Below, piece after piece: positions 1-32,000 of a stretch of 32,000 nt of DNA. Origin of the DNA: Candidatus Harpocratesius repetitus (GTDB lineage Archaea > Asgardarchaeota > Lokiarchaeia > Sigyniarchaeales > Promethearchaeaceae); the NCBI GenBank assembly GCA_021498095.1, contig JAIZWK010000001.1, forward strand, positions 4,256,768 through 4,288,767, in the 5' to 3' direction. Positions within the stretch are counted from its first letter, which is position 1, and every line of letters begins with the position of its first letter. The notes under the pieces were generated by a model. The model had not been told where the DNA came from, ran no database searches, and was given only the letters and a program-made list of their open reading frames with translations. The position numbers and the translations under genes are program-made.

Positions 1-300
1 ATTTACACTTTTTAGCAGTAAATTAAATAAATATGATATTTCTTTTAGACTTCTTTTTCTTACATTTTCTGAAGAAAGGGCATAAATACTTAGATACTTG
101 ATTTTAGCATCAAAAAAAGCATATAATATTTTTTTTAAAGTCTTGTAACCTTCCATATGTCCTTTTAATGTATTCTTTATACCTTGGCGTTTAATCCATC
201 TTCGATTACCATCTAAAATAATACCAACGTGTCTTGGTAATTGTTCTTTATAAAAAAGATGAATTTTTGATAAACTGTCGATTTTATCAAGTTCTTCCAT
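1..300 (-). CDS. uppS: cis-prenyltransferase (undecaprenyl/polyprenyl diphosphate synthase), N-terminal 100 aa; gene runs off the left edge; absent from the ORF track
   Basis: Manual translation of the minus strand from ATG at 300 is open to base 1: MEELDKIDSLSKIHLFYKEQLPRHVGIILDGNRRWIKRQGIKNTLKGHMEGYKTLKKILYAFFDAKIKYLSIYALSSENVRKRSLKEISYLFNLL. It contains the PxHVxIIxDGNRRW, GHxxG and YAxSxEN-xxR motifs. AAGGA lies just upstream of the ATG. Confidence 0.93.
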   Translation of the reverse strand, partial: MEELDKIDSLSKIHLFYKEQLPRHVGIILDGNRRWIKRQGIKNTLKGHMEGYKTLKKILYAFFDAKIKYLSIYALSSENVRKRSLKEISYLFNLLLKSVN

Positions 301-330
301 TTCCTTATGGTAAGAAAGGTGGGGATTTCA

Positions 331-338
331 TATAAAAG
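331..338 (-). promoter_or_regulatory. candidate archaeal TATA box for uppS
   Basis: Minus strand reads CTTTTATA(TG) about 30 nt upstream of the uppS ATG, in the 40-bp divergent gap. The AT-rich background weakens the call. Confidence 0.35.
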
Positions 339-340
339 CG

Positions 341-2962
341 ATGGATGAAATTTTGAATAAATTTGATAAACTTCGGAACTTTTTTGAAAATATGAAAAAG
401 AATTTTCAAATCCTTTTATTAGGATTATTTATTTTCGGAACGATTGGAATCATCATATTATTATATTTTACAAGTGTTATTATTATTCCAAATAATATTG
501 TTGACATAGGATTATGGATTGGATTTTGGGTATTTTGGATTGCATTAGTTAATGAAGGATTGCATTGGATTAAAAATGGAAAACGAAGTGATTGGGCAGA
601 TATCGTTGCAATCTTATTTCTATTTATTACTGTTTTTCTTATTACTAGAGATGTTCTACTTTCTTTTGTTGGAGCATTCTCAATATATTTACTCTTTGGT
701 ATTGATGAATTAAAAGAATATGAAATCTTGAACAAGATTGTTTTAATTTCAGTAATTACATACAATGTAATATTTATCGCTGGAATACTTGATGAAATTT
801 TCCAGAAGGAAGGATTCTGGCAAAATATTGCTTTTTCATTTAGTTTTTGGTTGATATTAATATTAGGATTTGCATTTTTTGGGAGAAAATACTTAGTTGT
901 TTTCCGCTTTATGAGTGTTCAATATTTAACTTTATTGCTTTATGTGGTTGCATGGTTGGTCATTGTGATGATCAATGGTATGTTTTCAATTAATTTTAAC
1001 CAATATATTTATGAAGCACTTATACTGACCAATTTAATCATCTATGCTTTCAGTGGACCATTAATTAATATCTTAATGGGTTATAAACAAGAAGATGATC
1101 CTCAATTAAATCAAATGGTGAAGGAAGTTGCTGAAAAGGTTGGCCTAAATCCAAATAAGATTCAAGTTCGATTTGGAAAATATCCAATTTTGAATGCAAT
1201 GGCTTATGGTGCATTTTGGAATATGAATATGGCAATTATTGCCCCAGATAAAAAAAGTATTCCTATTAATGAATTAAAGGGAATTATTGCACATGAATTA
1301 GGCCATTTAAAGCAGAAACATACCCTTTTTTTAACATTAGTTTCAACTGTTGAAATTATCATATTTCAATTGTTAAAATGGCCTGTTACAATGTATGATT
1401 ATGTTTTTAACAAAGAAAACCAACCTTTTGAGATGTGGGTCTTTTTATTAATTAATTTTGGAATTTCTATCTTTTTATATATTTTTGTTCGCTATCTTGA
1501 AGGTCATGCTGATAAAGTTGCAAAAACTGGAGGATATGCTTCAAGTATTTCTAAAGGGTTGTATAATTTAGAATCGTTTTATGCTACCAGTCATGAAATT
1601 GGATTAGATGCAACATTATTAAGTGATGAAAAAGTCTCTGAAAAGAATCAAATGTTGCAATATTACAGCACTGCAGTATATTTAAACAAAATGATTATAA
1701 AACCCTCTCGGGGAATCTTGATGTCAAATTTTATTAATTCTCATCCTCCTTCTTTCCATCGAATCATGATTCTTTTGGATGAAAATGGTTTTTCTCCTTT
1801 GCAAGAGTCATTTATGCCTGTTCTGTTTTTAAATCGGAAAAAAGCAAGAGAATTCTGCATTAAAACTAACGATGCACGGCAGAAATATATGGAATTGGTA
1901 AATCAGAAAATAAAAGAAAAATTTCATTTTGAAAGAATAACAGAGTTTCATAAGACTCTTCAGCAAAAGGAATTTTATAGTTATAAAATCGGAAAAACAT
2001 ATGCATTTTTAAATATTATTACAGGAGAACGTTGGATTGGTGTAATTAAGGAGATAAATTATCGAGAAAATGTAACTGAATCATTAGAGTATGATGTTGA
2101 AATTCAAAAAGAAGAGAATCAAACAGAAATAATCAAAATAAATCCATCCATTTGTAAAGAAATTCCATTATTTATCGGATCAAATTATAAATTCCGAAAA
2201 GAAGGTATCCTTAAATTGAAAAATATTGAGTTAAATGTTCTTTATGAAGGAATTCATCGACAAAAAAAGCACTTAAAAGACCCATATTATAAGTTTATCA
2301 ACACTGGAGTGGCTGTTTTTATCGATTCGAATGGTAAAGAAATAAGGAAACCTATTTTTAAAACAAAATTTCCTATACCATTTGAGCTAATTAAAGAATT
2401 TAATGGTAAAAATATATATCTCAAAAAGTCCGGAAGTTATATGGTTTTGAATGTCAAAGAATTAAAATTTGATTCTAAAGGAAAAATTTCTATTTCTTGT
2501 TTGAAGATAGACAATAAATATTTTTCAGATAATTTGCAAAAATCAGATTCACTTAATGATAATATTTATCAATTTAACTCTGAAACTCATACTATCAAAT
2601 ATGAAAAAATCTATTTCCCTGTTCATAACGATGATAAAACAAAAGCAATGGAAACTAATTTCATTAAGTTTTTGCAAAAAGAACAAATTCGAATTATAAT
2701 TGTCTTGAAAAAGGCAGTAAATAGTGAAATTGATGGAAAAATAACAAATATTGAATTTGATGAAAAATCTCGTGAATTTATTTCTAAAATTCAAGTAAAA
2801 TCAATTTTTGATGAAGAAACTAATATAAATTTAAAAAAAATCGATGGAATCTTTTTGAATGTTCCAACATTAGTCGTCCAAGATAATATGCAAATTAGTT
2901 TATTTTCGAAATTGATTAACAAAATTCAGCAAATCAATCATCCAGAAAAAATTTTCATATAA
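341..2962 (+). CDS. M48-family (HtpX/Ste24-like) membrane zinc metalloprotease with extra N-terminal TM helices and a ~400-aa soluble C-terminal extension
   Basis: About 8-10 hydrophobic segments; LNAMAYG; GIIAHELGH (HExxH); YLEGHADKVA (third ligand ExxAD); NSHPPSFHRI (SHP-x-x-x-x-R). The start could be ATG 392. Confidence 0.88.
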   Translation: MDEILNKFDKLRNFFENMKKNFQILLLGLFIFGTIGIIILLYFTSVIIIPNNIVDIGLWIGFWVFWIALVNEGLHWIKNGKRSDWADIVAILFLFITVFLITRDVLLSFVGAFSIYLLFGIDELKEYEILNKIVLISVITYNVIFIAGILDEIFQKEGFWQNIAFSFSFWLILILGFAFFGRKYLVVFRFMSVQYLTLLLYVVAWLVIVMINGMFSINFNQYIYEALILTNLIIYAFSGPLINILMGYKQEDDPQLNQMVKEVAEKVGLNPNKIQVRFGKYPILNAMAYGAFWNMNMAIIAPDKKSIPINELKGIIAHELGHLKQKHTLFLTLVSTVEIIIFQLLKWPVTMYDYVFNKENQPFEMWVFLLINFGISIFLYIFVRYLEGHADKVAKTGGYASSISKGLYNLESFYATSHEIGLDATLLSDEKVSEKNQMLQYYSTAVYLNKMIIKPSRGILMSNFINSHPPSFHRIMILLDENGFSPLQESFMPVLFLNRKKAREFCIKTNDARQKYMELVNQKIKEKFHFERITEFHKTLQQKEFYSYKIGKTYAFLNIITGERWIGVIKEINYRENVTESLEYDVEIQKEENQTEIIKINPSICKEIPLFIGSNYKFRKEGILKLKNIELNVLYEGIHRQKKHLKDPYYKFINTGVAVFIDSNGKEIRKPIFKTKFPIPFELIKEFNGKNIYLKKSGSYMVLNVKELKFDSKGKISISCLKIDNKYFSDNLQKSDSLNDNIYQFNSETHTIKYEKIYFPVHNDDKTKAMETNFIKFLQKEQIRIIIVLKKAVNSEIDGKITNIEFDEKSREFISKIQVKSIFDEETNINLKKIDGIFLNVPTLVVQDNMQISLFSKLINKIQQINHPEKIFI

Positions 2963-3008
2963 ATCTTTAGGTTACATTCGAGATATGATTAAAAAAAGAG
3001 GAAATCAA

Positions 3009-3947
3009 ATGCAGATTAATTGGTGTGAAAAAACTCTTGGAATAATTCGATTAATGAGAGTTCAACAATATTATAAAAATTTAATAATTCTAGTCGGAAT
3101 TTTTTTTGCAGGAGAATTATTTAATTTTTCTCTTTATCCTCGAATCTTTTTTGGATTTTTAATTTTGTGCCTAACTTCTTCAATTATTTATATTTTAAAT
3201 GATATAAGAGATAAAGAAGCAGATACATTTCATCCTGAAAAGAAAAAATCCCGGCCATTAGCATCAGGCATTCTATCTGTAAAATTTGCATGGATTTTGG
3301 TAATTCTTTTAATTCTTTTCATTGGATATATTGCTATATTATTTGCCGATGTTTTTTCATTAATGTTAGGTCTGATGCTTGCTAATGGATTGCTATATAA
3401 TTATTTCTTGAAAGATATTGCATTTGCAGACATTATTAGCTTAAGTACCATATACATTTGGCGCGCTCTTGCTGGATGTGTTCTTATAGATGTTACAATA
3501 TCTCCGTGGTTAACAATTGCAGTTTTTCTTACTGCTTTATTTTTAGCCACTGGTAAAAGAATTGCAGATTTATCTTTAATGGGAAAAAAATCTGCTAATA
3601 ATCACAAAAAAACATACAACGAATACTCAGCTGATTTATTGGATAAATTTTTAATTATTATAGCCACTAGTTTATTTGTTGTTTACACTTTATATTGTGT
3701 TTTAGGTCCTACAGAATCAGACTCAATTCTTGACTTAAAAAACAATTTACTTATTTACAGCACACCTATTGCATTATTTTTAATATTCCGTTTTATATAT
3801 ATTATAAAATTTAAGCCCGAAATTGCTCGAAAAGCCCATAAATTAATTCACGACAAAGAGATGCTTATCGCTGGAATTTTTTTTGGCTTATTAATATTAA
3901 GCATTTTCTATTTAAATCTCGATGGTGTTAATTTCTTGAAATTTTAA
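3009..3947 (+). CDS. UbiA-superfamily prenyltransferase, decaprenyl-phosphate phosphoribosyltransferase (DPPR synthase)-like
   Basis: MRVQQYYKNL (cf. RPxQWxKN), YILNDIRDKEADTFHPEKKKSRPLASG (NDxxD...HPxKxxRPxASG), YNYFLKDIAFADII, GKRIADL, multiple TM helices. ATG 3009 follows AGAGGA; the ORF track starts at 2985. Confidence 0.85.
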   Translation: MQINWCEKTLGIIRLMRVQQYYKNLIILVGIFFAGELFNFSLYPRIFFGFLILCLTSSIIYILNDIRDKEADTFHPEKKKSRPLASGILSVKFAWILVILLILFIGYIAILFADVFSLMLGLMLANGLLYNYFLKDIAFADIISLSTIYIWRALAGCVLIDVTISPWLTIAVFLTALFLATGKRIADLSLMGKKSANNHKKTYNEYSADLLDKFLIIIATSLFVVYTLYCVLGPTESDSILDLKNNLLIYSTPIALFLIFRFIYIIKFKPEIARKAHKLIHDKEMLIAGIFFGLLILSIFYLNLDGVNFLKF

Positions 3948-3958
3948 ATTCTAAAAAT

Positions 3959-5158
3959 GTGGATATGAGAATTATGACTTGGAAAGAATTAGGAAAAGTA
4001 TATATAAAAAAAGTAAGACCCGAAACAATACTGGATGATTATGCCCAGTTAATGGATTTAATGAAATATTCTAAATATTTTAGACCTGAACAAAAAACAT
4101 TAGTCAAGCTTAATCTTTCTTGGAGTAAATTTTTTCCTGCATGTTCCTCCCCTCCCTGGCAAGTTGAAGGAGTCTTAAAAAAATTACGAAATGATGGATT
4201 CAGTGGAAGAAATATTTATACATGTGAAAATCGCACTGTAGTAACGAATATTGCTAAAGGTTTAAAAGGAAATAAATGGGAACCAATTATTAATAAATAC
4301 AATACTTTTTTTATTCCATTAACCCGTGTGAAGTTTGTTCCATTCAAAAGTAAAATTCCTTTGAAAGTTCTTGATTCAAAGGTTTTTCCGAATGGTTTTT
4401 CCATACCTCAAGTTTATATTGGGAAAAATATGATTCACCTACCAACATTTAAAACTCACGGACATACAGGTGCAAAAGGTGGAGAATTCGGAAAAGATAA
4501 CCCTGAATCTGCAGGTGGAATTACCTGTTCAATAAAAAATTCCTTTGGAGGTTTATTAACAACGCGCCGCCATTTTGCGCATCAATATATGAGTGAAGTG
4601 CTTCATGATTTATTAGCCATCCAAAAACAAATACATCCTAATATTATGGCTCTCGTTGATGGAACTGTGGCTGGAGATGGTGCAGGACCACGTTGTATGA
4701 TTCCACGCATAAAAAATACGATCCTTGGTGGATATGATCAAGTCGCTGTAGATGCCATGGTGGCAAAAATTATGGGATTTGATCCTATGAAATTACCATT
4801 TATTAAAATGTGTCATGATTCTGGTTTTGGAATAGGAGATCCGGACCAAATCGAAGTTATTGGAGATGTAGAAGCATCAAAGGAAAATTGGCATTTTAAG
4901 GTTAATCGTAGCTTAGTCATTTGGGGAGATCAACAAGTACGCAAAGGAAAATTGAAATTTTTAGAGCCTTTGATGCATACTTTCTTATTTAAATTAGGAC
5001 CAGTAATGCTCTCTAGTATATATCATGATCTTTTCTGGTATAACACTGTTGGAATGAAAAGAATTAAAAAATATATGCAAACTGAATGGGGACAGCTTTT
5101 CCAAAAATATCCCAATAAGGATCCTCAATCAAAATTAAATCATCTAAGAGAAGAGTGA
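3959..5158 (+). CDS. DUF362-family protein
   Basis: LVKLNLSW, PTFKTH...KNSFGG, ALVDGTVAGDGAGP and DQVAVDAMVAKIMGFDP are typical DUF362 motifs. Start is GTG 3959 or ATG 3965. Confidence 0.8.
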   Translation: MDMRIMTWKELGKVYIKKVRPETILDDYAQLMDLMKYSKYFRPEQKTLVKLNLSWSKFFPACSSPPWQVEGVLKKLRNDGFSGRNIYTCENRTVVTNIAKGLKGNKWEPIINKYNTFFIPLTRVKFVPFKSKIPLKVLDSKVFPNGFSIPQVYIGKNMIHLPTFKTHGHTGAKGGEFGKDNPESAGGITCSIKNSFGGLLTTRRHFAHQYMSEVLHDLLAIQKQIHPNIMALVDGTVAGDGAGPRCMIPRIKNTILGGYDQVAVDAMVAKIMGFDPMKLPFIKMCHDSGFGIGDPDQIEVIGDVEASKENWHFKVNRSLVIWGDQQVRKGKLKFLEPLMHTFLFKLGPVMLSSIYHDLFWYNTVGMKRIKKYMQTEWGQLFQKYPNKDPQSKLNHLREE

Positions 5159-5177
5159 ATTGAACAAAACTAATCGG

Positions 5178-5861
5178 TTAATTCGCTTTTTTTTTATTCT
5201 TCTTTGAAGAGAATAAATGTCCTGTTCGTCTTCCTATAAACATCGCTGCTTTTTCATGTTTTGATGATACTTTATTTATACCATTATAAGGCTTTTTTGA
5301 AGTCGAAGTTTCATTTACAATGAAAATATCTGATTGATTTTTGATTTTTTCACCTTGTAATAGATGATTGATATATTGATCTGTTAATTCAATTACTCCA
5401 TCTCCAATTTTAATAACTTTTCTTTTAGTAGGAAAAGTTTGGAATGAAGTTATGATATATTGTCGTAATTCAGCAAGATTTGATATTTCACGACTATAAA
5501 CGAAAACTCCATCAAAAAATATTGCAACACCTGTCATTCGGCGACCTGGATCGATCCCAATTGTTAGAGTGTGAAATGATATTAAATTTTTTGAATATTG
5601 AAGGGCTTTTAACAGAATTTGATCAGGTGAATCTTCTTGTGATACTTCTAAAATGTGAATTGAAGATCTTATAATTGCTGAAGTTTCTTTAAGTTCTTCT
5701 TTTGTAGTAATTAAAACACGTAAGGATCGATGAATTTTTGAAAGATTATCAAGAGCGATAAATGGGATCTCTTCATTTCTAAATTTATGTGTAATTAAAT
5801 AAAATAATTTTGCATCATGCATATATACACATATATCAACCAAATTATCACCCTGAATCAA
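5178..5861 (-). CDS. RNase H-fold (YqgF/RuvX-like) putative nuclease with an N-terminal extension
   Basis: LTIGIDPGRRMTGVAIF, IKIGDG, IVNETSTS and HEKAAMFIG match the YqgF-like motif order. TTG start is uncertain. Confidence 0.65.
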   Translation of the reverse strand: MIQGDNLVDICVYMHDAKLFYLITHKFRNEEIPFIALDNLSKIHRSLRVLITTKEELKETSAIIRSSIHILEVSQEDSPDQILLKALQYSKNLISFHTLTIGIDPGRRMTGVAIFFDGVFVYSREISNLAELRQYIITSFQTFPTKRKVIKIGDGVIELTDQYINHLLQGEKIKNQSDIFIVNETSTSKKPYNGINKVSSKHEKAAMFIGRRTGHLFSSKKNKKKAN

Positions 5862-5933
5862 TAAAACAATAACAATAACTTTAACATATTCTTTATTGCT
5901 AATATAATGTAATAAAATGCGATGAAATAAAAA

Positions 5934-6740
5934 ATGGTATCAACTCAAAATATCAAAAACACAACTGTATATGATTTATACTCCATTATATTAAATAATC
6001 CTTTAATATACATGTTTTGGGGCGATTCTGGAGTTGGGAAAACCACTATTTCATTGCAAATTGCAAAATTCATAATGAAGCGCCAAGATGCAAAAGTTCT
6101 TTATCTTAATACGAAAGAAACTCTTAATTTAAAACTGATTTCCAGATTATTTGGAATCGATACTAACTCTACAGTATTAAATGAAATTGAAATTGAAAAT
6201 ACAAAGAATAGAACAGAAACAACAAAGATAATGGATGGAACCAATAAAAACAATAAAATTAAAGATTTACAATTTTATTATTTCCATTATACTACAGTTA
6301 AATCCCAATATGAGTGTATTACACGCTGGATGCTCCAGATTCAACAATATATTCGGTTATTTGGTAAAAATAATGTGAAATTGATTATTATTGATGAAAT
6401 TACCAGCAGTTATTTGGTTGAAATGCGAAAAGATCAAACAAATGAAAATCTAAATTATAAAATGCTCCTTATCCTGAGCACATTAAAAAAAATAGTAGAA
6501 ACTTATCAGATACCCATTATTTTGTTGAATACATTCACTATTAAGGAAACCCCAGATCTGCAAAAAACCATAGCAGTTCCGCATGGAGGAAAAATTCTTG
6601 ATTTTTGGATAGATTTTGAAATTAAAATGACTCGCGTACCTTTACTGCAGGTAATTAATTTTGAAATAAAGAAAAATCTTCCCAATTTTCCGTTGCTTAA
6701 ATCTTGGAAATGGAAAATAAATTTCGCTGGTTTTCAATAA
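5934..6740 (+). CDS. RecA-superfamily ATPase, RadB-like paralog
   Basis: Walker A GDSGVGKT, KVLYLNTKE, Walker B LIIIDE, GGKILDFW (cf. RadB GGxxLxHW). No N-terminal RadA domain. Confidence 0.75.
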   Translation: MVSTQNIKNTTVYDLYSIILNNPLIYMFWGDSGVGKTTISLQIAKFIMKRQDAKVLYLNTKETLNLKLISRLFGIDTNSTVLNEIEIENTKNRTETTKIMDGTNKNNKIKDLQFYYFHYTTVKSQYECITRWMLQIQQYIRLFGKNNVKLIIIDEITSSYLVEMRKDQTNENLNYKMLLILSTLKKIVETYQIPIILLNTFTIKETPDLQKTIAVPHGGKILDFWIDFEIKMTRVPLLQVINFEIKKNLPNFPLLKSWKWKINFAGFQ

Positions 6741-6807
6741 TTCTAAATGTAGAACATTTAAATTTTCTAATAAAAAAATTAGTTTTCTATATGCTTTAAG
6801 TAGATTT

Positions 6808-8058
6808 TTAAGTGCTTGAATTATTTACTAAGGAGATTTCTTTTAGTATTGCTTTTAATCCGTGAATACTGATATCTGATTTAATTGCATGTGGTTCAAT
6901 ATGTGTTCGTGAGAATTGAAAACCTTTACTAATAATTTTTTCTTCAATTGTTTTCATGCTTGGAACTGAAACTTGAAGAATATCACATATTTTATGGATA
7001 TCATAATATCCTAAAGGTAATTGATTTTCTTCTCTTACAATTTTTAATGTTCGTTCGATTCTGGATTTTGAAGGAATAATATCCTTTGAATTTGCTTCTG
7101 CTTGATTGATACAATTTAAAACAAAAGATTCATCATGAAGATCGCCAATCCATAATGGTCCTCCAAATTTTAAAGAGCATCCACAATTAGGACATTTTTT
7201 AGGGATTTCTAAAATATTAAGACTAAACTTTTCCCGCCAATCACAATTAGAACACCAAACAATATATCCGATATTTTTCAAATTCAATTGAACTGCTTCT
7301 TTTCCTTTTTCAATTTGCACAAAGACACGGATGTAATGATCAAAACTAAGGGATAATAAGGGTTTTATTGCTTTCATCCAAGGATGTGTGCTTTTTGCAA
7401 TATAATAAAGAAGAATCCGCAGACCTACTTCTTTTGAAAATGTAGATCGTAGCGAACTTACATTATATTTTCTTAAACAAGCATCTGGTCGAACACCAAA
7501 AAGCACTGGAGTATCTGTTGCTGTTACACCTAATAATCCTTTTTTTTCGACAGCGCGAATTGCCGATTGAATGAAAATATTGGGTGTCCCAAATGGATCG
7601 ATATCAATAATGCTAAAAAGATCCCTTTTAGCTGTATAATGAGCCATTAGCGGAATACAATCTTGATTCTCAATTTGAATTTTTATAGGGAGATTGTTTA
7701 GTTCAATGTTTTTTTTGATAAGTCCAATTGCTAAAGGATTTATGTCATTAGCGGTAATACTTAACGGTTTTTCTAAGTAATTTGCCAATCTTAATGAACG
7801 AATTCCTGAAGCTGCCATTGTATCCAAAATTTTTAATGTTTTTTCTTCATTCACTAGTTTCCATAAAGTTTGGAATGCACGATAAGCAATTAAGGTGATT
7901 GATCGGTTAATTTCTTGAACTGGATTATAAAAAACGGGCATAGATTTTAATAATGCTTTTCCACCATTTGAATATTCATCAGATGAATAAGAATAAAATC
8001 GTAATCCACCTTCTTCAGCGATAGATATATTAGAATCTAATCCTTTGTTACTGCCCAT
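6808..8058 (-). CDS. trm1: tRNA (guanine26-N2)-dimethyltransferase
   Basis: VFYNPVQEINRS, LDTMAASGIRSLR, NDINP, IDIDPFGTP, VTATD, GLRIL, CxxC...CxxC zinc ribbon, GGPLWIGDLHD. Confidence 0.95.
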   Translation of the reverse strand: MGSNKGLDSNISIAEEGGLRFYSYSSDEYSNGGKALLKSMPVFYNPVQEINRSITLIAYRAFQTLWKLVNEEKTLKILDTMAASGIRSLRLANYLEKPLSITANDINPLAIGLIKKNIELNNLPIKIQIENQDCIPLMAHYTAKRDLFSIIDIDPFGTPNIFIQSAIRAVEKKGLLGVTATDTPVLFGVRPDACLRKYNVSSLRSTFSKEVGLRILLYYIAKSTHPWMKAIKPLLSLSFDHYIRVFVQIEKGKEAVQLNLKNIGYIVWCSNCDWREKFSLNILEIPKKCPNCGCSLKFGGPLWIGDLHDESFVLNCINQAEANSKDIIPSKSRIERTLKIVREENQLPLGYYDIHKICDILQVSVPSMKTIEEKIISKGFQFSRTHIEPHAIKSDISIHGLKAILKEISLVNNSST

Positions 8059-8068
8059 TATACTAATA

Positions 8069-8959
8069 TCAATTAATCGTTATTTTAAACGATGTGCAAT
8101 TTTGAGGAATAACAAAAATCTCGACAACTACATGATATTCGTGAGGTTTATAATTTTTCACAATTCTCCGCTCTTTTAGTTCACAAAAATAACCGTATTT
8201 TGAAGTAATAGAAGAGAATTCATCAAATAAACGTGTGGATTCTTTTTTATCTATCCCTTCGTAGATGATTAATGTTCCTTCTGGTTTAACTGCAGATAAG
8301 GCTGCAGGAATAGCATCTGTTGGAGCAGGTAACAACCCCATAATGATTCTATCGGCAAAAATCCCTTCACTCGCAAGTTTTGGTACAATCTCGCGACAAT
8401 CTCCAAAAATTGGTTCGATAATATCTGAAACTTTATTTAATCGGATATTTTCTTGTAGATAATGAAACGCAGTTGGATTCCATTCTATAGAGTATATTTT
8501 TTTCGGACGCCGTGTTTTAGCCATACCTAATGAAAAATAACCAATACCGGTAAACATATCAATTATTATCTCTCCTTTTTGGACTTTTTTTGGAACTCGA
8601 TTTCGTTCAGTAGCATTTCCTTTGGCAAACATTATTTTTGTAAAATCGAATTTATATCGAACATTATTTTCTGTAATAATTACCTCTGTAGATTGGTCTC
8701 CCCATAAATGAACCAATCCTGCAGGTTCTCGGTATTGTCCTTCGATTTCGCCTTTCCGATTCCAAACTGCTTCAACATTTTGTAAAATTTGAGGTATATA
8801 CTCAGCAATTTGTACAGCATATGGTTCGATTTTTGGATGTAATTTTAATATTATGCGATGATTTAAATCTTGAAAACCTCTGGGAACAAAATCCAACAGT
8901 TCTTTAGGAATAATTCCTTTTTCGCTTAATTTTGCTTGAAGTAACTGTTTAAATCGCAT
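8069..8959 (-). CDS. taw2: Trm5/Taw2 (TYW2)-family tRNA wyosine-pathway SAM-dependent transferase, closest in motif pattern to Taw2
   Basis: FDFTKIMFAKGNATER, DMFTGIGYFSL, EWNPTAFHYLQENIRLNKV, ADRIIMG, VKNYKPHEYHVVVE. Start moved to ATG 8959 (MRFKQ), which removes the overlap with ung. Confidence 0.8.
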   Translation of the reverse strand: MRFKQLLQAKLSEKGIIPKELLDFVPRGFQDLNHRIILKLHPKIEPYAVQIAEYIPQILQNVEAVWNRKGEIEGQYREPAGLVHLWGDQSTEVIITENNVRYKFDFTKIMFAKGNATERNRVPKKVQKGEIIIDMFTGIGYFSLGMAKTRRPKKIYSIEWNPTAFHYLQENIRLNKVSDIIEPIFGDCREIVPKLASEGIFADRIIMGLLPAPTDAIPAALSAVKPEGTLIIYEGIDKKESTRLFDEFSSITSKYGYFCELKERRIVKNYKPHEYHVVVEIFVIPQNCTSFKITIN

Positions 8960-9030
8960 GAACACCAACTGAGATGGTGAATGCACAAAAAGAGAAAAAA
9001 TTTTTGCTAAAAAATAATTCTTTTTCAATT

Positions 9031-9687
9031 ATGGAAAATTGGAAACGATTAGTCCCGTTTTTTTCTTCTGATACTTATGAGAGAATAGAAAAATTCTTAC
9101 AATTTGAACAAAATCAAGGAAAATCTATACTACCAACACATGATAATATATTCAATGCTTTTAATCTTACTCCTTTTGAGAAGGTTAAGGTTGTGATATT
9201 AGGTCAAGATCCTTACCCTAGTCCTCAGCATGCTCATGGATTGGCATTTTCAATTCCAAAAAGCACGCAAGATATTCCACCAACGTTAAAAAATATCTTC
9301 AAAGAATTAAAATCAGATATTGGAAATGATACACCACATGGTAATCTAGAACATTGGGCACAACAAGGAGTTTTGTTATTAAATACAGCGTTGACGGTTG
9401 AAGAAGGAAAATCGAACTCCCACCAATCAATTGGTTGGAAAATACTTACAAAAGAAGTCCTCACTTTAGTTTCTCAGAAGAAAAAACATTGTGTTTTTAT
9501 ATTATGGGGAAACAATGCACGTAAATATCGAAAAATCCTTACAAATCCTGCGCATTTAATTATCGAAAGCCCCCACCCAAGTCCACTTGCAGCATATCGT
9601 GGATTCTTTGGTTCTAAACCTTTTTCCAAAACAAATACTTACCTAAAAGAAAATGGGTTAATCCCAATCGATTGGAAAATTCTGTAA
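9031..9687 (+). CDS. ung: uracil-DNA glycosylase, family 1 (UNG)
   Basis: KVVILGQDPY, AHGLAFS, PPTLKNIFKEL, WAQQGVLLLNTALTV, FILWG, HPSPL, FFGSKPFSKTN. Start set at ATG 9031 (MENWK); track gives 8974. Confidence 0.95.
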   Translation: MENWKRLVPFFSSDTYERIEKFLQFEQNQGKSILPTHDNIFNAFNLTPFEKVKVVILGQDPYPSPQHAHGLAFSIPKSTQDIPPTLKNIFKELKSDIGNDTPHGNLEHWAQQGVLLLNTALTVEEGKSNSHQSIGWKILTKEVLTLVSQKKKHCVFILWGNNARKYRKILTNPAHLIIESPHPSPLAAYRGFFGSKPFSKTNTYLKENGLIPIDWKIL

Positions 9688-9702
9688 AAAAATAATAAGT
9701 GA

Positions 9703-10119
9703 TCACTCTTCTTGCTGAATTCCATTAATGATTAATTCTTGTTCTGCTTGAAATTCATCTATTGTATTCATTACAATTTGGGTATGCATCATTGCAGGGC
9801 CCCCATCCATTACACTGGTAGTTAAACAAGCTTCCATCAATTCTTCTTGACTGGCGCCCAATTCTAATGCTTTTTTTGCATGATAAACGATACACCATTC
9901 GCAACGTTTCGCTAAAGCAACAGACATCAATATAATTTGCTTTATTTTTGCACTTAAAGCCCCATCTCGATTAGTTGCATGAACATACTTGAGAAAACCT
10001 TTCATTGCAGGTGCGTTAAATTCCCTAAATTGTTGAAACGTACGGGTAGCTTCATCATATATCTCTTTACTGGATTTCAAAAAATTCACCGTTGATATTT
10101 TCGTACTCTGAACAAACAT
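9703..10119 (-). CDS. carboxymuconolactone decarboxylase / AhpD-like protein with CxxC
   Basis: GALSAKIKQIILMSVALAKRCEWCIVYHAKKALELGASQEELMEA is the AhpD core. Confidence 0.88.
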   Translation of the reverse strand: MFVQSTKISTVNFLKSSKEIYDEATRTFQQFREFNAPAMKGFLKYVHATNRDGALSAKIKQIILMSVALAKRCEWCIVYHAKKALELGASQEELMEACLTTSVMDGGPAMMHTQIVMNTIDEFQAEQELIINGIQQEE

Positions 10120-10183
10120 AAATATAATTTAAAATTTCTGCCTAATTATTTCAAGGGTGAATACCAAAACAACAGAAATGTCT

Positions 10184-10618
10184 TTATTTAAACAATTTGA
10201 AATACTGATGATACTCTTTCAACACTTTTTCTTTTAAGTTTATTAAAATTTGATTTGCAATGTCGCGATTGAGGTTGAATTCCACTTGTTCTCCTTGATC
10301 AAAGGAGATTCCACCGAGAATTCGTGTCCCGAGTTCACATTCAAAACAGGCATTTTTAGTGAGATCAAATTTCTCTAAAAATAAAGAAAATCTATTTCCA
10401 AAAAATAATGCGTAAATTGGTTCAAACTTGTGAACCATGTATAAATATTCATGTGAAATCCCCACAAGAGAAAAAAGAATGTAGTATCGCTGATTGTGGG
10501 AAAAAATTTGCTGGATTTTATCGATTGATACTAAATTTGTAATAATTATCCCTTCCTTTGAGAACAAAATTAATTTGTTATTGATTGAAGAAAAAAGCTG
10601 AAAGATTGAATATATCAT
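10184..10618 (-). CDS. hypothetical protein with a CxxC (ACFEC), translationally coupled to the TusA-like gene
   Basis: 144-aa ORF whose ATG overlaps the TGA of the upstream gene (ATGA, 10615-10618). No family recognised. Confidence 0.6.
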   Translation of the reverse strand: MIYSIFQLFSSINNKLILFSKEGIIITNLVSIDKIQQIFSHNQRYYILFSLVGISHEYLYMVHKFEPIYALFFGNRFSLFLEKFDLTKNACFECELGTRILGGISFDQGEQVEFNLNRDIANQILINLKEKVLKEYHQYFKLFK

Positions 10619-10857
10619 TCATGTATGATCATTATGTGAAATAGATTAGAATTTATTTGGTTTGATTGAATTTTAAAACGATTTTTAGAAAAAGGTTTTT
10701 GAATATTGGCTAATTGTTCCCTGGTAGAATAGAATTCAATATAATCGCCCGATTTCAGCTTTTTTGTGAGAATTTTCAGTTTAATCATGAGATTTGTGCA
10801 GGTTAAATTGCTATAATCATCGATTTGAGTTTCAACAACCATATTTTTTTCTCCCAT
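10615..10857 (-). CDS. degenerate TusA/SirA-like sulfur carrier
   Basis: 80 aa; DDYSNLTCTNLMIKLKILTKKLKSGDYIEF follows the TusA pattern (D-x-x-G-L-x-C-P...L-x-x-G-x-x-L), but CP is CT. Confidence 0.65.
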   Translation of the reverse strand: MGEKNMVVETQIDDYSNLTCTNLMIKLKILTKKLKSGDYIEFYSTREQLANIQKPFSKNRFKIQSNQINSNLFHIMIIHE

Positions 10858-10891
10858 GTAATCAAGTATTTAGATTAATTCTTATAATTTG

Positions 10892-12157
10892 TCAGAAAAA
10901 AAAAATACGCATACCAAGATGAATTTGATTATAATTATCAGATATAGAAAAGATTTCATGCAGATTATTATCATTTAATATTTGAACACCTGGCAAACCA
11001 TCAATACAGCCAATACCTTCGATATTTTCTCTAATGTTAGATGTACTAATTAAATTAGAATTTAAATCGGCATAATATTTTAAATTCTCCATATCATAGG
11101 TCGCTTCAATAATTTCTTTAATATTAAAAACAGGTTCATGGAAATCCTTATCTGTAAGAGTACTTCCAATAAATGTAAAAAGACCTTTATCTTGAAATAG
11201 CACCTTTGTTAAAATTCCATTATTTGCACATGCAATGGCAAAAGATATACCACCAAATGCCCATTCAGAATGGTATGGAGAATTAGAAATCACAATTAAA
11301 AGGGAGTATGATCCATCGAATGTGAATGTTTTGGAGTTTGATTTCAATATTGAAAAATAAATCATTCCAGAATTAGCAGAGAAAATAGGAAAGAGATGCT
11401 TAAACCTCTCAATTATTTCATTTAAATTAATAATTTCTACAGAATCAATCACATTGATAGGTGAGTAGAATCCATCAGAATTCATCATACAATATCCTCG
11501 AGCTATTGCACACCGAGAACATCCCATAATTTTTAGAAAAATTTCATCACTATTTGAATATTTAGAGAGTTTTGTCAAAAGGTTTCCTATATTTTCAAAT
11601 TCTGAAGGATTTTGGTTGGAATGAAACATATGTAAGCCATCCAAATAAGCATATAACTCAGTATTTTTGTTCATATTAGCTGCAGCTTTTAGAAATCGAG
11701 TGCAATAGACAGATGAGCGGCTCATATATGGTCCTTCCAATTGAAAAAAACCGATGTTATGAAGAATTTTGGATAATTTGCTTGTTTCATAATTTAAAAA
11801 GGAGTAATTCTGAGAAATAAGATGATCCCAGAAATCATAAGGAGAATCCCCAATTACATCAATATTTTCAAAAAATTCATTGGACTCATTAGTATTATAT
11901 ATTTTTCTAAAATCCAATCCACGTAATTGAGATTCCCATCCATCAAGCACCCAGAATATTAAATTATTTTTGTTTTTCTGAAATTTCTTTATAATATCTA
12001 TGATTTCTGGGTTGAAAAAAGAAAAGAGTGCTTCACCTGTAATATAAAAATGCAATTCTAACTTATCTTTTAATTGATTTTCATTTGTCAAGGAAAGAAT
12101 TAATTTCATTCTAACAAGAGATATGTAATCAGAAAATAAAAAAAATAAATTCGGCAT
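10892..12157 (-). CDS. three-domain DsrH/TusB-DsrE/TusD-DsrF/TusC-like fusion sulfur-relay protein
   Basis: N: FYITGEAL...FWVLDGWESQLRGL (TusB-like). Middle: GPYMS...YAYLDGLH...NQNP...GCSRCAIARG (TusD-like, Cys retained). C: LIVISNSPYHSEWAFGGISFAIA...VLFQDKGLF (TusC-like). GGAGGA RBS at 12164-12169. Confidence 0.75.
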   Translation of the reverse strand: MPNLFFLFSDYISLVRMKLILSLTNENQLKDKLELHFYITGEALFSFFNPEIIDIIKKFQKNKNNLIFWVLDGWESQLRGLDFRKIYNTNESNEFFENIDVIGDSPYDFWDHLISQNYSFLNYETSKLSKILHNIGFFQLEGPYMSRSSVYCTRFLKAAANMNKNTELYAYLDGLHMFHSNQNPSEFENIGNLLTKLSKYSNSDEIFLKIMGCSRCAIARGYCMMNSDGFYSPINVIDSVEIINLNEIIERFKHLFPIFSANSGMIYFSILKSNSKTFTFDGSYSLLIVISNSPYHSEWAFGGISFAIACANNGILTKVLFQDKGLFTFIGSTLTDKDFHEPVFNIKEIIEATYDMENLKYYADLNSNLISTSNIRENIEGIGCIDGLPGVQILNDNNLHEIFSISDNYNQIHLGMRIFFF

Positions 12158-12204
12158 ATTTATTCCTCCAAAGAGACATTTTAATAAAAAAGAGAATAAG
12201 AATG

Positions 12205-12432
12205 TTATTTCTTTTCAATAGTTAATTCCCACAAACCAGGTTCTAACTTCTTTAATTTGACAGGATATTTCGCTTTCTTCATAGCTCGAGGAATAGTTTT
12301 AGTTGCAGCAGGCGGATGGTCACATTTCACAATGAGAAAATCACCTGCAGAAATTTCTTCTAATTTTTGCTTAACAATTAAAAGGCAAAATGGACATACT
12401 TTTCCAGTAATATCTAATTCATGATTTGTCAT
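12205..12432 (-). CDS. tusA: TusA/SirA-family sulfurtransferase
   Basis: ELDITGKVCPFCLLIVKQKLEEISAGDFLIVKCDHPPA...IP; 75 aa. Confidence 0.9.
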   Translation of the reverse strand: MTNHELDITGKVCPFCLLIVKQKLEEISAGDFLIVKCDHPPAATKTIPRAMKKAKYPVKLKKLEPGLWELTIEKK

Positions 12433-12490
12433 ATATATGCTTCAACTCCTATTGTATTTTAACACTTGTAATATAAAAAATAAAAAAAAC

Positions 12491-12997
12491 TTAAAAAAGA
12501 GAAACAACCCAACTGGCAATGAATAAATGAAACAATACTGCTCCGACCATCATGCCTAAGATGAAGAAAAGAGATTTGACATTACCTTCAAATCCCATGA
12601 CAATTTGCCTCAGAGGACATCCTCCTAACATAACACCCAATAATCCCATTCCAAAACCACCAATAATTGCTAAAATTATATACGCCCAGTTTTCTAATCC
12701 TCCAGGTGCTCCTGGAATTGGAGTAAAAAAACCTTTTTCAGCAGCCCAATAGAAATTAGGAAATGCAGTTCCAATAATCAGCGAAAAGATGAAATAACTT
12801 ACGAAAGCAGAAGCAATTAATGCTAAATAACCAAAAAATAGTCTGGTCTGCTTAAACAAAAATAAATCCCTCATTCCACCAATGGAGCAGAAGCCAGATT
12901 GCTGTGCAAAATAACCAATGATAACACCTAATATAAGAGTCAAGATTGGAACTAAAATCAATACTGCAGTCCCTGTGAAAACACTTTGTAACATCAT
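12491..12997 (-). CDS. YeeE/YedE thiosulfate/selenium transporter family, C-terminal-half protein
   Basis: GVIIGYFAQQSGFCSIGGMRDLFLF and GGCPLRQIVMGFEGN; hydrophobic. ATG overlaps the upstream TAA by 1 nt (TAATG); GAGGAGG RBS. Confidence 0.88.
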   Translation of the reverse strand: MMLQSVFTGTAVLILVPILTLILGVIIGYFAQQSGFCSIGGMRDLFLFKQTRLFFGYLALIASAFVSYFIFSLIIGTAFPNFYWAAEKGFFTPIPGAPGGLENWAYIILAIIGGFGMGLLGVMLGGCPLRQIVMGFEGNVKSLFFILGMMVGAVLFHLFIASWVVSLF

Positions 12998-13530
12998 TAT
13001 TTTGCTTCCTCCTCAATTTGTTTTTTCATTTGAAACAAGACAATTCGGGTTCCTACAAAAACACCCAAAGCTATCGCTAAAATACCTATAAATGCAAGCA
13101 TATCTCCATATGCAAATCTTAAAGCGGCTCGGTAGGGACATCCTCCAAGAAGAAGAGCAAATATCAAAACAAAGATTCCACCAAGGAAATATAATAATGC
13201 CCCTTTAAAGTTTGCCTTTTTTATACGGAATTCTTTATTATTTTTAGCAGCTATAAGTGCTCCGATCATCACACCGATAATACTTAAAGCCGGTGCAAAT
13301 GCAGCTGCAGAAAAAGGTGCAACAACCAATGATGTTCCAAAGATTGAATTGATTAAATCATCCACCATATCTCGAGTGTGACATGCAACGCAAAAACCGT
13401 ATGCTTCAGGACCTCCAGCTGAATATAGAAGAGATTGTAACAATGCAGCTAAAAAACCAATAATCACCCCTAAAAATATCGGCGAGCGAACCATTTTAAT
13501 TAAATTTTTAGACTTGGATTCATCTTCCAT
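12997..13530 (-). CDS. YeeE/YedE thiosulfate/selenium transporter family, N-terminal-half protein
   Basis: GVIIGFLAALL, YGFCVACHTRD, IIGVMIGALIAA...KEFR, GGCPYRAALRFAYGD. Start moved to ATG 13530 behind GAGGA; track gives TTG 13542. Confidence 0.88.
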   Translation of the reverse strand: MEDESKSKNLIKMVRSPIFLGVIIGFLAALLQSLLYSAGGPEAYGFCVACHTRDMVDDLINSIFGTSLVVAPFSAAAFAPALSIIGVMIGALIAAKNNKEFRIKKANFKGALLYFLGGIFVLIFALLLGGCPYRAALRFAYGDMLAFIGILAIALGVFVGTRIVLFQMKKQIEEEAK

Positions 13531-13622
13531 ATCATTCCTCAATATTTTATCCTATAAAAAATTAGATATCAAACGAAATGAACCTATAGAATGTTTTAAT
13601 AGATAGAAAAAAAACAACGTAC

Positions 13623-13660
13623 TATGAAAAAAATTAATAAATATATGAAAAATTTTTATA
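13623..13660. promoter_or_regulatory. tandem candidate LysR operator boxes (T-N11-A)
   Basis: TATGAAAAAAATTAATA (13623-13639) and TATGAAAAATTTTTATA (13644-13660): both quasi-palindromic with T-N11-A, 21 bp apart, in the divergent yedE/lysR gap. Confidence 0.5.
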
Positions 13661-13682
13661 GTAATTGTAAACACTAAAAATT

Positions 13683-14636
13683 ATGAGTTCTTCACCTTCC
13701 TTATTAAATTCAATTCGATCTCTTCGAATTGAACACTTTTTAACACTAAATGAACTCATCAAAACGAGATCTTTTTCCCAAACTGCAAGAAATTTAGGTA
13801 TCACACAAGGTGCAATTTCCCATAGATTGAAAGATTTAGAGCATGCACTTGGAAATTTAGAATTATTAACCCGTACTTCCAGATATCTTAGCATTAATCC
13901 TGAGGGATTAATAGTGAAAAAATTTTCAGAAAAACTTGAAGAACAACTTTTAGAATTGCAGTTAAAAATTCAAGAAGCAAATAAAACACCCCAAATTAAT
14001 ATTACAATCGCCTCTTCTTCCATTCCTGGAGAATATCTTCTTCCTAAATTATTTATGCATTTTCAGAATAAATATCCAAATCTGATTTTTCAAATTCATA
14101 TTTCTAATACAAAATGTTCTATTAGCGAGCTTTTGAATGGCAAAACAAATTTTTGTGCAGTAGGAAATTTGGATCATGTTAATCTTTCAGAAATAGATTA
14201 TAAAGAAATCGGACAAGATAAAATTCTAATTATTGCTAAAAAAAATCATCCTATTTTCAGTTCATTACAAAAAATAAAAAATAAAATCGATTATCCTCAA
14301 GTTTTTTCTCATTTGCTGAAGTATCCGTGGGTACTCCGAGAATTGGGCTCTGCCACTCGTGAAATCTTTTTTCGAGAATTCAAGTATAGTTCTAAAATTC
14401 AGGTAGGATTGGAACTTCACAATAATACAGCCATCATTCATGCAGTGGAAAATAGTAATGCATTATCTGCTATAAGCAGCTTTGCACTTGAATCGTTAGG
14501 TAGAGAAGCAAATGTTCAACCAGTTAGACATATAGCACTAAAGAAAATTCAAAGGAATCTATATATTGTAAAAAAGAAGGAAAAAAGATTGAATCCACAT
14601 GAAAAAGATTTTTGGAATTTCACCAGTACCTTTTAA
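13683..14636 (+). CDS. LysR-family transcriptional regulator, CysL / selenium-associated type
   Basis: HTH: SFSQTARNLGITQGAISHRLKDLE...LLTRTSR. Effector domain: IASSSIPGEYLLP, LRELGSATR, ELHNNTAIIHAVE. Confidence 0.9.
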   Translation: MSSSPSLLNSIRSLRIEHFLTLNELIKTRSFSQTARNLGITQGAISHRLKDLEHALGNLELLTRTSRYLSINPEGLIVKKFSEKLEEQLLELQLKIQEANKTPQINITIASSSIPGEYLLPKLFMHFQNKYPNLIFQIHISNTKCSISELLNGKTNFCAVGNLDHVNLSEIDYKEIGQDKILIIAKKNHPIFSSLQKIKNKIDYPQVFSHLLKYPWVLRELGSATREIFFREFKYSSKIQVGLELHNNTAIIHAVENSNALSAISSFALESLGREANVQPVRHIALKKIQRNLYIVKKKEKRLNPHEKDFWNFTSTF

Positions 14637-16185
14637 TTACAGTATCTTTAATAATTGATGCTTTATTTGGGTAATCTAACGTATAATGCGCCCCCCGACT
14701 TTCTTTTCTGGCTAAAGCGCTTTCAACAATCAACCTTGCAACTGTTAATAAATTTCGCAGCTCAATTAAGTCGCTTGTTATTTTAAAATTCCAATAATAA
14801 TTATCTACTTCTTCATGAATCAAAGAAATCCTATGACGGGCTCTCAATAAATAACTAGTAGAACGAATAATAGAAGCATAATTCTGCATAATGTGTCGGA
14901 TTTCATTCCAATTAAAAGTAATTACAAAAGCTTCTTTAGAATCTGTTATTCCTTCTTCTGACCACTCTTGAATCTGATAAGGAGGAAAATTTCTTTTAGA
15001 ATATTTTTCACCAACATATTTTCCACATTCATAACCACATACCAAACCCTCTAAAAGAGAATTGCTAGCTAACCTATTTGCCCCATGAAATCCTGTACAT
15101 GCACACTCCCCAACTGCAAAAAGATCGGGAACATTAGTTTTCCCAAAAATGGTAGCTTTAATACCTCCACAAATATAGTGAGCAGCTGGAACTACAGGTA
15201 TGGGTTCTTTGGTAATATCAATATTAAACTTTAAACATGTTTCATATACTCCGGGAAATCGGCTTTTTAAAAATTCAGGATCTTTAAATGATATATCAAG
15301 CAAAACATAATCATCACCAGTTTCTTTTAGGACGGTATCAATTGCTCGTGCAACAATATCCCGAGGTGCCAATTCTTTTAAAGGATGAATTTTCTCCATA
15401 AAGCGATTTCCTTTCAAATCTGTTAAAATTGCACCTTCTCCTCTTATTGCTTCAGTGATGAGAGCATTCTTTGCCAAAGGATGATATAAACATGTAGGAT
15501 GGAATTGAACCATTTCCATATTTACGATTTCTGCTCCAATTCTGGAAGCCATGGCAATTCCATCTCCTGAAGCCACATCTGGATTACTCGTATAAAGGTA
15601 TACTTTTCCGATACCCCCTGTTGCTAAAATAGTGGCTTTTGCTTGAATTGCGTATATTTTATTTGTTTCATTATTAAGGACATAGACACCAGCACATTTT
15701 CCATTAATTTCAATTAGATTTATTGCCACTTGATTTTCTCGGAGTTCTACGTTTGGATATTTCTTAATTTGATTTACTAAAGTAAGGAGAACTTCACGCC
15801 CAGTTAAATCTTCATAGTGCAAAATTCTACGTGAATGATGCCCACCTTCTCGACCAAGATCTAAAATGCCTCCCTCTTTTTTATCAAATTTCATACCCCA
15901 ATTGATTAAATCCTTTACCCTTTCTGTTCCTTTTTGAATAATTTTACGAACAACTTCTCTATTACATAATCCATCTCCCGCTATCAAAGTATCTTTAACG
16001 TGACCCTCAAAATCATCACTCCAAGGCCCGGATGCAGCAATTCCCCCAGCGGCATAATATGTATTGGAATCAATTTGCTTTTTTTTGGTTAAAATTAAAA
16101 CTTGTCCAAAATGTTGTAGTTCAAGTGCAGTTGAAAGACCAGCAATTCCCCCACCAATAATCAGAAAGTCAATTTTTTCAACCAT
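14620..16185 (-). CDS. nadB: L-aspartate oxidase
   Basis: IIGGGIAG, SNTYYAAGGIAA, REGGHHSRRILH, QFHPT, LITEAIRGEG, ELAPRDIVARAI, PAAHYICGG, TGFHGANRLASNSLLEGLV, ESRGAHY. Start set at ATG 16185 (MVEK); track gives 16227. The 3' end overlaps the lysR 3' end by 17 bp. Confidence 0.93.
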   Translation of the reverse strand: MVEKIDFLIIGGGIAGLSTALELQHFGQVLILTKKKQIDSNTYYAAGGIAASGPWSDDFEGHVKDTLIAGDGLCNREVVRKIIQKGTERVKDLINWGMKFDKKEGGILDLGREGGHHSRRILHYEDLTGREVLLTLVNQIKKYPNVELRENQVAINLIEINGKCAGVYVLNNETNKIYAIQAKATILATGGIGKVYLYTSNPDVASGDGIAMASRIGAEIVNMEMVQFHPTCLYHPLAKNALITEAIRGEGAILTDLKGNRFMEKIHPLKELAPRDIVARAIDTVLKETGDDYVLLDISFKDPEFLKSRFPGVYETCLKFNIDITKEPIPVVPAAHYICGGIKATIFGKTNVPDLFAVGECACTGFHGANRLASNSLLEGLVCGYECGKYVGEKYSKRNFPPYQIQEWSEEGITDSKEAFVITFNWNEIRHIMQNYASIIRSTSYLLRARHRISLIHEEVDNYYWNFKITSDLIELRNLLTVARLIVESALARKESRGAHYTLDYPNKASIIKDTVIKRYW

Positions 16186-16250
16186 TATCCAATGTAATTT
16201 GGGAAGGATAAAAAAGCCTCTCTTCATTTTCTTTAGGTGATCTTAATATC

Positions 16251-17609
16251 ATGAAATATCACTTTCTTAAAATGAAAGAGCAGCTTTTTCAAAAGTATTG
16301 TTTAAAATATCAAAAATCTTTAAGTGATCCTCTATCAAAACAATCATTTTTAGAAGAAAAATTGCGAGTTTTGATTCTTTTTTCATCATCTACAGATAAA
16401 TTAGAATGGATTAAATCTGTTTCAAAAAGAATAACATTTCCTTCATTAAACATAGAGAAAAAATATATTTCAAAAATGGTGTTATGGGTTGTTGCTTGGG
16501 CAAATTTTAATGATCTCATTGAATTGAGCAAAAATTCATCAATTCAAGATATTTTTATCGATCTCCATTTGTTTTTATGTAGAGAAAAAGTTCAATTGAA
16601 TTCAGATAAACCTAATTCAAATACCATAATCAAACCATTAAAAAAACTAAAATTGGATTTTCTGCGAAAAATACGAATCGATATTGCACTTTTCGATACT
16701 GGAATTGATTCAAAACGACTAAAATCCATAGGAAAAGTGTTACATGAATGCAACATTACAGATGAAAATATTGAAGATTTAAATGGACATGGAACATTTA
16801 TTGCCCAAATTTTAGAATATAACCAAAATTTCCAATCAAAAGGTGATTTCTTTCAAAGTATCCAAGAAATCGCAAATCCACAGATTTATTTACATGATTA
16901 TAAGATTTTTAATCGAGATGGGAGTGCATATCTCTCTGATCTTTTATTTGCACTCCATCAACTTATCCAAAATATCGAAAATCAGCCAGAAGGAGAAAAG
17001 ATTCAAATTCTACTCATTCCGGCCACTACATCACCTGCTGAAGGATATGAACCACTATTTACTCCAATTCTTAAGGAAATTAAGCGGTTAAACATACAAA
17101 TAATTTGTGCTGCAGGAAATTTTGGACCAGAACCAGGTTCTCTGGGGTATCCGGCAAAATCATCCGACGTATTAACTGTTGGAAGCCTTAATTTATCGGG
17201 AAAAAATGATCCTGCATTCTTTTCAAGCCAGTTGATCATTTCAAATGAAGAAAAGGAAGAAATTTACCCCATTATTTACGATTTAGGAAAAATCGAAACA
17301 TCAGCTCCACTATCCTTTTCTGGAACATCTGTTGCTGCAGCTCAATTCTGTGCAAAATTTTTAATAATAAAAGCACTATATCCCATGATTGATACAGATT
17401 CTTTAATAGACCTAATAAAGAAAACATCCAATAGCAAAATTACATTAATAAAAAAAACAAAAATCTATACTTTAAATCTAAATACAATATTAAAAAAATT
17501 AGGCTGGTGGAAAGACTCAGTCCAAAATATAAGAATCATGGTTCTTCAAGCAATAGGCATTTCTTGCTTATTGCTTTTTATGTTTCTTTTTTCATTTTTT
17601 CTTTTTTAA
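16251..17609 (+). CDS. S8 (subtilisin-like) serine peptidase with a C-terminal membrane anchor and no evident signal peptide
   Basis: ALFDTGID (Asp), DLNGHGT (His), AAGNFG (oxyanion Asn), SGTSVAAA (Ser). Final ~25 aa are hydrophobic. AGGTGA RBS. Confidence 0.82.
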   Translation: MKYHFLKMKEQLFQKYCLKYQKSLSDPLSKQSFLEEKLRVLILFSSSTDKLEWIKSVSKRITFPSLNIEKKYISKMVLWVVAWANFNDLIELSKNSSIQDIFIDLHLFLCREKVQLNSDKPNSNTIIKPLKKLKLDFLRKIRIDIALFDTGIDSKRLKSIGKVLHECNITDENIEDLNGHGTFIAQILEYNQNFQSKGDFFQSIQEIANPQIYLHDYKIFNRDGSAYLSDLLFALHQLIQNIENQPEGEKIQILLIPATTSPAEGYEPLFTPILKEIKRLNIQIICAAGNFGPEPGSLGYPAKSSDVLTVGSLNLSGKNDPAFFSSQLIISNEEKEEIYPIIYDLGKIETSAPLSFSGTSVAAAQFCAKFLIIKALYPMIDTDSLIDLIKKTSNSKITLIKKTKIYTLNLNTILKKLGWWKDSVQNIRIMVLQAIGISCLLLFMFLFSFFLF

Positions 17610-17629
17610 TTTATGGAGGTTAAAAAAAA

Positions 17630-18172
17630 ATGTTCATTTTAACACACATTTTTGTGCCACTACTACTAATTGAAATATTTGTCCAAAAAAATAAGAAATT
17701 TGAAGAGAATTTTAAAAGATGGGCCATAATAATTGGTAGCATTCTTCCTGATATAATAGATAAACCCCTATCACTAACATTTTCTACACTTTTCAGTGGA
17801 AGAGGGATTGCACATGCACCTTTATTATGGTTACTAATTATTGGAATACTTGTTATAATTCCGAAAACGAGAATTTTTGGTGGATCGCTTGGATATGGTG
17901 TTTTTCTCCATCTTCTCTTAGATATTCCTCATATTCCGTGGTTGTGGCCCTTTGTTCCCTATGAGATTTATCATTCTAGCTTCCAAGAATGGTTAAATTC
18001 TTTATTAAATAATCCAGTAATCATTTTTTCAGAAGTTATAAGTTTTATAGGGTTAATTGTTCTATTTAAATTAAAGAAAATCATTTTTGATGGAAAAATA
18101 ATAAACACTATATCATTAAAGCGGTTTCTCTTCAATCATCATAATGATTACAAAGCGAGGCTAAACACATGA
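17630..18172 (+). CDS. membrane-bound metal-dependent hydrolase (YdjM/DUF457-like)
   Basis: TH near the N-terminus, GSILPDIIDKP, GRGIAHAP, FLHLLLD; TM segments; GGAGG RBS. Confidence 0.85.
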   Translation: MFILTHIFVPLLLIEIFVQKNKKFEENFKRWAIIIGSILPDIIDKPLSLTFSTLFSGRGIAHAPLLWLLIIGILVIIPKTRIFGGSLGYGVFLHLLLDIPHIPWLWPFVPYEIYHSSFQEWLNSLLNNPVIIFSEVISFIGLIVLFKLKKIIFDGKIINTISLKRFLFNHHNDYKARLNT

Positions 18173-19806
18173 ATAGTACTGAAGACTATAGCAATATAGA
18201 ATTAAGCACAAAAAATGAAAACATCTCAGTATTACCTTCCCGCTCTTTTCAAATGGATAAAGAAAAAATATTTCAAGAATTAGATCATTTACTCGAAACA
18301 GACTTAATTAAAAGAGAGTACTCCATACTAGATAAAATCCCAATTATCCAATTCGATAAGAAAAAAACCCCAATAATTGCAGAATTTATGAGAACTATCG
18401 GATATACTTTAGAAGGTATAGTTGGTTCAGATGAAGATGACTCAATTATTCTCTATTATATCTTTTCTCAATCAGAATTTATTAAAAATTCCGAAATCAT
18501 TCTGCAAACATCCATAAATAAGAAAATGGAACAAACATCAATAAAAAAAATCTTTCCGACATCAGAAATCTATGAAAAGAATGTATTTAATCGATTAGGA
18601 CTTCGGTTTATTCATCGAGATAATATTTCAGATAAAATCAAAACTATAATCCATGTACCTTATCAAATCTTGGAAAAGAATGATAATAAAGCCCCATATA
18701 GCCAAGGAATATTTAGTGATATTCATCAAGCACATTATTACATTCATCTATCAACAAATCCAATGACAGGAATGATTAGAAGTGTAAAATTATTAACTGG
18801 ATGGAATTATAAGCAAATCCAACCTAAACTTGAAAATGAGAAATCGATAGATCAAATTACAGTTCTTTTAGAAGAACTTTCCCCAAATAATGCAATTCAT
18901 TTAAGCTTAGCGTTCATGATGAATTTAGAAAAATTAAAAAATATTACTCTTGTTAAAAAAGTTCAACATATTCGGACATTATTAGCTGAGATAGAAAGAG
19001 TACACTCCCATTTAATTTGGTTTGCAAATTTAGCATATCTTTTAGATCTACAACTATTTTCTCATCGATTTATAAAAACGATTAAAAAAATGGAGCAATT
19101 GAACAATCAATTTTTTGGTCATCCTTTATTACATAATTCAATTTCCTTTGGTTCAGTCTCTGATTTATCAGCTCAAGCAGCTAGAGACTTTCTTAACAAA
19201 TTTAATAAAATATCGAAGAAAATAAAAGATCTTTTGAATAAATTTATAAAATTGCATACATTGCATGTAAATTTAAGAGAAATTGGTATAATTTCATCAA
19301 AAGAAGCAATTTTATGGGGATTAACAGGACCTTCTCTACGAGCAAGCAATCATCTAGTTGATACACGAAATTCTAATCCTTATTTATCTTATTTATCAGG
19401 AAATATTTCTCAAAAATGGGCAGTAGTCGGATCGACTAAAGGGGATTGTTTTGCAAGATGTTTAGTTCGCAGTAAGGAAGTGATTGAGTCAATCAATATT
19501 ATTTTAGAGTATTTAAAGGGTTTATCAAACTATGTTCTTCCAGCGCCACCATCAAAACAAATAACGAAAAATTTTACCCCAAATCAAACAGCTTTATCAT
19601 CTGTAGAAGCACCTCATGGAAAACTTTCAATATTTTTCCAAACAGATCGAAAATCAGAATCAGAATTAATTTATACGATTAGAATTATAACTCCTGATTT
19701 TCGAAATTTCAGTGCTTTAAATCATATCCTTCTGGAAGAAGATCCAGAGTATGTAAAGATTATTTTACACAGTTTAGATTTGGATTTTTCTTTAATTGAT
19801 CTTTAA
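18169..19806 (+). CDS. NuoC/D-fused (HycE/HyfG-like) group-4 hydrogenase / complex I subunit homologue lacking active-site motifs
   Basis: NuoC-like: IILYYIF, SIKKIFPTSEIYEK...GLRF. NuoD-like: IRTLLAEIERVHSHLIW, GLTGPSLRAS, GDCFAR, VEAPHG, RIITPDFRN. No CxxC at L1 or L2. ATGA overlap with the upstream gene. Confidence 0.82.
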   Translation: MNSTEDYSNIELSTKNENISVLPSRSFQMDKEKIFQELDHLLETDLIKREYSILDKIPIIQFDKKKTPIIAEFMRTIGYTLEGIVGSDEDDSIILYYIFSQSEFIKNSEIILQTSINKKMEQTSIKKIFPTSEIYEKNVFNRLGLRFIHRDNISDKIKTIIHVPYQILEKNDNKAPYSQGIFSDIHQAHYYIHLSTNPMTGMIRSVKLLTGWNYKQIQPKLENEKSIDQITVLLEELSPNNAIHLSLAFMMNLEKLKNITLVKKVQHIRTLLAEIERVHSHLIWFANLAYLLDLQLFSHRFIKTIKKMEQLNNQFFGHPLLHNSISFGSVSDLSAQAARDFLNKFNKISKKIKDLLNKFIKLHTLHVNLREIGIISSKEAILWGLTGPSLRASNHLVDTRNSNPYLSYLSGNISQKWAVVGSTKGDCFARCLVRSKEVIESINIILEYLKGLSNYVLPAPPSKQITKNFTPNQTALSSVEAPHGKLSIFFQTDRKSESELIYTIRIITPDFRNFSALNHILLEEDPEYVKIILHSLDLDFSLIDL

Positions 19807-19833
19807 AAATAACTAAAGAAAAGGTATAATTAC

Positions 19834-21720
19834 ATGAGATTGTATAATCCGCCTGCAGCGTTACTTCCAAAAGGAGATAAATTTTCAGTAGAATTGGCAG
19901 GGGCTAAAACAATCTTGGCATTAACAGAAGAAAAAGATTTTATTAATATCGCTTCAGTTTTTGATGAATTATCATTAGGTGAATTTTGGAAAGATAATCC
20001 TGCTATTGCTGATCAAATTGAAAAAATTAACATAAAATATGAAGATTCTGATGCACTTTATGATCCAAAGATACTTGCAGAGAGAATTATATCAACAATT
20101 GATAGGATCCGTACGAGAGGTTTAATTTTATTTGGAACTGCGAGTTTTGAAGGGAATGCATTTGAATCTTCTGTTTTTGATGAATTAGAACTCAGTTTTG
20201 AAGATCAAGATCGATTATTAAATCTCTATAAAAAAAGTCGTATTAAAGGTGCTTTTCCAAATGTAAAAAAAGGAATTTCTGGCCTAAATGAATATGTGGA
20301 AATAAATTGGTTTGGGGATGCTTCAAAATTCTTTACTTTAACAGATAAAAAGGACTTAAATGAAATTGCAGCAATGACATATCCATATGAAGGAACTGTT
20401 ACTGGAATAGTTGCTGTTGCTCAAGGTGCTGCAAATTTTATTATTTTAACAGACACAATTTTTAAAAAAACAGATTCTGCTCAAATTCATATAGATAAAC
20501 GTAATTTAAATCAGATGTTTAAACTACTAAATAAAGGAATCTTATCTGCACCTATTTCATGGTTTAAAATTGATTTAGGATATAAAGGTTTGCAATCTTT
20601 AGAAGGTTGGGATGAAATTAAAGATCTCCCTGAAGTTAAAAAAGCTATTGCAAGTTATCGCGATTATCATCGAAGCTTAATTATTCAAAAGGAAAAAAAG
20701 ACAATTGAAAAGATATTAGATGAAGATTTGGGCAATCCAATCGATTTTTCGAAATTAACAGAAGAAGAAATTGAAGATGATTTAGAACAAATAATGGCAA
20801 CCTTAAATCGACTAAATGAATTACAAATGAGCAGTGTAGAAGAAAGCTTCTTGTATGATCCTCCTAAAATTCTTTTTAGCCAAGCAAGTTCTAATTTGGC
20901 ACCAATTGGAGGTGCAATGAGTTTATTATCAATTGATGTCGGTCAAAATATTAGTTGCGTCGCTTCATTGCGAGAAAATGTTTCATGGGGAGAATTTCTT
21001 TGTGATGATGAATCTCAAGAATTAGATGAAGAAACATTTTTTGATATCCGAGAAGATCAAGATTTTTTTGAATTAGAAAACCCAATTCAACTGAGAGATA
21101 TATATACTAAAACTTTTCAAAATATCATGCGAGGAAGTGAGTTATTTTTAGGTTTATTAGAATTAGAAGCAAACAGTTTTGAATTTAGTTTATTTCAAGA
21201 ACTTCCACTTGAAGAGACTATTTTAAAAAAATTACAAGAATCATATCATTTGAAAATACGACAGGGAAAATACCCCCAACTTAAAGATCGACATATAAAA
21301 ATAATCTGGAAAGGTAAAGGTAAACAAGTATTCACATTTCCGAATTGTTTTCCAAGTATTTTAGATATTGCACAAACAATTTTTTATGATAAAAAATATC
21401 ATGATAAATATTTTACAGGAATCGTTTGTGTGGATGAAAACTCCACTTATTTCTATACGCTGACAAATAACATAAAAGAAGAAAACAAAAAAGTAGATCA
21501 AACAACTCTAAAACAGCTTTTTGAGGATTTAAATAAATCAGAGATTGCTTTGTTATGTTGGTTTAAAATTAATCTTGGACTTTCATCTTTGAAAAATCAT
21601 CCTTATTGGAAAGGAGCAATGAACTATGATAGTCTTCAATATGTCTTAGAAAATTATAAAAAATACATGAAGACTTTAATTGAACAAAAAAAAAAGGAAG
21701 ACCAATACCGAATCTATTAA
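19834..21720 (+). CDS. hypothetical protein, two tandem copies of an unrecognised ~280-aa domain
   Basis: 628 aa. Copies begin MRLYNPP (aa 1) and FLYDPP (nt ~20848) and share G-x-FE-x-N-x-FE, EIxWxG, GIV, WFKIxLG and Y-x-x-Y...K-x-KE motifs. Confidence 0.85.
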   Translation: MRLYNPPAALLPKGDKFSVELAGAKTILALTEEKDFINIASVFDELSLGEFWKDNPAIADQIEKINIKYEDSDALYDPKILAERIISTIDRIRTRGLILFGTASFEGNAFESSVFDELELSFEDQDRLLNLYKKSRIKGAFPNVKKGISGLNEYVEINWFGDASKFFTLTDKKDLNEIAAMTYPYEGTVTGIVAVAQGAANFIILTDTIFKKTDSAQIHIDKRNLNQMFKLLNKGILSAPISWFKIDLGYKGLQSLEGWDEIKDLPEVKKAIASYRDYHRSLIIQKEKKTIEKILDEDLGNPIDFSKLTEEEIEDDLEQIMATLNRLNELQMSSVEESFLYDPPKILFSQASSNLAPIGGAMSLLSIDVGQNISCVASLRENVSWGEFLCDDESQELDEETFFDIREDQDFFELENPIQLRDIYTKTFQNIMRGSELFLGLLELEANSFEFSLFQELPLEETILKKLQESYHLKIRQGKYPQLKDRHIKIIWKGKGKQVFTFPNCFPSILDIAQTIFYDKKYHDKYFTGIVCVDENSTYFYTLTNNIKEENKKVDQTTLKQLFEDLNKSEIALLCWFKINLGLSSLKNHPYWKGAMNYDSLQYVLENYKKYMKTLIEQKKKEDQYRIY

Positions 21721-21760
21721 GGAAAAAACACCATATATACTACAAAGAAGGAGATTAGTA

Positions 21761-24133
21761 ATGAAATTATTTTATCCCCCTCCCCAATTATTTGATATTG
21801 ATCGGAAACAAATTTCCCTTTATCGATTGAATTCATTGATGATTGCAGTAGATCAGAATAAGAATTTAATTAATGTTAGGGATATTATTCACCCCTCAAT
21901 CTGGATTTCATTTTGGGATCAATATAATAAAGGAATTCCTAAAGATCAAATCCATATTATAAAAGAAGAGGATTCACAAGTCAATTCAGTATTGAGGTTA
22001 GGAGATCAAATAATTCAGGGCTTAAATTATATTATGACCAAAGGTTATATTTTTTTAGGTATTTTAACTTTTACTGAACAAGTTCAAGATCCACAAATTT
22101 TAGAAGACTGGGGATTTTTCAAACGTAGAAAAAAATACTTTAACGATTTAATTACAAAATATTACGAACAGCCGATTACACCTCAAATTGAAGAAAGATC
22201 GTATGTTTTTGCTAAATTCTTAGGAGTAGGTGAAAAATTCTTTACTTTTTCACAATTAAATCAAGTTCAAATTGCTCAAATGTCTTCTTATTTCCATGGA
22301 AATCTACATGGAGTAGTAGGTCTTAAAGAAAACACACTTCATTTTATGTTACTGTCTCAGAACATAAGCAAACATGAAGAAAGTTCAGATTTAATTATGG
22401 ATAAAAGAGGGAGAGATATTTTAATTAATTTAATTAAATCAAAAGAATTTATACCGGCAGCGGCTTTTCAATTTGATTATGGTATTTCTTCTTTATATAA
22501 AATAAAATTTGAAGGAATTAATTTATGGAATGCAATGGAATTATTACCTCAATACTCCAAACCAATGAAATTATATCAACAATATCTTCAAGCATTAATT
22601 TTTGATAAACCACTACCAATTAAACGAGTAGAACTCCCTCCTCCCTTTTTAATTGAAGTTCCTACTTTTACTAAAGAAGAAAGAATGCTCAGTCCAGAGG
22701 AATTATTAGAAGAAGAAGAAAAAGGGAAAACACAATCAAAACCTGATATTTCATCTGAAACTCCACAAAGAGATATAAAAGATAAAGAACAAAAAACAAA
22801 TTTAGATAATATTGAAAAAATTTCACCTATTACTCATTCTGAACAATTGAAAACGCCAGAATTACCACAAAAACCACAAGTTTCTACATTAAAACTTAAC
22901 AAAATTTCTCTTGATAAACCTCAACTTAAACCAATTAAACCTTTAAATCCCCAAAGTTCATCAGTTTTAGAAGAAGAATATGAAGATATTTTTAATAGAA
23001 CAAAAGAAAAAATTCAATTATTTGATGAAAATGGAAAAGCTATTATTAATCCAAATGAAATAGATTCTGTAATGTCTACGTTTTCTGAAGAAATCATGCG
23101 TGAATCTGGAAAGATGATAAATCCTTCAATTATGACGAAAGATGAAATATTTAAAGATCTTGAAGCATCTTTAAAAGCTTTATCTCAATTAGATGAACTT
23201 GCACAAGATGATCAAGCAGTTAGTCGTATTTATTATCCTCCACTCTCATTGATTTCAAATGCTTCTAAAGAAGGAATGGCAATTGGGGGATCAACTGTTA
23301 TTGTGAGTATCGGAACAGGAAAGAACCTTTGGATGGTACCCGAAATAAAAGGAACCCAAATGTGGGGAACTTTCTACAAAGATTCAGAATTAAGCGATCA
23401 ATTTGAAGATTTCATCGCTTTACAAGAAAAGGAAATTGAATCTATTGAAGATTTTGAGTTATTTCTTCAAAATGCATTTGTACGTATTCGTTCTAATAAT
23501 CAAGTCTTTCTTGGAATCTGCGATTTTGAAGCTAACGGATTTGAAAGAAATGTTTTTGATCCTGAATTAATGTTGGATTCAAGCGATCTCCAAAAATTAA
23601 TGGAAATACATCAAAAAAAAAGGGAGAATATGCAATTTCCTGAACTTGAAAAAGAACAATGGATTGAAATTAGATATTATGGTAATTCAGAGATTATAAA
23701 ATTCTTTACTGATCCAAATATAACAAGTATTTTAGAAATTGCCAAAAGTTCTACGGAAAATATTGTCTTTAGGAAAGGAAAAATAGCAGGTATTGTTTGT
23801 TTAGATGAAGAAGCCGCATATTTTTTCATTTTAAGTGATAATTTAAAATTCTTAAATGGTGAAAAAGAAAAATTCATTATAGACACAAAAACATTAGAAA
23901 AAATGTATCAAATGATTGAAGAAATGGATTTAACACCTGCTTCTTTCTGGCGAATTTCGTTTGGATTTAATAGTTTTAAACAATTAGAACGATGGGATGA
24001 GATTAAAAAAGGAATCATTTTCCCTATAATAAAAGAAAATTATGAGAAATATCTTGCTAAATTATTAGAAATTAAAGAAAAAGAAGATCAGATTCGAAAT
24101 TCTGCAGAACAACGATTTCAAATAAAAAAATAA
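21761..24133 (+). CDS. hypothetical protein paralogous to 19834..21720; two domain copies separated by a ~200-aa low-complexity linker
   Basis: Start moved to ATG 21761 (MKLFYPPP) behind AAGGAG; the track start 21680 overlaps the upstream gene. Second copy begins RIYYPP (nt ~23225). Confidence 0.85.
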   Translation: MKLFYPPPQLFDIDRKQISLYRLNSLMIAVDQNKNLINVRDIIHPSIWISFWDQYNKGIPKDQIHIIKEEDSQVNSVLRLGDQIIQGLNYIMTKGYIFLGILTFTEQVQDPQILEDWGFFKRRKKYFNDLITKYYEQPITPQIEERSYVFAKFLGVGEKFFTFSQLNQVQIAQMSSYFHGNLHGVVGLKENTLHFMLLSQNISKHEESSDLIMDKRGRDILINLIKSKEFIPAAAFQFDYGISSLYKIKFEGINLWNAMELLPQYSKPMKLYQQYLQALIFDKPLPIKRVELPPPFLIEVPTFTKEERMLSPEELLEEEEKGKTQSKPDISSETPQRDIKDKEQKTNLDNIEKISPITHSEQLKTPELPQKPQVSTLKLNKISLDKPQLKPIKPLNPQSSSVLEEEYEDIFNRTKEKIQLFDENGKAIINPNEIDSVMSTFSEEIMRESGKMINPSIMTKDEIFKDLEASLKALSQLDELAQDDQAVSRIYYPPLSLISNASKEGMAIGGSTVIVSIGTGKNLWMVPEIKGTQMWGTFYKDSELSDQFEDFIALQEKEIESIEDFELFLQNAFVRIRSNNQVFLGICDFEANGFERNVFDPELMLDSSDLQKLMEIHQKKRENMQFPELEKEQWIEIRYYGNSEIIKFFTDPNITSILEIAKSSTENIVFRKGKIAGIVCLDEEAAYFFILSDNLKFLNGEKEKFIIDTKTLEKMYQMIEEMDLTPASFWRISFGFNSFKQLERWDEIKKGIIFPIIKENYEKYLAKLLEIKEKEDQIRNSAEQRFQIKK

Positions 24134-24138
24134 AAAAA

Positions 24139-24669
24139 TTAGATATCTGGGATTAAACTCAGCAAGGTAGCAATTATTTCACCTTGTTCGGTGAGTTCAT
24201 TAGTGTCTGTTATCAATTCATTCCTTTTTAATGCAGTAATCACCTGTATAATAAGAGGGATTTTAGTAACTTTTTCTAATTTGCTGTTATCACGTATACC
24301 AGATTCGATTGCGATCAAAGTTTATCGTTGCTCTCTATTTAAAGATGAATTTTCAACAACAGGATCAACTAATGCTTGAGTATTTCCCCAATCTGGTTCA
24401 ACCGTAAACTCATTGTAAAGAGGATATTGAACTTGGCCATTAGATATTTTATCTGTTTCATATATTGTAAGATTTGGATCTGGTTTTTCCATCCATTGAT
24501 ACCATTCAGCCAGTGCACTATCTGGAATTGTGTTTCCTATTCCACCACCATTAGTTCCAATAATATTTAACATTTCATCATCAAAATTTCCAGTTAATCC
24601 CCAATTTAATAGATCTGGAGTATTAAAGCTAATAAAATTCCAAGGAGATACAGGGTTGCTCGCATTGAT
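24139..24669 (-). pseudogene. interrupted or truncated ORF ending in a winged-helix-like domain
   Basis: One frame is open 24669->24139 except for a single TAA at 24322-24324. After the stop it continues TLIAIESGIRDNSKLEKVTKIPLIIQVITALKRNELITDTNELTEQGEIIATLLSLIPDI*. No start codon before ATG 24573 in the open stretch. Confidence 0.6.
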
Positions 24670-24748
24670 TCAAGATTTTTACATGGAAAAAAGTTCATCG
24701 GATATCGAATTATTGGTAAAGAAGCATTCATTTTATTCAATCCTTTTG

Positions 24749-25231
24749 CTACTTCCCAGTTGAACCAAAACCTCCCAAACCGCGCTCTGAAATCGGTAAG
24801 GTTTCAACTTCTTCAAATTCATAATCAACCAATTTTCTAATAATAAGTTGGCAAATTTTATCCCCTTTATGAAGAGTAACAGGTGAATTTGAGAGATTAA
24901 CCACAATAGCTCCCCACTCATTTCTATATCCTGCATCAATAGTTCCAGGAGAATTAACAATTGACAACCCTTGCCATAAAGCTAAACCACTTCTCGGAAC
25001 TACAGCGGCATAATAACCTTCCGGGATTGCAGTTGCAAATCCTAATGGACACAAAATTCTTTCAAGGGGTTGTAGGGTATATTCATCATCATCAATTTCG
25101 ATTAACTCTTTATTTTGAGAATTTTTGATTTTTTTAAATCCATGAATATAACAATCAGCACCGGCATCTCCGATTTTTGCGATTTTAGGTAATTTAGCAT
25201 CTGACTGCCATTTTTTTATAGGTATTTTCAT
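24749..25231 (-). CDS. dut: trimeric dUTP diphosphatase
   Basis: Five dUTPase motifs: AGADC, PRSGLA, GTIDAGYRNE, KICQLI, RGLGGFGSTG. Confidence 0.95.
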   Translation of the reverse strand: MKIPIKKWQSDAKLPKIAKIGDAGADCYIHGFKKIKNSQNKELIEIDDDEYTLQPLERILCPLGFATAIPEGYYAAVVPRSGLALWQGLSIVNSPGTIDAGYRNEWGAIVVNLSNSPVTLHKGDKICQLIIRKLVDYEFEEVETLPISERGLGGFGSTGK

Positions 25232-25313
25232 GATTATATTAAAACCATAGCAACATTTTTTTTAAAGATAGTTGATAATACAAAAATATAGAGGAATTAG
25301 AAGGGAAATAATT

Positions 25314-25772
25314 ATGTCAGAAATAACAATTACACGCTACAATCCAAGAAAAGATAAGAATGAATTGGAGCAATTACTGAAGGATTTTGAATATCGAATT
25401 GGCAAAGTTGATTTTGATAAGTTTTCCAAGGAAATTGAAGAACGGAGCAAGGATCTTCGATTACGAAATTCGATGGTATTAGCAAAAGAAGATGGAAAAA
25501 TTGTTGGAGCAGGGTTTTTTAGTATCTGGAATGATTATTTAGGTCGTCAACATTGTGTTTTGCATGATATTATTGTAAGAAAAGAACATGCCTTCAAAAA
25601 GGGAATTGAAGAGAAGATCATGCGTGAATTATTTAATTATTTAAAGAAAACTATGAAGATTGAAAAAGTATCTTTATATGCTAAAAAAAAGGGAGACTCA
25701 AATCTACTTTCTGTTTTAATGAAATTGGGAATAAAAAAGAGCGAGTGGGATCACTACGAACATTTCTTATAA
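25314..25772 (+). CDS. GNAT-family acetyltransferase
   Basis: VLAKEDGKIVG, VLHDIIVRKEHAFKKGI (divergent motif A), KVSLYA. Start set at ATG 25314; track gives TTG 25272. Confidence 0.75.
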   Translation: MSEITITRYNPRKDKNELEQLLKDFEYRIGKVDFDKFSKEIEERSKDLRLRNSMVLAKEDGKIVGAGFFSIWNDYLGRQHCVLHDIIVRKEHAFKKGIEEKIMRELFNYLKKTMKIEKVSLYAKKKGDSNLLSVLMKLGIKKSEWDHYEHFL

Positions 25773-25814
25773 AAAAAGAACAAATATCTATTTCTAAGTA
25801 AATTTTTTTTACCA

Positions 25815-27725
25815 TTACATTTCATTAAGTTCTTGAATTTCAAACAAATTTAGTATATCCTTCAATATCAATCGAACAGCTTCACAAAGGGCTAAACGTG
25901 CAGCTTGTAGTGTTGAATTTTCGGAAAGAATTGGACAAACATGATAAAAACGAGTAAAATATTGTGCAATATCGAGAAGATAACGCATTAATTCATGTGG
26001 TCTGAGTGTTTCTGCGGCATATTTTAACTTATCAGGATATTGATATAAAAGAGAAATGAGGGCTTTTTCTTCTTCATGAATAAGCAAGTTAAAATCAATT
26101 GAAGAAACTTGATAATTTTGATTGACAGAATTCTCATCAGGATTATATGGAACTGGAATCTTCTTTTCAAGACCTTTACGGAAGATGGAGCAAATTCTAG
26201 CATAAGCGTAGAGAATATAAGGTCCCGTTTCACCTTCAAAACTAATACTTTGTTCTGGATCAAAAATAAAATCGCGTGTATATTCATATTTTAGAATGAA
26301 AAATCGCAATGCTGCCATCGCAATTCTAAAAGCACGATTATTTACTTCAAGGAGATCCAAGAATGGATATCGTTTTTTAATTTCATTTTTGGCTAATTCT
26401 TGGAGTTCTTTCACGACATCGTCTGCATCCACAACGGTACCTTCTCTAGATTTCATTTTTCCGGAAGTAAGACGGATCATTCCATAGGAATAATGAATGT
26501 TGTTTAAGGGCATTCCTAATTTGGTCAATAATTCAAAAAGCGTCTTCATTTGCATATTTTGTTCATTTCCGATAACATAAATTGATTGATCATATGAAAA
26601 ATCGTCATATTTCTGATGAGCCAAATATAAATCTTGAGTAATGTACAAAGAGGTTCCATCACTACGAATAAGCACTTTTTGTTTAGGAAGTCCTTTTTTA
26701 GAAAATCGTGCTACAATTGCACCGTCACTTAATTGTTCAAAAATCCCTTTTTTCAATCCTTGAAGCACTAGGTTCTTTCCCTTATCATATATTTGACTTT
26801 CATAGTATGTTTTGGTGTGTTTGATATTAAATAATTGGAATGTTTCTTGAAAACCTTGCTCAGCCCATGAATTCATTTTTTTCCAAAGAGCACGAACTTC
26901 TGGAACATGATTTTCCCAGTCAATTAACATTTGTTGAAGTTCTTTTTGCATCTGTCCATAGGGTGTTTTATCGATTTCTTGCTGAAGTTTATTTATTTTT
27001 TCAAAATCTTGCATTTCTGATGTTTTTTTCTTTTCCAATTCCAGTTCTTTTAATTGTTCTTCTACTTCTTTGAGAAGACGATTCTCTTCAATTGCAAATT
27101 TTACATAATAATCGCCAACAAAATGATCTGGTTTTTTTCCTTCCGTTTTGGGAGTTCTATTTTTTCCAAATTTTTGATAAGCCCACATACTTTTACAAAT
27201 ATGAATCCCACGATCATTTAGCAAATTAGTTTCATAAACAAAATGTCCGATTTTAGAATTCATGCGAGACAAAGCCTGTCCCAAGAGCATATTCCGAACA
27301 TGACCGAAATGTAAAGGTTTATTCGTATTAGGAGAAGGATATTCAACCACAATCTTCTGAGGTTTAAAGTTATCAAACATTTTAGATAGAGAATACTTAT
27401 GAACATCAGAAAAAATCTCTTGAATCACATCTTTTGCCATGATTTTTTTATTTATATGGAAATTTAAATACGGTCCTACTGCTTCTATTCGTTCAATCAT
27501 TGGATATTTTGCAAGAAGAGAAGGAGTAAACTCGTGAGCTAAGTTTTGAGCAATTTCTGGTCCTTTCAACTTTAAAATTTTTTGAAGTTTAAAACAAATA
27601 ATTGTAAAATCAGCATTAACCTTTTTATTAGCACTTTCAATAAAATTTACCAGTTTTGAAGCGGGAAGGTCGGGATTTTTTATAATATCAGCAAGAATCT
27701 CAGCAATGCTCTCTGCATAGTTCAT
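25815..27725 (-). CDS. argS: arginine--tRNA ligase
   Basis: GPYLNF, VEYPSPNTNKPLHFGHVRN (HIGH), RSDGTSLYITQDL, GKMKSREG (KMSK), FEGETGPYILYAYARICSI, DALR-type C-terminus. Confidence 0.97.
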   Translation of the reverse strand: MNYAESIAEILADIIKNPDLPASKLVNFIESANKKVNADFTIICFKLQKILKLKGPEIAQNLAHEFTPSLLAKYPMIERIEAVGPYLNFHINKKIMAKDVIQEIFSDVHKYSLSKMFDNFKPQKIVVEYPSPNTNKPLHFGHVRNMLLGQALSRMNSKIGHFVYETNLLNDRGIHICKSMWAYQKFGKNRTPKTEGKKPDHFVGDYYVKFAIEENRLLKEVEEQLKELELEKKKTSEMQDFEKINKLQQEIDKTPYGQMQKELQQMLIDWENHVPEVRALWKKMNSWAEQGFQETFQLFNIKHTKTYYESQIYDKGKNLVLQGLKKGIFEQLSDGAIVARFSKKGLPKQKVLIRSDGTSLYITQDLYLAHQKYDDFSYDQSIYVIGNEQNMQMKTLFELLTKLGMPLNNIHYSYGMIRLTSGKMKSREGTVVDADDVVKELQELAKNEIKKRYPFLDLLEVNNRAFRIAMAALRFFILKYEYTRDFIFDPEQSISFEGETGPYILYAYARICSIFRKGLEKKIPVPYNPDENSVNQNYQVSSIDFNLLIHEEEKALISLLYQYPDKLKYAAETLRPHELMRYLLDIAQYFTRFYHVCPILSENSTLQAARLALCEAVRLILKDILNLFEIQELNEM

Positions 27726-27876
27726 ACTTGGTAGAATATTGGAAATTCAATAAATATTTGCAAAATGAAATCTTCTCAAAAAGTGTTATCAAAAAATATT
27801 AGCAAAAAGTGAAATAAAAAATGCTATCAAAACCAAAATTCACAAAATTTTCATTCTATGAAAAAATTAAATACTT

Positions 27877-28584
27877 ATGGCGTTATCATCAATTGAAGAA
27901 GCAAAAAAAAAAGCAGGTTATGCTGCAGTGGATGAATTTGTTCAAGATCATATGATATTGGGAATTGGAAGCGGGTCTACAGTTGTATATGCCGTAGAAA
28001 GATTAATTCAAAGAGTAAAAGAAGAAAATCTGCAAGTAATTTGCATTCCAACATCTTTTCAATCAACTCAACTTATTGTTAAAGGGGATCTTTATTTAGG
28101 AACTCTTGATCAATATCCTGAAATTGATGTAGATATTGATGGTGCAGATGAAGTTGATAACCAGCTGAATTTGATTAAAGGAGGAGGAGGATGTCATGTG
28201 CAAGAAAAAATTGTTGCAGGAAACAGTAAAAAGCTGGTTATTGTTGCTGATTATCGAAAAGAATCCGTAAATTTGGGAGAACAATGGAAAAAAGGAATCC
28301 CAATAGAAGTAATCCCATTTGCATATGTTCCTATACAAAAAAGAATTGAAAAATTAGGAGGAACATCTGTATTAAGAATGGCTAAAAATAAAGCAGGTCC
28401 AATTGTTTCAGATAATGGAAATTTCATTCTTGATGCAGATTTTGGTATAATTAAAGATCCTGCTAATTTAGATTTGCAATTAAAAAAGATTCCAGGAGTT
28501 GTTGAAACCGGTTTATTTGTTGGAATGGCGGTTAAAGCATTTTTTGGACAAAAAGATGGAACTTTAACCACACGCTCTCTATAG
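27877..28584 (+). CDS. rpiA: ribose-5-phosphate isomerase A
   Basis: GIGSGSTV, DGADEVD, IKGGGG, QEKIVA, DNGNFILD, IPGVVETGLF. Confidence 0.97.
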   Translation: MALSSIEEAKKKAGYAAVDEFVQDHMILGIGSGSTVVYAVERLIQRVKEENLQVICIPTSFQSTQLIVKGDLYLGTLDQYPEIDVDIDGADEVDNQLNLIKGGGGCHVQEKIVAGNSKKLVIVADYRKESVNLGEQWKKGIPIEVIPFAYVPIQKRIEKLGGTSVLRMAKNKAGPIVSDNGNFILDADFGIIKDPANLDLQLKKIPGVVETGLFVGMAVKAFFGQKDGTLTTRSL

Positions 28585-28598
28585 GCTTAATCGCTCAA

Positions 28599-28625
28599 TC
28601 TAAGCACACTCTAAGCTCACTCTAA
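28599..28625 (+). repeat. intergenic 11-bp tandem repeat, about 2.5 copies
   Basis: TCTAAGCACAC TCTAAGCTCAC TCTAA, just after the rpiA stop. Confidence 0.7.
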
Positions 28626-28695
28626 AATAAGAATAATGTCTTGCAACTATTTTGAATTTATATTAGATCTTAATCCCTTTAACTGAGTGAATGAT

Positions 28696-29541
28696 TTATT
28701 CAAACATCGAAATAATTGGCCGTAGTTTAAAGAGAGATACAGGTCTGGTATATTTTGTTTTTTCCCTCATTTCAAGTTCTGCCCCATATAATTCCATAAA
28801 TCTTCGTGTAAATGCTTGCAATTCTATTCGTAATTCAATAGAAGATTCATCACAAACAAGTATCGAAGTAATATAATCATTTTGTTCAAACATTATATCA
28901 TAATAATCTTTTTCTATATAACGCAAATCTCCAGAATTTTGTAAGACTTCATCGGTAATTTTTTCAATTGCTGAAAGAGTTCCACCAAGTAAATCTATGT
29001 ATTTCTCAGCAACATCATCCCTAAATAAATAATTTGCCAAAATTAAACCAGTTTTACTTTCTTGAACACAAATCATGATGGGTTTTCCTTTTGGAAGAAT
29101 ATCAGTCGTCCAAGCAATAACATCTTTAGTAGAAATAATTCCAATTGGTTGTCCTTTCTCATTTCCTACAACAACTCTTTTGTATCCTTTTGTATTCATA
29201 AAATGAACAACATCATCAATTGGTGTGTTTTTTTGTATAATTGGAATCGGCCCCCGCATTAATTCTTTCGCCTTAATTTCTGCAAGAGAGCGTTCTAAAG
29301 ATGGTCTTTCATTATTTTTATTCTGAGATTTATTGAATTGCGCTAAAAAATGCACGATTTGACGATGAGAAATGATATAATATTTAGAAAGGTCATCAAT
29401 ATCTTCAATAATTACTGCAGATATCATCTTTTTATCCATTAATGCTACTACATCTAATAACGAATCTGACTTTTCTAATAAATATACTCCGACATGTGCA
29501 ATATCTGCCGCAATTAAGCCGTAAGTCGGTTTTCTCGTCAT
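28696..29541 (-). CDS. CBS-pair (Bateman) domain fused to a C-terminal longin-like domain
   Basis: CBS2: KAKELMRGPIPII...VVHFMNTKGYKRVVVGNEKGQPIGIISTKDV. aa 153-281 show a beta-beta-alpha-beta-beta-beta-alpha-alpha pattern including GLILAN and DLLGGTLSAIEKITDE. Confidence 0.75.
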   Translation of the reverse strand: MTRKPTYGLIAADIAHVGVYLLEKSDSLLDVVALMDKKMISAVIIEDIDDLSKYYIISHRQIVHFLAQFNKSQNKNNERPSLERSLAEIKAKELMRGPIPIIQKNTPIDDVVHFMNTKGYKRVVVGNEKGQPIGIISTKDVIAWTTDILPKGKPIMICVQESKTGLILANYLFRDDVAEKYIDLLGGTLSAIEKITDEVLQNSGDLRYIEKDYYDIMFEQNDYITSILVCDESSIELRIELQAFTRRFMELYGAELEMREKTKYTRPVSLFKLRPIISMFE

Positions 29542-29633
29542 AAATTTACTCCCGATACCTCTTTATAAATATGTCTAATGCTAATCAAAATACAGAAGAT
29601 TTTATTCTTTTGGAATTTTCATTTTCTTGTAGA

Positions 29634-30608
29634 ATGAGAACCAGTATTCGATATTTCTTGGCATTTCTCGCCTATTTCATTTGGGGGTTAACATTCCCAT
29701 TTGCAATACAAGTCATGCCTCCATTATCTTCATATAGCTTTGTGTTTTTACGAACTTTGATGGGCAGTATTGTATTACTTATCTTTTTGGGAATTAAACG
29801 AGAAATTTTAGAATGGTTTTCTTCCTTTCGCGCGCATTTTAAAGCCCTCTTCCTATTTGCTTTAGGTCCTTTTACGTTTTCATATATTTTACAATTTTAT
29901 GCGATTCAGTTTACTTCACCAATTAATCAATCAATCATTGCTCAAACTTCTATTATTTGGGTTATTGTTCTGAATTATTTCTTTTTTCATCAGAAACCGC
30001 ACTTAAAATTTATTATCGGAGTAATTTTAGCAATTATTGGAGTTATTCTTCTTATTACTGGAAAAGGGCTAACTTTATCACCAGACACAATTAAAGGAGA
30101 TCTTCTATCTATAATTGCTTTTATCTCATGGGCGGCGTACAGCTCCTTTTCGAAACCAATATCTGAAAAGATGCCACCTCTATATTCGATTACTTCAATC
30201 CTTTTAATAAGTACTGTGATTCTATCAGGATTTGCATTTGGAACAGGATTAACGGATCAAATTTCTCAGTTATCAGAAATTCAATGGGGGATAATGATAT
30301 ATTTGGGAATAATTTGCACTGGTTTGGCATATGTTCTTCATCTTGTAGGTGTTGCAGGTGAAAAAGTAAAAACAGAATATGTAGTATACACAGGTTTTAT
30401 AATGCCTGTAGTATCTACTATTTACAGTGTTATCTTTTTAGATAAAATATTTACAAATAGAATGCTTCTGGGGGGGATTCTAATTATGTTTTCTGCAGTT
30501 ATTGTTCAATATCAAAATCAGAATAAAGAACAATCATCTCAAGAAAATAAAAAGCAATCACCTCAAGAAAATAAAGGACAATCATTATTGATCAATTGGA
30601 TCAGATAG
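29634..30608 (+). CDS. EamA/DMT-family transporter
   Basis: IWGLTF, FVFLRTL, GIILAIIGVILL-like segment, GDLLSIIAFISWAAYS, YLGIICTGLAY; about 10 TM helices. Start is ATG 29634 or 29571. Confidence 0.92.
   Translation: MRTSIRYFLAFLAYFIWGLTFPFAIQVMPPLSSYSFVFLRTLMGSIVLLIFLGIKREILEWFSSFRAHFKALFLFALGPFTFSYILQFYAIQFTSPINQSIIAQTSIIWVIVLNYFFFHQKPHLKFIIGVILAIIGVILLITGKGLTLSPDTIKGDLLSIIAFISWAAYSSFSKPISEKMPPLYSITSILLISTVILSGFAFGTGLTDQISQLSEIQWGIMIYLGIICTGLAYVLHLVGVAGEKVKTEYVVYTGFIMPVVSTIYSVIFLDKIFTNRMLLGGILIMFSAVIVQYQNQNKEQSSQENKKQSPQENKGQSLLINWIR
30531..30584 (+). repeat. 24-bp coding tandem repeat, about 2.25 copies, in the EamA tail
   Basis: CAATCATCTCAAGAAAATAAAAAG CAATCACCTCAAGAAAATAAAGGA CAATCA, encoding QSSQENKK QSPQENKG QS. 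Confidence 0.8.
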
Positions 30609-31700
30609 ATATTTGCTGCAAAACATAAGACCAGGAATTAATTTCTGAACGATTCCAATCATGTGTGGAGATATTTTGCTGGCATAAGAATCATGGAAAA
30701 TCTGTAGATCAGCTGATATTCCTTTTTCATGTAGAGTAGTATTAAACTGCTGAATCTGAGCGAGAAAGCCATATTCATCATTTTCTTCACATGTAATTTG
30801 TAAAGCACAATTGTGAAAAGCATTAGGATATTTGTGAATCAAACTGTTGAGATCACGTTCCATCCATTTCTCTTTCGCTTTCGAGTTAAAAGATATAATA
30901 TTACCGTTTTCATCCCTCTTGATTGATGGAAGAAGTGGAACATCCTTTGAAAAGATAAGATCGGCAGTATCCAAAATATCATCGAGATCTTGTTGACCAA
31001 GCTTAATAGCTTTTCTTTTTCCATAAATACGTTGATAAAAGGGAATGATTTCTTGATGGTTGAACAATTCTAACCATGAAATTGCAGGACTTAAAGCAGC
31101 AATTGCGGAAAAAAGATCAGGTTTCAGAATACCTCCTAATAATGCACCAAATCCCCCCATGGATCCACCAATCAACGCACGTCCACTCTTTTTTGGAATG
31201 GTACGATATGTATGATCAATGTAATTGACTAGATCTTCAAAAATATAGTCTGCATAATTTCCAGTATATGGTGAATTTAAATAGAATGAACCTTTCTTGG
31301 ATATTAAACCATTGAATCCTTTTTCTTTGAAAATATTTTCTATAGGCAGAGATCCATCTGCTTGGACCAAAATAAAAGATTTTAACTGATTAGTATTGAT
31401 TAAATTATCCAACTGCTCCAATGTTGGAAAATTTTTAAAGAATTTTCGCAATATAACTCGATAAATAAATGGATAATGTTTTGGAATTTCTTCTTTTGAA
31501 ATTATGAGCAGATCGTTAATATCTCCCGAATATCCATGAAGTAAATAAATAACTGGATAATATGTTTCTTGGTTATCTTGAGTGAAATATTTAGGAGGAA
31601 GATAGATATGACATTTTTTTAAAGGATTATCTTCTATTGCATTTCCTTCAAGGTGTTTGGCGTAAAATTGATCTACTCGATAACGCTGCGATGAAATCAT
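30585..31700 (-). CDS. alpha/beta-hydrolase esterase (enterochelin-esterase / PF00756-like)
   Basis: IYLPPKY, YPVIYLLHGY, DLVNYIDHTYRT, RALIGGSMGGFGA (GxSxG), PDLFSAIAALSP, candidate Asp (ENDEYG) and His (PHMIG). Confidence 0.9.
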   Translation of the reverse strand: MISSQRYRVDQFYAKHLEGNAIEDNPLKKCHIYLPPKYFTQDNQETYYPVIYLLHGYSGDINDLLIISKEEIPKHYPFIYRVILRKFFKNFPTLEQLDNLINTNQLKSFILVQADGSLPIENIFKEKGFNGLISKKGSFYLNSPYTGNYADYIFEDLVNYIDHTYRTIPKKSGRALIGGSMGGFGALLGGILKPDLFSAIAALSPAISWLELFNHQEIIPFYQRIYGKRKAIKLGQQDLDDILDTADLIFSKDVPLLPSIKRDENGNIISFNSKAKEKWMERDLNSLIHKYPNAFHNCALQITCEENDEYGFLAQIQQFNTTLHEKGISADLQIFHDSYASKISPHMIGIVQKLIPGLMFCSKYLSDPIDQ

Positions 31701-31744
31701 CTTGTTTTAACATAGGAGAAGGGAGTTAAAAAAATTTCTAAAAA

Positions 31745-31757
31745 TGATAAATTATCA
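31745..31757. promoter_or_regulatory. 6-1-6 palindrome upstream of the esterase, possible operator
   Basis: TGATAA-A-TTATCA, about 45 bp upstream of the esterase ATG. Confidence 0.3.
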
Positions 31758-31769
31758 CAAATATTATAG

Positions 31770-31790
31770 AGAAAAGAGGAGAAAAAAAGA
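31770..31790 (-). terminator. pyrimidine/U-rich tract after the ADH stop, possible archaeal terminator
   Basis: Minus strand reads TCTTTTTTTCTCCTCTTTTCT immediately after the ADH TAA. Confidence 0.4.
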
Positions 31791-32000
31791 TTATTCTTGC
31801 GGTGGCTTAATCAGGTGAAGAATTTCGATAAAATCATCGGGATACAAGATTTTTGGAACAGGATAAGCAGGATTTCCTTCTTTTGCAGCGCGTTCGGCTA
31901 ATAAAGCAAAATCTTTCTCTTGTAATTCTTTGATATATGTTGGAATTCCCATGTTTTTATTAAGATCTTTCACTTTCTGGATGAAAATTTCTGCACCTTC
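31791..32000 (-). CDS. iron-containing alcohol dehydrogenase family, C-terminal 69 aa; gene starts beyond the right edge
   Basis: Frame open from 32000: EGAEIFIQKVKDLNKNMGIPTYIKELQEKDFALLAERAAKEGNPAYPVPKILYPDDFIEILHLI, matching the Fe-ADH C-terminal 'GIP...A..E.NP.YPVP' pattern. Confidence 0.75.
   Translation of the reverse strand, partial: EGAEIFIQKVKDLNKNMGIPTYIKELQEKDFALLAERAAKEGNPAYPVPKILYPDDFIEILHLIKPPQE

Follow-up and report, generated by a model that had tools for sequence, protein, structure and literature searches.

A conserved YedE–TusA–DsrE cassette as a candidate selenium import-and-relay system in Candidatus Harpocratesius repetitus

The genome of Candidatus Harpocratesius repetitus carries a cassette of six genes for cysteine-bearing proteins, next to a gene for a LysR-type regulator, and the cassette recurs in other Lokiarchaeia and in Methanoregulaceae. 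We read it as a chalcogen import-and-relay system based on cysteines that in this lineage probably supplies selenium, a use to which we assign a probability of roughly 55%. Because the set ends in SelD in sister lineages, we consider the cassette a good but unproven candidate for selenium acquisition by these archaea.

Gene order and conservation of the cassette

The window analyzed is a 32,000-nt stretch of the closed 4.36-Mb genome. Eight ORFs were located between positions 9703 and 14636, seven of them co-oriented on the minus strand as a putative operon and the eighth, encoding the LysR-type regulator, divergent on the plus strand (Table 1). This arrangement agreed with an earlier note made from the same DNA, as did two overlapping junctions, at which the YedE-C start overlaps the YedE-N stop by 1 nt (TAATG, 12997) and the start of the CxxC protein overlaps the TusA-2 stop by 4 nt (ATGA, 10615–10618), and four SD motifs (GAGGA, GAGGAGG, AGGAG, and GGAGGA), each 5′ of a different gene. 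The more likely start codon of YedE-N is the ATG at 13530, which lies 5 nt after GAGGA and at which orthologues start; TusA-2 probably opens at the ATG at 10842. The reactive Cys motifs that the note had read in nearly all products were also found, and all are invariant among orthologues except the AhpD motif CEWC, which was taken from the Ca. H. repetitus sequence alone. An Rfam scan of the window gave no match, and a scan for bacterial promoters and terminators, whose models are inapplicable to archaea, returned counts equal to chance.

Table 1. Features of the locus, with positions in the window
Feature	Position	Strand	Basis
LysR-type regulator, 317 aa	13683..14636	+	Pfam HTH_1 + LysR_substrate
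Divergent control region	13531..13682	.	sequence read
First TTTTTCAT box	13645..13652		sequence read
Second TTTTTCAT box	13624..13631		sequence read
TATA-like TTTTTATAG	13552..13560	-	sequence read
YedE N-terminal half (YedE-N), membrane protein	12997..13530 (ORF opens TTG 13542)	-	PF04143
YedE C-terminal half (YedE-C)	12491..12997	-	PF04143
TusA-family carrier 1 (TusA-1), 75 aa	12205..12432	-	PF01206
Three-domain DsrE-family single-chain protein, 421 aa	10892..12157	-	PF02635
Fusion domain D1	11774..12157		modelled as alpha/beta
Fusion domain D2	11372..11767		DsrE-like
Fusion domain D3	10895..11311		DsrF-like
TusA-like carrier 2 (TusA-2), 80 aa	10615..10857 (likely start ATG 10842)	-	PF01206, below cut-off
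CxxC small protein, 144-aa ORF	10184..10618	-	no Pfam/NCBIfam family
AhpD/CMD-family CxxC protein, 138 aa	9703..10119	-	PF02627

The seven-gene set proposed earlier held for six genes: YedE-N, YedE-C, TusA-1, the 421-aa DsrE-type fusion, TusA-2, and the CxxC protein form the conserved cassette. The seventh, AhpD, adjoins it only in Ca. H. repetitus and the same-genus genome G002, and this genus-specific last gene holds the place taken by selD in family f3. Of 154 genomes in the order, 21 contain the cassette, and it is absent from all 246 other Asgard genomes. The same gene order was seen in about 20 genomes of Lokiarchaeia and about 20 loci of Methanoregulaceae, a recurrence far beyond chance.

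A split YedE channel and its putative cysteine carriers

Both YedE halves matched Sulf_transp (PF04143; 44 bits for YedE-N and 27.5 bits for YedE-C), and no other YedE pair is encoded in the genome. Invariant Cys residues fall in the motifs GFCVAC and GGCP of YedE-N (C47-x-x-C50 and C131) and in GFCS and GGCP of YedE-C (C37 and C127). Predicted selenium-utilization genes are represented in NCBIfam by the models TIGR04112, TIGR03527, and NF040786. YedE-N aligned with positions 5–133 of TIGR04112 (seleno_YedE) at 72.9 bits and YedE-C with positions 186–308 at 75 bits, a sum of about 148 bits that lies below the curated cut-off of 200, whereas the TsuA/YeeE model NF041049 (cut-off 645) gave 32.4 and 22.2 bits for the two halves, which places them outside that family. 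The detectable full-length relatives were all true TIGR04112 members (seven of seven, 378–472 bits). A small tree, with few outgroups and long branches, placed the split YedE clade as sister to TIGR04112 with 100/98 support and away from E. coli YedE and TsuA. Judged by sequence, the split YedE thus appears nearer to TIGR04112 than to the thiosulfate or other YeeE clades.

These relationships argue against a possible but rather doubtful alternative, in which the cassette, as a fused archaeal relative of the YTD cluster, would take up thiosulfate or sulfane sulfur and pass persulfide on to sulfur assimilation or to the thiolation of cofactors and tRNA, the selD neighborhood in some Lokiarchaeia being secondary or reflecting occasional co-use. 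That both YedE and LysR score below the cut-offs of the selenium models speaks for this sulfur route. So does the role of TusA and DsrE proteins, which are established sulfur carriers.

TusA-1 scored above the gathering threshold of PF01206 (57.8 bits) and has the motif CPFC (CP[FY]C in the alignment) in place of CPxP. TusA-2 reached 17.6 bits against a cut-off of 28.6, has a single invariant Cys (LTCTN) that aligns with the TusA active-site Cys, and is present in all complete cassettes.

The 421-aa protein (PF02635, 41 bits) had been described in the earlier note as a dsrH-E-F fusion, a description that holds for its E and F domains. In the AlphaFold model (pLDDT 82, pTM 0.87), D2 (residues 131–261) matched the structures of YchN, DsrE, and TusD (1jx7, 2hy5_A, and 2d1p_A; Z 15.5–16). 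Its profile matched DsrE (2hy5_A), with C213 of the invariant C213-S-R-C216 aligned on Cys78, and the D3 profile matched DsrF (2hy5_B; E 1.7e-6). D2 is thus a DsrE/TusD-type subunit with its active-site Cys, and D3 is of the DsrF/TusC type. D1 matched none of DsrH, TusB, D2, and D3 in sequence or profile: profile searches against the PDB and hhalign comparisons with D2, D3, E. coli TusB/C/D, and an unfused paralogue all returned nothing, and the DsrH assignment of D1 is unproven. A Foldseek match of the fusion to 2hy5_C could be assigned to no single domain. The protein resembles the DsrEFH/TusBCD heterohexamers (2hy5 and 2d1p) in that D2 superposes on DsrE/TusD (Z 15.5–15.6) with its Cys on Cys78 and D3 matches DsrF, but it is one polypeptide with the domain order X-E-F and a second Cys in its CSRC motif. 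The alignment of C213 with Cys78, which carries persulfide in DsrE, again favors sulfur.

The CxxC protein contains an invariant C-x-E-C (CFEC here) and matched no Pfam or NCBIfam family. Its orthologues are about 115–125 aa long, compared with the 144-aa ORF, and residues 30–144 were predicted at a pLDDT of about 95. Foldseek found no PDB match for the fold, the best Z in the VIA comparison was 5.6, and AlphaFold DB yielded two uncharacterized small proteins and nothing else. The family comprises 64 representatives among 1.84 billion proteins. One distant homologue adjoins DsrE, TusA, and a LysR that, at 265 bits, exceeds the cut-off of NF040786, in a genome that has a Sec-containing SelD, and this neighborhood favors selenium. 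A predicted complex of the TusA-like and CxxC proteins scored 0.01. AhpD belongs to PF02627 (60.4 bits against a cut-off of 23) and has the CxxC-x3-H motif (CEWCIVYH); its score with TIGR04169, 54.6 bits, was below the cut-off.

The LysR regulator and genomic linkage to selD

The LysR gene is the only one of its family in the genome. Among 53 LysR models in NCBIfam, it matched NF040786 (LysR_Sec_metab) best, with 162.4 bits against a cut-off of 250, followed by 107.9 bits for the next model. CysL was in none of the top matches, and the earlier label of a CysL-type regulator thus found no support. The comparison with selenium-associated models that had been suggested earlier thus showed a preference for these models in both YedE and LysR, at scores that were all below cut-off.

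Orthologues of this LysR adjoin the cassette in G002, G007, and G010. Throughout family f1, it occurs in exactly the eight genomes with the cassette, adjacent to it in four of them, and is absent from the six without it. An orthologue in genus g13 (222 bits to NF040786) heads a putative LysR–DsrE(CGVCC)–TusA–selD operon in four genomes, so that the LysR stands beside selenium-utilization genes through its g13 orthologues and beside the YedE cassette in Ca. H. repetitus. A sole LysR of the selenium-associated type, with an orthologue heading the putative selD operon of g13, counts against the sulfur reading.

The control region contains a TATA-like element and a pair of TTTTTCAT boxes at a spacing of 21 bp; the pair is kept in the same-genus orthologous region. 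A loose form of the tandem pattern has about 25 matches in this AT-rich genome, none near selD; the boxes are therefore not diagnostic as a marker of a LysR regulon, and binding of LysR to them is just a hypothesis.

The strict co-inheritance of LysR and cassette in family f1, together with the status of LysR as the sole regulator of its family in the genome, is consistent with selenium supply and would also be expected if the channel and carriers reported selenium or sulfur to LysR or served to export or sequester excess reactive selenium. A YeeE-like protein, SoxT1B, has a purely signaling role in reporting to SoxR (PMC11582611), an exporter role has been suggested for YedE (PMC5322559), and an AhpD-like reductase gene ends the putative operon here. 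Such a sensor or detoxification function nevertheless seems improbable, given that five soluble carriers exceed the needs of a sensor, that the cassette of family f3 has selD as its last gene and no adjacent LysR, and that the Methanoregulaceae carry the cassette without any LysR.

Selenocysteine is decoded in Ca. H. repetitus, as shown by tRNA-Sec and by a selD with an in-frame TGA. This selD lies elsewhere in the genome, and no genome in the family of Ca. H. repetitus has selD next to the cassette. Among the other Lokiarchaeia, selD lies co-directionally 3′ of the cassette in seven genomes (G030, G038, G054, G119, G124, G149, and G151), with measured gaps of at most about 100 bp (23 bp in G124). 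It is divergent and beside YedE-N in G020, and in G019 it is preceded by a cassette remnant consisting of a fusion fragment and TusA-2. In each of these genomes, the linked selD is the only one. The union of the sole selD with the cassette in eight genomes and two different arrangements argues against sulfur as the cargo and, within Lokiarchaeia, is the linkage to SelD expected of TIGR04112-type genes, an expectation that the orthologous cassette of Methanoregulaceae, with SelD in 0 of 5 genomes, does not bear out.

Presence or absence across the order was uninformative as a co-occurrence test because selD is nearly universal (138 of 154 genomes, compared with 21 for the cassette). Of the 138 genomes with selD, at least 118 lack the cassette, one of them a closed genome from the same family, so that selenocysteine use does not depend on it; this distribution counts against the selenium reading and for the sulfur one.

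Selenium or sulfur as cargo

A case for sulfur comes from Methanoregulaceae, where the same cassette recurs and its invariant residues are kept. Five cassette-bearing genomes, two of them complete chromosomes, yielded neither a SelD above cut-off nor a LysR; three of the five have the full six-gene cassette and two have variant or partial forms. SelD-like proteins of 91 bits in two Methanoregulaceae genomes scored equally as HypE/ThiL and belong neither to SelD nor to the NF038049 family. A small sulfite-reductase-like gene lies near the cassette in 24 of 41 Methanoregulaceae loci, and other neighbors include rubredoxin and cysteine desulfurase. The cassette itself is thus not selenium-specific, as it is present in Methanoregulaceae that lack SelD and LysR.

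Among known systems, the YTD cluster (yedE–tusA–dsrEFH type II) is closest in gene order, which is shared by Ca. H. repetitus and about 40 other loci, and performs sulfur transfer in vitro (PMC13293266), a precedent that speaks for sulfur and against the selenium reading. By description, it has a YedE-like protein, TusA, a DsrE-like protein, and two small conserved proteins (PMC13293266, PMC8780430), and the active-site Cys of DsrE is retained in our cassette. Here, however, a single chain with a CxxC active site unites the DsrE- and DsrF-type domains with a third, unassigned alpha/beta domain, the last two genes code for TusA-2 and the CxxC protein, whose fold is unrecognized, rather than for DsrF and DsrH, and DsrC, DsrAB, and all other DSR genes are missing from the genome. 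Relays of the DsrEFH type are known to hand sulfur to DsrC/TusE and DsrA. The closed genome contained no TIGR03342 match for DsrC/TusE and no DsrA or other siroheme-reductase-like match, an absence that weakens the sulfur reading. The TsuA/TsuB (YeeE/YeeD) thiosulfate uptake proteins of E. coli and Spirochaeta thermophila share the superfamily, the conserved Cys, and an adjacent TusA-like cytoplasmic partner, which is obligatory in that system. Unlike TsuA, the channel here is split, has an extra CxxC in its N-terminal half, and is followed by a long relay.

On the selenium side, YedE, YedF, and LysR_Se, including an archaeal split YedE, have been predicted as selenium-utilization genes (Lin et al., 2015, PMC5322559). 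That published prediction, in which YedF is a TusA plus DsrE-like protein, preceded the reading given in the earlier note. Like that set and C. jejuni FdhT/FdhU, the cassette places a YedE-type membrane protein beside a TusA/SirA-like and a DsrE-like CxxC domain, and it shares with the former a two-gene archaeal YedE, a LysR of the selenium group, and linkage to selD. It differs in scores below the equivalog cut-offs, in a split YedE that forms its own clade, in having five soluble proteins (two TusA-like proteins, the triple DsrE-type fusion, the CxxC protein, and AhpD) instead of the two-domain YedF, and in its occurrence in SelD-less Methanoregulaceae. In Methanococcus maripaludis, selenium starvation raised the split yedE pair by 5.3 and tusAD by about 4.5 log2-fold, which supports a role in selenium supply, but deletion of yedE had no clear selenium phenotype (PMC11097638). 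HrsM of Methanococcus is likewise a selenium-responsive LysR in a Sec-using archaeon, likened to ours by family only, including the selenium-associated best model; HrsM targets Cys-isoform hydrogenase operons, whereas the LysR here would control a putative operon for uptake and relay.

Taken together, the data bear out a self-contained system of importer and carriers, flanked by a divergent LysR gene. The selenium role proposed in the earlier note gained from the model preferences, selenocysteine decoding, and selD linkage, and was weakened by the sub-cut-off scores and the SelD-less carriers. For selenium supply, we infer the following route. The two YedE halves would form one channel with the five invariant Cys residues at its core, from which a selenium species would pass to the CPxC cysteines of TusA-1 and then to C213-x-x-C216 in the DsrE-like middle domain of the single-chain DsrEFH-like protein. 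From there, it may travel via TusA-2 and the small CxxC protein to SelD, itself a selenoprotein, as the end point. Paired Cys residues would suit the carriage of selenium as selenotrisulfide or perselenide, the AhpD-like CxxC protein would return the carriers to their reduced state, and LysR, as a relative of the LysR_Se/HrsM group, would set expression by selenium status. More speculatively, the cassette might be a dedicated selenium line to SelD in Asgards, while its near-identical counterpart in Methanoregulaceae lacking SelD would carry sulfur, the chalcogen being switched by the acceptor.

For the specific uptake of selenium and its safe delivery to selenophosphate synthetase, the cassette offers named, small, Cys-bearing candidates at every step. 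Lokiarchaeum ossiferum is a cultured carrier, and the SelD-less methanogens provide a natural comparison of sulfur and selenium relays. The selenocysteine machinery of Asgards is the nearest prokaryotic model of the eukaryotic one, and the cassette, if it is such a dedicated line to SelD, would represent the long-sought physiological route by which selenium reaches selenophosphate synthetase from the membrane in the prokaryotes most closely related to eukaryotes.

Gene organization and carrier proteins of the cassette

The window covers G000:C1:4256768-4288767 of the closed 4.36-Mb source genome (roughly 30% GC). Two of its products share 89–96% identity with proteins labelled Candidatus Harpocratesius sp., the genus belonging to Promethearchaeales (Lokiarchaeia). 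The window carries the eight ORFs listed in the earlier note exactly where it placed them: six minus-strand cassette genes, a last gene encoding an AhpD/CMD protein, and a divergent LysR gene. The two overlapping junctions (TAATG and ATGA) and the motifs GAGGA, GAGGAGG, AGGAG, and GGAGGA upstream of four genes were likewise confirmed. Gaps between genes were 34–64 bp, and orthologue alignments suggest ATG starts for YedE-N and for the TusA-like gene, as tabulated. From sequence reading, the flanking genes were labelled L-aspartate-oxidase-like, with a 17-bp overlap between its 3′ end and that of LysR, and uracil-DNA-glycosylase-like, convergent with AhpD; the same two genes flank the cassette and LysR in G002, a genome of the same genus.

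Features and their coordinates in the window and in comparison genomes
Feature	Location	Strand
L-aspartate-oxidase-like gene	window 14620-16227	-
YedE-N, suggested ATG start	window 13530	-
TAATG junction	window 12997	-
TusA-like gene, suggested ATG start	window 10842	-
ATGA junction	window 10615-10618	-
Uracil-DNA-glycosylase-like gene	window 8974-9687	+
Unfused trio, source genome	L036:3311-4587 (G000:C1:2393310-2394586)	
LysR-DsrE-TusA-selD operon, genus g13	L113:3687-6416 (G043:C1)	
LysR and four divergent genes	L118:3337-6044 (G405)	
Broken YedE-C orthologue	G006:C219:943-1429	
MoCF_biosynth ORF near selD of G124	L027:10435-11331	-

Pfam and NCBIfam searches matched the two half-size membrane proteins to Sulf_transp (YedE/YeeE), TusA-1 clearly to TusA (57.8 bits), the TusA-like protein (TusA-2) weakly (17.6 bits), and the 421-aa fusion to a single detectable DsrE domain, and found no family for the 144-aa CxxC ORF. 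The YedE halves share five invariant cysteines: the N-half has GFC-V-A-C and GGCP, the C-half GFCS and GGCP. TusA-1 has CP[FY]C where CPxP is usual, and TusA-2 retains the active-site Cys alone.

The structure model of the fusion was confident (pLDDT 82, pTM 0.87) and showed three alpha/beta domains. Residues 131–261 superposed on YchN, DsrE, and TusD (Z 15.5–16), and their profile placed C213 on Cys78 of DsrE, the residue that carries the persulfide; the C213-S-R-C216 motif was invariant, even in distant Methanoregulaceae copies. The profile of residues 283–421 matched DsrF (E 1.7e-6), and residues 1–128 found no relative by any comparison run, so that the earlier label of a DsrH-E-F fusion is two-thirds supported, its E-like and F-like parts standing and its first domain matching nothing. 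An unfused three-gene paralogue, adjoining deoxyhypusine synthase and agmatinase genes elsewhere in the source genome, encodes three proteins: one of 124 aa that, as with domain 1, found no match; a DsrE-like one of 141 aa that shares the CSRC motif; and one of 121 aa resembling domain 3. Judging from weak matches, three further genomes (G001, G002, and G008) may have this trio too. The CxxC protein, with an invariant C-x-E-C, was also modelled confidently, found no fold match in the PDB, and belongs to a family of just 64 representatives in 1.84 billion proteins. The kind of system, in which a YedE-type channel supplies a series of cysteine carriers, is secure; its cargo is not.

Distribution and linkage to selD and LysR

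The six-gene order was seen again in relatives. A strong YedE-C orthologue occurred in 21 of the 154 genomes of the order (8/14 in the window's own family f1, source genome counted; 11/135 in f3; 2/4 in f4) and was absent from all 246 Asgard genomes sampled outside the order. In G006, an f1 genome, the YedE-C orthologue is broken by several stop codons, probably a decaying cassette copy. When one genome was scanned for each species, the fusion was confined to Promethearchaeota and Methanoregulaceae. AhpD lies 3′ of the cassette in the window and G002 only, and is an addition at the genus level; it occupies the slot held by selD in f3 and is perhaps a reductant for the carriers.

A selenium affinity, raised in the earlier note, was favoured by HMM comparison at scores below the family cut-offs: the YedE halves scored 72.9 and 75 bits against seleno_YedE (TIGR04112; cut-off 200) versus 32 and 22 against the thiosulfate transporter TsuA, and LysR scored 162 bits against LysR_Sec_metab (NF040786; cut-off 250) versus 108 for the next model. 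True TIGR04112 members were the sole full-length relatives detectable for YedE-C, and in a small tree they formed the sister group of the split YedE clade. The source genome encodes tRNA-Sec, and its selD contains an in-frame TGA. Because selD, which encodes the selenium-activating enzyme, is present in 138 of the 154 genomes, its co-occurrence with the cassette is uninformative; physical linkage, by contrast, is informative. In seven f3 genomes selD directly follows the cassette co-directionally, in one f4 genome it lies divergently beside YedE-N, and in G019 it follows a cassette remnant, being the only selD in every case. In G124, the selD joined to the cassette faces a convergent ORF of the MoCF_biosynth (molybdopterin-binding) type; this ORF contains a single in-frame TGA and may encode a selenoprotein or be a disrupted gene.

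LysR, the sole LysR-family gene of the source genome, tracks selD order-wide (132/154 genomes). It adjoins the cassette divergently in the window and G002, and upstream and co-directionally in G007 and Lokiarchaeum ossiferum (G010). Within f1, LysR is found exactly where the cassette is (eight genomes with both, six with neither), a match that is not an independent statistic because these genomes are related. The compact LysR-DsrE(CGVCC)-TusA(CPMP)-selD(Sec) operon of genus g13, whose LysR scored 222 bits to NF040786, is a minimal carrier set joined to selD. In G405, whose SelD contains Sec, a LysR scoring 265 bits to NF040786, above that model's cut-off, is divergent from genes for a 167-aa double-cubane-reductase fragment, a distant CxxC-protein homologue, DsrE, and TusA.

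Selenium or sulfur as cargo

These three separate genomic links (cassette–selD, LysR–selD, and LysR–cassette) led us to favour, at a probability of about 0.55, a selenium supply for SelD as the function of the Lokiarchaeial cassette. The best HMM affinities point likewise, as does the lack of DsrC/TusE and DsrA, the known acceptors in DsrEFH-type sulfur relays, in the closed source genome, which also weighs against sulfur import and relay. That role is a less likely alternative, drawing on the absence of the cassette from most relatives that have selD, among them a closed f1 genome, and on the Methanoregulaceae. There, about 20 loci carry the entire cassette with the same invariant residues as in Lokiarchaeia (YedE halves, 50–56% identity), and five cassette-bearing genomes (two complete chromosomes; three with all six genes) had no SelD above the cut-off and no LysR. 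The 91-bit 'SelD-like' Methanoregulaceae proteins were rejected as SelD, matching HypE or ThiL equally. A small sulfite-reductase-like gene lies near the cassette at 24 of 41 Methanoregulaceae loci, and other neighbours (at L050 and L052) encode rubredoxin, cysteine desulfurase/SclA-like, OsmC-like, and C_GCAxxG_C_C proteins; in this family, sulfur import and relay is the probable role. Some Methanoregulaceae loci add acyl-CoA dehydratase activase and HGD-D genes, and some genomes have further fusion copies, alone or with TusA. A sensing or detoxifying role for the cassette is improbable.

Relation to known systems

The YTD cluster, now interpreted as yeeE-tusA-dsrEFH type II, has the same gene order as the cassette, and its TusA-to-DsrE-to-DsrC sulfur transfer, demonstrated in vitro, also speaks for a sulfur cargo; Asgard archaea and methanogens go unmentioned in these papers (PMC13293266, PMC8780430). 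Split archaeal YedE, LysR_Se, and a YedF combining TusA and DsrE-like parts had been predicted (PMC5322559), and YedE, TusA, and DsrE go unmentioned in the Asgard selenoproteome paper. In M. maripaludis, selenium starvation strongly induces a split yedE pair and tusAD, and yedE deletion gave no clear phenotype (PMC11097638). New here are the architecture of the cassette, which combines a single-chain DsrE-type fusion bearing a CxxC site with a second TusA-like carrier and a CxxC protein whose fold was not recognised; the confinement of the cassette to Methanoregulaceae and a single Asgard order; its direct joining, in several Lokiarchaeia, to the only selD; and the contrast with SelD-less methanogens. 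In Lokiarchaeia, the route from channel through cysteine carriers to SelD would constitute a selenium supply.

Follow-up and report, generated by a model that had tools for sequence, protein, structure and literature searches.

A CBS pair joined to a predicted longin domain in a lineage-restricted protein of Asgard archaea

Can a single archaeal protein connect the sensing of a metabolite to the machinery built around small GTPases? The question is raised by a gene at positions 28696-29541 (minus strand; 281 codons, with the stop at 28696-28698, as given by the ORF list and translation) of the window, by which we mean the whole 32-kb stretch of DNA analysed here, from the closed, 4.36-Mb genome (G+C ~30%) of Candidatus Harpocratesius repetitus. 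Its product, hereafter CBS-longin, carries a CBS pair at its N-terminus and a domain of predicted longin fold at its C-terminus. An earlier note on this DNA had read the combination as a link between energy charge and GTPase signalling, parallel to the eukaryotic route from AMPK to Rag/TORC1.

Asgard archaea encode longin, roadblock and small-GTPase genes by the dozen, rarely in operons (Tran et al. 2024, PMC10933270); with the genes so scattered, pairing a GTPase with its regulator is difficult. Longin-GTPase and roadblock-longin proteins have been described from these organisms (Tran et al. 2024, PMC10933270; PDB 8yqg), and Liu et al. (bioRxiv 10.1101/2020.10.19.343400) reported an NPRL2-like longin fused to two-component signalling domains, for which a link to nutrient regulation was proposed. 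The expansion of longins in Lokiarchaeota, longin-GTPase fusions and NPRL2-like longin-signalling fusions are already published, and CBS-longin is a further architecture of a diverse family. A fusion of CBS and longin in archaea was not found in the searchable literature, and CBS is absent from the main texts of PMC10933270 and bioRxiv 10.1101/2020.10.19.343400. CBS-longin resembles the other Asgard longin proteins in its fold, its lineage-specific expansion and its modular use beside sensor or signalling modules; it differs from them in that the partner module is a CBS pair and that the subfamily is confined to two families of one order.

A conserved gene with a canonical CBS pair

Eleven close homologues (46-97% identity) align with CBS-longin end to end, covering 100% of its length, and begin at the same N-terminus (MTRKP...), which shows the gene to be real and constrained. 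The labels of these homologues read Promethearchaeota or Ca. Lokiarchaeum ossiferum, and the protein is conserved in Promethearchaeales. The annotated orthologue of Ca. L. ossiferum (P0011, locus L001:6001-6849; 48% identity) bears the NCBI name 'HPP family protein'. Only CBS was detected in it, the membrane HPP domain being absent, and the name looks like a mis-transfer. A TATA-box-like octamer (TTTATAAA; 29562-29569, minus strand), read directly from the sequence, lies ~24 nt upstream of the ATG of CBS-longin, a position suggesting that the mRNA may be leaderless or have a short leader. A look through sequencing runs turned up four DNA runs with the locus, of which one may be the source sample, and no RNA run. 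The gene product is best explained as a soluble two-domain regulatory protein.

Its N-terminal half is a canonical CBS pair at residues ~12-147, in agreement with the earlier note, which had placed such a pair at residues ~10-148. The Pfam CBS profile (PF00571) matches in two stretches (E 3.2e-14; 53.4 bits against a cut-off of 24), the full-length model contains two beta-alpha-beta-beta-alpha units (residues 19-75 and 82-144), and this half superposes on solved CBS pairs (Foldseek: 2ef7_A, E 8.6e-7, TM by target 0.73). Compared with PDB sequences, the full-length protein matched CBS proteins only. CBS motif 1 (residues ~12-66; 29344-29508, minus strand) was delimited by Pfam, the secondary structure of the model and column counts. 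A linker rich in Lys, Asn and Ser (residues 67-87; 29281-29343, minus strand), poorly conserved and variable in length in the alignments, separates it from CBS motif 2 (residues 88-147; 29101-29280, minus strand), which holds the best Pfam CBS stretch (91-143) and is delimited by column counts and PDB CBS matches as well.

Canonical CBS motifs touch the ribose and the phosphate of adenosyl ligands. CBS2 has such a motif in full, G-I-I-S-T-K-D (Gly134, Ser137, Asp140), which recurs across 47 relatives as G-[VI]-[IVL]-[ST]-x-[KR]-D (Gly134 in 40/41, Asp140 in 35/42), and its Lys121-Arg122 pair is conserved among relatives. At the ribose site of CBS1 most relatives keep [ST]-H-x-D; CBS-longin reads I-I-S-H-R-Q, with Gln61, also present in its nearest kin, at the position where Asp stands in 27 of 39 relatives. 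Since canonical ribose- and phosphate-site motifs are kept, the predicted ligand of the pair is most likely an adenosine-containing metabolite.

The layout is that of CBS-effector fusions such as IMPDH, ClC channels, MgtE and HibA, in which a Bateman module with canonical G-h-h-S/T-x-x-D motifs sits beside an effector, and the genome's own ClC-CBS and HTH-CBS proteins follow the same sensor-effector logic. What sets CBS-longin apart from such fusions is its effector, a longin fold, and the lack of an evident kinase or ribosome-binding partner. Besides CBS-longin, the genome has five CBS genes, all of ordinary types: one is IMPDH-like, one encodes a CBS pair standing alone, two encode ClC-CBS and HTH-CBS, and one encodes a CBS protein that may include a membrane region. 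No clear module of a CBS gene and a GTPase was found among the six. CBS-longin has a single Bateman module, as against two in both AMPK-gamma and HibA. AMPK-gamma, with four CBS motifs in two Bateman modules, forms a complex with the kinase alpha and beta subunits. Its match to CBS-longin was at E ~0.2, and the four CBS motifs of the AMPK-gamma type are not present. With two CBS motifs instead of four, and with no adjacent small-GTPase, roadblock or longin gene, the proposed parallel to AMPK-to-Rag/TORC1 signalling found no support specific to this protein.

Fold of the C-terminal half

The full-length AF2 model (pLDDT 64) placed the helix of the C-terminal domain poorly, and a fold search of the PDB with it returned CBS proteins only, which is why we folded the C-terminal domain (residues 148-281, 134 residues; 28699-29100, minus strand) on its own, using an alignment of 45 sequences. 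Relatives were gathered by an exhaustive HMMER search, which yielded 254 hits, ~40 of them with the same C-terminal domain. The resulting AF2 model (pLDDT 83.5, pTM 0.79) has strands at residues 154-161, 167-172, 208-211, 214-220 and 224-230 and helices at residues 178-201, 235-261 and 274-280 (protein numbering), with helix 1 as the region of lowest confidence (pLDDT 58-64). The first strand has no helix before it and the last is followed by two, which is the longin order of elements as in Tran et al. 2024 (PMC10933270). The segments behind the CBS pair to which longin topology had been ascribed beforehand are the same ones, and they appear in this order in the model.

Comparison of the model with 48,161 chains by VIA-align placed longin domains at every one of ranks 1-16 (Z 12.6-9.9), in alignments spanning residues 6-134 of the model. 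Sec22 (Sec22b) ranked first (Z 12.6; 115 residues, 2.3 A), and high scores were likewise obtained for Fuzzy/CPLANE (11.8), VAMP7 (11.7), sedlin (11.5), SRX (11.1), synbindin (11.0), and AP mu/sigma and delta-COP (~10-10.7). Roadblock proteins lay below the longins (MglB 9.4, LAMTOR ~8). Solved Lokiarchaeota longin and Rag-like structures matched the domain too (8yqg_B, Z 8.6; 9m28_A, Z 9.8). Foldseek, a comparison proposed in the earlier note, pointed to the same families and gave Sec22b (1ifq_B) as the best match, with a TM of 0.73-0.76 and an rmsd of 2.9 at an E of only ~2e-3. As modelled, the C-terminal domain has a genuine longin fold, of the type seen in Sec22, sedlin and TRAPPC1. The name longin suits it better than roadblock: roadblock structures rank lower, and the model has no N-terminal helix.

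Sequence comparison was less telling. No Pfam cut-off was passed by the domain, the best score being that of Robl_LC7 (PF03259; 15 bits, E 0.02, against a cut-off of 23), and the longin-family profiles (PF13774 Longin, PF04628 Sedlin_N, PF19036 Fuz_longin_1) had no hit in CBS-longin. Across 45 relatives, scattered sub-threshold Pfam matches were to Robl_LC7, Fuz_longin_1 (a single one, 0.011) and Sedlin_N (a single one, 0.051). Searches of PDB sequences with the single sequence and with the 45-member profile stayed at chance level (RGD1 0.02, roadblock 0.27-0.77). With a broader profile that included the paralogues of the genome, the first-ranked PDB sequence was yeast Bet5/TRAPPC1 (E 0.025 and 0.056), whose ~95 aligned positions keep register between strand 1 and helix 2; this match is below significance and merits the word suggestive. 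A feature search of the ESM Atlas led toward Asgard roadblock/longin-like clusters, with values of 0.78-0.86, all below the lead level of 0.9.

Helix 1 bears the signature L-x-G-G-x-L-S-A-I-x5-E, which across paralogues becomes L-x-S/G-G-x-L-S-A-I-x5-E, and a small-residue-rich helix 1 is common to CBS-longin and Bet5/TRAPPC1. Longin GAPs of the FLCN, NPRL2 and SMCR8 type have a catalytic arginine finger on this domain; in CBS-longin, Arg238 is near-invariant within the subfamily and not conserved across paralogues. The nearest eukaryotic counterparts of the domain are the longins of the SNAREs Sec22b, VAMP7 and Ykt6 and of the TRAPP subunits TRAPPC1, TRAPPC2 (sedlin) and TRAPPC4 (synbindin). 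Unlike these proteins, CBS-longin has no SNARE motif and no neighbouring TRAPP partners, and its sequence match stands at E 0.025; its N-terminal CBS pair is found in no eukaryotic longin protein within the match lists. The likeness extends to longin-containing GAPs and GEFs of Rag, Rab and Arf (CPLANE Z 11.8, Mon1-Ccz1 9-9.6, C9orf72-SMCR8 8.0, a SEA/GATOR subunit 7.9), and a conceptual link to nutrient sensing is common to CBS-longin and GATOR1 NPRL2-NPRL3, FLCN-FNIP, C9orf72-SMCR8, Mon1-Ccz1 and CPLANE. In contrast to these complexes, CBS-longin has no DENN or accessory domain, and no partner longin gene lies nearby. A prediction with two full-length copies scored 0.38 for the homodimer, against a mark of 0.42 and 0.00 for the controls, a result that weighs neither way on dimerisation.

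A modular longin family and its genomic context

Searching the whole genome with the profile of 45 C-terminal domains located family members at 20 places, and the profile that included paralogues located ~48 ORFs, a number similar to the 41 longin domains counted in Lokiarchaeum by Klinger et al. 2016, as cited in PMC4917890. At least five are TPR-array proteins with a C-terminal longin; others are free longins of ~130-170 aa, a giant surface protein of 3031 aa and several proteins whose N-terminal regions have no annotation. Within the family, only CBS-longin is fused to CBS. Helix 1 is the most conserved segment among paralogues whose N-terminal modules are unrelated, and its conservation in spite of these differences suggests a common macromolecular interface. 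That the longin is fused to sensor, scaffold and membrane modules (TPR, MFS, V4R, the surface protein), and once to a GTPase, fits a shared role as adaptor or output domain.

Several individual members stood out in the whole-genome searches (genome coordinates throughout). The only GTPase fusion found among the 48 members is an ORF of 300 aa (2163601-2164503, minus strand), in which an Arf/Ras-like GTPase domain comes after a longin at residues 26-132. Two MFS transporters have a longin-family domain at their cytoplasmic C-terminus (217795-219405, minus strand; 4125608-4127227, plus strand), the match at the second crossing one TAA near its end. A protein of 285 aa (1449422-1450279, plus strand) combines in one chain both kinds of fold that make up the TRAPP core, an N-terminal longin and a C-terminal V4R (Pfam E 1e-5, below the cut-off). 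A longin protein of 284 aa (1297671-1298525, minus strand) is divergent from a Ras/Roc-like GTPase gene (1298703-1299377, plus strand) across a gap of 178 bp, with genes for a radical-SAM/B12 protein and an HTH_3-CBS regulator downstream. Many paralogues have the motif [WF]-x-G-[DNQE]-x3-F after helix 2, in place of which the CBS-longin subfamily has a longer basic linker.

Structural look-alikes of the domain in other archaea are fused to response-regulator receiver and V4R domains. No longer proteins containing the C-terminal domain were returned by a single-sequence search, and the proteins returned by the family profile, whose results are weak evidence on this point, were TPR-longins or unannotated, with no CBS-longin-GTPase fusion. 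In a sample of 301 genomes of the Asgard phylum, the full CBS-longin architecture was present only in two sister families of one order. Full-length matches came from 5 of the 6 genomes of the window's family and from 12 of the 69 of the sister family, in which many near-complete genomes are without the protein. Outside these two families only the longin part matched, within longer proteins; profile matches from beyond the order (families f9, f16 and f24) comprised the longin domain and no CBS. Given this restricted and patchy occurrence, the fusion is a lineage-restricted, dispensable invention.

In the window, the CBS-longin gene is monocistronic. It is convergent with rpiA, for ribose-5-phosphate isomerase A (27877-28584, plus strand), and divergent from a gene for an EamA-family transporter (29571-30608, plus strand), both assigned by Pfam; argS, GNAT and dut/dcd lie beyond. 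The true start of the EamA gene is probably a later Met, because its relatives are 314-318 aa long. Synteny with rpiA and EamA holds in relatives of CBS-longin at 62-64% identity, and adjacency to rpiA is kept down to 48% identity (Ca. L. ossiferum) and absent in more distant relatives. The genes flanking members at 30-37% identity are unrelated to these (methyltransferase, epimerase, hydrolase, acyl-CoA dehydrogenase, CitMHS transporter, HTH regulators). In another family of the order (L041:4346-5659, plus strand, and likewise L040 and L042), the convergent neighbour of CBS-longin is an EamA fused to an AsnC-type ligand-binding domain, which is not orthologous to the EamA of the window. The window's genome has only 7 EamA genes.

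Elsewhere in the window, Pfam gave no match at E 0.001 for two large adjacent ORFs on the plus strand (19834-21720 and 21680-24133; 628 and 817 aa). A region on the minus strand (10892-13542) encodes a DsrE-like protein of 421 aa beside a sulphur-transport YeeE/YedE-like gene that is split into two abutting ORFs (12491-12997 and 12997-13542), with a LysR-type regulator divergent from it.

No GTPase, roadblock or further longin gene is present in the 32-kb window, and no GTPase or roadblock gene stands beside CBS-longin in any of 14 loci (the window and 13 related ones); the neighbours at the 13 related loci are housekeeping or variable genes. The genome has 13 roadblock proteins and ~59 small GTPases; the small GTPase nearest to CBS-longin is encoded 41.5 kb away. 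For the family as a whole, a GTPase or roadblock gene occurs no more than 2 kb from 6 of the best 20 paralogues, against 1.8 expected (permutation p ~0.007), and from 7 members of the 48-member set, against 3.4 expected (p ~0.05). The 2-kb threshold was chosen after inspection of the data, and we therefore treat the adjacency as weak. This agrees with MK-D1, in which GTPase genes generally lie outside operons with roadblock or longin genes (PMC10933270).

Possible roles of CBS-longin

CBS-longin holds both folds in a conserved order, has a narrow distribution and belongs to a large, modular longin family. Our preferred, still tentative, explanation is a ligand-regulated adaptor in which the CBS pair receives the input and the longin platform delivers the output. 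The single Bateman module at the N-terminus would sense an adenosine-containing metabolite, and the longin domain would serve as the output, by analogy with other CBS-effector fusions. As a protein-docking platform, the longin may become more or less accessible to a partner depending on ligand occupancy of the CBS pair; candidates for that partner are the ~59 small GTPases and other proteins with a longin, roadblock or V4R domain. For such an adaptor, we infer the class of the ligand, the allosteric coupling and the identity of the partner.

Counted in favour of the adaptor are the CBS and longin folds themselves, the Bet5 match, the modular fusions of the family and its proximity to GTPase or roadblock genes somewhat above expectation, together with the receiver and V4R fusions of look-alikes in other archaea, the published Asgard fusions of longins with signalling domains (bioRxiv 10.1101/2020.10.19.343400) and the description of roadblock/longin dimers as GTPase platforms (PMC10933270). 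Several observations count against it: no GTPase tie is specific to CBS-longin, with the nearest gene 41.5 kb away and 13 related loci devoid of one; no longin or roadblock Pfam cut-off is passed; Gln61 replaces the ribose-binding Asp in CBS1; the adjacency of the family to GTPase genes is marginal (p ~0.05, n=48) and depends on a post hoc threshold; and the full-length model has a pLDDT of 64. A further count against it is that CBS pairs also bind other ligands, such as SAM, c-di-AMP and metal ions, or nothing. As for the claim that the protein ties energy charge to GTPase signalling, its architectural part is borne out and its functional part gained no support particular to this protein. At the level of the family, one Arf-like GTPase fusion and an adjacency slightly above chance point weakly to a GTPase link. 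A still more specific reading, which we consider improbable, would make CBS-longin a metabolite-gated GEF, GAP or scaffold for an Asgard small GTPase and thus a minimal single-chain counterpart of GATOR1/FLCN-FNIP nutrient sensing.

The adaptor has one serious competitor, doubtful as it is, in a GTPase-free regulator of the stand-alone CBS type, whose longin-like domain would serve only for dimerisation or stabilisation, or would form a small-molecule pocket like those of GAF/PAS domains. Roles of longins away from GTPases include those in SNAREs, in the small subunits of AP and COPI, and in SRX. The lack of GTPase context at every locus examined speaks for such a regulator, as does the position of most of the 48 family members away from GTPase genes; the breadth of the longin fold class, with its many non-GTPase roles (PMC4917890), and the low confidence of the model in helix 1 lean the same way. 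However, the top structural matches are protein-docking longins rather than ligand-binding GAF or PAS domains, the conservation of helix 1 across paralogues suggests a shared macromolecular interface, and one paralogue is fused to a GTPase.

CBS modules act in cis in ClC, MgtE and OpuA, and by analogy CBS-longin could be a cytoplasmic regulator of transport, with the longin docking on an EamA/DMT or MFS-type carrier and the CBS-sensed metabolite tuning the contact. We regard this as unlikely. In its favour, CBS-longin is divergent from an EamA gene both in the window and in close relatives, a non-orthologous EamA with an AsnC-type domain is convergent in another family, EamA genes number only 7 in the window's genome, and two MFS-transporter paralogues end in a longin of the same family. 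Yet EamA adjacency occurs in only two of ~eight lineages and in differing orientations, it is lost in Ca. L. ossiferum and at most loci of the sister family (f2), and operon structure is absent. We also know of no precedent for an interaction between a longin and a transporter, which counts against this reading.

Identity of the C-terminal domain as a roadblock/MglB-type fold, which would make the protein a CBS-regulated MglB-like GAP, is very improbable. Its only Pfam hint is Robl_LC7 at E 0.02, and roadblock proteins do reach VIA-align Z scores of 8-9.4; the order of elements is nevertheless that of a longin, with no helix before the first strand and two after the last, 16 longin structures rank above the best roadblock, and the Pfam score stays at 15 bits against 23. 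We rejected this identity on topology. The archaeal ribosome-hibernation factor HibA has a CBS module and a C-terminal ribosome-binding alpha/beta domain (PMC13324472), and a reading of CBS-longin as its short relative has next to no likelihood. In both proteins a CBS module comes first and an alpha/beta domain of ~120 aa follows (PMC13324472), and CBS chains of large complexes are among the PDB sequence hits, though through their CBS parts only. Against the reading, the CBS motifs of CBS-longin number two and its longin fold is five-stranded, HPF/RaiA structures are missing from the top 50 fold matches and from the profile hits, and PF02482 was not found in the genome; we rejected it on fold and CBS number.

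The ligand-regulated adaptor is the explanation we keep. CBS-longin is small and soluble and combines a longin with a well-understood sensing module, which makes it experimentally tractable. If the longin output proved to be ligand-gated, the protein would show how eukaryote-like folds were wired into prokaryotic metabolite sensing.
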